DNA of 64,000 nucleotides from Asaia bogorensis (GCA_945868845.1 CAMBMS010000014.1:2592-66591); one strand, 5' to 3'; positions 1 to 64,000 are shown, counted from the stretch's first letter. The notes: generated by a model not told the origin, from the letters alone. Made by a program: numbers and translations.

Positions 1-946
1 CAACGATGTCGGCGAGCGGGATGGCGCGCTGGCGGTCGCGCAGCAGCCAATGATAGCCGTTCGGGTAATAGGCGCGGCGGACAGTATCGCTCAGCCTGGA
101 CCAGACGGCACGCGTGGCGCGAGGGGGAATGATCTCATCCTTGCCGCCATATAGTACCAGCGCCGGGGCGCGGAAACGCGGGGCGGTGGCGTGCGCGGCG
201 TCCATGAGGTCTGCCATGCCGCGGATCGTGTCGAAACGGGTTTCCTTGATGGTGCGCGGGTTCCGGCTGAGTTTTTCCAATGCGTCGCGGTTGTCGCTCG
301 GGACGCGCCCGGCGGCGCGGCCGGTGGTGGTGAGGCCGGGAAATAGGTTCGCAACCACCCAAAGACTGGAGCGGATTAAAATATTCATCTGCGCGCGGCC
401 CCAGACGGCGGGGGCGAGCAGGATATAGCCGTCGGCCTCGGGCGGCGCCTTACCAGTCGAGGCCAGCATCAGAGTGGCCGCGCCCATGCTTTCGCCCATG
501 AGAAACAATTTGGCGCTCGGGTAGCGGCTGCGCAGCAGGCGTGACATCGTGGCGGCATCGTCTGCCAGGGCCTGCGCGCCCGGCCAGTAGCCACGCTGGG
601 CGGTGTGGCCAAAACCGCGTTGATCGGGGGCAAACAAGGCGATGCCGGCAGCGGTGAAGGCGGGTGCGGGGTATTCCCAGGCATCCTGGCTGTCGTTCAT
701 GCCGTGCAGCGCAAGGATGACGGCCCAAGGGGGGCCATCCTGGGCCTGCTCGCGTTCTGGCAGCCAGGCGCGATAGGGCAGGAGCGTGCCGTCTTCCATG
801 ATGAAGCTGTCGTCGGTTTGGCTCGGTTCAGTCATTTTTGGGCCGGGCGGGGCAAGGGCAGGAACGCAGGCTGCGAGCGCGAACAGGGCCAGCAAAAGCG
901 TGGTGTGCAAGGGAGCGGTTGAATACACGGCCCACATCGCTATCAT
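1..946 (-). CDS. alpha/beta hydrolase (lysophospholipase/monoacylglycerol-lipase-like), probable lipoprotein; 3' end runs off the window
   Basis: My own minus-strand translation from ATG 946: MIAMWAVYSTAPLHTTLLLALFALAAC... (signal peptide with an LAAC lipobox), then HGMNDS and the nucleophile elbow LMGESMGAA (about 482-502). It is absent from the ORF track because no stop codon lies inside the window. Confidence 0.7.
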   Translation of the reverse strand, partial: MIAMWAVYSTAPLHTTLLLALFALAACVPALAPPGPKMTEPSQTDDSFIMEDGTLLPYRAWLPEREQAQDGPPWAVILALHGMNDSQDAWEYPAPAFTAAGIALFAPDQRGFGHTAQRGYWPGAQALADDAATMSRLLRSRYPSAKLFLMGESMGAATLMLASTGKAPPEADGYILLAPAVWGRAQMNILIRSSLWVVANLFPGLTTTGRAAGRVPSDNRDALEKLSRNPRTIKETRFDTIRGMADLMDAAHATAPRFRAPALVLYGGKDEIIPPRATRAVWSRLSDTVRRAYYPNGYHWLLRDRQRAIPLADIV

Positions 947-978
947 CCTTGCGTTTTCCCGACTAGTGAGGAGATATC

Positions 979-1167
979 ATGCCGGACGGCGCGACCCCGA
1001 CCGAGATTCTGCATGTCGATGACCGCACGGTGGCCTGCGATGGCGGGGGTGGGGTGCTGGGCCATCCGCGGGTGTTTCTGCGCATCGCGGAGCGCGAGGC
1101 GGTGTGCCCGTACTGTTCCCGGCTGTATGTGCTAAATGAGGGGGCGGGCCACGGCGCCGGGCACTGA
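979..1167 (+). CDS. zinc-finger (zf-CHCC type) domain protein
   Basis: 62 aa containing VACDGGGGVLGHPRVFL...CPYCSRLY, the pattern of the small zf-CHCC/NDUFS6-like zinc-finger family. Confidence 0.6.
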   Translation: MPDGATPTEILHVDDRTVACDGGGGVLGHPRVFLRIAEREAVCPYCSRLYVLNEGAGHGAGH

Positions 1168-3922
1168 TCCGGCGGTGAACGGTACCAACTTCATCCTGAT
1201 TGACGGATCGGGATTTATCTTCCGCGCCTTTCACGCGCTGCCGCCGATGACGCGCCCTGATGGCACGCCGGTGAATGCGGTGTTCGGTTTTACCAACATG
1301 CTGGCGCGGCTGCTTAAGGATCACGGCGGCACTCATATAGCCGTTATTTTTGACGCAGGGCGGCTGACTTTTCGGAATCGAATTTACGACCAATACAAGG
1401 CGCATCGCCCGCCGGCGCCGGAGGAGCTGATTCCGCAATTCGCCCTGGTGCGCGAGGCCACCGAGGCTTTCGGCGTGCCGGCGATCGAGCTGGCGGATTG
1501 GGAGGCGGACGACCTGATTGCATCCTATGCGTCCGCGGTGACGGAAGCCGGGGGGACGGCGACGATTGTTTCCTCTGACAAAGACCTGATGCAGTTGCTG
1601 CGCCCCGGCGTGATTATGCTGGACCCGATCAAGCAGAAGCCGATCGGCGCCGCCGAGGTGATGGAAAAATTCGGCGTCACGCCGGAGCAATTGGTGGAAG
1701 CGCAGGCGCTGATCGGCGATTCGGTGGACAATGTGCCGGGTGTGCCAGGGATTGGCCCGAAGACGGCGGCGCAATTGATTGCGGAATTTGGTACTGTGGA
1801 AGCCGTACTGGCGGCAGCGCCGTCGATGAAGCCATCGAAGCGGCGTGATGCGCTACTGGAGCACGCGGAGAAAGCGCGCATATCGCGCCAGTTGGTGGAA
1901 TTGCGCTCCGACGCGCCTCTGCCCTTGTCGCTGGACGCCCTGGTGGCGCGCGAACCGGACAGAGAGAAATTGGCATCTTGGCTTATGGCGCAAGGGTTTC
2001 GCACTACCCTGGCGCGACTGGGGTTGGAGGGCGCGAGTGACGCACCCGCGTTAGCCGCCATGCGCACACCGGCGGCAGTGGCGCTGGACTCGGTTGGCCA
2101 GAAGACGCAGGACGTGCCATTCGGTCCTTATGTTTGTGTCAGTCACAGTGACGAATTGTGCGCCTGGGTAGACGAAGCGCGTGCCGCCGGAGTGGTTGCG
2201 CTGGATACCGAGACCGATGGGCTAGACGCGATGCGCGCTGCGCTGGTGGGTTTCTCGCTCGCCGTGGCGCCAGGGCGGGCCTGCTATGTGCCGCTGCGCC
2301 ATGAGCTATTGGGCGAACAGATATCACTGGACAGCGCGCGGGCCATTCTCTCGCCGCTGCTGGCGGATGTGCGTGTGCTGAAAGTGCTGCAAAACGCTAA
2401 ATTTGACATGATGGTGCTGGGTCACGCGGGATTTTCGGCCATCGCTCCTGTCGACGATACAATGGTGATGTCGCATTGTATGGAAGCCGGCGGGCATGGT
2501 CATGGAATGGACGAACTGTCCCGGCTTCACCTGGGTCACACGCCGATATCGTTCGATGCGGTTACGGGGACGGGGCGCAATCGTTTAACCTTCGCGGAGG
2601 TGTCGCTCGATCGCGCGACGGCCTACGCGGCGGAGGACGCGGACGTCACATTGCGGTTGTGGCACGCGCTGCATCCGCGTTTGCGTGGGGCCAAGTCGCT
2701 GGCTTTGTACGAACAGGTCGAACGTCGGTTGATCCCAATATTGCTGGAGATGGAACGTGCCGGCATCAAGGTGGACGAGTTGGACCTGCGGCGGATGTCG
2801 GGCGATTTCGCGCAGCGTATGACGGGAATGGAAGCGGAGATTCATCACCTCGCCAGGCGTGCGTTCAACGTCGCGAGTGCAAAGCAATTGGGTGAAGTGC
2901 TATTCGATGAGATGGGACTCGCCGGCGGCAAGCGGATGAAGACTGGGGCCTGGGGGACAGACGCCTCGGTGCTCCAAAATCTCGCCGATCAGGGCCACGA
3001 TCTCCCGGCGCGCGTGCTGGAATGGCGGCAATTGGCAAAGCTAAAATCAACCTATGCGGATGCGCTGGTCGATCAGATCAATCCGGAAACGCGGCGGGTA
3101 CATACGAATTTCGCGATGGCGATTGCGTCGACCGGGCGTTTATCCTCCACCAATCCGAACCTACAAAATATTCCGATCCGCACTGAGGAAGGCAGCCGTA
3201 TCCGGCATGCGTTCATCGCCGAGGATGGGCATGTTCTGGTGAGCGCGGATTATTCACAGATCGAACTTCGCCTTTTGGCGCATGTCGCGGATATTCCGCA
3301 ATTGAAGGAAAGTTTCGCGTGCGGGGAGGATATTCACGCGCGTACGGCGTCCGAAGTGTTCGGCCTGCCGATGCAAGGCATGGACCCAATGACGCGACGG
3401 CGAGCGAAGGCGATTAATTTTGGTATAATCTACGGCATTTCCGCCTTTGGCCTGGCGCGGCAACTGGGCACCACGCCGGGTGAAGCCAAGGGTTATATCG
3501 ATGCGTATTTTGCGCGCTATCCGGGCATTCGCGTCTATATGGAACGGGTGAAGGAGGAGGCGCGGGCGGCGGGGTTTGTCCTGACCCCGTTCGGGCGGCG
3601 CTGCTGGGTGCGCGGTATCGCTGATAAGAATGCAGCGAGCCGCGCCTATGCGGAACGCCAGGCGATAAACGCGCCGTTACAGGGCGGCGCAGCGGATATT
3701 ATCAAGCGGGCGATGGTGCAGCTGCCGCACGCCTTGCGGCAGGCGGGCATGCGCGCGCGGATGCTGCTGCAAGTGCATGACGAATTGCTATTCGAGGCGC
3801 CCGAGAACGAGGCGTCACCGCTGGCCGCGCTGGCAAAACAGGTGATGGAGCGAGCAGCGCAATTGTCCGTGCCGTTGATAGTGGAGACTGGGGCGGGGCG
3901 GACTTGGGCCGATGCGCATTGA
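1136..3922 (+). CDS. polA: DNA polymerase I
   Basis: 928 aa with a 5'-3' exonuclease N-terminus (ILIDGSGFIFRAFHAL), a 3'-5' exonuclease domain (DTETDGLD) and polymerase motifs (DYSQIELRLLAH, QVHDELLFE). The start is uncertain: ATG 1136 overlaps the upstream ORF, and GTG 1175 is an alternative. Confidence 0.95.
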   Translation: MRGRATAPGTDPAVNGTNFILIDGSGFIFRAFHALPPMTRPDGTPVNAVFGFTNMLARLLKDHGGTHIAVIFDAGRLTFRNRIYDQYKAHRPPAPEELIPQFALVREATEAFGVPAIELADWEADDLIASYASAVTEAGGTATIVSSDKDLMQLLRPGVIMLDPIKQKPIGAAEVMEKFGVTPEQLVEAQALIGDSVDNVPGVPGIGPKTAAQLIAEFGTVEAVLAAAPSMKPSKRRDALLEHAEKARISRQLVELRSDAPLPLSLDALVAREPDREKLASWLMAQGFRTTLARLGLEGASDAPALAAMRTPAAVALDSVGQKTQDVPFGPYVCVSHSDELCAWVDEARAAGVVALDTETDGLDAMRAALVGFSLAVAPGRACYVPLRHELLGEQISLDSARAILSPLLADVRVLKVLQNAKFDMMVLGHAGFSAIAPVDDTMVMSHCMEAGGHGHGMDELSRLHLGHTPISFDAVTGTGRNRLTFAEVSLDRATAYAAEDADVTLRLWHALHPRLRGAKSLALYEQVERRLIPILLEMERAGIKVDELDLRRMSGDFAQRMTGMEAEIHHLARRAFNVASAKQLGEVLFDEMGLAGGKRMKTGAWGTDASVLQNLADQGHDLPARVLEWRQLAKLKSTYADALVDQINPETRRVHTNFAMAIASTGRLSSTNPNLQNIPIRTEEGSRIRHAFIAEDGHVLVSADYSQIELRLLAHVADIPQLKESFACGEDIHARTASEVFGLPMQGMDPMTRRRAKAINFGIIYGISAFGLARQLGTTPGEAKGYIDAYFARYPGIRVYMERVKEEARAAGFVLTPFGRRCWVRGIADKNAASRAYAERQAINAPLQGGAADIIKRAMVQLPHALRQAGMRARMLLQVHDELLFEAPENEASPLAALAKQVMERAAQLSVPLIVETGAGRTWADAH

Positions 3923-3939
3923 GTTTGGGGGAGCAGACG

Positions 3940-4779
3940 ATGAATGATCTGGCAGGACGGGTGGCGATTGTTACGGGTGCGGCGGGTGGTATCGGCCAAG
4001 CCTTGTGCCGGGCTTTCGTTGCCGCCGGGGTGAATGTGGCGCTGGGCGATACGCACCGCGAGGGGGTGGCAAAGCTGCATGTGGAGCTGGGCCCCGCTCA
4101 GACCATGCCCTTGGTGTTCGATGTGTCGGACGCCAATGCCTGTAGCGATGCGGCGCGTAAAGTCGGCGCGCATTTTGGTAAGGTGGATGTCCTGGTCAAC
4201 AATGCTGCCCTGGGCATGGGTCTGGTACGGACAGATCATATGACGCGCATGGTGCAGATCGAGGATATCTCGCCGGAGAAATGGGCGGCGTTCGTCGCGG
4301 TGAACCTATCCGGACCGTTCTATATGGCGCGCGCGGTAGTGCCGGGGATGCGGGCGCAAAAGTTTGGCCGCATCATCAATGTGACGACCAGTTATTTTAC
4401 CATGCTCAATCCCGGGTTTTCGCCCTATGGTCCGGCGAAGTCGGGGCTGGAAGCGTGGACGACAAGTTTTTCCGGCGAACTGAAGGGCAGTGGGATTACC
4501 GCCAATGTGGTGGTGCCCGGCGGGCCAACGGATACGCCGATGGTTCCAGCGGATTCGGGGATGGATCGCAGCCAGCTGATTCGGCCCGAAAGCATGGCAC
4601 ATCCGATGCTTTATCTGTGCTCCGATGCGGCCGCCGACGTCAGCGGGCGTCGTTTTGTCGCGGCGCATTGGGATCCATCCTTGCCGGCGGCGCAGGCGGC
4701 GGAACAGGCGGGCGCGCCGGCGGGTTGGCCCGATTTGGCGCGCAATCCGGTCTGGCCGGGCGGTGGGCCAAAGCGCTGA
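3940..4779 (+). CDS. SDR family oxidoreductase
   Basis: MNDLAGRVAIVTGAAGGIGQ (TGxxxGxG), NNAA, and Y/K catalytic region. Start placed at the internal ATG 3940 rather than the track start 3904. Confidence 0.85.
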   Translation: MNDLAGRVAIVTGAAGGIGQALCRAFVAAGVNVALGDTHREGVAKLHVELGPAQTMPLVFDVSDANACSDAARKVGAHFGKVDVLVNNAALGMGLVRTDHMTRMVQIEDISPEKWAAFVAVNLSGPFYMARAVVPGMRAQKFGRIINVTTSYFTMLNPGFSPYGPAKSGLEAWTTSFSGELKGSGITANVVVPGGPTDTPMVPADSGMDRSQLIRPESMAHPMLYLCSDAAADVSGRRFVAAHWDPSLPAAQAAEQAGAPAGWPDLARNPVWPGGGPKR

Positions 4780-4789
4780 TATCAGAACG

Positions 4790-5533
4790 TTAACTTTGTA
4801 ACTTTGCTGCGAGTAAGAATTCGTGATTCCCCTCGGGGCCAGTGATAGGGCTTGCGGTGATACCCAGCACGGTCCAGCCGGGCCGGGCCGCCCACCATGT
4901 ATGAATGCGTTCGCAGACTTCTGCGTGTACGGCTGGATCTCGCACCACGCCCTTCGCACCGATGGCGGCGCGGCCGGCTTCGAATTGCGGTTTTATTAGT
5001 GCCACCGCCCATGCGCCGGGCGCACATAGACTTAATGGGGCGGGCAGCAGGGTCATGAGGCCGATGAAACTGGCATCGCAGACCAATGCGGCGATGGGGT
5101 CGGGAATTTGTTCTCGCGTCAGATGGCGAGCATTGGTTTTTTCATGTACCACAACGCGCGGATCGCTGCGCAGTCTCCAGGCCAGCTGGCCATGCCCGAC
5201 ATCCACGGCGCGCACTTTTGCCGCACCTCGGGCGAGCAGAACATCGGTGAAGCCACCAGTGGAGGCGCCGATATCGATGCAGATTTTCCCCAGTGGCGAG
5301 AGGGCAAAATATCGCAGCGCATGATCGAGTTTCAGCCCGCCGCGCGAAACCCATGGGTGATCCTGGCCTCGGACATCCAGCGGAGAATCCTCCGCGAGCA
5401 TGTCGCCGGCCTTGGCGATGCGGCGATCGGCGGAAAAAACCTTGCCGGCGAGGATCAGCGCCTGCGCGCGGGCACGCGTCTCAACCAGGCCGCGGTCGAG
5501 CAATAACTGATCGGCGCGGCGCTTGGTGGCCAA
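4790..5533 (-). CDS. tlyA: TlyA family rRNA (cytidine-2'-O)-methyltransferase
   Basis: S4-like N-terminus (RADQLLLDRGLVETRARAQALILAGKV) plus an FtsJ-like methyltransferase core (IDIGASTGGFTDVLL). Lies 18 bp downstream of dxs on the same strand. Confidence 0.85.
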   Translation of the reverse strand: MATKRRADQLLLDRGLVETRARAQALILAGKVFSADRRIAKAGDMLAEDSPLDVRGQDHPWVSRGGLKLDHALRYFALSPLGKICIDIGASTGGFTDVLLARGAAKVRAVDVGHGQLAWRLRSDPRVVVHEKTNARHLTREQIPDPIAALVCDASFIGLMTLLPAPLSLCAPGAWAVALIKPQFEAGRAAIGAKGVVRDPAVHAEVCERIHTWWAARPGWTVLGITASPITGPEGNHEFLLAAKLQS

Positions 5534-5551
5534 GTGACCCCCCCCGTTGCC

Positions 5552-7489
5552 TTAGTCCGAAGCCGCGCCGATGTGCCGTGTATGGCTGGCAAGGGCGGCG
5601 GCGGCCGTGGCGACAATGTCTTTCGCGGTCAGGCCGGCCTGGATCATCTGCTTGGCCTGGCTGTCATGATCGATAAAAATATCGGGCAGGATCATCGGGC
5701 GGAATTTGGTGGTGCCGTCCAGCAGGCCTTTCCAGGCGAGGTGTTGCATCACCTGCGCGGCAAACCCGCCGATCGCACCCTCCTCGATGGTAATGAAGAT
5801 CTCATGCTGGCGGGCCAGCCGCTCGACCAGGGCGGTGTCCAGCGGTTTGGCGAACCTGGCGTCAGCGACGGTGGTGGAGAGGCCGCGTGCGGCAAGTTCA
5901 TCGGCGGCTTTCATCGCCTCGGCCAGCCGCGTGCCGTAGGAGAGGATGGCGATGCGGCCGCCTTCGCGTAGGATTCGTCCGCGGCCGATTTCCCAGATTT
6001 CGCCCTGTTCGGGCAGGGCCACGCCCGTACCGTCGCCGCGCGGATAGCGGAACGCGCTGGGCCGGTCGTTGATGGCGGCTGCCGTCGCGACGGCGTGCAT
6101 CAATTCGACTTCATCCGACGGTGCCATCAGCACGAAACCGGGCAAGCAGCCAAGGTAGGAAATATCGAAACTGCCGGCATGCGTCGCGCCATCGGCGCCA
6201 ACCGGGCCGGCACGGTCCAGTGCGAAGCGAACAGGCAGACGCTGGATGGCGACGTCGTGCACCACCTGGTCATAGCCGCGCTGCAGAAAGGTTGAGTAAA
6301 TAGCGCAGAACGGCTTAAGCCCTTCCGTCGCCATGCCGGCGGCGAAGGTGACAGCGTGCTGTTCGGCGATGCCGACATCGAAGTAGCGATCGGGGAATTT
6401 CGCGGCGAAGCGGTCGAGGCCTGTACCCGATGGCATGGCGGCAGTAATCGCCACGATCTTGGAATCGCGCGTTGCTTCGGAAATCAGTGCGTCGGAGAAA
6501 ACCTTTGTGTAGCTGGGTGGGCCGGGCGCGGACTTCGCCAGCTCGCCCGTAATTACATTAAACTTTCCGACGCCGTGATATTTATCCGCCGATTCCTCCG
6601 CCGGGGGATAACCCTTGCCCTTGCGAGTAATCACATGTAGCAGGATCGGACCGCGTTCATCTGCTTCTCGCACATTGCGCAGCACCGGAAGTAAATGATC
6701 GAGATTATGGCCATCGATCGGGCCGACATAGTAGAAACCCAGCTCCTCGAACAAGGTGCCGCCGGTGAGCATCCCGCGGGCATATTCCTCCGCCCGGCGC
6801 GCGGTGCGCTCGATACCCTTGGGGAATTTCTTCGTCATTCGCACGGCGAGATCGCGCAGATTGAGGAAGCGACGTGAGGATATCAGGCGCGATAAATAAG
6901 CGCTCATCGCGCCGACCGGCGGCGCGATGGACATGTCGTTGTCATTCAGGATGACGACGAGGCGCGAATGCATGGCACCCGCATTGTTCATCGCCTCATA
7001 GGCCATGCCCGCGCTTATGGCTCCGTCGCCGATCACGGCTACCACATGACGGTCGTCTTTTTCGCCTGCCGCCTGCCTTAGGTCACGGGCGACCGCCATG
7101 CCGAGCCCAGCGGAAATCGAGGTGGAGGAATGTGCCGCGCCAAAGGGATCGAAATCGCTTTCCGAACGGCGCGTGAAGCCGGAAAGGCCGCCGCCCTGGC
7201 GGATCGTGCGGATGCGCTCGCGCCGCCCGCTCAGGATTTTATGCGGATAGGCTTGGTGGCCGACATCCCAGATCAGCCGGTCGGTCGGCGTGTCGAAGAT
7301 TGCATGCAGTGCCACCGTTAGTTCCACCACGCCGAGCGCCGAGCCGAGATGGCCGCCGGTGACGGAGACCGCATCGATCAGTTCGGCGCGCAGTTCATCG
7401 GCCACCTGGCGCAACTTCAAGGGCGAGAAATTGCGTAGATCGGCGGGGGCATGAATCTGGTCCAGCAAAGGCGTGTGGACAGGGGGCAT
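5552..7489 (-). CDS. dxs: 1-deoxy-D-xylulose-5-phosphate synthase
   Basis: Starts [21 protein letters not shown]; contains [18 protein letters not shown] and the [21 protein letters not shown] motif. True ATG verified at 7489; the 809-aa track ORF is an upstream extension that overlaps ispA. Confidence 0.95.
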
Positions 7490-7494
7490 GCCGA

Positions 7495-8409
7495 TCAGCT
7501 CCGTCGGGAAACCACGAAGGCGGTGAGCGCGCGCAGATGATCCGCGCCTGGGCCGAACCCATCCAGATGGGACGCGGCTTGCTGCGCCAGCATATCGGCA
7601 TGGGCGCGCGCCATGTCCAGCCCCAAGATCGTGACCATTGTCGCCTTGCCCGCCGCCGCGTCCTTGCGGGTGGCCTTGCCGGTTTCCGCCGCCATGCCTT
7701 CCGCGTCCAGCAGATCGTCGGCGATCTGGAAGGCGACGCCAAGATCGCGGCCATAAGAGGCGAGCTGGTGGCGCTGCGATTGCGGCGCGTGGCCGAGAAT
7801 GGCACCAGCTTCCGCGCTGTACTGGATCAACTTGCCGGTTTTCAGGGCTTGCAGGCGGGCAATTTCCGGGCCGCTGAGGGGATTTGTGCTGGCGCGGGCC
7901 TCCGCCAGCATGTCGATCATCTGCCCGCCGGCCATGCCGCGCGCGCCAGCCGCGGCCCCCAGTGCCATCACCAGCTCGCACCGCGCCTGCGGGTCCGAAT
8001 GGGTGTCGGGTTCGCCGAGGATCTCAAATGCGCGGCATTGCAGCGCATCGCCCGCCAGGATGGCGGTGGCTTCGTCAAATTGCCTGTGCGCCGTGAGCTT
8101 GCCGCGCCGTAGATCGTCATTGTCCATCGCCGGTAGATCATCATGGATCAGCGAATAGGCGTGCAGCATTTCGACCGAAGCCGCAACGCGGGCGGCGCAG
8201 GTGGGGGAGGCGGCAAACAGCGCCGCGGATTCCATCACCAGGAAGGCGCGTAGCCGCTTGCCACCGCCAAGGGTGGAATAGCGCATGGCCTCTGCCAGGC
8301 GCGCCTCGGCACCCTCAATCTCCGGCAGCAGATTGTCGAGCGCCCGCTCGGCGGTTGCGGCGCAACGCCGCAGCGCGTCGGCCAGGGGGGTGTTGTCGTC
8401 CTCGGCCAT
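7495..8409 (-). CDS. ispA: farnesyl diphosphate synthase (polyprenyl synthetase)
   Basis: Contains [18 protein letters not shown] (first DDxxD motif) and FQIADDLLD (second). Stop lies 5 bp from the dxs start. Confidence 0.9.
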
Positions 8410-8413
8410 GCGA

Positions 8414-8683
8414 TTATGCTAATGGTCGGGTGCCGAGCGTGCCATCGGCGCGTTCGACGATGGCGGCGACACGGGCCTCTGCCTCCGCCAGCTTAGCTTC
8501 GCAATGGTGGCGCAGGGCGGCACCGCGTTCATAGGCGGCGATGGCGTCCTCCAGCTTCTGCTGGCCGCCTTCCAAGCCACGCACAATCTGTTCCAGTTCC
8601 GCCAATGCGTCCTCGAAGGACAGGCGGGCGACATCTTCTTGCGTCTGGCCGGCGGGTTTCGCCGGCCGCTTAGCGTCCGACAT
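8414..8683 (-). CDS. xseB: exodeoxyribonuclease VII small subunit
   Basis: 89 aa containing LSFEDALAELEQIVRGLEGGQQKLEDAIAAYERGAALRHHCEAKL. Sits in the canonical xseB-ispA-dxs order. Confidence 0.85.
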   Translation of the reverse strand: MSDAKRPAKPAGQTQEDVARLSFEDALAELEQIVRGLEGGQQKLEDAIAAYERGAALRHHCEAKLAEAEARVAAIVERADGTLGTRPLA

Positions 8684-8832
8684 GGCGTACTACTCCCTTT
8701 CGCGCTGTGGGTTAGGTACCCTGTCCTGAGCCACGCGCCAACCCCGGAGGCTGGGGTGAGCCGATAGGAAGAAAGATTGGGGACTTTGCCCCTGAATCCT
8801 CGTTTACGGTAGCGGCGAATTGACGGAGAACA

Positions 8833-9586
8833 GCACTGTTCTACGACTGTTTTTTCGGCACTTTCTGGGGGATCAGGCATTGACCGCTGGCGGGCTGTAG
8901 TCGTCCGCGATGCGGGACCCGGTCAAATATTTCGACAACTTCTCCGAGGTGATCGGCATGGCGGTGTTGCTGTATGTCCGTTACCCACTGTTGCTGCGTA
9001 ACGTGGAGGGCTGACTGGCTGAGCGCGGGATCGAGATTTGCCATGAGACCGTGCGGCTAGGGTGGAACCTCTTCGGCCCGCTGTTGGCCGCTGAGCCCAG
9101 AAAACGCCGGCTCTGATTGCGCCAGGGCTGCCCGAAGTAGCAGATGCATCTCAAGAGGTGTTGGTGCACATCAACGGCCGAACCCGCTCTCTGTGGCGGG
9201 CCGTCGATCATGAAGGCGGGGTTCTGGAAGCCGTTTCAACGAAGCCGCTCGCTCGCTGTGCTGCCTTGAAACGTCTCAAGAAACGGATGAAGCGCTATAG
9301 TCAGCCGCAGGCCGTGGTGACCGACAGGTGTGCTTGCTATGGCGCGGCCCTGCGTGAGATCCCCAACGTGCCCCGCCATGTCTGCACCAGCCATTCTGGC
9401 GACGCGAGCGGGCGATGCTGTGCTTCCGGCGCATGGGGACGCTGCAGAAATTCGCCGCCGTGCACGGCTCCGTCCGTCATCGCTTCGACCAACAGCGTCA
9501 ACCGATCAGCCGACAGACCGACAAGACAAACTGCTCCGCGACTCCCGCGCGGGCGAAAAATCACAAGCGGTTTACCGAGCCCCGCC
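8833..9586 (+). mobile_element. IS6-family insertion sequence relic (transposase inactivated by stops and frameshifts)
   Basis: Plus-strand translation across several frames gives FSEVIGMAVLLYVRYPLLLRNVEG*LAERGIEICHETVR, then HINGRTRSLWRAVDHEGGVLEAV..AVVTDRCACYGAALREI, then (shifted) FRRMGTLQKFAAVHGSVRHRFDQQRQPISRQT, all collinear with IS26/IS6100-type DDE transposases. A tentative terminal repeat lies at 8833-8849. The right boundary is not definable and is set at the atpC stop. Confidence 0.6.
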
Positions 9587-9997
9587 TCAGGAGGTGGCGG
9601 CCTCCAGCATCGCGCGGGCGGACTGGATGCGATCCATCGCGGTATTGATCGCATCGACATCCGTCTTATCTAACGCCCCCAGCGCGGCGGTCGCTTCGCT
9701 CAGCCGCTGCTCGCCGGTCGCGCGGGACACTTCCGCCACCGGAATAGCTTCATCGGCCAGCACGGTGCAGCGCTCCGCCGTCACTTCCGCGAACCCGCCG
9801 GCGACGAACAGGCGGTCTGTCACCTGCCCGTTTTCCACAATGCCGATTATCCCGCCGCGCAACAGCAGTAGTACGGGCGCGTGCAATGGCATCACGCCCA
9901 TCTCGCCCTCGGCGCCGGGGATGACGACCATTTCCACTGCCTTGGAGAGCAGCAGTTTTTCCGGGCTGACGATTTCCAGTTGCAACGCCATTTGCAT
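9587..9997 (-). CDS. atpC: F0F1 ATP synthase subunit epsilon
   Basis: 136 aa starting LQLEIVSPEKLLLSKAVEMVVIPGAEGEMGVMPLHAP. It is the last gene of the atpHAGDC order. Confidence 0.9.
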   Translation of the reverse strand: MQMALQLEIVSPEKLLLSKAVEMVVIPGAEGEMGVMPLHAPVLLLLRGGIIGIVENGQVTDRLFVAGGFAEVTAERCTVLADEAIPVAEVSRATGEQRLSEATAALGALDKTDVDAINTAMDRIQSARAMLEAATS

Positions 9998-10015
9998 ACC
10001 TCCTTCAGGCCAAAA

Positions 10016-11458
<1,443 letters not shown>

Positions 11459-11464
11459 CTATAC

Positions 11465-12352
11465 TCAGACGGCTTCGGCGCCGGAAATAATTTCGATCAA
11501 TTCGCGCGTGATATTAGCCTGCCGCGCGCGGTTATAGTTTTGCGACAACCGCTTGATCATGTCGCCCGCATTGCGTGTCGCATTATCCATCGCCGTCATG
11601 CGCGCTCCATGCTCGCCGGCCGCGCTTTCCAGCAGGGCACGATAAAGCTGGACCGCCAGGTTCTGCGGCAGCAGCCGCGCCAGCATAGCTTGCTCATCGG
11701 GTTCATATTCGTAGGCGGCCTGCATCCCCGCCGCGACGGGCGCACCCATCACTTCCAAGATCGGCGCCGGGATTAACGTGGCTTCCGTTACCACCTGGGT
11801 AATGACGGATTGAAACCGGTTATAGACGATGGTGCAGACATCGATTTCTCCCGCGTCCAGCATGGTGGTGATCCGCGCCGCCACATCTTGAGCATCAGAG
11901 AATTCCAGCCGCCTTTTGCCCGCATAGGATACATCGCCAACAATACGCGATGCCAGCTCTCGGCGCAAAAAATCCCTTCCTTTTCGCCCAACCGGAAAAA
12001 TTTTTACTGTCTTGCCTTCGGATTCCAAACGCCGCGCTAACAGTCGCGTCGCCCGGCCAATGGAGGAGTTGAACGCGCCCGCCAGACCGCGATCGGCAGT
12101 CACGGGGACAAGTAAATGAATTTTATCCGACCCCGTGCCGACCAGAAGCTTCGGCGCATTCGAGCTCACGGCGACGGAGGTCGCTAACGCCCCTAGCATG
12201 CGCTCCATCCGCTCCGCATAGGGTCGTGCCGCCTCGGCGTGCTGCTGCGCTCGGCGCAGCTTCGAGGCCGCTACCATTTTCATCGCGGAAGTGATCTTCT
12301 GCGTCGACTTAACGCTGTTGATCCGAACGCGCAGTGACTTTAAGCTGGGCAT
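11465..12352 (-). CDS. atpG: F0F1 ATP synthase subunit gamma
   Basis: 295 aa; [36 protein letters not shown] ... [15 protein letters not shown]. Confidence 0.95.
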
Positions 12353-12380
12353 ATGCGTGCCTTGCTAACGGAAAACGCGC

Positions 12381-13913
<1,533 letters not shown>

Positions 13914-13914
13914 A

Positions 13915-14484
13915 TCAGGCGGCTCCCTTCATGGCGTATTGCAGGCGCTGGAGGCGGGATTTCAAGGAGGTGTCATAGAGGCGGGCGCCGATTTTCACGA
14001 CCAGTCCGCCCAACAAGGTAGTGTCCACTTGCTCGATCAGGTTCACGTTGCCATAGCCAGCTTCGATTAGCCGCGCGCGCAGGGCTTGGCGTTGTGTGTC
14101 GGTCAACGGATGGGCGGTGGCAACATGGGCGGTGATCACGCCGCGCTTTTCGGCCACTAGGGCCGCGAAGGCGGCGACGATGCCGCGCAGGGCGCGCAGC
14201 CGGCGATTGGCGGTGATGACGCCGACGAAATCGCGCACGATCTTGCCAAACCCGTGGTTTTCGAGCACCGCTAAGGCGGCCCGCGTCGCCTGGTTCACGT
14301 CGATCAGTGGAGAATCCAGCAAGCGGCGGAATTCCGGGCTGGCTTCGATCAGTCGCGCCAGGGTTTCCATCTCCGCGACCGTTGCGTCCAGCGCATACTG
14401 ATCGTCGGCATGGGCATAAAGCGCCGCGGCATAGCGATCGACGAGACCGCCGCCTGATGAAATGGTCGTGCTGCCTGACGCCAC
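13915..14484 (-). CDS. atpH: F0F1 ATP synthase subunit delta (OSCP)
   Basis: 189 aa. First gene of the F1 operon, with its stop 1 nt before the atpA start; C-terminus reads [20 protein letters not shown]. Confidence 0.9.
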
Positions 14485-14669
14485 GATCTAGGTTCCTCAG
14501 TCATGGGGCCGGATGAAAAACAAGCGGGCAAAAAACAAACTGGGGCGCCCCGGCGCGCGGCGTCTAGCACGGGTTTTCCCCAGCGGCAACCGGCCGGGGG
14601 CCACAAGCTCACACTGTTCCGCTCCCGGGAAACATTACGCCATCGATCTGACGAGTTTAATATCTACGG

Positions 14670-15005
14670 ATGCAAGGCGGTCCCGCAAAAGTCGGCGCCT
14701 ATGTCGCCAGGGTCGGCCTCTCCGCCCCGCTCGATCGCGTCGAGCGGGGCGAAAAAACCGTCATCACCCGCCATAACCGATCCGTCGCCCGGTTGATCCC
14801 CGAAGGCCAGGGCCAGAACGTCGCCGCCGCTTACGCCGCCGTTCCCGTGCTGACCCGGCTGCGCGCTCCTCCTCCGCGTGGCCGAGGGGGCTGGTCGAGC
14901 GATACGAAACTGGTCACCACGACCCCAACGAAGGCGGGCATGAATATCCCGATATATCTGAACGTCAGGCTCTTATCTTTATACGAGTCAGTGTCCACAG
15001 TTTAG
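14670..15005 (+). pseudogene. Phd/YefM-type antitoxin-like ORF, probably degenerate and without a partner toxin
   Basis: The N-terminal part VGAYVARVGLSAPLDRVERGEKTVITRHNRSVARLIPEG resembles the Phd/YefM antitoxin core (xGAYEAKTHLSxLLDRVExGExItITRHGrPVARLvP). The C-terminal half is low-complexity and runs into an AT-rich tail. No PIN or other toxin ORF follows. Confidence 0.3.
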
Positions 15006-15012
15006 AGCATTT

Positions 15013-15672
15013 TTACCTAGACGGGCACGAGCCCGCGTCCCCAGGCTCCGATTTCACTTCTGGCTGATAAAAATCGGGCCAACGGCGTTGCACGATTTCC
15101 CGTCCGGCACCAAAGGCGTAGCAGCTGTCGATCTGCAGCGGACGCCCTTCTGCGTTGGACCGCTCTAGCTCAGCGTTCCGGATCACAGCCATCGACTGTA
15201 CGGCGGCGGTAGCCATCGGTATTAGTAGTTCCATCAAATGCGTGCAGCTGCGCGCACCGGCCAGACGGGCTCGCACTTCACGGCTCCAGCCACTGCCCAT
15301 GCGTGCGCCAACCATTGCCTGTAACGCGGTGCCGCCGCCCAGGCAGACGGGGAATGGGGTGGAATCCATGAAGCTGGTCACGCTGTGCACCATCATGTGC
15401 TCATCGAAAACCAGCCGCACGCCCATGTCGTGTAAGGGTGTCTCGGCCGGCACTACATTGCCAAAACCTGCCGGCACGTAGTCGGCCGGCTTGCGGTCGG
15501 TCACGCGGCCTTCAACCTCAAACAGCCCATCGCTGCGCTGGTAGCCGCGCATTTCGATGTGGCGGGTATGTAATTCTTCTCTTGTTACCTGGGCACTGCC
15601 AGGGGCGGGCGTGTGGGCGATTTCGTCGGTCATGGCACCTAGCTGCATCCATTCGCCGTGACTTTCAAGCAT
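15013..15672 (-). CDS. DUF2889 domain protein
   Basis: 219 aa. The pattern ...RSDGLFEVEGRVTDRKP...GVRLVFDEHMMVHSV...ARSCTHLMELLIPMATAAVQ matches my recollection of the DUF2889 family (CTHLxELL motif). Start uncertain. Confidence 0.6.
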   Translation of the reverse strand: MLESHGEWMQLGAMTDEIAHTPAPGSAQVTREELHTRHIEMRGYQRSDGLFEVEGRVTDRKPADYVPAGFGNVVPAETPLHDMGVRLVFDEHMMVHSVTSFMDSTPFPVCLGGGTALQAMVGARMGSGWSREVRARLAGARSCTHLMELLIPMATAAVQSMAVIRNAELERSNAEGRPLQIDSCYAFGAGREIVQRRWPDFYQPEVKSEPGDAGSCPSR

Positions 15673-15801
15673 TTTTCGTCGTCAGCCAACTGCCTGGTTC
15701 AATGCATCACGCCCATGGCTAGCGGGGGACGTTGGAAAATCCGTATTCCACTCCGAGTGCATACCCAATTAATGATTTACAAGAACCCGAACGGCGATGA
15801 T

Positions 15802-16065
15802 GCGCCGTTCTTTGTCAGCTTAACTGCCCAATGTAGCAGGCGGAGACTTCGGACGCGGGGATGGTCGGCTTTAGGCCATAAGGGCCTGCCACCCGGCCAT
15901 GGTGGCAGAGCGGGTTGCCGTGTCAGTCTGTCGGCTAATCAGTTGATGCTGTTGGTCGAAGTGACGATGGATGGAGCCATGCACGGCGACGAATTTCTGC
16001 AGCGTCCCCATGCGCCGGAAGCAAAGCATTGGCTGCTCGCGTCGCCGGAATGGCTGGTGAGAGTT
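15802..16065 (-). mobile_element. IS6-family relic (3' part of the transposase only), inverted copy of the relic at 8833-9586
   Basis: The reverse complement of about 15905-16065 aligns base-for-base with 9387-9545 at roughly 85% identity by eye (...ccagccattc[c/t]ggcgacgcgagc...gcttccggcgcatggggacgctgcagaaattcg...). The minus strand encodes ...FRRMGTLQKFVAVHGSIHRHFDQQHQLISRQTDTATRSATMAGWQALMA*. A possible terminal repeat at 15802-15818 matches 8833-8849 at 12 of 17 positions. The relic is cut at 16065/16066 by the IS3 relic. Confidence 0.55.
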
Positions 16066-16722
16066 TGAACCGCCCTGGGTTTGTTGGAGGCTCCATCTTC
16101 TGAGAAGGTGGAGCGATGATGAGCAAGACGACGAACAAGTATTCCCCTGAGGTTCGTGCCTGGGCGGTGCGGCCGGTGCTGGATCATGTGAACCGGCGGC
16201 TCAAGGTGGCCCGGCCAAATGCGCTGTGGGTCTCTGGCTTCACTTATGTACGGACATAGGTAGGGTTCGTCTATGTCACCTGCGTCATTGATGCCTACGC
16301 CCGTCACATCGTCGGCGGGCAGTTTTCTCGGGCGGTGCATGCGGGCTTCGTGTTGGCTGCTTTCGAGCAGGCCCTGCATGACCGGCGGCCGATCCATCGC
16401 AGCGGACTCATCCATCACAGAAGCCGCGGCGGTCAGTACGTCTCGATCAAATACACCAAGCGTCTGGTAGAAGCTGGTATCGAGCCCTCGGTGGGTAACG
16501 TGGGAGACAGCTGCGATAATGCTCTCGCCGAGACCATTAACGGCCTTTACAAGGCGGAGGTGACTTGGCGGGGTGGACTGGTTCAACCATCGGCGGCTAT
16601 TGGAGCCCATCGGAAGCATCCCGCCCGCCGAAGCCGAAGAACGTTATGATGTCTTGCTAGAATAATAAGCCTTGGCAGCATGACTAAAATAAAACAGCCT
16701 TCAGGAAAACCCGGCCTGCTCA
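16066..16722 (+). mobile_element. IS3-family insertion sequence relic with large internal deletions
   Basis: Ends TGAACCGCCCTGGGTTTGTTGGAGG (16066-) and CCTTCAGGAAAACCCGGCCTGCTCA (-16722) form imperfect IS3-type TG...CA inverted repeats. The orfA N-terminus MMSKTTNKYSPEVRAWAVRPVLDH is fused to orfB fragments: RPNALWVSGFTYV, VIDAYARHIVG, GGQYVSIKYTKRLVEAGIEPSVGNVGDSCDNALAETINGLYKAEV, and (other frame) LEPIGSIPPAEAEERY. Only 657 bp remain, against 1.2-1.5 kb for an intact IS3 member. Confidence 0.7.
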
Positions 16723-16778
16723 GATCTTCTCTTGCCGAGCCATCTTCCCCGTTTCGACAATTCCGATGACGGACAGTC

Positions 16779-17111
16779 CTAGGTGACCATCACACGCGCT
16801 GTGGTGTTCACCGTCCGGTCCTGTTCGTCAGTCCAAGTGAAGGTAAATTCCGCAGACGACTCCATGCGTACGAAGATCGTGTGATAGGGATTCGTCGCCG
16901 TTCCATTCCGCAGTTCGGCGGCAAAGATCATGGTGCCGTCGCGGCGGATCTGGAGGCGGTTCAGCATGTTGCGCAGTGGCGCGGCGCTCCCGTCATGGCG
17001 AATGCCGGATTCCATGGTATGCTGCATCAATGTACGAATTTCGATGACCTCGCCTCGCTTCGCGGCGTGGGGGATGCGGATGCGCGGTAGAGAGAGCGGT
17101 ATCGTGCTCAT
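16779..17111 (-). CDS. soxZ: thiosulfate-oxidation carrier complex protein SoxZ
   Basis: IRIPHAAKRGEVIEIRTLMQHTMESGIRHD...NPYHTIFVRMESSAEFTFTWTDEQ is typical of SoxZ. ATG 17111 overlaps the soxY stop as ATGA. Confidence 0.85.
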   Translation of the reverse strand: MSTIPLSLPRIRIPHAAKRGEVIEIRTLMQHTMESGIRHDGSAAPLRNMLNRLQIRRDGTMIFAAELRNGTATNPYHTIFVRMESSAEFTFTWTDEQDRTVNTTARVMVT

Positions 17112-17569
17112 GCCAGGCATCCTCCAGTCGTCACCTTCAGCGACACAACGGCGCGACGCACCTGGCCATCTGCATGCACGGCCAGCGCGATCACCGCCTG
17201 TTCCTCCGCGATGCGAATACGCGTTTGCACCTCAGCGCGCGCCAGGGCAGGACTAAGGTGGAAGCTCGCGATGCCTGGCGTCGGATTGCGCGTGGCAAAC
17301 AGGTGGATGGCGGCGACGTAGTCAGTTACCGTCATCGGGCTGTCCGCGATGACGATCAGCGGCACCTGGGCGCCATTTTCTGCCGTCCCAGGCAGGCGCA
17401 ACTCCACGCCGCCATCGATGATTGGCGCGTCGCCGATGCGTTCGCGTATGGCGGCCATCAGATCAGCTTCCGTCATGCCGGCTTCGGCGGTGCCTGCGAG
17501 CACTGCCGTCCATGGCAGCGCGAGCAAAGCCACTGTCCCGCGCATTGCATGGCGGCGGCCCAGACGCAT
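17108..17569 (-). CDS. soxY: thiosulfate-oxidation carrier protein SoxY
   Basis: Tat-like signal (RRHAMRGTVALLAL), ENGAQVPLIVIAD, and a C-terminal carrier-arm cysteine in KVTTGGCLA. Confidence 0.85.
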   Translation of the reverse strand: MRLGRRHAMRGTVALLALPWTAVLAGTAEAGMTEADLMAAIRERIGDAPIIDGGVELRLPGTAENGAQVPLIVIADSPMTVTDYVAAIHLFATRNPTPGIASFHLSPALARAEVQTRIRIAEEQAVIALAVHADGQVRRAVVSLKVTTGGCLA

Positions 17570-18849
17570 CAGGCGAACATGTCGTATGTGAGAGAACGGT
17601 ACCAGGCATCAGCATTGGTCGATTCCTGCTTGCGCAGATCCGGTAGATCACCACGCTGGGATACGCCGCCAGAATTCGGCACTTCCGCGATCGTTGTGTC
17701 CGTCGGGCGGTAGATACCGACCACGGAGATCCCGTAGTTTGGGCCGACATGGCTGTAGCAGGTGTTGAAATACACTGCTTCTGGGGGTGCTTCGCCCCGC
17801 AGTAGCGCAGCGGCGCTGGCCACTGCCTGTTTAGCGGTATTGGACGCGACATAACCCGATTTCGGCATCGGCGTTCCGTTACAGGCATCACCGATCACAT
17901 GAATGCCGGGCGATGACTTCGCCTCGAACGTCTTGTGATTTACCGGTACCCAGCCGGACGCATCGGCAAGCCCTGCATCCAGGGCGATCTTCGCCGCGGA
18001 CTGTGGCGGAATTACGTTCGCCACCGCCACTCTATGCTTCACGCCGAACTCGCTGATCAGGAGCTTCTCCTTCGCGTCGACCTTTACCACCTTACCGTCT
18101 CTCGCCAGCGGGACCCATTCGATCATGTCGCCGTAAAGTGCCTTCCAGGCATCCTGGAACAGCCCCTGCTTGCTGAATGCGTCCTTTGCGTCCAGCGCCA
18201 GGATCTTGGATTTTGGTTTCGCCTTTTTAAGGTAGTCAGCGATCATGCTGATTCGCTCATACGGCCCGGGCGGGCAGCGGAACGGATTGGCCGGGATCGC
18301 TAGGCCCACCAAGCCGCCATCCGGCATCGCTTCCAGTTGGCGGCGTAGCAGTAAGGTCTGCGCACCGTCGCCTTGAATCCACGCATGCGGCATCTGTTGC
18401 GCGGCCGCCTCGTCATAGCCTTCTAGGGCATCCCACTTGATGGATATGCCAGGGGAGACGATCAGCCTGTCATAGGTTACAACGGTTCCGCTGCGCGTCT
18501 TCACCGTCTTTTTCGTGGCGTCGATCGCCACCACCCAGTCGGGAATCAGCTTGATGCCGTGCTGCTTCAGCCCGTCATAGGAATGGGTGATGTCGGCCAG
18601 CTTGCGCGTACCGGCCAGCACCAGGTTGGAATAGGGACAGGTGATGAATTTCGGTTGAGGCTCGATCATCGTCACGTCCATCCAGGGATAGTTCATGCGT
18701 GCGAAGCGCGCCGCCGTGGCGCCGCCGAACCCGCCACCGATGACAACTAGGCGCGCCTTCGCCTGCTGCGCGTGCAAAATCGATGGGGTTGTAAGAAGCG
18801 AGGCGCCGGAGGCCGCGAAGAGCGCGCGGCGGGACATGATGCGGCTCAT
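17569..18849 (-). CDS. fccB: flavocytochrome c sulfide dehydrogenase, flavoprotein subunit (FccB/SoxF type)
   Basis: 426 aa with a Tat signal (SRRALFAASGASLL), FAD fold (VVIGGGFGGATAA), RCPPGPYERISM and IHVIGDAC, as in FCSD flavoprotein subunits. Confidence 0.85.
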   Translation of the reverse strand: MSRIMSRRALFAASGASLLTTPSILHAQQAKARLVVIGGGFGGATAARFARMNYPWMDVTMIEPQPKFITCPYSNLVLAGTRKLADITHSYDGLKQHGIKLIPDWVVAIDATKKTVKTRSGTVVTYDRLIVSPGISIKWDALEGYDEAAAQQMPHAWIQGDGAQTLLLRRQLEAMPDGGLVGLAIPANPFRCPPGPYERISMIADYLKKAKPKSKILALDAKDAFSKQGLFQDAWKALYGDMIEWVPLARDGKVVKVDAKEKLLISEFGVKHRVAVANVIPPQSAAKIALDAGLADASGWVPVNHKTFEAKSSPGIHVIGDACNGTPMPKSGYVASNTAKQAVASAAALLRGEAPPEAVYFNTCYSHVGPNYGISVVGIYRPTDTTIAEVPNSGGVSQRGDLPDLRKQESTNADAWYRSLTYDMFA

Positions 18850-19157
18850 CGGCTTGCTCCTGGAGGTTTCTGGGCGGCAAAGAAGGCGGCGACAGCTGCG
18901 ATCTCCGCATCCGTGTAGCCGCGCGCGATGCGGCCCATGATGCTGGCCGGTCTTTCGTTCTTACGGAACGCCTGCATGGATGCTTCGATATCCGCTTTTG
19001 GTCGCCCGGCGAGGGGCGGAATGGGTTGCGATCCCGCGCCGGCTTGGCCGTGGCAACCCACACAGCCCTGCGCGGCTAGCGGCGCTTGCGCCCAGCTCGG
19101 GGCGGACCCAGCGATGAGTAGCGCAGCCCAGGTTGCGGTCAGAGTTCCGTGCCTCAA
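18846..19157 (-). CDS. fccA: monoheme c-type cytochrome (FccA/SoxE-like partner of FccB)
   Basis: 103 aa with a signal peptide and a single CVGCH heme-binding motif. Overlaps the fccB start by 4 nt. Confidence 0.7.
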   Translation of the reverse strand: MRHGTLTATWAALLIAGSAPSWAQAPLAAQGCVGCHGQAGAGSQPIPPLAGRPKADIEASMQAFRKNERPASIMGRIARGYTDAEIAAVAAFFAAQKPPGASR

Positions 19158-19366
19158 TGTTCTCTCCCTTTTTTCCGTCGGCCATGTTCCAGCGTTTGGA
19201 GTAACTGAGTTTTTCGCGCCTGAGCGTGCCGAATGATTTCAGCACTTTTTCCGCGCTGTCAAACAGTTGGAAGAATTATTAACCAAACAGATTGGGCGAG
19301 AAAAATTAACTCCTTAGCAGCCGAATGAAGATGAAAAACTTGCGCCCTGCGTCTCATGGTGGGCCG

Positions 19367-20662
19367 TCACTGGCGTGACGAAACCGGCCGATTCATCCCG
19401 AAGACGGGTCGCAACTTCATGCCGAGCAGGTTACCCGCCAGGGCCGGCACGATCCACACCCAGCCATGCAAGCTGCCCGAAGCGGTGCCCGAAATCCATG
19501 CGCTGATATTGCATCCGGATGCGATTACTGCCCCCACCCCCAGTAACAGCCCGCCCACTAGGGAGGCGAGCACATGGCCCGGGCACGGCCACGCCATTCG
19601 CGCTGCCCGATCTGTCAGAGATGCGGCAAACAGCGCGCCCAGCATGAGGCCTAAATCCATCGCCGTAATCCGGTCGCCGCCCAGCGGGCGCAGCAGCGCC
19701 TCGGTCCGTGTTGGATCTTCCCAGTATGCCCAGAAGGCTGGGTCATCCCAGTTCAACGCTTCCACCGCCTTGGCGCCCCACAGGGGAAAGGCCGCGGTGA
19801 TCGCCCAAGGCCGGCCCATCAGCACAAGCGTGGCAAGGTTGAGCAGCGCCAAGCCTGCCGCGCCCCAAAGCAAGGGCCATGGCCCCCAAAGTCGTGATGC
19901 TCCCCCCATCCCGCCCGTCTGCTTATCTTCCCCTTGCTCTGGGCGCCAGCGTAGCGTCGCCACTTGCCCATGACGCGCGCGTTCCAGCGCCTGGACGAGG
20001 GCGTAGAGGCCGCCGATGATAATAAATGTTCCCAACAGTGTCGGCCATAACCCGAATTCGGCCGCGAGCGCGACGGGTGGCAGGGCCGGCAAGCCGTTCC
20101 AGAGTTCCGCGTGCCATGCTGCTAGCGTGGCGCCGATGACAAAGCAGGCGAGTGTCAGCCACATCCGCATGCTGCCCGCGCCAGCGGCGTAGAGCGTGCC
20201 CGAGCCACAGCCACCGCCAAGCTGCATTCCTATACCAAACAGAAATGCTCCGATCAGCGTCGCGACACCCGTTGGAAAAACCAAACCGCGCATGGGCAGC
20301 CCGAATAAACTGTTCCCGGCTACCACCGGCAGGATTAGCAACGTTGTTAGTGCTAGCAATACCAGTTGGGCCCGAAACATCGCGCTCAGCCGTGCGCCCA
20401 ACAATAGCCGGAAGCTGCCAGCGAAGCTGAAGCTGCATTGGAACAGGGTGAGACCAAGGGCGGCCCCGAGCGGCCATGCTATAGCCTGCCACCACCCGGC
20501 ATTCATCGCGGTCCAAACCATGCCGGCCAACAACAGGCCAGTTGCCGCATAGGGGATCAGACGCTGCCGCTTCGAATCTACGCTTGCGCTGCTTGGAGCG
20601 GTCACATCGCCAAGAGTAGGCGCAGGATCGAGTGATTGCTCGTGTTCAGGTTGGGGACACAA
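19367..20662 (-). CDS. YeeE/YedE family (thiosulfate/sulfur-compound transporter-like) membrane protein, two-domain form
   Basis: A polytopic membrane protein with the two conserved Cys loops QLGGGCGSGTLY and VIASGCNISAWI. Start uncertain because the N-terminal roughly 45 aa may not be coding. Confidence 0.8.
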   Translation of the reverse strand: MCPQPEHEQSLDPAPTLGDVTAPSSASVDSKRQRLIPYAATGLLLAGMVWTAMNAGWWQAIAWPLGAALGLTLFQCSFSFAGSFRLLLGARLSAMFRAQLVLLALTTLLILPVVAGNSLFGLPMRGLVFPTGVATLIGAFLFGIGMQLGGGCGSGTLYAAGAGSMRMWLTLACFVIGATLAAWHAELWNGLPALPPVALAAEFGLWPTLLGTFIIIGGLYALVQALERARHGQVATLRWRPEQGEDKQTGGMGGASRLWGPWPLLWGAAGLALLNLATLVLMGRPWAITAAFPLWGAKAVEALNWDDPAFWAYWEDPTRTEALLRPLGGDRITAMDLGLMLGALFAASLTDRAARMAWPCPGHVLASLVGGLLLGVGAVIASGCNISAWISGTASGSLHGWVWIVPALAGNLLGMKLRPVFGMNRPVSSRQ

Positions 20663-20941
20663 AGGGATGCTTTAACCGATTCGCAGATTGCCCGGTAACG
20701 GTCGATATTGATCTGGCCGACGTTGCTGTGACCAGATGTTATGCCAGGGTCTGCTCCCGTTCAAGTTCCGGCCTGACCGCGTCATCCGCCGCCTGTGAGA
20801 CCCCGGCGGCTTTGACAGTAGGCAATTCACGATGGGCCTCATTGCGCAGTGTGCATACGATCACCATAGGCGTTCGGGATCAGCAGAAGGGGTGTGTTTC
20901 ACGACAGACCATATTCCCAGTGCCCTGGCCTGAACCCTATG

Positions 20942-21697
20942 TCAGCCGGCCAGCGCGCCGCCATCGATAGGCAGGATATGGCCGGTGACCTTGTGGGATT
21001 CGTCGCTGGCTAGGTAGAGCGCCGCGTATGCGATATCCATCGGCTCCATGGTGCCGAGTGGGCTGGCTGCGGCGAGGGTGTTGGAGGTGCCGTCCTCCAC
21101 CAGCAAGCGGCGCACGCGGTCGGTGAGGGTGACACCAGGGGCGACGGCGTTGACGCGGATCTTGTGCGGGGCGAATTCCACCGCCATCGAGCGGGTGAGC
21201 GCCGAGATGCCGCCCTTCGCCGCCGTGTAGGCGTCTTTCAGCGGCGTGCCCATTAGGGCGACGATGGAGGAAGCGTTGATAATCGATCCTCCACCCGCTT
21301 TGATCATCTCCGGCACCGCGAAGCGGCAACCGAGGAAGGTGCCGTAGAGATCGAGCTTGATGGCGCGCCAGAATTCCTCCAATGGCGCGGTGGTGGCGGG
21401 GCCATCGGCGGCGGTGGAGCCGCCGGCGTTATTATAGAGCACGTTTAGCTTGCCGAGGCGGGCGACGGTCTGCGCCACGGCGTTCTGTACCGAATCGGGG
21501 TCCGTGACATCGGTACGGATGGTGATGGCCTCGCCACCGATTTCGCGGATTAAGCGGGCGGTTTCATCCCCGGCCGCCTCGTTGATCTCGGCGATGGCGA
21601 TTTGCGCGCCTTCGCGGGCGAACAGCACCGCGCTGGCGCGGCCGATGCCGGTGCCGGCGCCGGTGATCAGCGCCACTTTTCCCTTCAGACGAGCCAT
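20942..21697 (-). CDS. SDR family oxidoreductase
   Basis: MARLKGKVALITGAGTGIGRASA..., NNAG, YTAAKGG, and C-terminus LASDESHKVTGHILPIDGG. ATG verified at 21697; the longer track ORF is an extension. Confidence 0.85.
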   Translation of the reverse strand: MARLKGKVALITGAGTGIGRASAVLFAREGAQIAIAEINEAAGDETARLIREIGGEAITIRTDVTDPDSVQNAVAQTVARLGKLNVLYNNAGGSTAADGPATTAPLEEFWRAIKLDLYGTFLGCRFAVPEMIKAGGGSIINASSIVALMGTPLKDAYTAAKGGISALTRSMAVEFAPHKIRVNAVAPGVTLTDRVRRLLVEDGTSNTLAAASPLGTMEPMDIAYAALYLASDESHKVTGHILPIDGGALAG

Positions 21698-21756
21698 CTT
21701 CTTTTCTCCCAGAGAATAAGGTTGGAGCTTAGGAACCCGGCGGGGGGGCGGCAAGT

Positions 21757-22263
21757 TCACGTGACGCCATGCGCAGCTTCGCGCAACAGCCCCACGACAT
21801 AGGGGAGGAGGGACCGCGCGGTTTCCACGTGGAAACGGTGCGGCAAGATGCGCCAGAGCACGATTTCGGCCTTGCCGAACAAAGTGCGGGTGCAGGCGCC
21901 GGTTGGAAAGACGCTGGGGTGCAGATCGAGCGGGCAACCGGTGTTGAGCGCGGTCGCGGCATGCGGGCCGGATATTTCTAGGCCGGCCTGGCGATGAGAA
22001 ATATCGATCAGGCCCTCGGCAGTGAGGGGATGATTCGCGAGTAGCAGGAATTCATCTGGGCCGAGCCAGAGCGCGTCTATGCCGTTGGTGCTGGCGGCAC
22101 GGCAGGCTGAGCGCGGCAGGCTGAGGCCGAGGGCTGTTTCCAGGGCATCCGCATCGCCGTATGCGATGGCGCGGTAGCGCGGCGGCTGCGCCTGGACAAT
22201 GAGTGGCGGCATGGCGAGGTCCAGCCCATCAAACGGGCTAGCGCGGATGAGGGCCTTAGCCAT
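21757..22263 (-). CDS. soxG: sarcosine oxidase family, gamma subunit
   Basis: Position after soxA (8-nt overlap) and the sequence LWLGPDEFLLL...ISHRQAGLEISGPHAATALNTGCPLDL are typical of SoxG. ATG verified at 22263. Confidence 0.8.
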   Translation of the reverse strand: MAKALIRASPFDGLDLAMPPLIVQAQPPRYRAIAYGDADALETALGLSLPRSACRAASTNGIDALWLGPDEFLLLANHPLTAEGLIDISHRQAGLEISGPHAATALNTGCPLDLHPSVFPTGACTRTLFGKAEIVLWRILPHRFHVETARSLLPYVVGLLREAAHGVT

Positions 22264-25198
22264 CGAGGCGCCGGCCTTCCGGATCGACGAAGACTGGGGC
22301 GACGACGCGCGCGGCGACGGCGCCGCCCGGCATCGGTACATGCAGGATTTCGTTCAAGCGAGCGCGGCCATTGGCGAGCAAAGCAAGCGCGATCGGGCGG
22401 CCTATCGCGGGGCTGAAATAGGAGGACGTGACGTGGCCCTGCGCCCCTGTACCGGGTACTGGTTTGGGGTTCGTGGTGAGTTGCGCGCCTTCCTCCAACC
22501 GCGTGGTTGCGTCCTCACTTAGTAGGCCGATCAGTTGCAGGCGGTTGGGGGCGCGCATGTCGGGTAAGGCCAGAGAACGCTTGCCAATGAAATCCGCTTT
22601 CGTGCGGCCTAGGGCGCCGAAGCCGAGATCATCTGGGATGATGGTGCCATCGGTTTCCTGGCCGACGATGATGAAGCCTTTTTCGGCGCGCAGCACATGC
22701 ATGGCTTCGGTGCCGTAAGCGCAGCCATTGTACAAGTTGATGGCTTCGCGCAGCACGGTCCAGGCAGCTTGGGCGTAATCGGCGGGGATATTTACTTCAT
22801 AGCCGAGTTCGCCAGTGAAGCTAACGCGGAACAGGCGGATGGGTATGCCCCGTAGGTGACCCGCGCGGACCGACATATGCGGCATGCCGGCGAGGTCGAT
22901 GTCATCGAGGAACGGCGCCAGCACATCGCGCGCGCGCGGGCCTTGTAGGGCGATGACGGCCCAGTGTTCCGTGGTGGAGGGGAGCCAGATTTTCATCCAT
23001 GGCCATTCGGTCTGCCGGTAATCTTCCATATGCGCCAACACGCGTGCAGCGCCGCCGGTGGTGGTGGTGAGGTGGAAGGTTTGGTCATCCAGCCGGGCGA
23101 CGATGCCGTCATCCATCACGAAGCCGGCTTCGGTCAGCATGATGGCATAGCGGCATTTGCCAGGAGCGAGATTGCGCAGGTTAGTGGCGTATATGAGATC
23201 TAGGAACGTCGCGGCGTCGTGGCCGGTAACCTCGATCTTGCCGAGGGTGGAGGCATCGAAGAGGCCGACGGTTTCGCGCACAATGCCGCATTCGCGGGCG
23301 ACGGCCTGCTCGCGGGTTTCGCCCTGGCGAGGAAAGTAATGCGCGCGCTTCCAGGTGCCGACATCCTCGAACAGCGCGCCTTCGGCTTCGGCTTGCGCGT
23401 GGATCGGCGTGACGCGGATGGGATCGAACAGATCGCCGCGATTGAAGCCGGCCAGCGCACCGAAGGTGACGGGTGTATAGGGCGGACGGTAGGTGGTGAG
23501 GCCGAGATCGGCGACGGCGTGATTAGTTTGCTGCGCAATGATATCGAGTGTGTTGCGGTTGGAGAGCTTGCCCTGGTCCGTCGCCATGCCGGTGGTGGTG
23601 TAGCGCTTGATGTGCTCGACACTGCGGAAGCCTTCGCGAAGGGCCAGCACAATGTCAGTGGCGGCGACGTCGTTCTGGAAATCGACGAAGGCGAATTTCC
23701 CGGGCGTGATGGCGGTAGTGGCGGCGCCACCGGGCCTGGGGACGATGGGTTTGGCGGGCGGCGCGGTGCCGGCGGCTTCGGCGCCGGCGCCTGTGCCGTC
23801 GCGGAGGACTTCGTCGAGGCTGAAGATGCCGCGGCAGGCGCCGGCGGAGCGTTCGCGTTGGACGGAGATATCCGGCAGGTGGCAGCCGAGCGACTCATCG
23901 TAGCGCAGCCGGCCGCGTGACTGGCTGAATAGATGCACTGAGGGGGTCCAGCCGCCGGCCATCAGCACCAGATCGACATGGTGTTGTTGCTGCTGTCCGG
24001 TCGCACGATTCTGCGTGGTAAGCGTTTTGACGCGTAGCCGGCCGGAAGTGTTCACCGCGACCGTGTTGGCCAGCACGGGGATGCCGGTGGCGCGGGCGCG
24101 GTCCGCCCAAACATGATCGGCGGCGCCTGGGTCGGCGATGCAGGCGATGCGGATACCCCCCGCCTGCAGATCGAACGCGACGCGATATCCGCTGTCATGC
24201 GAGGCGAGCACGGCAGCGACGCTACCAGGGCGGACGGCGTAGCGATTTAAGTAAACGCGGGCGGCGTCCGCCAGCATCACGCCGGGGCGGTCGTTGTTGG
24301 GAAAGATTATGGGGCGTTCGATGGCGCCGGTTGCGAGCACGATTTCGCGCGCACGGACTTGCCAGAGGCGCTCGCGCATTTGATCGGGCGCGGGCGCGGG
24401 CAGGTGATCGGTGAGACGTTCGGAGAGGGCGAGAAAATTATCAGCGTAATAGCCGAAGGCGGTGGTGCGCGGCAGCACGGTCACGAGCGGGTTAGCTTCC
24501 AGGTCGCGGATGATGCTGTCCACCCAGTCGCGCGCGGGCTGGGTTTCGATGTATGCTTCGGCTTCCGCCAGCAGGCTTCCGCCCATGCGGGCCTGTTCGT
24601 CACAGATGATCACGCGCTTACCGGCCGAGGCGGCGGCACGGGTGGCGGCTAGGCCGGCGCCGCCGGCGCCGATCACCAGCACGTCGCAATGGGCATGGCG
24701 GTTGGTGTAGCGGTCGGGATCGGGCGTGGCGGGGGCGCGGCCGAGGCCGGCTGCGTGGCGGATCGCGGGTTCGAATATTTTTGTCCATACGCCGAGACTG
24801 GGCATGAAGGTCTTGTAGTAAAAGCCTGCGGGTAGAAGTTTCGCGGCTAGGCCGGCGGCAGCGCCGAGATCGAAGGCTGGTGATGGGTAGTTGTTCTGAC
24901 TTTCAGCGCACAGGCCGTCATACAGTTCGACTTGGGTTGCGCGTTGGTTGGGCGTGTCCTGGCCGTGGCCACGGATGACGCGCACCAAGGCGTTGGGTTC
25001 CTCCGCGCCGGCGGAGAGTATGCCGCGCGGGCGGTGGTATTTGAAGGAGCGGCCAACGAGGGAAATGCCGTTGGCCAGCAGGGCGGAGGCGAGCGTGTCG
25101 CCGGCGAGGCCGGTATAGGAGCGGCCATCGAAACTGAAGCGGAGCGGGTTCCAGCGTTCCACCAGCCCACCGGTCTTGGCGCGAAAGGACTGCGTCAT
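22256..25198 (-). CDS. soxA: sarcosine oxidase family, alpha subunit
   Basis: 980 aa with a 2Fe-2S-like N-terminus, an NAD/FAD fold (CDVLVIGAGGAGLAA) and a C-terminal aminomethyltransferase (GcvT-like) folate-binding domain. Confidence 0.95.
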   Translation of the reverse strand: MTQSFRAKTGGLVERWNPLRFSFDGRSYTGLAGDTLASALLANGISLVGRSFKYHRPRGILSAGAEEPNALVRVIRGHGQDTPNQRATQVELYDGLCAESQNNYPSPAFDLGAAAGLAAKLLPAGFYYKTFMPSLGVWTKIFEPAIRHAAGLGRAPATPDPDRYTNRHAHCDVLVIGAGGAGLAATRAAASAGKRVIICDEQARMGGSLLAEAEAYIETQPARDWVDSIIRDLEANPLVTVLPRTTAFGYYADNFLALSERLTDHLPAPAPDQMRERLWQVRAREIVLATGAIERPIIFPNNDRPGVMLADAARVYLNRYAVRPGSVAAVLASHDSGYRVAFDLQAGGIRIACIADPGAADHVWADRARATGIPVLANTVAVNTSGRLRVKTLTTQNRATGQQQQHHVDLVLMAGGWTPSVHLFSQSRGRLRYDESLGCHLPDISVQRERSAGACRGIFSLDEVLRDGTGAGAEAAGTAPPAKPIVPRPGGAATTAITPGKFAFVDFQNDVAATDIVLALREGFRSVEHIKRYTTTGMATDQGKLSNRNTLDIIAQQTNHAVADLGLTTYRPPYTPVTFGALAGFNRGDLFDPIRVTPIHAQAEAEGALFEDVGTWKRAHYFPRQGETREQAVARECGIVRETVGLFDASTLGKIEVTGHDAATFLDLIYATNLRNLAPGKCRYAIMLTEAGFVMDDGIVARLDDQTFHLTTTTGGAARVLAHMEDYRQTEWPWMKIWLPSTTEHWAVIALQGPRARDVLAPFLDDIDLAGMPHMSVRAGHLRGIPIRLFRVSFTGELGYEVNIPADYAQAAWTVLREAINLYNGCAYGTEAMHVLRAEKGFIIVGQETDGTIIPDDLGFGALGRTKADFIGKRSLALPDMRAPNRLQLIGLLSEDATTRLEEGAQLTTNPKPVPGTGAQGHVTSSYFSPAIGRPIALALLANGRARLNEILHVPMPGGAVAARVVAPVFVDPEGRRLDG

Positions 25199-25461
25199 GG
25201 CGGTTCACCGACGCGGTAGGTGCGAGTGAATTTATCGGTCACTGTATCGCGTTGTGCGTTGAAGAAGCGGCCACAGCCATGAATGTGGCGCCAGCGTTCC
25301 GCGTGCGTACCCTTCGGGTTGGACCGAAAGTAAAGAAATTCCGTCCATCTGGCATCGCTGATCGTAACGGGGTTTTCCGGGCGAGCGATGTGGGCTTCGC
25401 CCATATGACGAAATTCGACTTCCGGGCGGTTGCCACAATAGGGGCAATTTATCAGCAGCAT
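25195..25461 (-). CDS. soxD: sarcosine oxidase family, delta subunit
   Basis: 88 aa starting MLLINCPYCGNRPEVEFRHMGEAHIARP, the Zn-ribbon signature of SoxD. Confidence 0.9.
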   Translation of the reverse strand: MLLINCPYCGNRPEVEFRHMGEAHIARPENPVTISDARWTEFLYFRSNPKGTHAERWRHIHGCGRFFNAQRDTVTDKFTRTYRVGEPP

Positions 25462-26714
25462 TAGTGCGATACTGCCGCCGCCGCGGCCTCGTCGATCAGG
25501 CGGCCGGAGCGGAAGCGGTCGAGCCCGAACGGCGCGGCGATGGGGTGCGGCATACCGTGTGCGATGGTGGCGGCGAATATATGGCCCGATCCTGGTGTGG
25601 CCTTAAAACCGCCGGTGCCCCAGCCACAATTGACGAACAGGCCAGGCACCGGTGTAGTGCCGATGATGGGTGACCGGTCCGGTGTGACATCGACGATCCC
25701 GCCCCAGTTGCGCAGCATGCGTAGGCGGCGGAAGGTCGGGAACATTTCCGTCACCGCCCCCAAGGTGTCGGTGGTGATGTGCAGCCCGCCGGTCTGCGAA
25801 TAGGAGTTGTATTGGTCGGTGCTGGCGCCAATGACCAGTTCGCCTTTATCAGATTGGCTGATATAGGCGTGGATGGTGTTGGACATCACAACGCAGGGCA
25901 TCACTGGTTTGATCGGCTCGCTGACAAGGGCTTGCAAGGGAAAACTTTCCAACGGCATACGCACGCCGGCCATCGCCATGATCACGCTGGTATGACCGGC
26001 GGCGACGACGCCAATACGCCTTGCGCCGATGGGGCCGCGTGATGTGTCTGCGCCCGTGACGGCGCCGGTTGTGTCGCGGTGGATGGCTGTGACCTCGCAG
26101 TTTTGGATGATGTCCACGCCAAGCGCATCTACGCCGCGCGCATAACCCCAGGCCACCGCATCGTGCCGCGCCACGCCGCCACGCCGCTGTAGGGCGGCGC
26201 CCAGCACCGGGTAGCGCATGGTGGAAGAGATATTTAGCGGCGGGCAGAATTCTCGTGCCTGCGCCGCGCTCAGCCATTCATTGTCGATGCCGGCCAGGCG
26301 GTTCGCGTGGACGTGTCGTTTTAACACGCGCACATCGTGTTCATTATGCGCTAGCATCATCACGCCGCGTGGCGAATACATAACGTTGTAGTTGAGTTCG
26401 CGGGAAAGCCCCTTCCATAATTGCATTGCGTGTTCATAGATCGCCTCGCTTTCCTCCCACAGATAGTTAGAACGGATGATAGTGGTGTTGCGGCCGGTGT
26501 TGCCGCCGCCGAGCCAGCCCTTTTCCAGCACTGCGATATCGCGGACGCCATGTTCCTTCGCTAGGTAATAGGCGGTGGCAAGGCCGTGGCCGCCGGCGCC
26601 GATGATAATGGTATCGTAGACTCGCTTCGGTTGCGGATCGCGCCATTGAGCTGGCCAGCTAGTATGGCCGGTCAGAGCCTGGCTGGTAAGGTTCCAGAAG
26701 TTAAAGCGCATCAA
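25461..26714 (-). CDS. soxB: sarcosine oxidase family, beta subunit (FAD/FMN)
   Basis: 417 aa; YDTIIIGAGGHGLATAYYLAKEHG is a DAO-family fold typical of heterotetrameric SoxB. Confidence 0.95.
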   Translation of the reverse strand: MMRFNFWNLTSQALTGHTSWPAQWRDPQPKRVYDTIIIGAGGHGLATAYYLAKEHGVRDIAVLEKGWLGGGNTGRNTTIIRSNYLWEESEAIYEHAMQLWKGLSRELNYNVMYSPRGVMMLAHNEHDVRVLKRHVHANRLAGIDNEWLSAAQAREFCPPLNISSTMRYPVLGAALQRRGGVARHDAVAWGYARGVDALGVDIIQNCEVTAIHRDTTGAVTGADTSRGPIGARRIGVVAAGHTSVIMAMAGVRMPLESFPLQALVSEPIKPVMPCVVMSNTIHAYISQSDKGELVIGASTDQYNSYSQTGGLHITTDTLGAVTEMFPTFRRLRMLRNWGGIVDVTPDRSPIIGTTPVPGLFVNCGWGTGGFKATPGSGHIFAATIAHGMPHPIAAPFGLDRFRSGRLIDEAAAAAVSH

Positions 26715-27496
26715 TCGTCGAGCTGGATGACAGAACCGGCGGTGGTTCCGCCATCGATAACGATGGTCTGGCCGCTGATGAAATTACCGGCGGGCCCGGC
26801 GAGGAAAACAGCGGCACCGGCCACTTCATCGGGAGTGCCGATTCGTTGTAGCGGTGTATCGCGCGTGCGCTTCTCGTAGATTACGGGATTTTCCCACAAA
26901 GCGCGGGCAAAATCGGTGCGGATAATACCTGGCGCGATGGCGTTGGCGCGGATGTTCTTCGGCCCCCATTCCACGCAGAGATTGCGCGCGAGCTGCATGT
27001 CGGCGGCCTTGGAGACGGCATAGGCGCCGAGATGCGCCGAGCCACGCAGGCCACCAATGGAAGAAATAATAATGATCGATCCACCGCCACGTGCAGCCAT
27101 CTGCGGCGCCACCATGTTGGTGAGCCACATGTTGGAGCGGATATTGGTGGCCATGATGCGGTCCCAGGCATCATCGCTGATCGTAAGCGTGGGGCCGAAA
27201 TGCGGATTAACGCCGGCGTTGCCGACCAAGATGTCGATACCGCCCCAATGCGCGATGGTCTTGTCCACCAGGCTCTGCAACTGGTCCTTCTGCCCAACAT
27301 GGCAGGGGATGACGATGGCCTCGCCGCCCTTGGCGCGGATGCCGGCGGCGACTTCCTCGCACATATCTGCTTTGCGCGAGGAGACGACGACCTTGGCGCC
27401 GTGTTCGGCCATGCGTTCGGCGATGGCACGCCCGATGCCTTTCGAGGAGCCGGTGATGACGGCGATTTTACCAGTGAGATCGAACAAGGACGACAT
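26711..27496 (-). CDS. SDR family oxidoreductase
   Basis: LTGKIAVITGSSKGIGRAIA, NAGVNP, YAVSKAA. Its stop overlaps the soxB start as ATGA, implying translational coupling. Confidence 0.85.
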   Translation of the reverse strand: MSSLFDLTGKIAVITGSSKGIGRAIAERMAEHGAKVVVSSRKADMCEEVAAGIRAKGGEAIVIPCHVGQKDQLQSLVDKTIAHWGGIDILVGNAGVNPHFGPTLTISDDAWDRIMATNIRSNMWLTNMVAPQMAARGGGSIIIISSIGGLRGSAHLGAYAVSKAADMQLARNLCVEWGPKNIRANAIAPGIIRTDFARALWENPVIYEKRTRDTPLQRIGTPDEVAGAAVFLAGPAGNFISGQTIVIDGGTTAGSVIQLDD

Positions 27497-27552
27497 GGTG
27501 GCTCTCTAATTAAGGGCGCTACTGCAGAAGTATGCGGCGTGGAGGCTGCAGG

Positions 27553-27978
27553 TCAAGCGCCTGGCGCTGGGGTGGGTTCGCCCAGGATCATCTGGGTCTG
27601 CGTTACCTGGGCTAGTAATTGTCCGGCTGTGTCGCGCATGTTGGTCTGCCAGATCATCGTCCGCCGTCCCTTGTGCAAGGGCAAACATTCGAATGTCACG
27701 CGCGTTCCGGTGGGGGCGGCGCCCAGAAAATTGGTTTTACTTTCTAGGGTCGCGGTCCATTGGCCCTTCTTCAGGTTTACGATGGTGGCGACGGCACCCA
27801 GCGTATCAGCGATGGCCATGATGGCGCCACCATGCAGGGTGTTGGTCTCGATCGAGAGATCGGCACGAACGGTGACCTCGGCAAGGACCCGATCGTGTGT
27901 GGCCTCGGTGATCTCGATGCCGAGATGTAACGGGAAGGGCGCGAGTTTATTTTGGATGCGGGTCTTTAGGTCCGTCAT
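27553..27978 (-). CDS. PaaI-family (hotdog fold) thioesterase
   Basis: 141 aa; HLGIEITEATHDRVLAEVTVRADLSIETNTLHGGAIMAIADTLGA is the PaaI/4HBT-type core. Confidence 0.75.
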   Translation of the reverse strand: MTDLKTRIQNKLAPFPLHLGIEITEATHDRVLAEVTVRADLSIETNTLHGGAIMAIADTLGAVATIVNLKKGQWTATLESKTNFLGAAPTGTRVTFECLPLHKGRRTMIWQTNMRDTAGQLLAQVTQTQMILGEPTPAPGA

Positions 27979-28515
27979 TCAATCCGTGTCCTTTGCAATC
28001 AGAATTGGGTGAAGAAAATCTTCCAGATTACCGCCCGAAAATTTTTCACCGCGTATGCCGGCAGAAGCGGCGGCTTGCATATCCGAATTTTTGTCGCCGA
28101 TCAGCAGGGCCTTGGAGGGGTTGAGGTTCCAGGCGCGCAGAATGTCGAGGATCATACCCGGCGCCGGTTTACGCCAGTCGCTGATGCGGCGGTAGTTTTC
28201 CAGCTCTGCTTGCGGGTGGAACGGACAGAAGCGGATGTCGTCGATACGGCCGCCGGCGCGTGCGATCTCCTCGGTCATCCATGTGTGCAGGGTCTCCACA
28301 TCCGCTTCCGTGTAATGGCCTCGGGCCACGCCGGATTGGTTCGTCACCACGAACACATACCAACCATTAGCGGTCGCCAGCGCGATGGCTTCTCGGGCGC
28401 CAGGCATAAATTCGAACCGCGCGCGCGTGCCGACATAGCCGTGATCGATATTGATCACGCCGTCGCGATCAAGGATCAAGGCTCGCTCAGTTTTTTGGGC
28501 GGGTGTCGATGACAC
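27979..28515 (-). CDS. HAD-IIIA phosphatase, GmhB-like (D,D-heptose 1,7-bisphosphate phosphatase family)
   Basis: LILDRDGVINIDHGY..., VVTNQSGVARGHYT, CPFHP, WRKPAPGM, LIGDKNSDMQAA. The start overlaps the paaK 3' end by 29 nt. Confidence 0.75.
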   Translation of the reverse strand: MSSTPAQKTERALILDRDGVINIDHGYVGTRARFEFMPGAREAIALATANGWYVFVVTNQSGVARGHYTEADVETLHTWMTEEIARAGGRIDDIRFCPFHPQAELENYRRISDWRKPAPGMILDILRAWNLNPSKALLIGDKNSDMQAAASAGIRGEKFSGGNLEDFLHPILIAKDTD

Positions 28516-29767
28516 GGCGGGCCTTGCCCATGGAGCGCTCGATGCTGCCTGGGGGTTTGATTGTCACTCGGGCGGTGACGCCGACCAGGGTTTTTACCAA
28601 AGCAGCGAGATCGCGCTCGTGGCTGTCCGTTTCGGTAACGCCCACGCGGGACTCAGCATGTATTTCCATCTCATCCATGCGGCCGGGGCGTGATAGAAAA
28701 ATCTGGTAATGACCCGTAAGGATAGAATTGCGGAGAATTAATTCCTCTATTTGCGTGGGGAAGACATTGACGCCGCGGAGGATGAACATGTCGTCGGAAC
28801 GGCCGGTGATTTTTTCCATCCGGCGCATGCTGCGCGCGGTACCGGGCAGCAGGCGGGTGAGGTCGCGGGTACGGTAGCGGATGACGGGCAAGCCTTCCTT
28901 GGTTAGTGTGGTGAACACGAGTTCGCCTGGGGTGCCGTCGGGCTGGGTCGCTCCGGTTTCGGGGTCGATAATTTCTGGATAAAAATGGTCTTCCCAGATA
29001 TGCAGCCCGTCCTTGGTTTCCACGCATTCATTGGCGACGCCGGGGCCCATGACTTCGGAGAGGCCGTAGATATCTACAGCATCCATGGCGAACCCGGATT
29101 CGATTTCGGCGCGCATGGCGTTGGTCCAGGGTTCGGCGCCAAGGATTCCAACGCGCAGCGAGGAAGTGCGTGGATCTAGATTCTGGGTACGAAATTCATC
29201 CAGAACGGCGAGCATGTAGCTCGGTGTGATCATGATGATGTCAGGGCGGAAATCGTTGATCAGTTGCACCTGGCGCTCGGTTTGTCCGCCAGACATGGGG
29301 ATGACCGTGCAGCCCAGACGCTCGGCGCCGTAATGCGCGCCGAGGCCGCCGGTAAAGAGGCCGTAGCCATAGGCGATATGCACTGCCATGCCGGGTCTGC
29401 CGCCGGAGGCGTAGATGGAGCGCGCGACGAGATCGGACCAGGTGTCAATATCCTGTTGCGTGTAGCCGACGACGGTGGGTTTTCCCGTGGTGCCGGAAGA
29501 GGCGTGGATACGGATGATTTTCTTGCGGGGGACGGCGAACATGCCGAACGGGTAGTTGGCGCGGAGATCCTGCTTCGTCGTGAAGGGGAATTTTTGCAGA
29601 TCTTCGAACTGGCGGAAATCGGACGGAAGCACGCCGGCCGCGTCGAAGGCGAGGCGGTAATGGGGGACGTTTCGGTACGCATGGTGCAAGGACCAGGACA
29701 GGCGTTCGCGCTGCACGGAAGAAATTTCGTCGCGCGAGGCGGTTTCGATTTTATGCAGGCCGATCAT
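28487..29767 (-). CDS. paaK: phenylacetate-CoA ligase
   Basis: 426 aa; ...FPFTTKQDLRANYPFGMFAVPRKKIIRIHASSGTTGKPTVVGYTQQDIDTWS... is the diagnostic PaaK sequence. Confidence 0.9.
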   Translation of the reverse strand: MIGLHKIETASRDEISSVQRERLSWSLHHAYRNVPHYRLAFDAAGVLPSDFRQFEDLQKFPFTTKQDLRANYPFGMFAVPRKKIIRIHASSGTTGKPTVVGYTQQDIDTWSDLVARSIYASGGRPGMAVHIAYGYGLFTGGLGAHYGAERLGCTVIPMSGGQTERQVQLINDFRPDIIMITPSYMLAVLDEFRTQNLDPRTSSLRVGILGAEPWTNAMRAEIESGFAMDAVDIYGLSEVMGPGVANECVETKDGLHIWEDHFYPEIIDPETGATQPDGTPGELVFTTLTKEGLPVIRYRTRDLTRLLPGTARSMRRMEKITGRSDDMFILRGVNVFPTQIEELILRNSILTGHYQIFLSRPGRMDEMEIHAESRVGVTETDSHERDLAALVKTLVGVTARVTIKPPGSIERSMGKARRVIDTRPKN

Positions 29768-30210
29768 GGTGTATTTTCCCCGTGTTTGGGAAAGAATTTC
29801 TGGCCGATGGTGCGGGAATGGCCGCGAAATTCGGCTATGGTATCCCCATTTAGCGCGCGCACGCAGACATCATAGATGCCGGAGCGGCCTTCGCGGGTGC
29901 GTTCGGTCGCTTCGGCGATCATTGTGTCGCCGAGGCGGGCGGGTCGGAGGAAAGTGACGGCGCAATGCTGGGCGACGTTCATCTCGTTATGGGTGTTGCA
30001 GGCGAAGGCGAAGGTGGAATCGGCGAGGGTAAAAATAAAACCACCATGGCACAGGCCGAGGCCGTTAACCATGCTGGATTGCACCTGCATCGTCACCACA
30101 GCGTGGCCGGGGGCGATGTCGCGGATCGCCATACCGAGGCCCTGGCTGGCGTTGTCCTGCGCCCACATTTTTTCCGCGCAGGCCTGGGCGAGGTCCGCCG
30201 CATTCTTCAT
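29764..30210 (-). CDS. paaI: hydroxyphenylacetyl-CoA thioesterase
   Basis: 148 aa containing NGLGLCHGGFIFTLADSTFAFACN. Lies between paaG and paaK with 4-nt overlaps. Confidence 0.85.
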   Translation of the reverse strand: MKNAADLAQACAEKMWAQDNASQGLGMAIRDIAPGHAVVTMQVQSSMVNGLGLCHGGFIFTLADSTFAFACNTHNEMNVAQHCAVTFLRPARLGDTMIAEATERTREGRSGIYDVCVRALNGDTIAEFRGHSRTIGQKFFPKHGENTP

Positions 30211-31007
30211 GGATTCTTACCGTTGGGGCGTTTGCCCGTGAACCGGGGCGCGCGCTTTTCCATGAAGGCTTGCACACCCTCCGCGTAGTCGGGACTGGCG
30301 CCGGCCTGCTGTTGCAGCGCGGCTTCCAGATCGAGTTGGGCATCGAGCGTATTGGACGCTGAGGCCGCAAAGGCCTGCTTCATCAGGGCGAAGGCCTGAG
30401 TTGGTTGGCTGGCGAGATGTGAGGTGATTTTTTCCGCCTCTGCCATCGGCGTGTTGTCGGGCACGGCTTGCCAGATCAAGCCCCAGGCGGCGGCCTGTTC
30501 GGCGCTGATCGGCTCTCCGGTCATGGCCAACGCCCGGGCGCGGGCCTCGCCGATCAAGCGGGGAAGGAAGAAGGTGCCGCCGGAATCAGGGACGAGGCCG
30601 ATGCGGGAAAAGGCCTGGATGAATTTGGCCGAATGGGCGGCGATTACGATGTCGCAGGAAAGGGAAATACTGGCGCCGGCGCCGACGCCGTTGACCGCGG
30701 CGATGACGGGCATGCGCAGGGCGCGGATGCGCCGGATCAGGATGTTGTAGTGGGAGATGACGGCCGCTAGGTCCGGCGGGCCGACCGGGCTGGGTAACAT
30801 GGCGGGGCCCAATTCCTGCCTGGCGCAGAAGGCACGGCCGGCACCGGTCACCAGGATGGCGCGGCAGGCTTCATCTGCCTCTACCGCGTCCAGTTCCTTG
30901 CGGAAGGCGGCGTGCATCTCGGCGTTGAAGGCGTTCAGTTTGTCCGGGCGGTTGAGGGTGAGCTTACGCCAGGTCGGATGGGATTCGGTGAGGACGAAAT
31001 TTTGCAT
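30207..31007 (-). CDS. paaG: enoyl-CoA hydratase/isomerase, PaaG-like
   Basis: MQNFVLTE...LTLNRPDKLNAFNAEMH...VTGAGRAFCARQEL is a crotonase fold, in paa context. ATG verified at 31007. Confidence 0.8.
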   Translation of the reverse strand: MQNFVLTESHPTWRKLTLNRPDKLNAFNAEMHAAFRKELDAVEADEACRAILVTGAGRAFCARQELGPAMLPSPVGPPDLAAVISHYNILIRRIRALRMPVIAAVNGVGAGASISLSCDIVIAAHSAKFIQAFSRIGLVPDSGGTFFLPRLIGEARARALAMTGEPISAEQAAAWGLIWQAVPDNTPMAEAEKITSHLASQPTQAFALMKQAFAASASNTLDAQLDLEAALQQQAGASPDYAEGVQAFMEKRAPRFTGKRPNGKNP

Positions 31008-31162
31008 GCTTGGCCTTTGGGGAGATGGCGGGGCAGGATCGCTGGCGGGGGGCGTGGACGTAAGATTGCTGCGCGGTGACGGTTGATCTGGCAAGGGGCG
31101 CGACAAAATCCTATCTTGGAACTCAGGCATCGCGCCGCGCGCCTCGAAGGAAGAGTTTCACC

Positions 31163-34100
31163 ATGGATATCGGTATCGCGCCCACCCTGGAAAGCCGTTT
31201 TACGGAGCATGATCGGCCGGTGCTGCTGTCTGGCATCCAGGCCTTGGTGCGGGTGCTGCTGGAGCAGCGGCATCTCGACCGGCTGGCGGGGCGAAGTACG
31301 GCAGGGCTGGTGACGGGCTATCGCGGCTCCCCCCTCGGCGGGCTAGACCGCGAGCTGTGGCATCGGCAGGCGATGCTGGATGCAAACGAGATAAAATTCC
31401 AGCCGGGGCTGAACGAGGATATGGCGGCGACTATGCTGTGGGGCAGCCAGCAATTGGACGCGTTCCCCGGTAAGAAGGTCGATGGCGTATTCGGCATGTG
31501 GTACGGCAAGGGCCATGGCGTTGATCGCACGGCCGATGTTTTTCGCAGCGCCAATATGCTTGGGACGGCCTCGCTGGGTGGCGTGCTGGCAGTGTCTGGT
31601 GACGATCACGCGGCGCAGTCTTCCACCCATCCGCATCAGACGGACCATATTTTCCAGGGTTGCATCATGCCGATTCTGTTCCCGGCGGATGTGCAGGATA
31701 TCCTGGATTTTGGGTTGGCGGGGATCGGTCTCTCCCGCTTCAGTGGCCTATGGGTGGCGATGAAGACGATCGCGGAGACCGCCGAACAGGCCTCCACTGT
31801 GATCGTGCCACATACGCGAGGTTTCGCGGACCCAGAGGGGTTTGAGATGCCGGGGTGTGGGCTGGGTTTCGATCCCAGCCTGCATTTCCCGCGCGACCGG
31901 GCGGAGCTGGAGCGGCGGGTGATCGAGGAGCGATTGCCGGCGGCTGTGGCTTGGGCGCGGGCGAACCGGATCGACCGGCTGGTTGCGGCGGGGGTGGATC
32001 CCACGGTGGGCATAGTAACGTCGGGCAAGGCGCATGCAGATGCGCTGCATGCGCTGGGCATGCTGGGCATGGCGGGCTCGCCGCAGGTGGCGGTTTACAA
32101 GGTGGGCATGGCCTGGCCGCTGGAGGCGGAGGGTATTCGCGATTTTGCGCGCGGCAAGCGGGTGTTGATCGTGATCGAGGAAAAGCGCGGCTTTGTGGAA
32201 ACGCAGGTGAAGGACGCGCTGTATCATCTGCGCGCCGATGAGCGGCCAGAGATCTTTGGGAAGACTTTTCCCAATGGAGAAAAACTTTTCCCCGCCGTGA
32301 TGGAGCTAGCGCCGGAGATCGTCGCCGGCGGGTTGTCGCGAGTGATGCGCTCCGCCGGATTAAACGTACAGGAGCCAGAAATTCTCGCGACCATGCAGCG
32401 GCCGGATGGGTTGTTGCGGCGCATTCCCGCTTTTTGCGCCGGCTGCCCGCACGGCACATCGACGCAATTACCGGATGGCAGTTTCGCCACCGCCGGCATT
32501 GGCTGCCACTTCATGGCGCAGGATGAGGGGCCGAATACGCGCACCTTCACCCAGATGGGTGGCGAGGGCGCGACCTGGGTCGGCATGGCGCCGTTCATGG
32601 ATATTCCGCACATGTTTGCCAATATGGGCGACGGGACGTATCAACATTCCGGGATTCTGCCCATTCGCCAGGCGATTGCGGCCGGCGCGACGATGACGTT
32701 CAAGATCCTGGTCAACGACGCGGTGGCGATGACGGGCGGGCAGCCGGCCGAGGGGCATCCGACAGCCATTTCCATAGCCGCGCAGGTGGCCGCTGAGGGG
32801 GCGGGCCGGATCGCGGTGGTGGCGGATGACGCGGATCGCTTGCCGGCGGCGAGCGAATTGCCGAAAGGCGCGACACGGCATGTGCGCGACGATCTGGATG
32901 CAGTGCAGCGGGAGCTTCGAGCCGTCCCCGGTGTGTCCGTGCTGATCTACGACCAGGTCTGCGCGACGGAAAAGCGGCGGCGGCGCAAGGCGAAGAAGCT
33001 TCCCGAGGCGACGCGGCATGTGATCATTAACGAGGCAGTGTGCGAGAATTGCGGCGATTGCACCGAGCAATCATCGTGCATCGCGATCGAGCCGGCGATG
33101 ACGGAGCTGGGGCGCAAGCGGCGGATTAATCCGACGAGCTGCAATGTCGATCTATCCTGTCTGAAAGGCTTTTGCCCGAGTTTTGTCACCATGGACGGCC
33201 CGCCGATGGCGCCGCCGGCGGATCATAGTTGGCGTGACCGGGAGCCGGACTTGGCAGCGGCGTTGCCGGAGCCGGTATTGCCGGCGGCGATGCCGTGGCG
33301 GGGATTGTTCGCGGGGATTGGCGGTGGCGGGATTGTGACGTCCGGCGAGATCGTCGCCATGGCGGCGCATATTGAGGGGCGCGAGATCAAGACGCTGCAT
33401 TTTACCGGGTTGGCACAGAAGAATGGCGCGGTAGTTTCCCACATCCAGATCGGTGCGGGTGACCAGCTGGATGTGGTGCGCATTCCCATGGGCACGGCCA
33501 ATGTGATGCTGGCCGCCGATATGGGGGTGGCTGCTGGTGTGGGCGTGCTCGAACGTTGCCGGATGGGCACGTCGGTGATTGGTAATCTGGACCTCACATC
33601 GGGGGCGCAGTTCAAGCACGATCCGCTGTTGGTAATCGATGCGGGGTTGCACCGGCGCACTATCGAACGGGTGACGGGGGCGGAGGGTTCTATTTATTTG
33701 CGTGCGAATACGTTGGCGGAGAAATTGTTCGGTAATACGCAGGCGATGAACACATTGCTGCTGGGCGTGGCCTGGCAGCGCGGGTTGGTGCCAGTGGGGG
33801 AGGCGGCGTTGCGGCGCGCGATTGAGTTGAACGGCGCTGCGGTAATGATGAATCTGCGGGCCTTTTTGTGGGGTCGGATTTTGGCGGTGCAGCCGGAACT
33901 GGCGGAGGGTATTCTGCACGGTAGCGCCGATATCCATCCGCCATCCGATCTGGATGCAGTGCTCGCGCAGCGGGCGGCGGCGTTAGTAGCGTATCAGAAT
34001 GAGGCGTACGCGGCGGTGTATCGGTTGCGTGTGCAAGCCGTGGCCCTACGGGAAGCAGAAATGTTCGGTAAGTCGGGACCGTTGGCGCTGGCGGCGGCGG

Positions 34101-34582
34101 AGGCATGGTTCCGGGTGATGGGTTATAAGGACGAGTACGAAGTGGCGCGGCTGATGACCGAGGCGGCGTATGACGCGGCGGCGAAGCCAGCGTTCCATAT
34201 GGCGCCACCGCTAATCACCAAGATCGATAGGCTGACGGGGCGACGAAAAAAGATCGCAGTGCCAGGGTGGCTGGCCTTGCCGTTGTTCCGGGTGTTGCGT
34301 CATGGCAAGCGGCTGCGCGGCTCGGCGCTGGATTTATTTGGACGGCAGGAGGATCGGCGGGCGGAACGGGCGATGATTCTCGCTTATGACGACGATATGC
34401 GAGTCGTGTTGAAGAAATTATCTCCGGCTTCATTGGGCGCGGCGTTGACGGTGGCGCGTTGGCCGGATGCGGTGCGTGGGTTTGGCTCCGTTAAGTTGGC
34501 CGGCTGGCATGCGGTGCAGGCGCGGCGACCTGCGCTGTTGGCGGCGCTAGATCGCGCGCCGCTGGCTACGGCGGCGGAATAA
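31163..34582 (+). CDS. indolepyruvate ferredoxin oxidoreductase family protein (fused IorA/IorB type)
   Basis: About 1139 aa with an N-terminal TPP/PFOR-like region (LLSGIQALVRVLLEQRHLD), a 4Fe-4S cluster segment (CENCGDCTEQSSC ... CNVDLSCLKGFCPSF) and an IorB-like C-terminus. Start placed at ATG 31163. Confidence 0.9.
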   Translation: MDIGIAPTLESRFTEHDRPVLLSGIQALVRVLLEQRHLDRLAGRSTAGLVTGYRGSPLGGLDRELWHRQAMLDANEIKFQPGLNEDMAATMLWGSQQLDAFPGKKVDGVFGMWYGKGHGVDRTADVFRSANMLGTASLGGVLAVSGDDHAAQSSTHPHQTDHIFQGCIMPILFPADVQDILDFGLAGIGLSRFSGLWVAMKTIAETAEQASTVIVPHTRGFADPEGFEMPGCGLGFDPSLHFPRDRAELERRVIEERLPAAVAWARANRIDRLVAAGVDPTVGIVTSGKAHADALHALGMLGMAGSPQVAVYKVGMAWPLEAEGIRDFARGKRVLIVIEEKRGFVETQVKDALYHLRADERPEIFGKTFPNGEKLFPAVMELAPEIVAGGLSRVMRSAGLNVQEPEILATMQRPDGLLRRIPAFCAGCPHGTSTQLPDGSFATAGIGCHFMAQDEGPNTRTFTQMGGEGATWVGMAPFMDIPHMFANMGDGTYQHSGILPIRQAIAAGATMTFKILVNDAVAMTGGQPAEGHPTAISIAAQVAAEGAGRIAVVADDADRLPAASELPKGATRHVRDDLDAVQRELRAVPGVSVLIYDQVCATEKRRRRKAKKLPEATRHVIINEAVCENCGDCTEQSSCIAIEPAMTELGRKRRINPTSCNVDLSCLKGFCPSFVTMDGPPMAPPADHSWRDREPDLAAALPEPVLPAAMPWRGLFAGIGGGGIVTSGEIVAMAAHIEGREIKTLHFTGLAQKNGAVVSHIQIGAGDQLDVVRIPMGTANVMLAADMGVAAGVGVLERCRMGTSVIGNLDLTSGAQFKHDPLLVIDAGLHRRTIERVTGAEGSIYLRANTLAEKLFGNTQAMNTLLLGVAWQRGLVPVGEAALRRAIELNGAAVMMNLRAFLWGRILAVQPELAEGILHGSADIHPPSDLDAVLAQRAAALVAYQNEAYAAVYRLRVQAVALREAEMFGKSGPLALAAAEAWFRVMGYKDEYEVARLMTEAAYDAAAKPAFHMAPPLITKIDRLTGRRKKIAVPGWLALPLFRVLRHGKRLRGSALDLFGRQEDRRAERAMILAYDDDMRVVLKKLSPASLGAALTVARWPDAVRGFGSVKLAGWHAVQARRPALLAALDRAPLATAAE

Positions 34583-34593
34583 GGGGGGTACCA

Positions 34594-35730
34594 ATGCCAG
34601 ATGGGATAAATATTGGCGGCGATGCGCTGGTCATCGAAATGGCGCGAAAATTCGCCACCGAGCGCTTAATCCCGGGTGCGGCCGCGCGGGAGAAAGCGGG
34701 GAAGATCGAACCGGAGATTATTGCGGAACTTGGTGCGCTGGGAATTTTAGGGGCGACGACGCCGGCGGATTGGGAAGGGTCTGAGCTGGATTCTGTCACC
34801 TATGCGTTGCTGCTGGAGGAGATCGCGGCGGGGGATTGTTCCGTTTCGACATTGGTATCGGTGCATAATTCGCCGACCTGCGCGGTCCTAGATCGTTTTG
34901 GGACGGATGCGCAAAAGGAAAAATGGTTGCGGCCTTTGGCGCGCGGCGAGCATGTCGGGTCTTTTGCGTTGACGGAGCCGCAGGCGGGGTCGGATGCGTC
35001 TAATCTGCGGACCCGCGCGGTGAAGAAGGGTGACCGTTACGTGGTGAACGGGGCCAAGCAATTTATTACGTCGGGGTCGGTGCCGGGGAGCACCGTCTTG
35101 TTCGCGGTGACCGATCCGGGCGCCGGCAAGCGCGGGCTGTCGGCGTTTATCGTGGCCAAGGATGCGCCGGGCTATGTAGTGACGCGGGTGGAGGAAAAGC
35201 TTGGGCAGAAGGCGTCCGAGACCTGTGCGTTGTCGTTTGAGGATTTGGAAATTTCCGCCGCCCAGCGAATTGGCGCCGAGGGAGAAGGCTATCGGATCGC
35301 GCTCTCGACGTTGGAATCGGGACGGATCGGGATTGCGGCGCAGAGCGTGGGCTGCGCGCGCGCGGCGATGGAGTATGCCGTGGCCTATGCGAAGACACGC
35401 CAAGCCTTTGGGCAGGCGATCATCGATTTCCAGGCAGTGGGGTTCCGATTGGTGGAGGCGCGCACGAAGCTCGAGGCGGCTCGGCAATTGGTGTTGTACG
35501 CGGCGCGCCAGAAGGCGGCCGGCGAGAACGCGCTGGAGGCCGCGTGCATGGCGAAGCTGTTTGCCTCCGAAGTAGCCGAAAGCGTGTGCAGCGCTGCGAT
35601 CCAGACCCTGGGCGGCTATGGTTATCTGGCGGATTTTCCGGTGGAGCGGATCTGGCGCGATGTGCGGCTGTGCCAGATTTACGAAGGCACATCGGATATT
35701 CAGAAACTGATTTTGCAGCGCATGCTGTAG
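34594..35730 (+). CDS. acyl-CoA dehydrogenase (short/medium-chain type)
   Basis: 378 aa with FALTEPQAGSDA and a C-terminal QIYEGTSDIQ containing the canonical catalytic-Glu motif. Confidence 0.9.
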   Translation: MPDGINIGGDALVIEMARKFATERLIPGAAAREKAGKIEPEIIAELGALGILGATTPADWEGSELDSVTYALLLEEIAAGDCSVSTLVSVHNSPTCAVLDRFGTDAQKEKWLRPLARGEHVGSFALTEPQAGSDASNLRTRAVKKGDRYVVNGAKQFITSGSVPGSTVLFAVTDPGAGKRGLSAFIVAKDAPGYVVTRVEEKLGQKASETCALSFEDLEISAAQRIGAEGEGYRIALSTLESGRIGIAAQSVGCARAAMEYAVAYAKTRQAFGQAIIDFQAVGFRLVEARTKLEAARQLVLYAARQKAAGENALEAACMAKLFASEVAESVCSAAIQTLGGYGYLADFPVERIWRDVRLCQIYEGTSDIQKLILQRML

Positions 35731-35746
35731 GTGACAGGGGAGCAGA

Positions 35747-36292
35747 ATGGAAACGGCGATTTTGGGTGGCGGGTGCTTTTGGTGCCTGGAAGCCGTGTTC
35801 AAGGATTTGCACGGGGTGCAATCGGTGATGTCGGGCTATGCTGCCGGGCATGTGAAGAACCCGACCTATCAACTCGTCTGTTCCGCCACGACCGGGCATG
35901 CTGAAGTGGTTCGGGTGGTGTTCGATCCGGCCCAGCTGGATTACGCGGATTTGCTGCGCGTGTTCTTTACCATTCATGACCCTACAACGAAGGACCGGCA
36001 GGGTAATGACGTGGGGCCGCAATACCGATCGATCATCCTGACGACGTCGGATGCGCAGGTAGGGACGGCGAAGGTCGTGATGGCGGAAGTGGATACCTCC
36101 GGTATCTGGGGGGCCGGGATGGTGACGCAGCTCGAGCCGGCACCGGAGTTCTACGAGGCGGAACCGGAGCACCATGATTACTTTGCGCGCAATCCGTTTA
36201 CCGGCTATTGCCGGGTGGTGGTGGCGCCCAAAGTGGTGAAATTCAGAAAAATTTTCGCGGATCGGTTGAAGGCATCGTCGGCGGCAGAATAA
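35747..36292 (+). CDS. msrA: peptide-methionine (S)-S-oxide reductase
   Basis: METAILGGGCFWCLEAVF (GCFWC active site) and HDPTTKDRQGNDVGPQYRS. Confidence 0.95.
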   Translation: METAILGGGCFWCLEAVFKDLHGVQSVMSGYAAGHVKNPTYQLVCSATTGHAEVVRVVFDPAQLDYADLLRVFFTIHDPTTKDRQGNDVGPQYRSIILTTSDAQVGTAKVVMAEVDTSGIWGAGMVTQLEPAPEFYEAEPEHHDYFARNPFTGYCRVVVAPKVVKFRKIFADRLKASSAAE

Positions 36293-36312
36293 GCGCGCCT
36301 AGGGGAAACAAA

Positions 36313-37512
36313 ATGGATTTGAGATTTACCGCGGACGAAATTGCGTTTCGGGATGAGTTGCGGACGTTCTTTCGCTCGGCAGTGCCGGAGACGTCGCGGA
36401 GGAAAGTGGAGCAGGGGCATCCGCTGAGTCGCGATGATCTGATCGAATCGCAACGGATATTGAATGCGCGCGGATTAGCGGTGCCGCATTGGCCGGCGGC
36501 ATGGGGTGGCCGTGATTGGTCGCCCGTACAAATTTATCTGTATCAGGATGAGATGCAGCTTGCCTGCGTGCCGCCACCAGTGGCGTTCAATACGTCGATG
36601 GTGGGCCCGGTAATCGCGCAGTTTGGCAATGAGGAACAGAAACGTCGCTTCCTGCCGGCGACGGCGAATTGCGATATTTTCTGGTGCCAGGGATTCTCCG
36701 AGCCGGGCGCGGGTTCTGATCTGGCCGGATTGCGCACGCGCGCGGTGCGCGATGGTGCGAACTATCTGGTGAACGGCCAGAAAATCTGGACGACCTTGGC
36801 GCAATATGCCGATTGGATTTTTTGTCTCGTGCGCACCGATTCTGATGCCAAGAAACAGGAGGGAATTTCATTCCTGTTGATTGATATGAAGACACCGGGG
36901 ATCACAAGCCGGCCGATCCAGACGATGGAGGGCGGGCATGAGGTGAACGAGGTGTTTTTTGATAATGTGGTGGTGCCAGCGGAAAATCTGATCGGGCAGG
37001 AGAATAAGGGTTGGGATTACGCAAAATTCCTGCTGGGCAATGAGCGGACAGGGATCGCCCGCGTTGGCACATCGAAAGCACAGGTGCGGCGAATCAAGGA
37101 ATTGGCAGCCCTGGAGGTTTATGGCGAGAGGCGGTTGATCGACGATCCGGATTTCCGGCGCAAACTGGCGGCGGTGGAAGTGGAACTAAAATCGTTAGAA
37201 ATGACGCAGTTGCGGGTGGTGGCAAACGACCGCAAGCGTGGCGATAAGGGAAAGCCCGATCCGGCATCCTCGATCTTGAAGTTAAAAGGGTCGGAAATCC
37301 AGCAAAGTCTAACGGAACTGGTAATGGAAGTGGTGGGGCCGTTTGTGATGCCATACCAACCGGCGGGGATGGGGCAGAACGAGCCCGTCGTCGGGCCGGA
37401 TTATGCGACGCAAGCAGGACCGCGTTATTTTAACTATCGGAAGGTTTCGATCTATGGCGGATCGAACGAAATCCAACGCAATATCGTCGCTAAAGCCGTG
37501 TTGGGATTCTGA
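36313..37512 (+). CDS. acyl-CoA dehydrogenase, PimC-like large subunit type
   Basis: 399 aa; CQGFSEPGAGSDLAGLRTRA..., C-terminal SIYGGSNEIQRNI (no YEG Glu). ATG verified at 36313. It is 3 nt upstream of a second ACAD, the arrangement of pimeloyl-CoA dehydrogenase large and small subunits. Confidence 0.8.
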   Translation: MDLRFTADEIAFRDELRTFFRSAVPETSRRKVEQGHPLSRDDLIESQRILNARGLAVPHWPAAWGGRDWSPVQIYLYQDEMQLACVPPPVAFNTSMVGPVIAQFGNEEQKRRFLPATANCDIFWCQGFSEPGAGSDLAGLRTRAVRDGANYLVNGQKIWTTLAQYADWIFCLVRTDSDAKKQEGISFLLIDMKTPGITSRPIQTMEGGHEVNEVFFDNVVVPAENLIGQENKGWDYAKFLLGNERTGIARVGTSKAQVRRIKELAALEVYGERRLIDDPDFRRKLAAVEVELKSLEMTQLRVVANDRKRGDKGKPDPASSILKLKGSEIQQSLTELVMEVVGPFVMPYQPAGMGQNEPVVGPDYATQAGPRYFNYRKVSIYGGSNEIQRNIVAKAVLGF

Positions 37513-37515
37513 GCG

Positions 37516-38643
37516 ATGGATTTCGAATTATCCGATGAGCAACGGTTGCTGAAAGACAGCGTAGAACGGCTGATCGCCGATCGTTATGGCTTTGAAAGCC
37601 GGAAAGCGTATCTGGCCGGCGCAGCGGGTTGGAGCGGCGACGTGTGGGCGCAATATGCCGATCTGGGACTGCTGGGGCTACCCTTCGCAGAGGAATATGG
37701 CGGGTTTGGTGGCGGGCCACTGGAGACGATGATCGTCATGGAGGCGTTTGGGCGCGGGTTGGTGCTGGAACCGTATTTTGCCACCGTAATTCTCGGCGGC
37801 GGCGTGTTACGCCATGCGGGAAGCGCGACGCAGCTTGCTGCCTTGTTGCCGCTGGTAGGGGCCGGAAAGTTAAAGCTCGCGCTAGCGCATGTGGAGCGGC
37901 ATTCGCGTTATGATCTGTCTCATGTCACCACCACGGCGCGACGGGTGGGCGGTGACTGGATGATCGACGGCGCGAAGAGCGTGGTGCTGCATGGGGATTG
38001 TGCCGATAAAATTCTAGTCAGTGCGCGCACGAGCGGCGGGGTGCGTGAGCGCGGCGGGATCGGGATTTTTCTGGTCGATGCGGCGGATGTGACACGGCAG
38101 AGCTATCCGACGCAGGATGGGTTGCGGGCGGCGGAGATTTCATTCGTAAACGCGCGCGCCGAGGCGGTGGGTGATCCCGCGAACGGGCTGGTGGTTCTGG
38201 AGCGGGTGACGGATGAGGCGGTGGCGGCGCTGGCGGCGGAATCCGTGGGGATCATGACGGAAATGCATGAGCTGACGGTAGAATATTTAAAAACGCGGCA
38301 ACAATTTGGTCGGCCGATCGGACAGTTCCAGGTGTTACAGCATCGCTCCGTAGATATGTTCGTGGCGTTGGAGCAGGCGCGGTCGATTACCTTGTATGCG
38401 ACGATGATGGCGGGTGACGACAATGCGATCGAGCGCGCGCGGGCGATGGCGGCGACGAAGGTGCAGGTGGGGAAGTCTGGGCGGCATATCGGCCAGGAAT
38501 GCGTCCAGCTGCATGGTGGGATTGGCATGACGGCGGAATACAAGGCTGGGCATTACTTCAAGCGGATGACTATGATCGATAAGATGTATGGCGATGCGGA
38601 TTTTCATTTGGCTGCGCTGGCGCGGATGGGTGGGATTTTCTAG
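37516..38643 (+). CDS. acyl-CoA dehydrogenase, PimD-like small subunit type
   Basis: 375 aa with an ACAD fold (QLHGGIGMTAEYKAGHYFKR) but a C-terminal MYGDADFH in place of YEGT. Confidence 0.75.
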   Translation: MDFELSDEQRLLKDSVERLIADRYGFESRKAYLAGAAGWSGDVWAQYADLGLLGLPFAEEYGGFGGGPLETMIVMEAFGRGLVLEPYFATVILGGGVLRHAGSATQLAALLPLVGAGKLKLALAHVERHSRYDLSHVTTTARRVGGDWMIDGAKSVVLHGDCADKILVSARTSGGVRERGGIGIFLVDAADVTRQSYPTQDGLRAAEISFVNARAEAVGDPANGLVVLERVTDEAVAALAAESVGIMTEMHELTVEYLKTRQQFGRPIGQFQVLQHRSVDMFVALEQARSITLYATMMAGDDNAIERARAMAATKVQVGKSGRHIGQECVQLHGGIGMTAEYKAGHYFKRMTMIDKMYGDADFHLAALARMGGIF

Positions 38644-38685
38644 CGGGTGGGGGTGTGGGCCGGGGCCGAACCGTTTGAACCGCCA

Positions 38686-39468
38686 TTAACGCCCTGTCCA
38701 GACTGGGTCGCGTTTGTCCAAAAAGGCGTCGATCCCTTCGGCTGCGTCTTCGCTCCGCATGTTGCGCGCCATGACCTCGGAGGCGAAGCGATAGGCGTCC
38801 GCCAGCGGCATTCCCGCTTGGCGGTAGAAGGCTTCCTTGCCGATGGCGAGAGCCACCGGGCTTTTCGATGCGATTTGTGCGGCCAGCGCCGCTACCGCGT
38901 TTTTCAGGTTCGCGTCCGGCACTACGCGATTCACCAGGCCCATCGCCTGCGCTTGGTCGGCGCGGACCAGATCGCCGGTGAGCAGGAACTCCATCGCGGC
39001 CTTCTGCCCCACCGCGCGCGATAGCGCGACCATCGGCGTGGAGCAAAACAGCCCGATATTCACCCCTGGCGTGGCGAAGCTTGCGCTCTCTCCGGCGATC
39101 GCTAGATCGCAGGTCGCCACCAATTGGCAGCCCGCAGCGCTTGCCACCCCTTGAACCATCGCGATCACCGGCTGCCTAAGGTGAGCGATGCGCAGCATCA
39201 GGTCCGAGCACTGCGCGAACAAGCGCGGCAAATCTACATCCGAGCGCAATTCCCGCATATCGTGTCCGGCACTAAACGTAGCCCCGGCGCCGCCGATGAC
39301 CACCACCCGCACTGTCTGATCTACGCCGATCGCCAGAAATTCCGCATCCAGCGCCGCCATCAGCGAAACCGACAGCGCATTGCGCGCGCGCGGGCGATTC
39401 AGTGTCAGCCATGCCACTCCACTCGAATCCCGACGCAGCAACTCCGGCTCCTTGATACCTGCCACCAT
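38686..39468 (-). CDS. enoyl-CoA hydratase/isomerase family protein
   Basis: LTLNRPRARNALS, GGAGATFSAGHDMRE. Start placed at ATG 39468 behind GGGAGG; the track start 39492 is a GTG. Confidence 0.85.
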   Translation of the reverse strand: MVAGIKEPELLRRDSSGVAWLTLNRPRARNALSVSLMAALDAEFLAIGVDQTVRVVVIGGAGATFSAGHDMRELRSDVDLPRLFAQCSDLMLRIAHLRQPVIAMVQGVASAAGCQLVATCDLAIAGESASFATPGVNIGLFCSTPMVALSRAVGQKAAMEFLLTGDLVRADQAQAMGLVNRVVPDANLKNAVAALAAQIASKSPVALAIGKEAFYRQAGMPLADAYRFASEVMARNMRSEDAAEGIDAFLDKRDPVWTGR

Positions 39469-39552
39469 GTCTCCCTCCCAATCCCTATCCACCGGATAGG
39501 GTATCTTATACCAAATCTCGGAGCGAGTGACCTATCGCAAGTAAGGACGGGC

Positions 39553-39635
39553 CTTGAGCTTGGAGGGAGATCGAGGGGAGCGCCGCTCCCCGGTTGGGGT
39601 ATGGGGTTAAGCCCCCCAATCTTACTCTCGGCACG
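39553..39635 (+). repeat. copy A of an approximately 82-bp dispersed intergenic repeat
   Basis: CTTGAGCTTGGAGGGAGATCGAGGGGAGCGCCGCTCCCCGGTTGGGGTATGGGGTTAAGCCCCCCAATCTTACTCTCGGCACG aligns with 42450-42531 at roughly 78-80% identity with 1 indel. It contains the internal palindrome GGGGAGCG-C-CGCTCCCC. Confidence 0.75.
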
Positions 39636-39745
39636 TTACTCCCAACGAGACCTAGTATAAAATGCCGCGTCGGAGGGGCGCATTTGCCGCCTGGGCGAGG
39701 AGTCGCTAGCCTTCTGCCCGTGCGAACCGTCGGAGGAGATAAGTC

Positions 39746-40834
39746 ATGAAAGCCGCCATCCTGCATGAGCCCCATCTGCCGCTGACCATTGAGGAGGTGC
39801 AGGTTGCCAAGCCGAGGCGGCGTGAGGTGTTGGTGCGGACTTCCTATGCCGGGTTGTGCCATTCGGACCTGCATTTCATGGAAGGCCTGTATCCGCATCC
39901 GATGCCGGTCATCCTTGGCCATGAGTCGGCAGGGATCGTTGAGCAGGTAGGTGAGGATGTGACCTATGTGAAGCCGGGCGATCATGTTGTTACCTGTTTG
40001 TCAGTGTTTTGCGGCACATGTTCGCAATGCGTCACCGGGCATCCGAATATCTGTGAAAATACGGAGGTGAAACTGCTGCCTGGTCAGGCACGGCGGCTGT
40101 CGTGGAAAGGCCAGCCAGTCCACCAGTTCGCCAATCTGTCGTCGTTTGCCGAGCAGATGCTGGTGCATGAAAACGCGGTGGTAAAGATCAAGGACGATCT
40201 GCCACTCGATCGCGCCGCTATCGTCGGCTGTGGAGTGATGACGGGGGTGGGCGCGGTGTTCAACGCGGCAAAGGTGGAGCCAGGTTCGACCGTCGCCATT
40301 ATCGGCTGTGGCGGGGTGGGACTTTCAGCCGTTAACGGCGCGGCGCTGGCCGGCGCGGAGCGCGTGATCGCCATCGACACTGTGGCGGAAAAACTGGAAA
40401 TCGCGCGTGCCGTCGGGGCTACCGATACGATTAATGCCTCCAACGTCGATGTCGTGGCGGCGATCAAGGAGATGACCGGCGGTGGCGTGCATTATTCGTT
40501 TGAAGCGCTTGGCCTAAAGAGCACGGCCGAGCAGTCCTTTCAGATGCTACGTCCCGGCGGTACGGCCACCATTATCGGCATGGTGCCGTTCGGCGTGAAG
40601 ATCGAACTGCATGGCGCCGATTTCCTGCGCGACCGGAAGATCCAGGGCACGTCGATGGGCGGTAACCGCTTCCGCGTTGATATGCCACGCCTTTTGGAAT
40701 TGTGGCGCCAGGGAAGGCTGAAGCTAGATCATTTGATTACCGGCACTATCAAATTCTGCGACATCAACGATGGGTTTGCTCGTTTGAAGACCGGCGCGCC
40801 GGTGCGTCAGCTCATCGATTTTGCCAATTCCTAA
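39746..40834 (+). CDS. zinc-dependent alcohol dehydrogenase (class III-like MDR)
   Basis: 362 aa with GLCHSDLHF, GHESAGIVEQVG, the structural Zn Cys cluster CGTCSQCVTGHPNIC, and the GCGGVGLSAV NAD fold. Confidence 0.9.
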   Translation: MKAAILHEPHLPLTIEEVQVAKPRRREVLVRTSYAGLCHSDLHFMEGLYPHPMPVILGHESAGIVEQVGEDVTYVKPGDHVVTCLSVFCGTCSQCVTGHPNICENTEVKLLPGQARRLSWKGQPVHQFANLSSFAEQMLVHENAVVKIKDDLPLDRAAIVGCGVMTGVGAVFNAAKVEPGSTVAIIGCGGVGLSAVNGAALAGAERVIAIDTVAEKLEIARAVGATDTINASNVDVVAAIKEMTGGGVHYSFEALGLKSTAEQSFQMLRPGGTATIIGMVPFGVKIELHGADFLRDRKIQGTSMGGNRFRVDMPRLLELWRQGRLKLDHLITGTIKFCDINDGFARLKTGAPVRQLIDFANS

Positions 40835-40846
40835 GGATCAATCATC

Positions 40847-42454
40847 GTGACTGATTATGACTACATCATCGTTGGTGCCGGCTCAGCCGGTTGTGTGCTT
40901 GCTAACCGGTTGAGCGAGGATACCGGCAGCAAGGTGCTGCTTCTGGAAGCTGGGCCGGCGGACAAATCTATGTGGATCAACATCCCCGTAGGATTCTCCA
41001 AGTTAATGAATAATCCGAATTATAATTGGATGTTTGAGACCGAGCCCGAAGACAATGTGAAGGGACGAAAAATCCCTATTCCACGTGGCAAGACGCTGGG
41101 TGGTTCGTCGTCGATCAACGGCATGCTCTATGTGCGCGGCCAGCCGCTGGATTATGACGGATGGTCGCAGCTCGGTAATCGTGGTTGGGCGTACGATTCC
41201 ATCCTGCCCTACTTCAAGAAATCCGAGCATTTCGAACCTGGTGGAAACGATCCCGCGCGAGGCTCCGGCGGGTTGTTGAATGTCGCTGATATGCGAGAGC
41301 GTCATGAAATGATCGAAGCCTTCATCGATGCCGGCGTCGCCATGGGATACAAGCGCAACAAAGACTATAATAACGGCGATCAGGAAGGCTTCGGCTATTT
41401 CCAGGTGACGCAGAAGAATGGCGAACGCTGGTCTACCGCACGCGCTTTCCTAAACCCGGCGAAAGCACGCGGCAACCTCCGGATTGAGACCGAGGCCATG
41501 GCCACCCGCGTGTTACTCGATGGGACGCGCTGTACTGGGGTCGAGTATATGCAGGGCGGGGAGAAGAAAATAGCGACGGTTGCGCGCGAGGTGATCCTCG
41601 CGGCCGGGGCGGTGAAGTCGCCACATCTGCTTGAGCTTTCTGGCATCGGCCAGCCAGCATTACTACAATCTTGGGGGGTTAACGTTACGCATGCGCTGTC
41701 AGGGGTGGGTGAAAATTACCGCGATCACTACGCCCCGCGCATGAACTGGCGTACCAACCAACCGATTACGCTGAATGAGCAAACCCGCGGTCTGACTTTC
41801 GTCAAGGAAATCGCGAAATACTACCTGCAGCGCCGTGGTATCCTGACGTGGACCGCCGGCATCGCCTATGGCTTCATCAAGACGCGCCCGGAGCTTGAAA
41901 CACCGGACGTGCAGCTTAGCTATGCTCATGCAAGCTACGCCAATGCGGCCGACCGCGTGCTGGACAAGGCGCCGGGCATGACCATGACGCTCTATCAGTG
42001 CCGGCCTGAATCAAAGGGCTCCATCCATCTGAAATCGCCTAACCCACTGGCCGCCCCGGCGATCCGGCCCAACTTCCTCGCTGATGCCATCGATCGCGAT
42101 TGCCTGGTGGCCGGCATGAAAATCGTTCGTCAGCTGGTCCATACTGCGCCGCTGTTTAATTATCTCGCCCATGAAATGACCCCTGGCGATGCGGTGCAGA
42201 CTGACGAGCAGTGGCTGAATTTTGCGCGTGCGAACGGGCAGACCACTTATCACGTCATCGGAACCTGCAAGATGGGGCAGGACAATATGGCCGTCGTGGA
42301 TGACCAACTACGCGTGCATGGCATTTCCGGCCTGCGCGTGGCCGATGCCTCCATCATGCCCACCATGGTCTCTGGCAACACCAACGCCGCCGTTATCATG
42401 ATCGCGGAGAAAGCTGCCGACATGATCCGTGCCGCCACGCGCGTGGCAGCTTGA
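40847..42454 (+). CDS. GMC family oxidoreductase (choline dehydrogenase-like)
   Basis: GTG start; [36 protein letters not shown]-terminal HVIGTCKMG...RVADASIMP. Confidence 0.9.
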
Positions 42455-42531
42455 GCTTCGAAGAAGATCGAGGGGAGCACCGCTCCCTGGTGGGGGTTGG
42501 GAGAAAAGCCCGCAATTTTACTTTCCGCAGG
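42450..42531 (+). repeat. copy B of the approximately 82-bp dispersed repeat
   Basis: CTTGAGCTTCGAAGAAGATCGAGGGGAGCACCGCTCCCTGGTGGGGGTTGGGAGAAAAGCCCGCAATTTTACTTTCCGCAGG. It spans the 63-bp convergent gap and overlaps both stop codons (GMC TGA at 42452-42454; racemase-family stop at 42518-42520). Confidence 0.75.
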
Positions 42532-43192
42532 CGGCGCGCATTTGGTCGACTGCTGAATTGGGTGATGTCAGTACTGGTATTTTCACGGCTTCGCATGTGC
42601 GTGCGTAGGCGCGCGATGTGGAGAAATGTGCCAGCATGATGGCATCGCAATTGGTTAGTTCTAAGGCGCGCGCGGCGATTAGTGTGTTGTGGGTTTCCGC
42701 GTCGCCTTTGCGCAGTGCGTCCATCGCACCCTCGACGACGATGGTCCGCAATGTCGCCTTGGATCCAGAGGTTTGCACGAATTCTTCGAATTCGTTTGTC
42801 ATGGTGAGTACGGACGGCGCGAAGGTGGCGAGCATGCCTATGCGCGTGCCCTGAACTAGCGCGGCCTGGAACATGGCGTCATTGGGTTTTTGGACGGGAA
42901 TCGGAAGTTCCTGCGTCATCCGTTCGATGGCTGGGCCGAAGGCCGAACAAGTGACCAGGATACCAGTAGCACCAATGCGATGCGCGTAGAGACCGAGTTC
43001 CTTGAAACGCTCGAACATGCGGGGCGTCAGATCGTGATCCTTCGCGCGATCAACCGATAACGAGGCGTCGAGCAGGTCGACGATTTCGGCTTCCGGCCAT
43101 CGGGCGGCGAAGGCTTGCTGAATCGGCTCCATCGCGACCGGCGTGCCATGGAGGAGGACGATGCGGGGTTTCGCGGTCATGGTGGCTCCCAT
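42518..43192 (-). CDS. Asp/Glu/hydantoin racemase family protein (arylmalonate decarboxylase-like)
   Basis: 224 aa with [10 protein letters not shown] and [10 protein letters not shown], the two pseudo-symmetric Cys/Ser loops typical of this superfamily. Assignment by recollection only. Confidence 0.65.
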
Positions 43193-43198
43193 TTTAAC

Positions 43199-43918
43199 TT
43201 AAGCCGGCGCGAGGCATGAGGTGAGGCCGCCATTGGTGTAGGCTTTGGTCGCTTCCGCCGAGGTGAGGAGGCGAAGGAACGCCCGAGCGCCGTCTGTGTT
43301 GGGGGCATCGTTAAAGATGGCCGCGTCGAAGCGCGAGGCGACCTGGATGCTGGCGGGAAAGGGGCCGGCGACGTCGATGCCGGGCACGGTCATCAATTCA
43401 CTGATCTGCTGCACGGCGAGTTCGGCCTCGCCGCTGGCGACTTTTTCGGCGGTGAAGCCCATCGGGATGATGACGGCTTTGGCGTTTACCGCGGCAGCGA
43501 TTCCGAGTTTTTCGATGAGGTTGGCGAAATAGATGCCGCTGGCGCCGGCCTTGGAGTAGGCGACGGCGCTCGCCGTCAACATGGCGCGCTTGAATGCTTC
43601 CACTGTCGACACATCTGGCCGCGGCGCGCCCTGGCGTACGCCGACACCGAGCACCGATTCCGCTAGGGGGACCCGCGTTTCCGGTCGTACGATGCTCGCC
43701 GCGACGAGGTGGTCCATGGAGGCATTGATCGCGATGACCAGATCGGCGCGCTGGCCCGCCTCGATCGATGTCATGATGGCTGCGGTCGGGCGCCAGTCGA
43801 TGTCCAGGCGGAAGGTGGAATTGGCCTCGAAGCTGGGTTTCAGCCAGCGATTGATCGCCACTTCCAGGGCAAGGCCGCTCATTACCTTTACGACGGTAGC
43901 GTTGTTTTGACGGGGCAT
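43199..43918 (-). CDS. periplasmic-binding-protein-like (ModA/PBP2-type) substrate-binding domain protein, no obvious signal peptide
   Basis: 239 aa; VKVMSGLALEVAINRW..., AYSKAGASGIYFANLIEKLG, ELAVQQISELMTVPGIDVAGPFP. ATG verified at 43918. The 426-aa track ORF overlaps the divergent gene and is rejected. Confidence 0.6.
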   Translation of the reverse strand: MPRQNNATVVKVMSGLALEVAINRWLKPSFEANSTFRLDIDWRPTAAIMTSIEAGQRADLVIAINASMDHLVAASIVRPETRVPLAESVLGVGVRQGAPRPDVSTVEAFKRAMLTASAVAYSKAGASGIYFANLIEKLGIAAAVNAKAVIIPMGFTAEKVASGEAELAVQQISELMTVPGIDVAGPFPASIQVASRFDAAIFNDAPNTDGARAFLRLLTSAEATKAYTNGGLTSCLAPA

Positions 43919-44060
43919 GGCGGTGTGTCTCGCTCTGTCGCTAATTTGGGTCGAGCCTGATTCTTGGGTAGGTGGCGTGATGATGCCGCATCCTGACAAT
44001 AAGTGCGATGATGGAGTAGTGGGGGTAGTGTTGGAGGGACACAGGGGGTAAGGGTCGGCG

Positions 44061-45023
44061 ATGCAAATTGGATTTATCGGCCTTGGCATCATGGGCGGGG
44101 CGATGGCGGCCAATCTGCTAAAAGCGGGGTGGGATGTCAGCGTGTATGACAGGCGCCGGGCTGCCGCCGAGCGGCATCTGGCCGCGGGAGCGCGCTGGGT
44201 GGATTCGCCGGCAGCGATGGCGGAATGCTGCGATACGATTTTCAGCTGCCTGCCGGATCTGGGGGCGATTGAGGTAGTGGCGCTTGGCGCCGATGGCATT
44301 TTGGCGCGCGCGCGGCCGGGGACGGCGCTGTTCGAGATGTCAACCAATTCGCCGGCCTTGGTCCGCCGGCTGCACGCGGCTTTCGCGGCCAAGGGCGCGC
44401 ATATGCTGGATGCGCCGATCAGCGGTGGCGCGGCGGGGGCGGTCTCCGGCCGGTTGGCGATGTGGGTAGGAGGTGACAAGAACAGCTTCGATCGTTACCA
44501 GCCGGCTTTGGCGGCGATGGCGGATCATGTCACCTATGTCGGTGCGTCCGGTGCCGGGCTCGTCACCAAGATCGTGCATAATTGTGCCAGCCAAACGATG
44601 CAGGCGGCGCTGACCGAAGTGTTCGTTCTGGGGGTGAAGGCCGGAGCCGAGCCGGTGGCGCTGTGGGAAGCGATCCGCCAGGGCTCGATTGGCCGGCGGC
44701 GCAGTTTCGACGGTTTGGTCGACGAGTTCCTGCCCGGCACCTATGATTCGCCCAGCGCGGCGCTGCGCATCGTGCACAAGGACATGATGGTGGCGACGGA
44801 GCTGGGGCGTGAATTGAACGTGCCGTTGCGCTTCGCCAATCTAGCGCTGGCCGATATCATGGAGGCGATGCAGCGCGGCTGGGCAGAGCGCGACGCGCGG
44901 TCTGTCATGTTACTGCCCCAGGAACGCGCCGGTGTGCGCATCGCCGAGGACAAAACGCGGATCGATGCCGTGCTGGCGCGCGACCCACCGGCGCCCACCG
45001 ACACAAGACGGGGCAAACCATGA
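44061..45023 (+). CDS. NAD(P)-dependent oxidoreductase, 3-hydroxyisobutyrate/tartronate-semialdehyde reductase family
   Basis: MQIGFIGLGIMGGAMAANLLKAG (Rossmann fold), DAPISGG, KIVHNC. Confidence 0.85.
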   Translation: MQIGFIGLGIMGGAMAANLLKAGWDVSVYDRRRAAAERHLAAGARWVDSPAAMAECCDTIFSCLPDLGAIEVVALGADGILARARPGTALFEMSTNSPALVRRLHAAFAAKGAHMLDAPISGGAAGAVSGRLAMWVGGDKNSFDRYQPALAAMADHVTYVGASGAGLVTKIVHNCASQTMQAALTEVFVLGVKAGAEPVALWEAIRQGSIGRRRSFDGLVDEFLPGTYDSPSAALRIVHKDMMVATELGRELNVPLRFANLALADIMEAMQRGWAERDARSVMLLPQERAGVRIAEDKTRIDAVLARDPPAPTDTRRGKP

Positions 45024-45223
45024 GCGACCGGGCAGGCACGCAGCACACCCGCACAAGGGGTGATCGCGTCGCTGGTAAGATGGCGTTGGTTTCCGGCGGC
45101 GCCGAGGCCGTCGATCTGGCCAACGACGAGGCGCGCTGTGTGACCGGCACCCCGCTGCCGATCGATGCCGGGGTGCGTGCTATCTCGCCGCATTTTGCCA
45201 CCAGCGCGCAGCGGCTGGATTGA
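45020..45223 (+). pseudogene. SDR relic with in-frame internal deletion (N-terminal and C-terminal motifs fused)
   Basis: 67-aa ORF in which VAGKMALVSGGAE (the SDR TGxxxG start) is directly joined to AVDLANDEARCVTGTPLPIDAG (the SDR C-terminal SDEAxYVTGxxLxVDGG motif). About 180-200 aa of a normal SDR are missing. Confidence 0.45.
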
Positions 45224-45231
45224 CGGGGAGC

Positions 45232-46404
45232 ATGGAGATACCGTTGTTTCAATACATCGCCCCGCCGCTGCGTCTGTTCAGTGGGCCGGATAGCCTCGGC
45301 TTACTCGGGCGTGAGCTGGACCGGCTAGGCTGCCGGCGGGCGGTGATTTTCTGCGGATCGAGCCTAGCGCGCGATGGCGCGCTCGATCCGGTCCGCGCGG
45401 CGCTGGGCGAACGCTGCGCCGGACTGTTCGCCGGGGTGCGTGCGCATAGTCCGGTGCCGGATGTCCAGGCTGGGGCAGCGGAATTACGGCAGCGGGGCGC
45501 GGACGCGGTGATTGCGGTGGGCGGCGGCTCCGCCATCGTCAGCGCGCGCGCGGCCAGTATCCTGCTGGCGGAAGCCGGAGAGGTGCGCGCGCTGGCCACG
45601 TCACGCGATGGACACGGTGCGTTGAGAAGTCCCCGGCTGCTGGCGCCAAAATTGCCGCAGCTAGTGATCCCCACCACCCCCACAACGGCAATGGTGAAGG
45701 CCGGCAGCGCCATCTTCGATCCGGCGACGCATGAACGCCTCGCTCTGTTCGATCCTAAGACGCGGGCGCAGGCGATCTTCATCCACCCCGCCCTGGCCGC
45801 GACCGCGCCGCGCGCGCTGGTGGTTAGTGCCAGCCTCGATACGCTGTCCGGCGCGTTGGAAGGGCTGGCGTCGCGCGGCGGCAACCCGCTCACCGATTCG
45901 ATGCTGATGCATGCGCTGCGGCTGCTGGCGCGGCATCTTCCCGCACAGGCTCAAGGCGACGATCCCTGCGCGCGCGGGGAATTGATGCTAGCTGCTATTC
46001 TGTGCGGCCAGGGCACGGAGCATTCCGGCGGTGGCATCGCCACCGTACTGGGCCACGCGATTGGCGCGCGGCATGCGGTGGAAAACGGCATCACCAAGGC
46101 GATCGTGCTGCCGCACGTCCTCCGCTTCAATGCCGAGGCCGCGGCGTCGGGGTTGGCAAAAATCGGCGCGGCGCTCGGCCTGCCGGGAACGGCGCCGGAG
46201 CCACTGGTGGCGCGGGTCATAGCCACCCTGGAGGCCATTTTCCGCGCGCTCAGTCTGCCACGGCGTCTGCGCGATGTTGGCGTCGACATAGCAATCCTGC
46301 CAGATATCGCGGAGAAGGCTATGGGTGACTGGTTTCTGCGCGGCAATCCCCGCCCGGTGCGGGAGGCGGTGGATTTGGAGCAGATTCTGAAGGCGGCGTG
46401 GTGA
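45232..46404 (+). CDS. iron-containing (group III) alcohol dehydrogenase family protein, maleylacetate reductase-like
   Basis: About 390 aa; AVIFCGSSLARDG, VIAVGGGSAIVSARA, HAIGARHAVENGITKAIVLPHVLRFN. ATG 45232 is preferred over the TTG at 45220. Confidence 0.8.
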   Translation: MEIPLFQYIAPPLRLFSGPDSLGLLGRELDRLGCRRAVIFCGSSLARDGALDPVRAALGERCAGLFAGVRAHSPVPDVQAGAAELRQRGADAVIAVGGGSAIVSARAASILLAEAGEVRALATSRDGHGALRSPRLLAPKLPQLVIPTTPTTAMVKAGSAIFDPATHERLALFDPKTRAQAIFIHPALAATAPRALVVSASLDTLSGALEGLASRGGNPLTDSMLMHALRLLARHLPAQAQGDDPCARGELMLAAILCGQGTEHSGGGIATVLGHAIGARHAVENGITKAIVLPHVLRFNAEAAASGLAKIGAALGLPGTAPEPLVARVIATLEAIFRALSLPRRLRDVGVDIAILPDIAEKAMGDWFLRGNPRPVREAVDLEQILKAAW

Positions 46405-46483
46405 CCACGCGCGCCGCAGAACCACCGCACTGTCAATCGCGTCAGGCGTACCCTGGAGGAAATCGTCTACCGCCCCGGCATAA

Positions 46484-46738
46484 GTTTCGCTGAATTCGCT
46501 TGCGCGCTGGAAGTATGGCGGGGATTGTGGCGCGCCCCAACATCCGTCGTGCCTTGCTGAGCGCGGCGCAAAGGAAACGGCGCAGGTCGATCAATTCCTC
46601 GGCGAGTATGATGCGATTCGGCGCACGCGGATCGCAACTAACCTGCATCTGGCGGACACCCGCTTTGCATTCGGCACGATCGTGCGCGACAAGGTTGGCG
46701 AGGCGGTGGCATTGATTACCTTGGTTGGCCACGTGTAG
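46484..46738 (+). pseudogene. possible IclR-type regulator C-terminal fragment (no start codon, no HTH)
   Basis: An open frame without a start codon reads ...LGEYDAIRRTRIATNLHLADTRFAFGTIVRDKVGEAVALITLVGHV*, resembling the IclR effector-domain segment (xIRxxGYAxxxEExxxGxxxIAxPVxDxxGxVVAAISVxG). Weak, recollection-based. Confidence 0.3.
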
Positions 46739-46858
46739 GATTTGCAGCCTCGTACGGCGGAACTGAGCGTGATTTTACTGCGCCACGTCGACGCGCTGAC
46801 ACAGCGCGCGTCGATCTAATGCCATGTCTTGATGGGGCCCCTGCCCATCGGTCCGCTG

Positions 46859-47680
46859 TCAGTGTCCAGTAAAGTGTGGGCGGCGTTTTTCCATGAACGC
46901 CGTGCGGCCTTCGCGAAAATCGCCGCTATCGGCGCAGATTTGTGCCTGGTGGCGGATACGGTCCATATTCCGGTCGGCGGGGTCTTGTAGGCAAGCGGCG
47001 ATCGACATTTTCGACGCCGCGATGGACAGTGGTGCGTTGTCGGTGATGGTACGCGCGATTTCCAGCACGGTTTCGTCCAGCTTATCGGCCACAACGCATT
47101 CGTTGATCAGGCCGATTCGCTCGGCATAGCGAGCATCGAGCTTGCGCGCGGTATACAGGATCATCGCCGCGTGCGACGGGCCCACCAGATCGACGAGATT
47201 GCCCACTTGATCGAAGCCATAAGCGATGGACATGCGCGCGGCGGGAATGCCGAAGATGCCGTCCTCGGCGCTGATGCGCATATCGGCGCGCATGGCGATG
47301 GCGAGGCCGCCGCCCATGCAGAAGCCGCGGATGCGCGCGATGACCGGCTTTGGGAAATTGGCCAGCGCCTTGCGCCCGACGCCGGTCATTCGTTCGTACT
47401 CCTTGGTGGAGTCCGCCGAATTGCGTAGCTTCTCGAACTGCGAAATATCGGCGCCGGACACGAACGCCTTGTCGCCGGCGCCGGTCATGATGACGGAGCG
47501 AATAGCATCGTCCTGTTCCCATTCGCCGAGAATTTCCGCAAGGCCCTGCCACATCTCCACCGACATGGCGTTGCGTTTTTCCGGTTGATTGAAGGTCATG
47601 ATGCCGACGCCATCGGCCTTGGCGGCCAGCATCTTGCCGCCCGCGTAGGATTTCGCGGCGGTGGTGGAAAACATGTCCAT
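46859..47680 (-). CDS. enoyl-CoA hydratase/isomerase family protein
   Basis: 273 aa with MTFNQPEKRNAMS, TGAGDKAFVSGADI and GFCMGGGLAIA. Confidence 0.85.
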   Translation of the reverse strand: MDMFSTTAAKSYAGGKMLAAKADGVGIMTFNQPEKRNAMSVEMWQGLAEILGEWEQDDAIRSVIMTGAGDKAFVSGADISQFEKLRNSADSTKEYERMTGVGRKALANFPKPVIARIRGFCMGGGLAIAMRADMRISAEDGIFGIPAARMSIAYGFDQVGNLVDLVGPSHAAMILYTARKLDARYAERIGLINECVVADKLDETVLEIARTITDNAPLSIAASKMSIAACLQDPADRNMDRIRHQAQICADSGDFREGRTAFMEKRRPHFTGH

Positions 47681-48891
47681 CAGACGACTCCCTTTTTACG
47701 CAGCTCGGCGATCTCCGCCTCGCTGTAACCGACGCTGGTCAATACCGCAGCGGTATGCTCGCCCGCCTCCGGTGTGTGCCGGCGAATATCCCTGGAGAAA
47801 CCTGTGATATTGAAGGGGGAGGCTACTACCTCCTCATCGCCGAGGGTTGGGTGCTTCATCACCCGCGCCATGCCTAGATGTTTGACTTGCGGATCGGCGA
47901 ACACCTGGTCGATGGAATAGATCGGCCCGCAAGGAATTCCCGCGCCCTCGAACAATTCGATCCAATGTGCCGCCGGTTGGGTCTTCGTCACCTCGCCAAT
48001 CGCCGCGTTGATCTCCTTACGGTTTTTCGAACGCCCCTTCTGGTCAGTCCAGCCTTCGCGGGTTTTCCATTCGGGTTTGTTGATATTGTCGCAAAACCGT
48101 TCGAAGAGTCGCGCCGAACTGGCGGCGATATTGATATGTCCGTCCGAAGTCGGGAACACGCCCGTCGGAATTCCCGTCGGATGGTCATTGCCCGCCTGGG
48201 GCGCGACTTCTTTGGCGATCAGCCAGCGCGACGCCTGGAAATCGAGCATGAAGATTTGTGCCTCCAGCAGGCTGGTCGTCACCCACCGTCCCACCCCGGT
48301 CACTTCACGGTCGTACAGCGCCATCATAGTGCCGAGCGCCAGCAGGTTGCCGGCGGTGAGGTCGGCGATGGGAATGCCGACGCGCACCGGCCCCTGGCCC
48401 GGCAGGCCGGTGATGGACATCAGCCCTCCCATGCCCTGTGCGATCTGGTCCACCCCCGCGCGCGGGCCATATGGCCCGTCCTGGCCGAAGCCGGAGATTG
48501 AGGCGTAGACGATGCGTGGGTTTACGGTCTTCACATCGTCGAAGGAAACCTTTAGCCGATGTTTCACGTTGGCGCGCATGTTTTCGACGATCACATCGGC
48601 CTTGGTGACAAGGCGCATGAAGGCCGCATGGCCCTCTGGGTCCTTCAGGTTCAGATTGATGGCGCGCTTGTTGCGGTGCAGGTTCTGGAAGTCGAACCCA
48701 TGCCGCGCCCCGGTCACTTCCTCCACCCCCGCCTGCGCCGGCGGCTCGATGCGGATGACATTCGCACCCCAGTCCGCCAGATGCCGCACGCAGGTGGGTC
48801 CCGCACGCGCCAGGGTTAGATCCAGCACCGTAATGCGCGAAAGCGGCAGCTTCGCGTCGGATTGTACACTTGCCATCGGGCTTTCGGGCAT
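47680..48891 (-). CDS. CaiB/BaiF family (class III) CoA-transferase
   Basis: ITVLDLTLARAGPTCVRHLADWGANVIRIEPP is the family signature. ATG 48891 lies behind GGGAGGAG. Stop overlaps the next start by 1 nt. Confidence 0.85.
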   Translation of the reverse strand: MPESPMASVQSDAKLPLSRITVLDLTLARAGPTCVRHLADWGANVIRIEPPAQAGVEEVTGARHGFDFQNLHRNKRAINLNLKDPEGHAAFMRLVTKADVIVENMRANVKHRLKVSFDDVKTVNPRIVYASISGFGQDGPYGPRAGVDQIAQGMGGLMSITGLPGQGPVRVGIPIADLTAGNLLALGTMMALYDREVTGVGRWVTTSLLEAQIFMLDFQASRWLIAKEVAPQAGNDHPTGIPTGVFPTSDGHINIAASSARLFERFCDNINKPEWKTREGWTDQKGRSKNRKEINAAIGEVTKTQPAAHWIELFEGAGIPCGPIYSIDQVFADPQVKHLGMARVMKHPTLGDEEVVASPFNITGFSRDIRRHTPEAGEHTAAVLTSVGYSEAEIAELRKKGVV

Positions 48892-48965
48892 CGGAGCTCC
48901 TCCCTCTTGGGATCCTATACTCGGCCGGTCCCGCATTCTTCTCAAGAGTGTGATTTCATAGAGCC

Positions 48966-49583
48966 ATGAAACCCCCTTGGGAACCCGTGGACTTGGCCCT
49001 CGTCATCGCCCTCGACGGCTCCGCCAGCACGCGCTGCGGCGAATTCAACCTCATCGCCAACGGCATGGGCGCGGTGCTCCGTGACCAAGCCGTCATCGCT
49101 GGCCTCATTCATGGCCCGCACCGCGCCGCCATGGTTTCTTTCCTCCTCTGGTCCAGCATCAACGACCAGGATGTCCTGGTGGACTGGATCCGAATCGTCA
49201 CTACCGCCGCCTCTCGCGTCGTTGCCGAGGAGGCGGAAAACGTTCCCCGCACCATCCGCGCCGGCGGCACGGCCTTGGGCGAGGCCCTCGCCCCTTGCCA
49301 CACACTCCTCGCCGGCGCCCCCGCTCCGGCTAGCCGCCGCGTCGTTGATATCGCCGGCGACGACCGCCCTAACGAAGGTCCCCCGGCCCCGAACGTGGCC
49401 GCACAGTCGCCACCGGCATCATCATCAACGGCCTGTGAATTCGGATTGCTCCGCCACCTGGTGGTGAAATGGATGATACCAGCCTACTTCCATTGTCGTG
49501 CCCCGTGCCAGGCGGCGCATGCTCTACGCAGCCTGGCCGCATTCGGCTATTCTAACCGCGCGACCATCACGGTACCGATGTAG
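48966..49583 (+). pseudogene. DUF1194 (vWA-like) protein, apparently frameshifted in its C-terminal third and lacking a signal peptide
   Basis: The N-terminal two thirds are collinear with DUF1194 (VDLALVIALDGSAS..., VDWIRI..., GGTALGEAL, RRVVDIAGDDRPNEG). The expected ARDxxVAxGIxINGL continues only in the +1 frame (RGRTVATGIIINGL then TGA), and the GGPGA-like segment is in yet another frame. Confidence 0.5.
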
Positions 49584-49595
49584 GAAGGGCGGCCA

Positions 49596-50756
49596 ATGCA
49601 AGTCCACACAGGAGCGACACGGGTGGATCTGGTGCCGGCATTTCGCGATGCTCTCGCAGGCTGCATCGATCGGGGTGGCGAGGTGGGCCTGCAACTGGCG
49701 ATCTACCAGAACAGCGAGCTGGTGGTCGATATGTGGGCCGGCATAGCCGATGTTACGACCGGGCGCGCGGTGGCGGCGGATACGTTGTTTCCCACGTTCT
49801 CCGTTATCAAGGCGGTGACGGCGGTGGCGCTGCATGTGCAGGCGGAGCGCGGGCTGGTCGATTATGACACCCCGGTTGCGCACTACTGGCCCGAATTCGC
49901 GGTTCATGGCAAGGACAGTCTGACGGTGCGTCACGTGTTGCAGCACCGTTCTGGCATCTGGCAGATGCCGGAGGATGTGACGCCGGCGATCATGGCCGAT
50001 TACGACTACATGGTTGATGCCATCGCCCGGCTGACCCCGATCTTCGAACCCGGCACGCGCAATGGCTATCAGAGCTATACGTTCGGCTGGATCGTCGCAG
50101 AGATTGTGCGTCGCACCGATCCGGCGCGGCGGCCCTTTTTTACTTTCGTGCAGGAAGAAATTCTGCGCCCGCTTGGGATCCACGATCTGTGGATCGGCCT
50201 ACCCGCTAGCGAACATGGACGCGTCGCGCGGCTGGTTAACGCGCCGCCGCGCGATCTGCCGCCCGACGCCCCGTCGCTGCGCGCCATCCCACTGCCTGTA
50301 GGTACGCGCGAGGAGATTTTTGGCCGCGCTGATATTCGTGAGGCCTGCATCCCCGGTGCCGGCGGAATGACCACCGCGCCCTGCATGGCGCGCTTCTTCG
50401 CCATGCTGGCGGATGGCGGCGCATTGGATGGCGTGCGGCTGCTCTCGGCGGCCCGGGTGAAGAATTTCTCCATCGCCCGCCCTGACGCTGACCAGCCAGA
50501 TGACGTGCACGGCATTCCGCTGCGTATCGGCGCCGGGTTCTGGACCGGGGGCAACACGCAACCGGCTAACCTCGCCCGTCTGATCGGTAATAACACGCAT
50601 GCCATCGGTCATCCCGGCGCGGGCGGCTCGCTGGCCTGGGCGGACCCGGATGCGCGCCTGGCGGTGTCGATCTGCCATAACCGGATGTTCGTGCCGCCCA
50701 ATCCCGGCCTCGATCCGATCCGTGCGGTGATTACTGCAAGTTTTGGCATAGATTGA
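49596..50756 (+). CDS. serine hydrolase (class C beta-lactamase/esterase family)
   Basis: 386 aa with SxxK as FSVIKAVTAVAL, and HPGAGGS near the C-terminus (KTG-box equivalent). Confidence 0.8.
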   Translation: MQVHTGATRVDLVPAFRDALAGCIDRGGEVGLQLAIYQNSELVVDMWAGIADVTTGRAVAADTLFPTFSVIKAVTAVALHVQAERGLVDYDTPVAHYWPEFAVHGKDSLTVRHVLQHRSGIWQMPEDVTPAIMADYDYMVDAIARLTPIFEPGTRNGYQSYTFGWIVAEIVRRTDPARRPFFTFVQEEILRPLGIHDLWIGLPASEHGRVARLVNAPPRDLPPDAPSLRAIPLPVGTREEIFGRADIREACIPGAGGMTTAPCMARFFAMLADGGALDGVRLLSAARVKNFSIARPDADQPDDVHGIPLRIGAGFWTGGNTQPANLARLIGNNTHAIGHPGAGGSLAWADPDARLAVSICHNRMFVPPNPGLDPIRAVITASFGID

Positions 50757-50795
50757 GGGCGAACGCCGCGTAAAAATTTACAAGGGGAAAATTGC

Positions 50796-51989
50796 ATGAG
50801 CAGCCTGTTTACGGGCCTAAAAGTTATCGACTGTGCGAGCTGGATCGCCGGTCCCGCTGCCGCGACGATACTATCCGATTTCGGCGCCGATGTGATTAAG
50901 ATCGAGCCGCCCGGTATGGGGGACCCGTGGCGTGGCCGTAGCCCCAATCCGGCCGCGCCGACCGATTATTACTGGCAGCTCACATCGCGCAATAAGCGCA
51001 GCCTGGCGATTGATCTGAAGCATGAGGAAGGGCGGGCGGCGATGTACCGGCTGATCGCTGGTGCGGACGTATTCGTCACTAATTTCCCATTGCCAGTACG
51101 CGATCGGTTGCAATTGTCGCCGACGCATCTTCTGCCGCTTAACCCCCGGCTGATCTATGCGTCGTTTACCGCTTATGGCGAAGCGGGTGAGGAGGCGGCG
51201 AAGACGGGTTTTGACTCAACCGCTTATTGGGCGCGCACGGGGTTAATGGACATGGTGCGCGCGACATCCGAAACCCCACCGGCGCGTTCTATGCCCGGGA
51301 TGGGCGATCATCCTAGCGCAACGGGGCTATACGCGGCTATCGTCACCGCATTGTACCGGCGAGAAAAGACCGGACTCGGCGGCGTGGTGAAATCCTCGCT
51401 ATTGCAAAATGGATTATGGGCGAATGGCTGCGCCGTGCAGGTGCGCCTGTTCGGTGAGCATGTGCCGCATCGCCCATTGCGGGAAGAAGTGCCCAACGCA
51501 TTGGCCAATCATTACGAGAGCGGCGATGGGCGCTGGTTCATCATGGCGCTGTACAACGAGCAGCGGCAGTTGGCTGGCTTCCTAGCCGCGATCGGGCGGG
51601 AGGAGCTGGCGGGTGATCTCCGTTTCGCCACCGATGCGGCGCGCAAGCGGAACGCGCGCGCGTTGGTTAAGATCCTAGACGAGGTTTTCGCCACCCGCAC
51701 CCTGGCGGAGTGGCGCATAATCCTGGATGGCGTGGGCGTGACATTCGGCATCGTGGGTAAGGTGGATGAAGTATTGGATGACGCGCAGATGCGCGATGCG
51801 GGCGCCCTAGTCCCCTTCGCCGATGGCGAGGGTCTGACGGTTGCCGCGCCGTTTCATATAGACGGCGTAGACAAGGTTCCGCCACAACGCGCCCCGGCCA
51901 TTGGCCAGCACAGCGACGCGGTCCTGGCCGAGGCGGGCTATTCGCCTGATGAGATCGGCATGCTGCGCACGCTGGGTGTTCTTGGCTAA
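50796..51989 (+). CDS. CaiB/BaiF family (class III) CoA-transferase
   Basis: LKVIDCASWIAGPAAATILSDFGADVIKIEPP signature; 397 aa. Confidence 0.85.
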   Translation: MSSLFTGLKVIDCASWIAGPAAATILSDFGADVIKIEPPGMGDPWRGRSPNPAAPTDYYWQLTSRNKRSLAIDLKHEEGRAAMYRLIAGADVFVTNFPLPVRDRLQLSPTHLLPLNPRLIYASFTAYGEAGEEAAKTGFDSTAYWARTGLMDMVRATSETPPARSMPGMGDHPSATGLYAAIVTALYRREKTGLGGVVKSSLLQNGLWANGCAVQVRLFGEHVPHRPLREEVPNALANHYESGDGRWFIMALYNEQRQLAGFLAAIGREELAGDLRFATDAARKRNARALVKILDEVFATRTLAEWRIILDGVGVTFGIVGKVDEVLDDAQMRDAGALVPFADGEGLTVAAPFHIDGVDKVPPQRAPAIGQHSDAVLAEAGYSPDEIGMLRTLGVLG

Positions 51990-52033
51990 GAGGGCGCGGG
52001 GAGCATAGAGGCCCCGCCCCCAGTCATCACGCT

Positions 52034-52963
52034 CTACCGCGTCGGGCGTGGCGGATCTTGCGTATAGTCGTAAAAGCCCTTGCTGGTCTTGCGCCCCAGC
52101 CAGCCGGCCTCGACATATTTGATGAGTAGCGGGCATGGCCGATACTTGCTGTCCGACAATCCATCATAGAGCACCTGCATGATGGACAGGCAGGTATCAA
52201 GGCCAATGAAATCCGCCAGTTCTAACGGCCCCATCGGGTGATTGGCGCCGAGCTTTATCGAGGTGTCGATGGCGCCTACCGAGCCGACGCCTTCGTACAG
52301 CGCATAGACCGCCTCATTGATCATTGGCACGAGAATGCGATTGACGATGAAAGCCGGAAAATCCTCCGACACAGCGGTAATCTTATTCAATTTGTCGGCC
52401 AGCGCCTGCACTGCTTGAAAGGTCGGTTCATCGGTGGCGATGCCCCGGATGATCTCCACCAGCTTCATCACTGGCACCGGATTCATAAAATGCATACCGA
52501 TGAATTTTTCCGCCCGATCCGTCGCTGCGCCGAGGCGGGTGATGGAGATGGACGATGTGTTGGAGGCCAGCATGCAGGATGGTTTCAGGTGCGGCGTCAG
52601 CGCCTTGTAGACTTGGCGTTTGACGTCTTCTTTTTCTGTCGCGGCCTCCACCACGAAGTCGCAATCGCCAAAAGCAGAAAATTCGATAGTGGTGGTGATC
52701 CGCGCCAGCGCGGCTTCCTTGTCCTCTGGGGTGATTAGGGTGCGGTTGACTTGGCGCTCCATATTGTCCGCCATCACCGCCATCGCCTTGTGTAAGGCGT
52801 CTTCCTTGATATCGCCCAGCACCACCGGAATGCCGGCGAGGGCGCACACATGGGCGATACCATTGCCCATCTGGCCTGCGCCGATCACGCCCACGCGCTG
52901 TATGGCCGGTGCGCCAGAGGTGGAAAAATCGCTCACCGAATCGGGCCTGGCGGCAACACTCAT
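52034..52963 (-). CDS. hbd: 3-hydroxybutyryl-CoA / 3-hydroxyacyl-CoA dehydrogenase
   Basis: VGVIGAGQMGNGIAHVCA, SNTSSISIT, HFMNPVPVMKLVEIIRG. Confidence 0.9.
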   Translation of the reverse strand: MSVAARPDSVSDFSTSGAPAIQRVGVIGAGQMGNGIAHVCALAGIPVVLGDIKEDALHKAMAVMADNMERQVNRTLITPEDKEAALARITTTIEFSAFGDCDFVVEAATEKEDVKRQVYKALTPHLKPSCMLASNTSSISITRLGAATDRAEKFIGMHFMNPVPVMKLVEIIRGIATDEPTFQAVQALADKLNKITAVSEDFPAFIVNRILVPMINEAVYALYEGVGSVGAIDTSIKLGANHPMGPLELADFIGLDTCLSIMQVLYDGLSDSKYRPCPLLIKYVEAGWLGRKTSKGFYDYTQDPPRPTR

Positions 52964-53911
52964 TCAGTTGCGCTCCAATGCTTTCGATAGCTCGCTTGCC
53001 AGTTCCGGTAAGGCGGCGAACAGGTCCGCCACCAGCCCGTAATCGGCAACCTGGAAGATCGGCGCTTCCTCGTCCTTGTTGATGGCGACGATCACCTTGC
53101 TGTCCTTCATGCCGGCCAGATGCTGGATGGCGCCGGAAATGCCGACGGCGATATACAGGTCCGGCGCGACGATTTTCCCCGTCTGCCCGACCTGGAATTC
53201 GTTGGGCACGAAGCCGGCATCGACCGCGGCGCGCGAGGCACCAACCGCGGCACCCAGCGCATCGGCGATCGGTTCTAGTAACTTAAAATTCTCGCCGTTC
53301 TGCATTCCGCGCCCGCCGGAAATCACGATTTTTGCAGCGGTCAGTTCCGGACGCTCGCTTTTCGACAATTCGGCGCCGAGATGGCGGGAGATCCCCGGCG
53401 GGGTGATTGACGGCGCGTTCTCCGTGCTCGCATCGCCACCCTCTGCCGCCACCGGATCGAAACTCGCGGCGCGCACGGTGATCACTTTCTTCGCGTCTGA
53501 CGATTTTACTGTCGCCATGCCGTTACCGGCATAGATCGGACGCACGAATGTGTCGGCATCGATCACCTCGGCGATGTCGCTGATGGGCTGCACATCCAAG
53601 AGCGCGGCGACGCGCGGCATGATGTTCTTGCCAACGGCGGTGGTGGCGGCGAGGAGATGCGAATAATCGGGTGCCAGCGCAACTATCAGGGCAGCCATCG
53701 GCTCGGCCATCTGGTTGGCGAAATCGGGACCATCGGCGACGATCACCTTTGTCACGCCGGGGAGTTTCTGGGCGGCGGCAACGACGGCGGACACATTTTC
53801 GCCGGCCACCAGGACATGCACCTCGCCAAGCTTTATCGCGCACGCGATGGCGCTACGGGCCGGCTGCTTGATGGTGGTACCATCGTGATCCAGCATTACT
53901 AGGCTTGCCAT
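52964..53911 (-). CDS. etfA: electron transfer flavoprotein subunit alpha
   Basis: 315 aa with [37 protein letters not shown] (present as [18 protein letters not shown]...). Confidence 0.93.
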   Translation of the reverse strand: [315 protein letters not shown]

Positions 53912-53913
53912 CG

Positions 53914-54663
53914 TCAGATCACCTTCGCTTCGCTACGTAGCTTTTCCACTAGCTCCTGCACGGAGCCTACCTTCGTACCGGCCTGGCGTTTCGCCGGCTC
54001 TACCACCTTAAGCACGGTCAGGCGTGGCGTGGGATCGACGCCGAGATCGGCCGGTTTCACGTTGTCGATGGTCTTCTTGCGCGCCTTCATGATGTTCGGC
54101 AGCGACGCATAGCGCGGCTCGTTCAAGCGCAGATCGGTGGTGATGATGGCCGGCAAATTCAGCGCCACCGTCTCCAGCCCGCCATCCACCTCGCGCGTTA
54201 CGGTGATGGTCTCACCCTCGACCACGAGCTTCGACGCAAATGTTCCCTGCGCCCAGCCGAGCAGGGCGGCCAGCATCTGCCCGGTGGCGGACATATCGTC
54301 ATCGATCGCCTGCTTGCCGAGGATGATTAGGCCAGGCTGTTCTTTGTCCGCGATCGCCTTCAGCAGTTTTGCCACCGCCAGCGGTTGCAGATCGACATCG
54401 GTCTCCACCAAGATGCCGCGATCGGCGCCCATGGCCAGCGCAGTACGGATCGTCTCGCCGCAGGCGGCGACACCGAGGGAAATCGCCACGATCTCCGTCG
54501 CCACGCCTTTTTCCTTCAGTCGGACGGCTTCCTCGACGGCGATTTCATCGAACGGGTTCATCGACATTTTGACGCCGGCGGTTTCGATGCCGGTGTTGTC
54601 CGCCTTCACACGGACCTTGACGTTGTAGTCAACCACCCGCTTGACGGGGACGAGAATTTTCAT
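53914..54663 (-). CDS. etfB: electron transfer flavoprotein subunit beta
   Basis: [20 protein letters not shown]... ATG verified at 54663. Confidence 0.93.
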
Positions 54664-54834
54664 AAGAAGACCGTGCCATTTCCAGGGATTAGGGCGCGTA
54701 GACAACAGCACGAACCGGCGCCTGTTCGCACCTGCAGGAGAGCCGGCGGGACCATATTCAGGCCCCTCCGCGCTGTCAAACGGGACGCCCCTGGACTAAG
54801 GCCTCTGTTTGCGGGCCGGCGCCGGACGATGATC

Positions 54835-56274
54835 TCAGGTGCGGCCATACGCGTCCTCGATGCGGACGATATCGTCCTCACCGAGGTAGGTACCCGATTG
54901 CACTTCAATCAGGGTGAGTGGGATCTGGCCGGGATTTTCCAGCCGGTGGATGCTGCCCTGGGGCAGGTAGACGCTCTCATTCTCGCGCACCACGAACTTG
55001 TCCGTGTCGCGGGTGACCAGGGCGGCGCCATGCACCACCACCCAGTGCTCGGAGCGATGGAAATGTTTTTGCAGGGAAAGTTTTTGCCCTGGCAAAACGA
55101 CGAGGCGCTTGACCTGGAAGCGATCGCTGCTGATCAGGCTTTCGTAAAAGCCCCAGGGACGATCGACGCGGTTATGTGCCACAGCCTGCTGACGCTGCGC
55201 CGCCTTCAGCCGGTCCACCACTTTCTTCACGTCCTGCGCCTGGTCGCGGTGCATGGCGAGCACGGCGTCCGGCGTGACCACCACCACCGCATCGCGCAAC
55301 CCCACCACCGCAGTGAGAATGCCGTCGGAGCGGACATAGCAATTCTCGGTGCCTTCCAGTATCACATCGCCGATGGCGGCATTGCCGGTGGTATCCTTAG
55401 CCGCCAATTCCCACAGCGCGCTCCAGCTGCCGACATCGGACCAGCCAATATCGGCTTTTACCACGGCGGCGCGTGTGGTGCGCTCGGCGACCGCGTAGTC
55501 GAGGCTGATATTTGGGCCGGCGGCAAAACTCTCGGGGTCGAGACGAAGAAAATCCAGATCCTGTTTGCGGTGGGCGACAGCCAGCCGCGTGGCGTTCAGC
55601 ACATCCGGCGCATATGCCTCCATCTCCGCGATCAGGGTCCGCGCGGTAAAGACGAACATGCCGGAATTCCACAGATGGGTGCCGCTGCCAACTAGCAGCG
55701 CCGCCTCTGAAGCACCCGGCTTTTCCACAAACCGGGTCAGCCGATGCACACCCGTGGTCGGGGACAATTGATCTCCGACCTCGAGATAGCCGTAGCTGGT
55801 TTCCGGCGCGGTCGGTTTCATCCCGAAGGTCACGACATAGCCGGCCCGCGCGGCCTCAGCGGCGCGATCCAACGCTTTATGCAGGGCGGGAACGTCGGTA
55901 ATGGCGGCATCGGCAGTCATCATCCACAGAACGGCATCGGCGTCGGTTTCCGCTTGCAGCAGCGCGGCGGCGGTGATGGCGGGGGCACTGTTGCGGCCCA
56001 CCGGTTCCAGCATGATTTGCGCGCCCGTGATGCCGGCGGCACGCAATTGCTCAGCAATGAGAAAACGGTGCTCATGGTTGCAGACCACAATAGGTGCGGT
56101 GAAGCTGTCGCCGGTGGCGCGCAGCGCGGTTTCATGGAGCATCGAGCGCGCCGAGATCAGTGGCCAGAGCTGCTTCGGAAAACTCTCGCGCGACACCGGC
56201 CAGAGCCGCGTACCGGAGCCGCCGGAGAGAATCACGGGGACGATTTTTGTCACACTTTTGTTCGCCTGGGTCAT
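54835..56274 (-). CDS. manC: mannose-1-phosphate guanylyltransferase / mannose-6-phosphate isomerase (bifunctional type II PMI-GMP)
   Basis: VILSGGSGTRLWPVSRESFPKQ, with a C-terminal cupin region (RPWGFYESL...HFHRSEHWVVVHG). ATG verified at 56274. The 562-aa track ORF reads on through the palindrome and is rejected. Confidence 0.9.
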   Translation of the reverse strand: MTQANKSVTKIVPVILSGGSGTRLWPVSRESFPKQLWPLISARSMLHETALRATGDSFTAPIVVCNHEHRFLIAEQLRAAGITGAQIMLEPVGRNSAPAITAAALLQAETDADAVLWMMTADAAITDVPALHKALDRAAEAARAGYVVTFGMKPTAPETSYGYLEVGDQLSPTTGVHRLTRFVEKPGASEAALLVGSGTHLWNSGMFVFTARTLIAEMEAYAPDVLNATRLAVAHRKQDLDFLRLDPESFAAGPNISLDYAVAERTTRAAVVKADIGWSDVGSWSALWELAAKDTTGNAAIGDVILEGTENCYVRSDGILTAVVGLRDAVVVVTPDAVLAMHRDQAQDVKKVVDRLKAAQRQQAVAHNRVDRPWGFYESLISSDRFQVKRLVVLPGQKLSLQKHFHRSEHWVVVHGAALVTRDTDKFVVRENESVYLPQGSIHRLENPGQIPLTLIEVQSGTYLGEDDIVRIEDAYGRT

Positions 56275-56321
56275 CAACGGCGACAGATTTGCCAGCGCTC
56301 CCGGGGGCTGTCCAGCATTAC

Positions 56322-56446
56322 GGTCGTGTCTCCGTTTGATCGGCGCCGGCCCGCTCCCCCATCCGGGCACCCGCAGTGTATGATCGTTGGGTGGCCCAAG
56401 GGGGGATGGGGGAGCGGGCCGGCGCCGATCAAACGGAGACACGACC
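56322..56446. repeat. 125-bp palindromic element with 43-bp perfect inverted arms (MITE/REP-like)
   Basis: Left arm 56322-56364 (GGTCGTGTCTCCGTTTGATCGGCGCCGGCCCGCTCCCCCATCC) is the exact reverse complement of right arm 56404-56446. The 39-nt spacer is itself partly self-complementary (GGGCACCC...GGGTGGCCC). AGCATT occurs on both flanks (56314-56319 and 56447-56452). Confidence 0.85.
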
Positions 56447-56494
56447 AGCATTTGGGCCTTGCTCGAGGGGCGGCGGGGCGGGCAGACTGCCGGT

Positions 56495-56713
56495 ATGAAA
56501 ATCGAGATCGAATATTGCGGCATGTGAGGCTATGAACCGCGCGCCCGTGCGGCGCGCGATTTGTTGGCCCGGGATGTCCCTGAGGCGGAGATCAGCCTGC
56601 GGAAATCCGTCGGCGGCGTGTTTGAAGTCACGGTCGATGGCGCGCGGCTTTATTCCAAGAAGGCCACCGGGCGGTTTCCCACCGAAGTGGAATTGCTGGC
56701 GGTACTGCCTTAA
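56495..56713 (+). CDS. SelW/Rdx-family (SelT/SelW/SelH-like) selenoprotein candidate with in-frame UGA (Sec) at codon 11
   Basis: My own translation gives MKIEIEYCGM-U(TGA 56525-56527)-GYEPRARAARDLLARDVPEAEISLRKSVGGVFEVTVDGARLYSKKATGRFPTEVELLAVLP*. The CxxU lies directly after the first beta-strand, and the GGVFEVxVDG...SKKxxGRFP core matches the Rdx fold. A hairpin follows the UGA. The gene is absent from the ORF track because the TGA splits it. Confidence 0.7.
56538..56558 (+). promoter_or_regulatory. candidate bacterial SECIS hairpin
   Basis: An 8-bp GC stem (CGCGCGCC 56538-56545 paired with GGCGCGCG 56551-56558) with a 5-nt apical loop CGUGC. The stem begins 10 nt after the UGA, so the loop G/U lie about 20-24 nt downstream, within the range described for bSECIS elements. 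Confidence 0.45.
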
Positions 56714-57666
56714 TTGTCTTTGGCTTCATTCTCTTTCGGCCATTCGGTCTGGCCCAGCACCCAGCCCTCCCAACGTGTCAGCCAGGGATCGTTGGGGGCA
56801 GTGTCCGGACGATTGCCCGCCAGCACGTTGATGACGCAGAGCACCCCCAAAAGACTGTCGAAACGGTCTTCGCCGCCGGCATCGGCGCCAAAACCGTCCG
56901 CCAGCATGCCTGACAGCGCGCGATGCGGGCGGATACCGAGGGTCGCCATGGCGGCATGGATATCCGCCGCCATGGCTAGCCGGTCTGCCTGGCGGCGCTT
57001 GCTGCCCGAAATGCGCAAGCCGAGATGGCGCAGCGCCTCCGCCGGGTAGGTTTCCGCCACCGCGACGCGGCCAGGGGCGAGCAAGGCACGAAACGGACCG
57101 GCGAAGGGCCAGAGATCGATGGAAGCATTGGCCATCAGGGCGGGGACTAGCATGTCCCGCCAGGCCGCGATGGCCGCCGTGCCGACCTGGTTGGCGCCCA
57201 AGGTCCAGAACAGGGGGGCGCCGGCGCGGCGTATCGCGGTGGCGGCGTCGCAGGCGCGCGAGAGGGCGCGCGCGTCGGGCAAGCCCAAGGCAGCGGCGTG
57301 CGCGGCACGGGTCATGCCCTTGAGGCCGCGCGCAGGATAGAAGGGCCGATCGGGCGAAACGTCGTTCAGCGTGGTGCAGACCTGAAAGAAGCTTGGCCGG
57401 TTCGCCAGGGCGCGCAAGAACGTGACGAAATCGCCGCTGGCATAGCGCGCGGCATAGGCGCGCGGCAGGCCAAGAGAAAAATCCACGCCCAGGGCCACCG
57501 GCGCGCCTTTGGCCGCCAAGCACAGCCGGTCTAGGAAGTTTTCGACCGGCCCCACGGGCACTGGGGCAGCAACCATCCAGCCGCGTGTGTCGTGCCGGGC
57601 AACGGTCACGAAACGTTTACGCGCATCCAGGCTCCAATCGGCGTGCGCCGCGAAAATTTTCATCAT
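56710..57666 (-). CDS. hypothetical protein, possibly DUF429-like (RNase H-like fold)
   Basis: About 318 aa; MMKIFAAHADWS..., GVDFSLGLP, VAETYPAEALRHLGL, DRFDSLLGVLCV. The D...E...D spacing recalls DUF429, but this is a weak, recollection-based call. Its stop overlaps the SelW-like stop by 4 nt (convergent). Confidence 0.4.
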   Translation of the reverse strand: MMKIFAAHADWSLDARKRFVTVARHDTRGWMVAAPVPVGPVENFLDRLCLAAKGAPVALGVDFSLGLPRAYAARYASGDFVTFLRALANRPSFFQVCTTLNDVSPDRPFYPARGLKGMTRAAHAAALGLPDARALSRACDAATAIRRAGAPLFWTLGANQVGTAAIAAWRDMLVPALMANASIDLWPFAGPFRALLAPGRVAVAETYPAEALRHLGLRISGSKRRQADRLAMAADIHAAMATLGIRPHRALSGMLADGFGADAGGEDRFDSLLGVLCVINVLAGNRPDTAPNDPWLTRWEGWVLGQTEWPKENEAKDN

Positions 57667-57716
57667 AGATGCATTGGCGCACGGTATGTTCGCGTGGCAC
57701 ATCGAGGAAATCGGCC

Positions 57717-58244
57717 ATGGGATTTCGCTACAGGCCGGCGCATCAGGCCTTGCACTGGTTGACCGCGCTGGCCGTTCTGGCCCAGGCCGTGCTGGGTATT
57801 TGGATCACCCAGTTCGAACCAGCGAACAAGGCGTTCAAGTTTTTGTTGTACGACATTCACGAAAATATCGGTTTCACCTTGTTGCCGATCACCCTTATTC
57901 GCCTCTGGATGCGCCGTCGTCATCCACCTGCACCCTTGCCGGAGAATACGCCTGCTTTCATCGAATTCGCGGCCATGGCCAATCATGGGGCATTATATCT
58001 AGCCTTAATCGGTATGCCGATTCTGGGCGTGCTGGCGACGGCGGCCTGGGGATTTCCATTCAGCTGGCTGGGTCTTCTGCCGGTTCCCTCGCCGTTCGGG
58101 AAAAGCGAGTATTGGGCGGAAATATTTTCCTACCTGCACTGGCTGGGAGCGATCGCGCTGGGCCTCGCCGTACTCGCTCATATTGGCGGCGCGCTGTATC
58201 ACGGGCTGATCCGCCGCGACGGGGTGTTGCAGCGTATGATTTAG
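57717..58244 (+). CDS. cytochrome b561 family protein (CybB-like)
   Basis: 175 aa with four TM helices and conserved His ligands (ALHWLTALAVL, IHENIGF, HGALYLAL, LHWLGAIAL..AHIGGALYH). ATG verified at 57717. Confidence 0.8.
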   Translation: MGFRYRPAHQALHWLTALAVLAQAVLGIWITQFEPANKAFKFLLYDIHENIGFTLLPITLIRLWMRRRHPPAPLPENTPAFIEFAAMANHGALYLALIGMPILGVLATAAWGFPFSWLGLLPVPSPFGKSEYWAEIFSYLHWLGAIALGLAVLAHIGGALYHGLIRRDGVLQRMI

Positions 58245-58444
58245 GGATTGCCCGGTAACTTCAGGCTCTGCACCCGTTCGGGGGAAGGCTGGGCATGGCC
58301 GTAGTGGTGATGCGTCCGGCATGGACGATGAATGCGACGCGCAGCGGGTGACCCCCTTGCCGATACATGCTACGGCAGGGTCACGACATCCCAACGATTC
58401 TTGAAGGATAGCCGGTCTTCAGGGATGGCCAAGTCAAACGAGGT

Positions 58445-58648
58445 TCAGAAACCCTCGCGTTCCAGACGCTTACGTTCCATCTTGCGGGCACGGCGGACGG
58501 CCTCGGCGGCCTCGCGGGCGCGGCGTTCAGAAGGCTTTTCATAGTGGCGGCGCAGCTTCATTTCCCGGAAAATGCCTTCCCGCTGCATCTTCTTCTTGAG
58601 CGCTTTTAGCGCCTGGTCGACATTGTTTTCACGAACGAGGACTTGCAC
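58445..58648 (-). CDS. rpsU: 30S ribosomal protein S21
   Basis: (V)[58 protein letters not shown] start at 58648 behind GAAGGAG; the longer track ORF is an extension. Confidence 0.9.
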
Positions 58649-58851
58649 TTGGCCGTGATCTCCTTCTCGGGTTGGTCGCCCCCGACCATCGGGGGCATGC
58701 GAAAATACCCCGCTCATCGCCTGGAAGCTGCGGGGAGGCGGCCTATAACATGCGATTTCGGGCTCGCCAAACGATTCATCGCGGGTAAAAGGGATTTTGC
58801 CCTGCTGACGCCGGGGATCAGCCTAGTAACAAGTCAGTTTTGGGGTCCGAC

Positions 58852-59406
58852 ATGGCCATCCTAAAAATCGCCCGCATGGGCCATCCGGTGCTATTGGAGC
58901 GCTGCCTGCCCGTCGCCGACCCTGGCGCGCCGGAGATCCGCCGGCTGGTGGCGGACATGATGCAGACCATGGAAGATGCCCAGGGCGCCGGCCTCGCCGC
59001 GCCGCAAGTCCATGTTCCCTATCGGATTTTTGTCTTCCGCGCCGCCTCGGAGCGGGTGGGGCAGGACCCCGAGGATATCCCTATTGGCAATTCCGTCCTG
59101 ATCAACCCGGAGGTGGAATTGCTGGGCGATGAGCGGGTGTTGGGTTGGGAGGGTTGTCTGTCCATCCCCGGCATGCGCGCCGCCGTGCCGCGCGCAGCGC
59201 GGGTGCGCTATCGCGGTGTCGATTGCGATGGCGTGTCAGTGGAGTGCATCGTCGGCGGGTTTCATGCTCGCGTGGTGCAGCATGAAAACGACCATCTGGA
59301 CGGCATCCTCTATACGATGCGGGTGACCGATTTTTCCTTGTTCGGCTTCAATGAGGAACTAAACCAGGCCGCGCATGCGCGCCATGCGGCGGCTGAACAA
59401 TCATGA
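58852..59406 (+). CDS. def: peptide deformylase
   Basis: The three motifs GAGLAAPQ, EGCLSIPG and QHENDHLDG are all present. ATG verified at 58852. Confidence 0.9.
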   Translation: MAILKIARMGHPVLLERCLPVADPGAPEIRRLVADMMQTMEDAQGAGLAAPQVHVPYRIFVFRAASERVGQDPEDIPIGNSVLINPEVELLGDERVLGWEGCLSIPGMRAAVPRAARVRYRGVDCDGVSVECIVGGFHARVVQHENDHLDGILYTMRVTDFSLFGFNEELNQAAHARHAAAEQS

Positions 59407-60044
59407 TTAGCGCGCCCGAACGCAGCGCCGAGCGCGATGGGGCGATCGATGCGATCCTGGTGCATGTGCCCTTTGATGGCTGGACCAGCCGCGCCCTGCT
59501 TCTGGCGTTGGCGGAAACCGGCCTACACCAGGACGACGCGGCGCTGCTGTTTCCTGGCGGGGCGGGCGATCTGGTGGAGGCGTTTTGCGATCTCGCCGAC
59601 CGGCGCATGGTTGCTGAAGCCGCCGCGCTGGATCCCGCGCCGGCGCGCCTGCCGGATCGGGTGCGGTTGATCATCGCCCTGCGCCTGTCTCGCCACCGGC
59701 CACACAAGGAAGCCGTGCGCCGCGCCGTCTCGGTGCTGGCGCTGCCTCAAAACGCCCGGATCGCCGCGGTCTGTGGCGCACGCACAATTGAGGCAATCTG
59801 GCAGGCGGCAGGCGACAAAAGCGCGGATTTTTCTTGGTACACCAAGCGCGCTAGCTTAGCGGCGATTTATGGCGCGACCCTGCTGTTCTGGCTGCGCGAT
59901 GCCGGCCCCGACGACGGCGCTACCCTGGCGTTTCTCGATCGCCGGCTAGCCGATCTTGGCCGCATTGGCGGGTTGCGCCGGCGCGCGGCTGCGGTCCTGG
60001 CCCGCTTTACGCCGCCGGCGCTTCGTCCCGCCCCGCCTGCTTAG
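59403..60044 (+). CDS. COQ9 family protein (rpsU-divergently-transcribed protein type)
   Basis: 213 aa; ILVHVPFDGWTSRAL..., RVRLIIALRL, FSWYTKRASLAAIYGATLLFWL. Sits in the typical alphaproteobacterial neighbourhood next to rpsU. Its start overlaps the def stop as ATGA. Confidence 0.75.
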   Translation: MISAPERSAERDGAIDAILVHVPFDGWTSRALLLALAETGLHQDDAALLFPGGAGDLVEAFCDLADRRMVAEAAALDPAPARLPDRVRLIIALRLSRHRPHKEAVRRAVSVLALPQNARIAAVCGARTIEAIWQAAGDKSADFSWYTKRASLAAIYGATLLFWLRDAGPDDGATLAFLDRRLADLGRIGGLRRRAAAVLARFTPPALRPAPPA

Positions 60045-60783
60045 CAGTGACTAGCCCAGTCAGGCTTTCAAACTGCCAGCCATAGCGCGGGTTATCCCGC
60101 AGTGGGTCGCGCTGATCGATCCAGCAGGAGGCGATGCCGGCATCATTTGCGAGGGCGTGACCGTGATAGAGGGATTGCGCTAAGTGCGGAATGTCCTTGC
60201 GCGCGATCCCGATTTTGGCGCCGCGCGCAAGAAGAAAACGGAAATCGCGCAGATCGGGCTTGTAGGAACGGTATCCTCGGCCGCATGGACGGCATCGAAG
60301 GTGGCGCCGAGGCGGCGATTGCCGCCAGCGAAGCTGGCGCGAGCCACGTTGGAAAGGATGTCTGGCCTGTGTTTTTATCCCAACGTCGCCAGGGCGGCGG
60401 CCGAATCGGGGAAGGCCGGCCAATCGGCGATGCAGGCCCCGAAGGTCGCAAGGTCCGCCGCCACTGGCGGTGTTCCATTCGCGGGTAAGTGAAGCATGCA
60501 CATGGGCGAGAATCTCTGCATAGTGCATGGTTGGGGAGGGGGCTTCCCGGGCGCTTTCGGCGCAAGCGAAACCGGCTAAAGTCTTCTCTGCCTCGATCCC
60601 AGCGTGCGCCATCGGCGGCGCTAGGGAGGCCAGCAGGCCGGTTTCCCCGTCGATCAGGGTTCCGTCACAATCGAACGATAGAAGCTTGCAGTCGGTCAGA
60701 CGCGTGCGTGTCCCCTTTCCGATTTGCCCCCAGCCAATTGTGGGATTACGCTCGCGTGGCCATAAGCTAGGCGCCACCAGCAA
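60007..60783 (-). pseudogene. HAD-superfamily hydrolase (haloacid dehalogenase type II-like) pseudogene
   Basis: The N-terminus (LLSFDCDGTLIDGETG, HAD motif I) and C-terminus (SYKPDLRDFRFLLAR...HLAQSLYHGHALAN...CWIDQRD) share one frame. The conserved middle (PVAADLATFGACIADWPAFPDSAAALATLG-TAA-KHRPDILSNVARASFAGGNRRLGATFDAVHAAEDTV) lies in another frame and carries an in-frame TAA. That makes at least two frameshifts plus one stop. Confidence 0.6.
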
Positions 60784-60788
60784 AAGAT

Positions 60789-61949
60789 ATGGAGGGTAAT
60801 GTGCACTACAAGAGGATTTCGGCCGATTGCCATTTGGATATGCCCTGGATGCCGCCGGAGCTGTTCACCTCCGAGGCGTCGCGGGAAATGAAGGACCGCA
60901 TGCCCTATGTCACCGATGGGCCTGACGGGCCGCAATGGGTGACTAAGAAGGGCGCCTATTTCGGCCTGCTGAACGGCGTAGGCCCGGGGGGCTCCAAGCT
61001 GGTGCCGGGGCAGAATCATCGCGTTGACATCATGGCGAAGACCGGCATGTTCGCCGATGGTAAGAAAGGCATCCAGCGCCCGTCCGATCCGCATCTGCGG
61101 CTGAAGGAAATGGAGCGCGATGGAGTGGATGCGGAAGTGATCTTCGGTATTCTTGGCTCCGCATCGAAGATGCAGGACAACGAAGCCGCGGACGAGATGT
61201 TTAGGATCTATAACGACTGGCTGAAGGAATTCTGCAGCCATTACCCCGACCGTCATATCGGCCTTGCCTGCATTCCCTATGGAGATGTCGACAAGGCGGC
61301 GGTGGAAATCTACCGCACCGCCAAGATGGGGCTGCGTGGCATCGAGGTATCCTGTTCCTGGGACATGGAAGCGATGTGGCATCCGTACTGGGAACCGCTG
61401 TGGAAGGCGATCAACGATGTGCAGCTGCCGCTGCATTTTCATACATTTCCGACGATCAACCCGAAGGCGCGCGAAATGGCCAAGGGGCTGACCGGACGCG
61501 CGGCGTTGTTTACGGGCGTGTCGTCGTTTCAGATGGGGCTCATCCATATCATCGCCGGAATGATGGGCGCGGGGGTGTTTGAGCGTTACCCGAACCTTCG
61601 CGTCTCCTTCGGCGAAAGCGGCATCGGATGGATTCCCTATGCGCTAGACCGGATGGATTTTGAGTTCGAGGACCGGTTCCGCGATCTGATGAAGCTGAAG
61701 CCGTCGGAATACTGGCAGCGCCAGTGCAAGGCGACATTCCAGTATGATGTGATCGGCCCGAAGCTGATCGGCACCAATAATCTGATGACAGTGGATACCT
61801 TGATGTGGGGGTCGGACTATCCGCATACCGACGGCATTTGGCCGGAATCCACCAAATATATCGATCAGCAATTCGCCGGCCTGTCCGCGGAGGACATCCA
61901 CAAGATCACCTGCGAGAACGCGGCGAAGTTCTATAATTTAACAAACTGA
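60789..61949 (+). CDS. amidohydrolase family protein (amidohydrolase_2 / ACMSD-like)
   Basis: 386 aa; ISADCHLDMPW (metal-binding HxH-type start), HFHTF, MWGSDYPHTDGIWPES. GTG 60801 behind GGAGGG is an alternative start. Confidence 0.8.
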   Translation: MEGNVHYKRISADCHLDMPWMPPELFTSEASREMKDRMPYVTDGPDGPQWVTKKGAYFGLLNGVGPGGSKLVPGQNHRVDIMAKTGMFADGKKGIQRPSDPHLRLKEMERDGVDAEVIFGILGSASKMQDNEAADEMFRIYNDWLKEFCSHYPDRHIGLACIPYGDVDKAAVEIYRTAKMGLRGIEVSCSWDMEAMWHPYWEPLWKAINDVQLPLHFHTFPTINPKAREMAKGLTGRAALFTGVSSFQMGLIHIIAGMMGAGVFERYPNLRVSFGESGIGWIPYALDRMDFEFEDRFRDLMKLKPSEYWQRQCKATFQYDVIGPKLIGTNNLMTVDTLMWGSDYPHTDGIWPESTKYIDQQFAGLSAEDIHKITCENAAKFYNLTN

Positions 61950-61960
61950 GGCAACGCAGT

Positions 61961-61986
61961 CGCCCCATCCCGGTCAGGATGGGGCG
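61961..61986 (+). terminator. possible terminator hairpin after the amidohydrolase gene
   Basis: A perfect 10-bp stem (CGCCCCATCC cggtca GGATGGGGCG) 12 nt after the stop, followed only by a weak GGCTTTGG tract. Confidence 0.4.
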
Positions 61987-62036
61987 GGCTTTGGCGGGCG
62001 GCCGTATGACAAAGGTAATCCACGCGCCACACCTAA

Positions 62037-62270
62037 AAAACCTCTCTTCCTTCTGGACATCCGGAAATCTATCGCGTCGCTGACGTTGTTGAAGCGGGAA
62101 ATATCCTGCCGCCGACGGGTGCGGCGTGGCGCTATATCAATAAGTCCCAGCTTTGGCATGCTGATAGCTCGTTCCACGTAGTGCTGAGCAATGGCCCCAT
62201 CCTGCATGGCATTGAAGTGACGACATTCGACAGCACCCGGCTGAAGCGCATCACTCACCCTGCCGCCTAG
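62037..62270 (+). pseudogene. TauD/TfdA-family dioxygenase fragment
   Basis: An open frame without a start codon reads SGHPEIYRVADVVEAGNILPPTGAAWRYINKSQLWHADSSFHVVLSNGPILHGIEV..., matching the region around the WHxDxSF iron-ligand motif. It ends after about 77 codons, so most of the enzyme is missing. Confidence 0.45.
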
Positions 62271-62371
62271 GCCGGCGGTAGCGGTGTGACCGAAGGCTTT
62301 TTTTCGTCAAGGACGGTTTAGCTTGCGCCGGCGCGCGCGGATCAGCAAGCTAGGCTTCCCTGCAACCAACT

Positions 62372-62388
62372 GAAAGGAGGTGATCCAG
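62372..62388 (+). promoter_or_regulatory. hyper-extended Shine-Dalgarno: 17-nt perfect complement of the 16S rRNA 3' tail
   Basis: GAAAGGAGGTGATCCAG is the reverse complement of CTGGATCACCTCCTTTC, the conserved 16S 3' terminus. The GGAGG core lies 7 nt before GTG 62388. Confidence 0.4.
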
Positions 62389-62474
62389 TGTCTCATTGTT
62401 TGACGTCGGCATCGGCTGCTCAAGGCATCGCTCTGACCTGGATTGTCCCCACCTGCGAACAGGTGGCGGCGTAG
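62388..62474 (+). CDS. hypothetical 28-aa peptide (GTG start)
   Basis: (M)SHCLTSASAAQGIALTWIVPTCEQVAA*. Preceded by the extended SD and followed about 40 nt later by a strong intrinsic terminator. I recognise no homology. Confidence 0.3.
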   Translation: MSHCLTSASAAQGIALTWIVPTCEQVAA

Positions 62475-62515
62475 CACGGCCTGCCTCCGGCATCGCTGCC
62501 GGCCGACAATGCGAA

Positions 62516-62546
62516 AGCCCCGGGGACATCCCCCGGGGCTTTTTTT
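62516..62546 (+). terminator. rho-independent terminator
   Basis: A perfect 10-bp stem (AGCCCCGGGG acatc CCCCGGGGCT) followed by TTTTTT. Confidence 0.8.
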
Positions 62547-62610
62547 GTCTCCGGGTGCAGGAAGGCTAAGAGATTACGTGGTCTACCTTTGCCTCTTTTT
62601 TACCCGGTAA

Positions 62611-62825
62611 TCTCTTTTGGAGCACGTGAGATTGGGGTTGACGACCCTGGAACAGCATTTATGTCAGTTTCCTACAGGTCGCGAAATCGTCGCTTACTGC
62701 CGGGGGCCCTACTGCGTGCTCACTTTCGAGGCGGAGGCATCCTTCAGCACAAGGGATTTTTGGGCTCGACGGCTCGAGGACGGATAATCGGAATGGCGCG
62801 CGGCTGTTCTTCCAGTGGAACGGGC
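62611..62825 (+). pseudogene. rhodanese-domain fragment (C-terminal part of an ArsR-rhodanese-type protein) with in-frame stop
   Basis: ...LEQHLCQFPTGREIVAYCRGPYCVLTFEAEASFSTRDFWARRLEDG-TAA-SEWRAAVLPVE matches the xxEIVAYCRGPYCVLSxEAxxxLxxxGFxxRRLEDGxPEWxAAGLPVE end of rhodanese-fused regulators. There is no N-terminal domain or start codon. Confidence 0.5.
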
Positions 62826-62931
62826 GTCGGAGCAGCATACCTTGAGCGTTACGCTCCCCACTTCCTTGGGCGCGGCTCGGGACAGCGCCTCGAATTATCT
62901 TCCGATTGCTCGCACCGCCTGATTGGGAATA

Positions 62932-63720
62932 TCAGCGCTGTGACGGGTTCAGGGATTGGCGGCGCACGGCCCGGTTGCTGGTGGCGGGGGCGGCGTCAGC
63001 GAGTATTGGTTGTGCGATCGCTTCGGTTTGTGCGCCGGCGCCGACGCGACTCAATACCTCGCGCAGCGGTTCGGCGCCTGGGTTGCGGCCGGCCATTTCT
63101 AAGATGACCTGCCGCGCCCCCATGTCGCGGCCGTAATAGGTATGGTTCCATTCGGTGCGGCTGCTCAGTATGCTGCCTTGCAGGGTGATACCGGCGAACA
63201 GCCCGCGGCCTTGGGAGAAGGCGACGATATCGGCGCCCAGATCGGCGGTGGTGGCGCCCTCAAGGCCGGCGCCGATGGTGGCGACGGTGATATTGGCGTC
63301 GCCGCCGAACTTGAACTGGCTGTCCATAATCGCGCCTAGGCCCTTATCGGTCAGGATCATCATCACGACGGCACTGTCCTGGATACCGATCTGGAAGCCG
63401 ACGCTGCCGCTGCCCATGCCGTAGAAGGCCGGGTAGGACCAGTTGCCCTGGCTGTCGCGTGCCAGTAGGGCGCAGCCACCTCCCGATCCGCCGACGATGA
63501 AGCCAGCGCGAAAGATGCGCGGGCAGACCAGCACAGCGCGGGCCTTGCGCAATAGATGTCGTTCCGGGGAATGGGCGGGGGTGCCTAGGACGATCTCCTG
63601 CACCGTCAGGGTGGCGCGATCGACCAGGGTTTGCTGGTCTGATTGTGCCTGCGCGGCGGATAAAGGCAGAAGCGACATCACGCCGGCAAGCGAGAAGAGC
63701 AAATAGCGGGCGAGGGTCAT
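62932..63720 (-). CDS. lipid-binding SYLF (Ysc84/DUF500) domain protein, secreted
   Basis: 262 aa with a signal peptide (LLFSLAGVMSLLPLSAAQA), then GFIVGGSGGGCALLARD...WSYPAFYGMGSGSVGFQIG...FGGDANITVA. Confidence 0.8.
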   Translation of the reverse strand: MTLARYLLFSLAGVMSLLPLSAAQAQSDQQTLVDRATLTVQEIVLGTPAHSPERHLLRKARAVLVCPRIFRAGFIVGGSGGGCALLARDSQGNWSYPAFYGMGSGSVGFQIGIQDSAVVMMILTDKGLGAIMDSQFKFGGDANITVATIGAGLEGATTADLGADIVAFSQGRGLFAGITLQGSILSSRTEWNHTYYGRDMGARQVILEMAGRNPGAEPLREVLSRVGAGAQTEAIAQPILADAAPATSNRAVRRQSLNPSQR

Positions 63721-63811
63721 AGCGCGGTCTCCCTTCCCCGCTCCGCGGCGCCCTCAATACGAGCGCGCCGAGTACAGGGGGTGGAAGAATCCCTTATTCG
63801 CGTCGCGTCGG

Positions 63812-64000
63812 TCAATAACTAGATAGTTCGTTCACGCAAACGACACGCCAGGCGGATCCATGGTGTTCAAGGCGGGTAAGGGAGAGATTCTGCACCGATA
63901 GATGAAGCGCACTATCCGGCAAGATGCGCAAGGCATGGGCCAGCGCGGCGCGAATCGCCCCGCCATGGCTTACCATCACTACATCCTCTCCCGTATGTTG
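63812..64000 (-). CDS. histidine phosphatase family protein (PGM/CobC-like), C-terminal part only; 5' end outside the window
   Basis: My own translation gives QHTGEDVVMVSHGGAIRAALAHALRILPDSALHLSVQNLSLTRLEHHGSAWRVVCVNELSSY*. VSHGGxIRA is the family's C-terminal catalytic His motif. Confidence 0.7.
   Translation of the reverse strand, partial: QHTGEDVVMVSHGGAIRAALAHALRILPDSALHLSVQNLSLTRLEHHGSAWRVVCVNELSSY

Follow-up and report, generated by a model that had tools for sequence, protein, structure and literature searches.

The 64,000-nucleotide (64-kb) stretch of DNA analysed here, hereafter called the window, carries a short reading frame that is interrupted by a TGA codon near its beginning, and the question raised by this locus is whether the frame is one gene in which UGA is read as selenocysteine (Sec) or a frame that ends at an ordinary stop codon. 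The sequence-only reading that drew attention to the locus had proposed a SelW/Rdx-like selenoprotein gene, and every element that it described is present: on the plus strand, the frame opens with ATG at 56495, encodes MKIEIEYCGM, meets TGA at 56525–56527, and continues for 61 sense codons until TAA at 56711–56713 closes it. The complete gene (56495–56713) has 72 codons plus the stop, and its extent is based on the translation, matches to profile hidden Markov models (HMMs), and conservation of the ATG. With U at the TGA, the conceptual translation is MKIEIEYCGMUGYEPRARAARDLLARDVPEAEISLRKSVGGVFEVTVDGARLYSKKATGRFPTEVELLAVLP. The first residue of its C-x-x-U redox dyad, Cys8, is encoded by TGC at 56516–56518 (plus strand) and is invariant in the ortholog alignment. 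The conserved in-frame TGA that follows (plus strand), read as Sec11, aligns with the second Cys of the CxxC motif. From the evidence set out below, we consider it very probable that the locus is a single 72-residue Rdx/SelW-like gene whose UGA-11 is recoded to Sec by means of a hairpin inside the open reading frame (ORF).

ORF callers split this gene, as had been stated for the window: a mechanical ORF list gives 56387–56527 and 56561–56713 in its place. The second of these ORFs begins at an internal in-frame TTG (codon 23, 56561–56563, plus strand), which is the start used in the 50-aa database annotation (P0006/MSO91448.1). In the NCBI record for a contig from a 99.7%-identical metagenome-assembled genome (MAG), only this C-terminal 50-aa piece is listed (MSO91448.1, "SelT/SelW/SelH family protein"), and for syntenic orthologs in related Baikal MAGs, NCBI likewise lists 50-aa fragments; the NCBI calls P0006 and P0011 both have an internal TTG start. 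The JGI homologs P0001, P0002, P0004, and P0005 have W at the Sec position, as if a Mycoplasma-type code were in use, while the DNA (L002) reads TGA. Neither the NCBI nor the JGI pipeline yields the correct full-length Sec product for the homologs examined, and full-length C, W, or X variants of the exact product are absent from the protein collection. No other gene interrupted by an in-frame TGA was found when the 64-kb window was scanned, the 27 candidates being ordinary same-frame neighbours or non-coding frames. A consensus scan identified no Shine-Dalgarno motif or promoter for the selW-like gene. The interval 56495–56713 is a real gene cut short by gene callers, and its description is an annotation correction, not a discovery; the error that it corrects recurs across public databases.

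The product belongs to the Rdx family. With U replaced by C, it matches the Pfam Rdx model (PF10262) with E = 3.7e-19 and 69.2 bits (gathering score, 22.6), and the NCBIfam model TIGR02174 (CXXU_selWTH) with 62.6 bits against a cut-off of 34.2. The proposed Rdx-fold membership is thus upheld by scores well over both curated cut-offs, and the HMM check against PF10262 gave a significant match. A comparison of the family profile with the PDB retrieved eight solved Rdx proteins (MIEN1 2LJK, Atu0228 2FA8, 2OKA, 2OBK, 3DEX, 2OJL, 2P0G, and mouse SelW 2NPB). E-values range from 5e-12 to 1e-4 for 2LJK, 2FA8, 2OKA, 2OBK, 3DEX, 2P0G, and 2NPB. In the two alignments displayed of these eight, the CxxC motifs of human MIEN1 (2LJK) and Atu0228 (2FA8) align on C8-x-x-U11 of the window protein. 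The claim that the stop codon falls on the second redox residue also held, the TGA column being Cys in the solved Rdx structures and in the two TGT homologs described below.

The structural prediction was made on P0007, a Cys-form homolog with 64% identity, and not on the window protein itself. Its AlphaFold model has a pLDDT of 93.7 and the topology beta1(2–8)-CxxC-alpha1(14–27)-beta2-beta3-beta4-alpha2, in which the first Cys is located at the end of beta1. The best PDB matches of this model are bacterial SelW-related proteins (TM 0.81–0.85), followed by mouse SelW (0.66), MIEN1, and thioredoxins. Mapped via the P0007 model, the motif C8-G-M-U11 of the window protein would be placed between beta1 and alpha1, and the predicted structure has the thioredoxin-like beta-alpha-beta-beta-beta-alpha fold expected of the family. 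Judging by the motif, the fold, and family knowledge of redox activity, the product is most likely a small thiol/selenol oxidoreductase. To our knowledge, the solved Rdx proteins have no established substrate.

Conservation of the TGA was examined in 167 sequences, which comprised 80 loci from GTDB species-representative genomes, 80 metagenome loci, six loci from protein look-ups, and the window. At the CxxU position, 165 of the 167 sequences (146 unique gene sequences) have TGA, the other two have TGT, and TGG or any further codon never occurs. The gene is carried by Acetobacteraceae, Rhodopila, Xanthobacteraceae, Pseudolabrys, Hyphomicrobiales, and further MAGs of Alphaproteobacteria of soil, peat, and freshwater origin. 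The two TGT members, L085 (742) and L086 (146), are the sole Cys forms in the sample, and each is one base away from TGA. Both retain the SECIS-like hairpin described below, and one is on a contig with 1.7x coverage; either a switch from Sec to Cys happened recently in these members or their TGT codons are sequencing errors. Cys-form homologs were also considered as a negative control for the hairpin and proved unusable for this purpose, there being only two, both with the hairpin retained.

Codon-position entropy was computed over 139 unique orthologous sequences. The values for positions 1/2/3 are 0.42/0.24/0.77 for codons 2–10 upstream of the TGA, 0.25/0.32/0.93 for codons 12–22 between the TGA and the internal TTG, and 0.62/0.48/1.31 for the remainder of the gene, whereas the 30 nt 5' of the ATG are unconstrained, with an entropy of 1.82. 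The ATG is kept in 138 of the 139 unique orthologs, and a start-type codon is found at the internal TTG position in 40% of orthologs only. This pattern shows purifying selection both before and after the TGA, and the internal TTG at 56561 is probably not a real start. The nearly universal ATG, the coding pattern on both sides, and the infrequent internal start therefore argue strongly against both a 50-aa gene and a pseudogene. The comparison of orthologous loci that the sequence-only reading had envisaged accordingly bears out its proposal, in that TGA is retained, alternates rarely with the Cys codon TGT, and is flanked by coding conservation. In the window, TGA is also the commonest ordinary stop and ends 12 of the 21 HMM-confirmed genes; the genetic code of the organism is therefore the standard one, and UGA-11 needs a local recoding signal.

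The closest relatives of the window place the gene in a defined genomic context. Over 17.4 kb, the window shares 99.74% identity with contig SHWF01000032 of GCA_009693935.1, a MAG of Acetobacteraceae from Lake Baikal. Compared with the independently assembled contig L001, it is identical across 461 bases around the gene and has 45 differences over 17.4 kb. The syntenic orthologs L003, L004, and L006 share the gene order ManC - selW - DUF429-like - cytochrome b561 and keep the TGA; their flanks have approximately 80–84% DNA identity, and the selW gene is too diverged for blastn alignment. On the basis of these sequence matches, the host lineage is a freshwater Acetobacteraceae bacterium.

Several features were observed in the flanks of the selW-like gene. 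A perfect 43-nt inverted repeat (56322–56364 and 56404–56446, with a 39-nt spacer) is located between the divergent manC-like gene and the selW-like ATG. As RNA, it has a folding energy of -123 kcal/mol (z = -13). The window has a single copy, which L001 shares, whereas neither the orthologous spacer of L003 nor any of the 165 other loci contains the repeat. Possible identities are a MITE-like insertion and a palindrome with a regulatory role. The mechanical ORF for the ManC-like protein (mannose-1-phosphate guanylyltransferase/isomerase; 54835–56523, minus strand, 562 aa) runs through this palindrome and overlaps the start of the selW-like gene. Because the gene called in L001 has 479 aa, the 562-aa ORF is regarded as an over-extension, and there is no true overlap. 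On the other side, the selW-like gene meets a convergent 330-aa gene (56710–57702, minus strand), and the stop codons of the two overlap at TTAA (56710–56713). The 330-aa gene has no Pfam or NCBIfam match, its L003 ortholog has a faint match to DUF429, and the pair is syntenic in L001, L003, and L004.

The candidate for the local recoding signal is a stem-loop at 56538–56558 (plus strand), which corresponds to the upper stem-loop of a SECIS element and starts approximately 10–11 nt past the TGA. Sequence and fold confirm what had been reported at this position, 10 nt past the TGA: an 8-bp stem of G and C (CGCGCGCC/GGCGCGCG, perfectly paired) and a 5-nt, G/U-containing apical loop, CGUGC (56546–56550). 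Numbered from the U of UGA, positions 14–21 pair with 27–34, and the loop at 22–26 reads C-G-U-G-C, which includes G23 and U24. The apical loop opens 18 nt after the UGA and contains G, in agreement with the rule for bacterial SECIS elements of 16–37 nt from UGA to the apical loop (PMC10778597). An Rfam scan of the window, hairpin region included, gave no match. The 51-nt segment 56525–56575 folds with -25.4 kcal/mol, which is only mildly better than its dinucleotide shuffles (z = -1.9), and the significance of the hairpin therefore rests on comparative data. The minimum free energy structure of the same segment pairs 56525–56536 with 56560–56571, suggesting a possible lower SECIS stem down to the UGA (56528–56571, plus strand). 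This lower stem is tentative because it is predicted for the window sequence only, the folds of the orthologs not predicting a lower helix consistently.

In a 76-sequence alignment, standard pairs are formed in 83–88% of the cells, compared with 20–64% when the 3' arm is slid by 1–3 columns. Compensatory changes are found at pair 15:33, where G:C (7) alternates with A:U (7), and at pair 18:30, where C:G (53), U:G (5), and U:A (3) occur. Double-change cells number 10 versus 4.3 +/- 1.8 in shuffles, and none of the 500 shuffles reached 10. The percentage of paired cells was not significant against the column shuffle (82.6% versus 82.1%) because the columns are nearly invariant; the case for the hairpin draws instead on the slid-register control, the number of double changes, and codon bias relative to a genomic background.

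The hairpin sits in the codons for E-P-R-A-R-A-A-R, and because the conserved peptide P-R-A-R-A-A-R is encoded there, the protein sequence fixes four of the six core stem pairs. As the background for codon choice, 153,625 codons were taken from 278 long ORFs in the same loci. The Arg18 codon in the loop is CGU in 97% of cases (background, 12%), and the Ala17 codon in the 5' arm is GCC in 88% (43%), while in the 3' arm, the Ala19 and Ala20 codons are GCG in 100% and 80%, respectively (41% each), and the Arg21 codon is CGG in 69% (27%); the chi-square and p-values for these biases ignore the relatedness of the sequences, and the biases are read qualitatively. The opposite third bases of the Ala codons in the two arms and the rare Arg codon fixed in the loop therefore point to selection at the RNA level beyond the protein. 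The GU at positions 23–24 is present in 114 of 139 sequences, with approximately 18% of the orthologs being without it. Most orthologs have a bulged G15 instead of the perfect 8-bp stem of the window, and a bulged U17 of the E. coli type was found in none. These comparisons indicate that selection, as read from the aligned codons, maintains the stem and the loop GU beyond the needs of the peptide; the fold proposed next to the TGA thus has both bacterial SECIS geometry and selection at synonymous sites.

A scan for intrinsic terminators flagged 56538–56567, which consists of the hairpin followed by AUUUGUUGG. This assignment was not retained, as the T-rich tail is specific to the window and not conserved, the orthologs reading GGGACAUGAUC. 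The resemblance to a terminator is probably coincidental in view of the ortholog sequences, and the hairpin with its T-rich tail could cause some premature termination on untranslated mRNA in this organism.

The machinery for Sec insertion was searched for in the window and in the related loci. The 64-kb window contains no tRNA-Sec or tRNA of any other kind and has no tblastn match to SelA, SelB, or SelD; Pfam scans of 20 large window ORFs showed housekeeping and catabolic genes only, without sel genes. The best 120 matches of a SelA search in a collection of 5.8 billion proteins were all Pseudolabrys-like. In seven related loci (L061, L062, L065, L050, L146, L155, and L163), selD is located within a few hundred bases of the selW-like gene. 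The Pseudolabrys-like MAGs have the selW-like gene beside a compact sel cluster, with selD on the opposite strand. In L061 (10001–15172) and L062, selD is followed by consecutive selA, selB, and tRNA-Sec genes, and L065 has selA-selB-tRNA-Sec upstream of its selW-like gene. The NCBIfam equivalog scores in L061 are 492 bits versus 299 for SelD, 577 versus 268 for SelA, and 427 versus 242 for SelB. The SelB ORF as listed for this cluster extends into the tRNA-Sec gene. No other obvious selenoprotein gene was found in the scanned flanks of L062. These gene neighbourhoods provide strong evidence, at the level of the lineage, for Sec machinery beside the selW-like gene.

The sequence-only reading had also pointed to a YeeE/YedE-family gene at 19367–20662, a family linked to selenium or sulfur transport. 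The gene itself exists (minus strand; Pfam Sulf_transp, 178 bits), whereas its link to selenium is weak: it adjoins a gene for the flavoprotein of flavocytochrome c sulfide dehydrogenase (17569–18960, minus strand) with FCSD domains. A role as a selenium transporter was not adopted for this minus-strand neighbour of a sulfide dehydrogenase gene, and its surroundings suggest a part in the metabolism of sulfur or thiosulfate and not in the uptake of selenium.

We propose the following course of decoding. When the ribosome reaches the UGA, the apical loop of the downstream hairpin would offer G23 and U24 to SelB, and SelB-GTP would deliver Sec-tRNA(Sec) at UGA-11 in competition with release factor 2. 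In the folded protein, the Cys8-x-x-Sec11 dyad between beta1 and alpha1 would cycle through an intramolecular selenenylsulfide. From established knowledge of the family, we infer that Sec is actually inserted in this organism.

Three other readings of the locus were weighed. In one of them, the UGA is translated as a residue other than Sec, such as Trp, or by near-cognate read-through, and the hairpin either acts only as a brake on the ribosome or arises incidentally from the peptide sequence. The W at the UGA position in the four JGI proteins, the large part of the hairpin that is forced by Arg and Ala codons, and the absence of Sec machinery from the window would be in keeping with this reading. 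It is nevertheless very unlikely, as TGA is a genuine stop in 12 of the 21 window genes under a standard code, and the column in question is a catalytic Cys in the solved homologs, with TGT as the sole alternative codon and never TGG. Furthermore, the loop GU at 23–24 and the arm-specific Ala codons are selected beyond the protein, and sel genes adjoin the selW-like gene in the seven loci.

The gene might instead be a relic in this organism, terminated at codon 11 and decaying after loss of the Sec machinery. Apart from the window being devoid of such machinery, this reading could draw on the frequent loss of selenoproteins and of the Sec trait in bacteria (PMC1794560). We regard decay as highly improbable in the face of an intact gene with neither a frameshift nor an extra stop, whose sequence is the same in the independent contig L001. 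The loss of Sec decoding is normally accompanied by conversion to Cys or by deletion of the gene; here, the stem remains at its optimal 8 bp with GU in the loop, and the sister species L003, L004, and L006 retain the gene. That the real gene is the 50-aa ORF from TTG 56561, preceded by a non-coding leader or a 10-codon uORF from the ATG to the TGA, as the mechanical ORF 56561–56713 and the annotation of near-identical and syntenic MAG loci would have it, is scarcely credible, since the start-type codon is found there in a minority of orthologs, the 21 codons upstream of the TTG are strongly conserved as protein and vary at third positions, in contrast to the unconstrained true 5' UTR, and the 50-aa product would be without beta1, the CxxU motif, and half of alpha1. 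We therefore retain the reading of a single 72-residue gene with Sec at UGA-11.

The putative recoding signal can be compared with the well-known SECIS element of E. coli fdhF. The functional upper stem-loop of fdhF comprises nucleotides 15–31, approximately 11 nt after the UGA, and has conserved G23 and U24 in its apical loop, which are described as contacting SelB, as G23 does (PMC8659212). The window hairpin has the same distance of approximately 11 nt past the UGA and the same G23/U24 in the apical loop. The fdhF element has a bulged U17; in the window copy, the perfect pairing of all 8 bp leaves no such bulge.

At the protein level, the top-scoring NCBIfam model is NF041051 (SelTWH_Campy), which describes a Campylobacter SelT/SelW/SelH family (seleno)protein of the same short architecture; the alignment runs from end to end (3–70 of 72 versus 1–68 of 70). 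The score of 75.7 bits is under the 88-bit equivalog cut-off, and the window gene is thus related to this group and not a member of it. The solved Cys-form Rdx proteins (Atu0228 2FA8, P. aeruginosa 2OKA, P. fluorescens 2OBK, S. avermitilis 3DEX, and V. cholerae 2P0G) share the fold and the position of CxxC. These solved bacterial structures are Cys forms of approximately 100 aa with 27–35% identity, whereas the window protein is shorter and Sec-using.

Relative to the known family, the mildly new points, measured against the literature cited here, are the size and uniformity of the compact alphaproteobacterial clade, the sel-cluster linkage in Pseudolabrys-like genomes, and the recurrent mis-annotation. 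Nothing here is conceptually new: the family, its CxxU chemistry, and recoding by a SECIS inside the ORF were all established before. With 165 Sec to 2 Cys forms, the 72-aa clade might depend on Sec almost obligately and be inherited together with the Sec machinery, acting as the main client that sustains costly Sec decoding in aerobic soil and freshwater Alphaproteobacteria and possibly forming a transferable "Sec island"; we consider this extended proposal speculative and rather unlikely. Probable selenium use is indicated for the Acetobacteraceae lineage of Lake Baikal and for many Alphaproteobacteria of soil and peat, which bears on trace-element ecology and on estimates of the spread of the Sec trait among aerobes.

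Bacterial SelW-like CxxU selenoproteins were reported in 2005 from the Sargasso Sea (PMC1088965), and the studies of Zhang, Gladyshev, and colleagues on them extend from 2005 to 2008 (PMC1088965, PMC1794560, PMC2398784). The known members have CxxU with Sec as the second residue, a small single-domain thioredoxin-like fold, and an in-ORF SECIS right after the UGA, as in the window gene. A comparative-genomics study of 2006 noted that Cys homologs of SelW-like proteins are very few or absent (PMC1794560; also PMC2398784), and in the GOS data, the ratio of Sec to Cys forms is 427:56. The scarcity of Cys forms, 165:2 here and 427:56 in GOS, fits this SelW-like picture. The taxa named for SelW-like proteins in the passages drawn on are mainly anaerobic Deltaproteobacteria and Clostridia (PMC1794560), together with marine metagenomes (PMC1088965, PMC2398784). 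Compared with these mainly anaerobic bacteria and marine samples, as far as those passages describe them, the clade of the window gene is a compact 72-aa form from aerobic Alphaproteobacteria of soil, peat, and fresh water, namely Acetobacteraceae, Rhodopila, and Xanthobacteraceae/Pseudolabrys.
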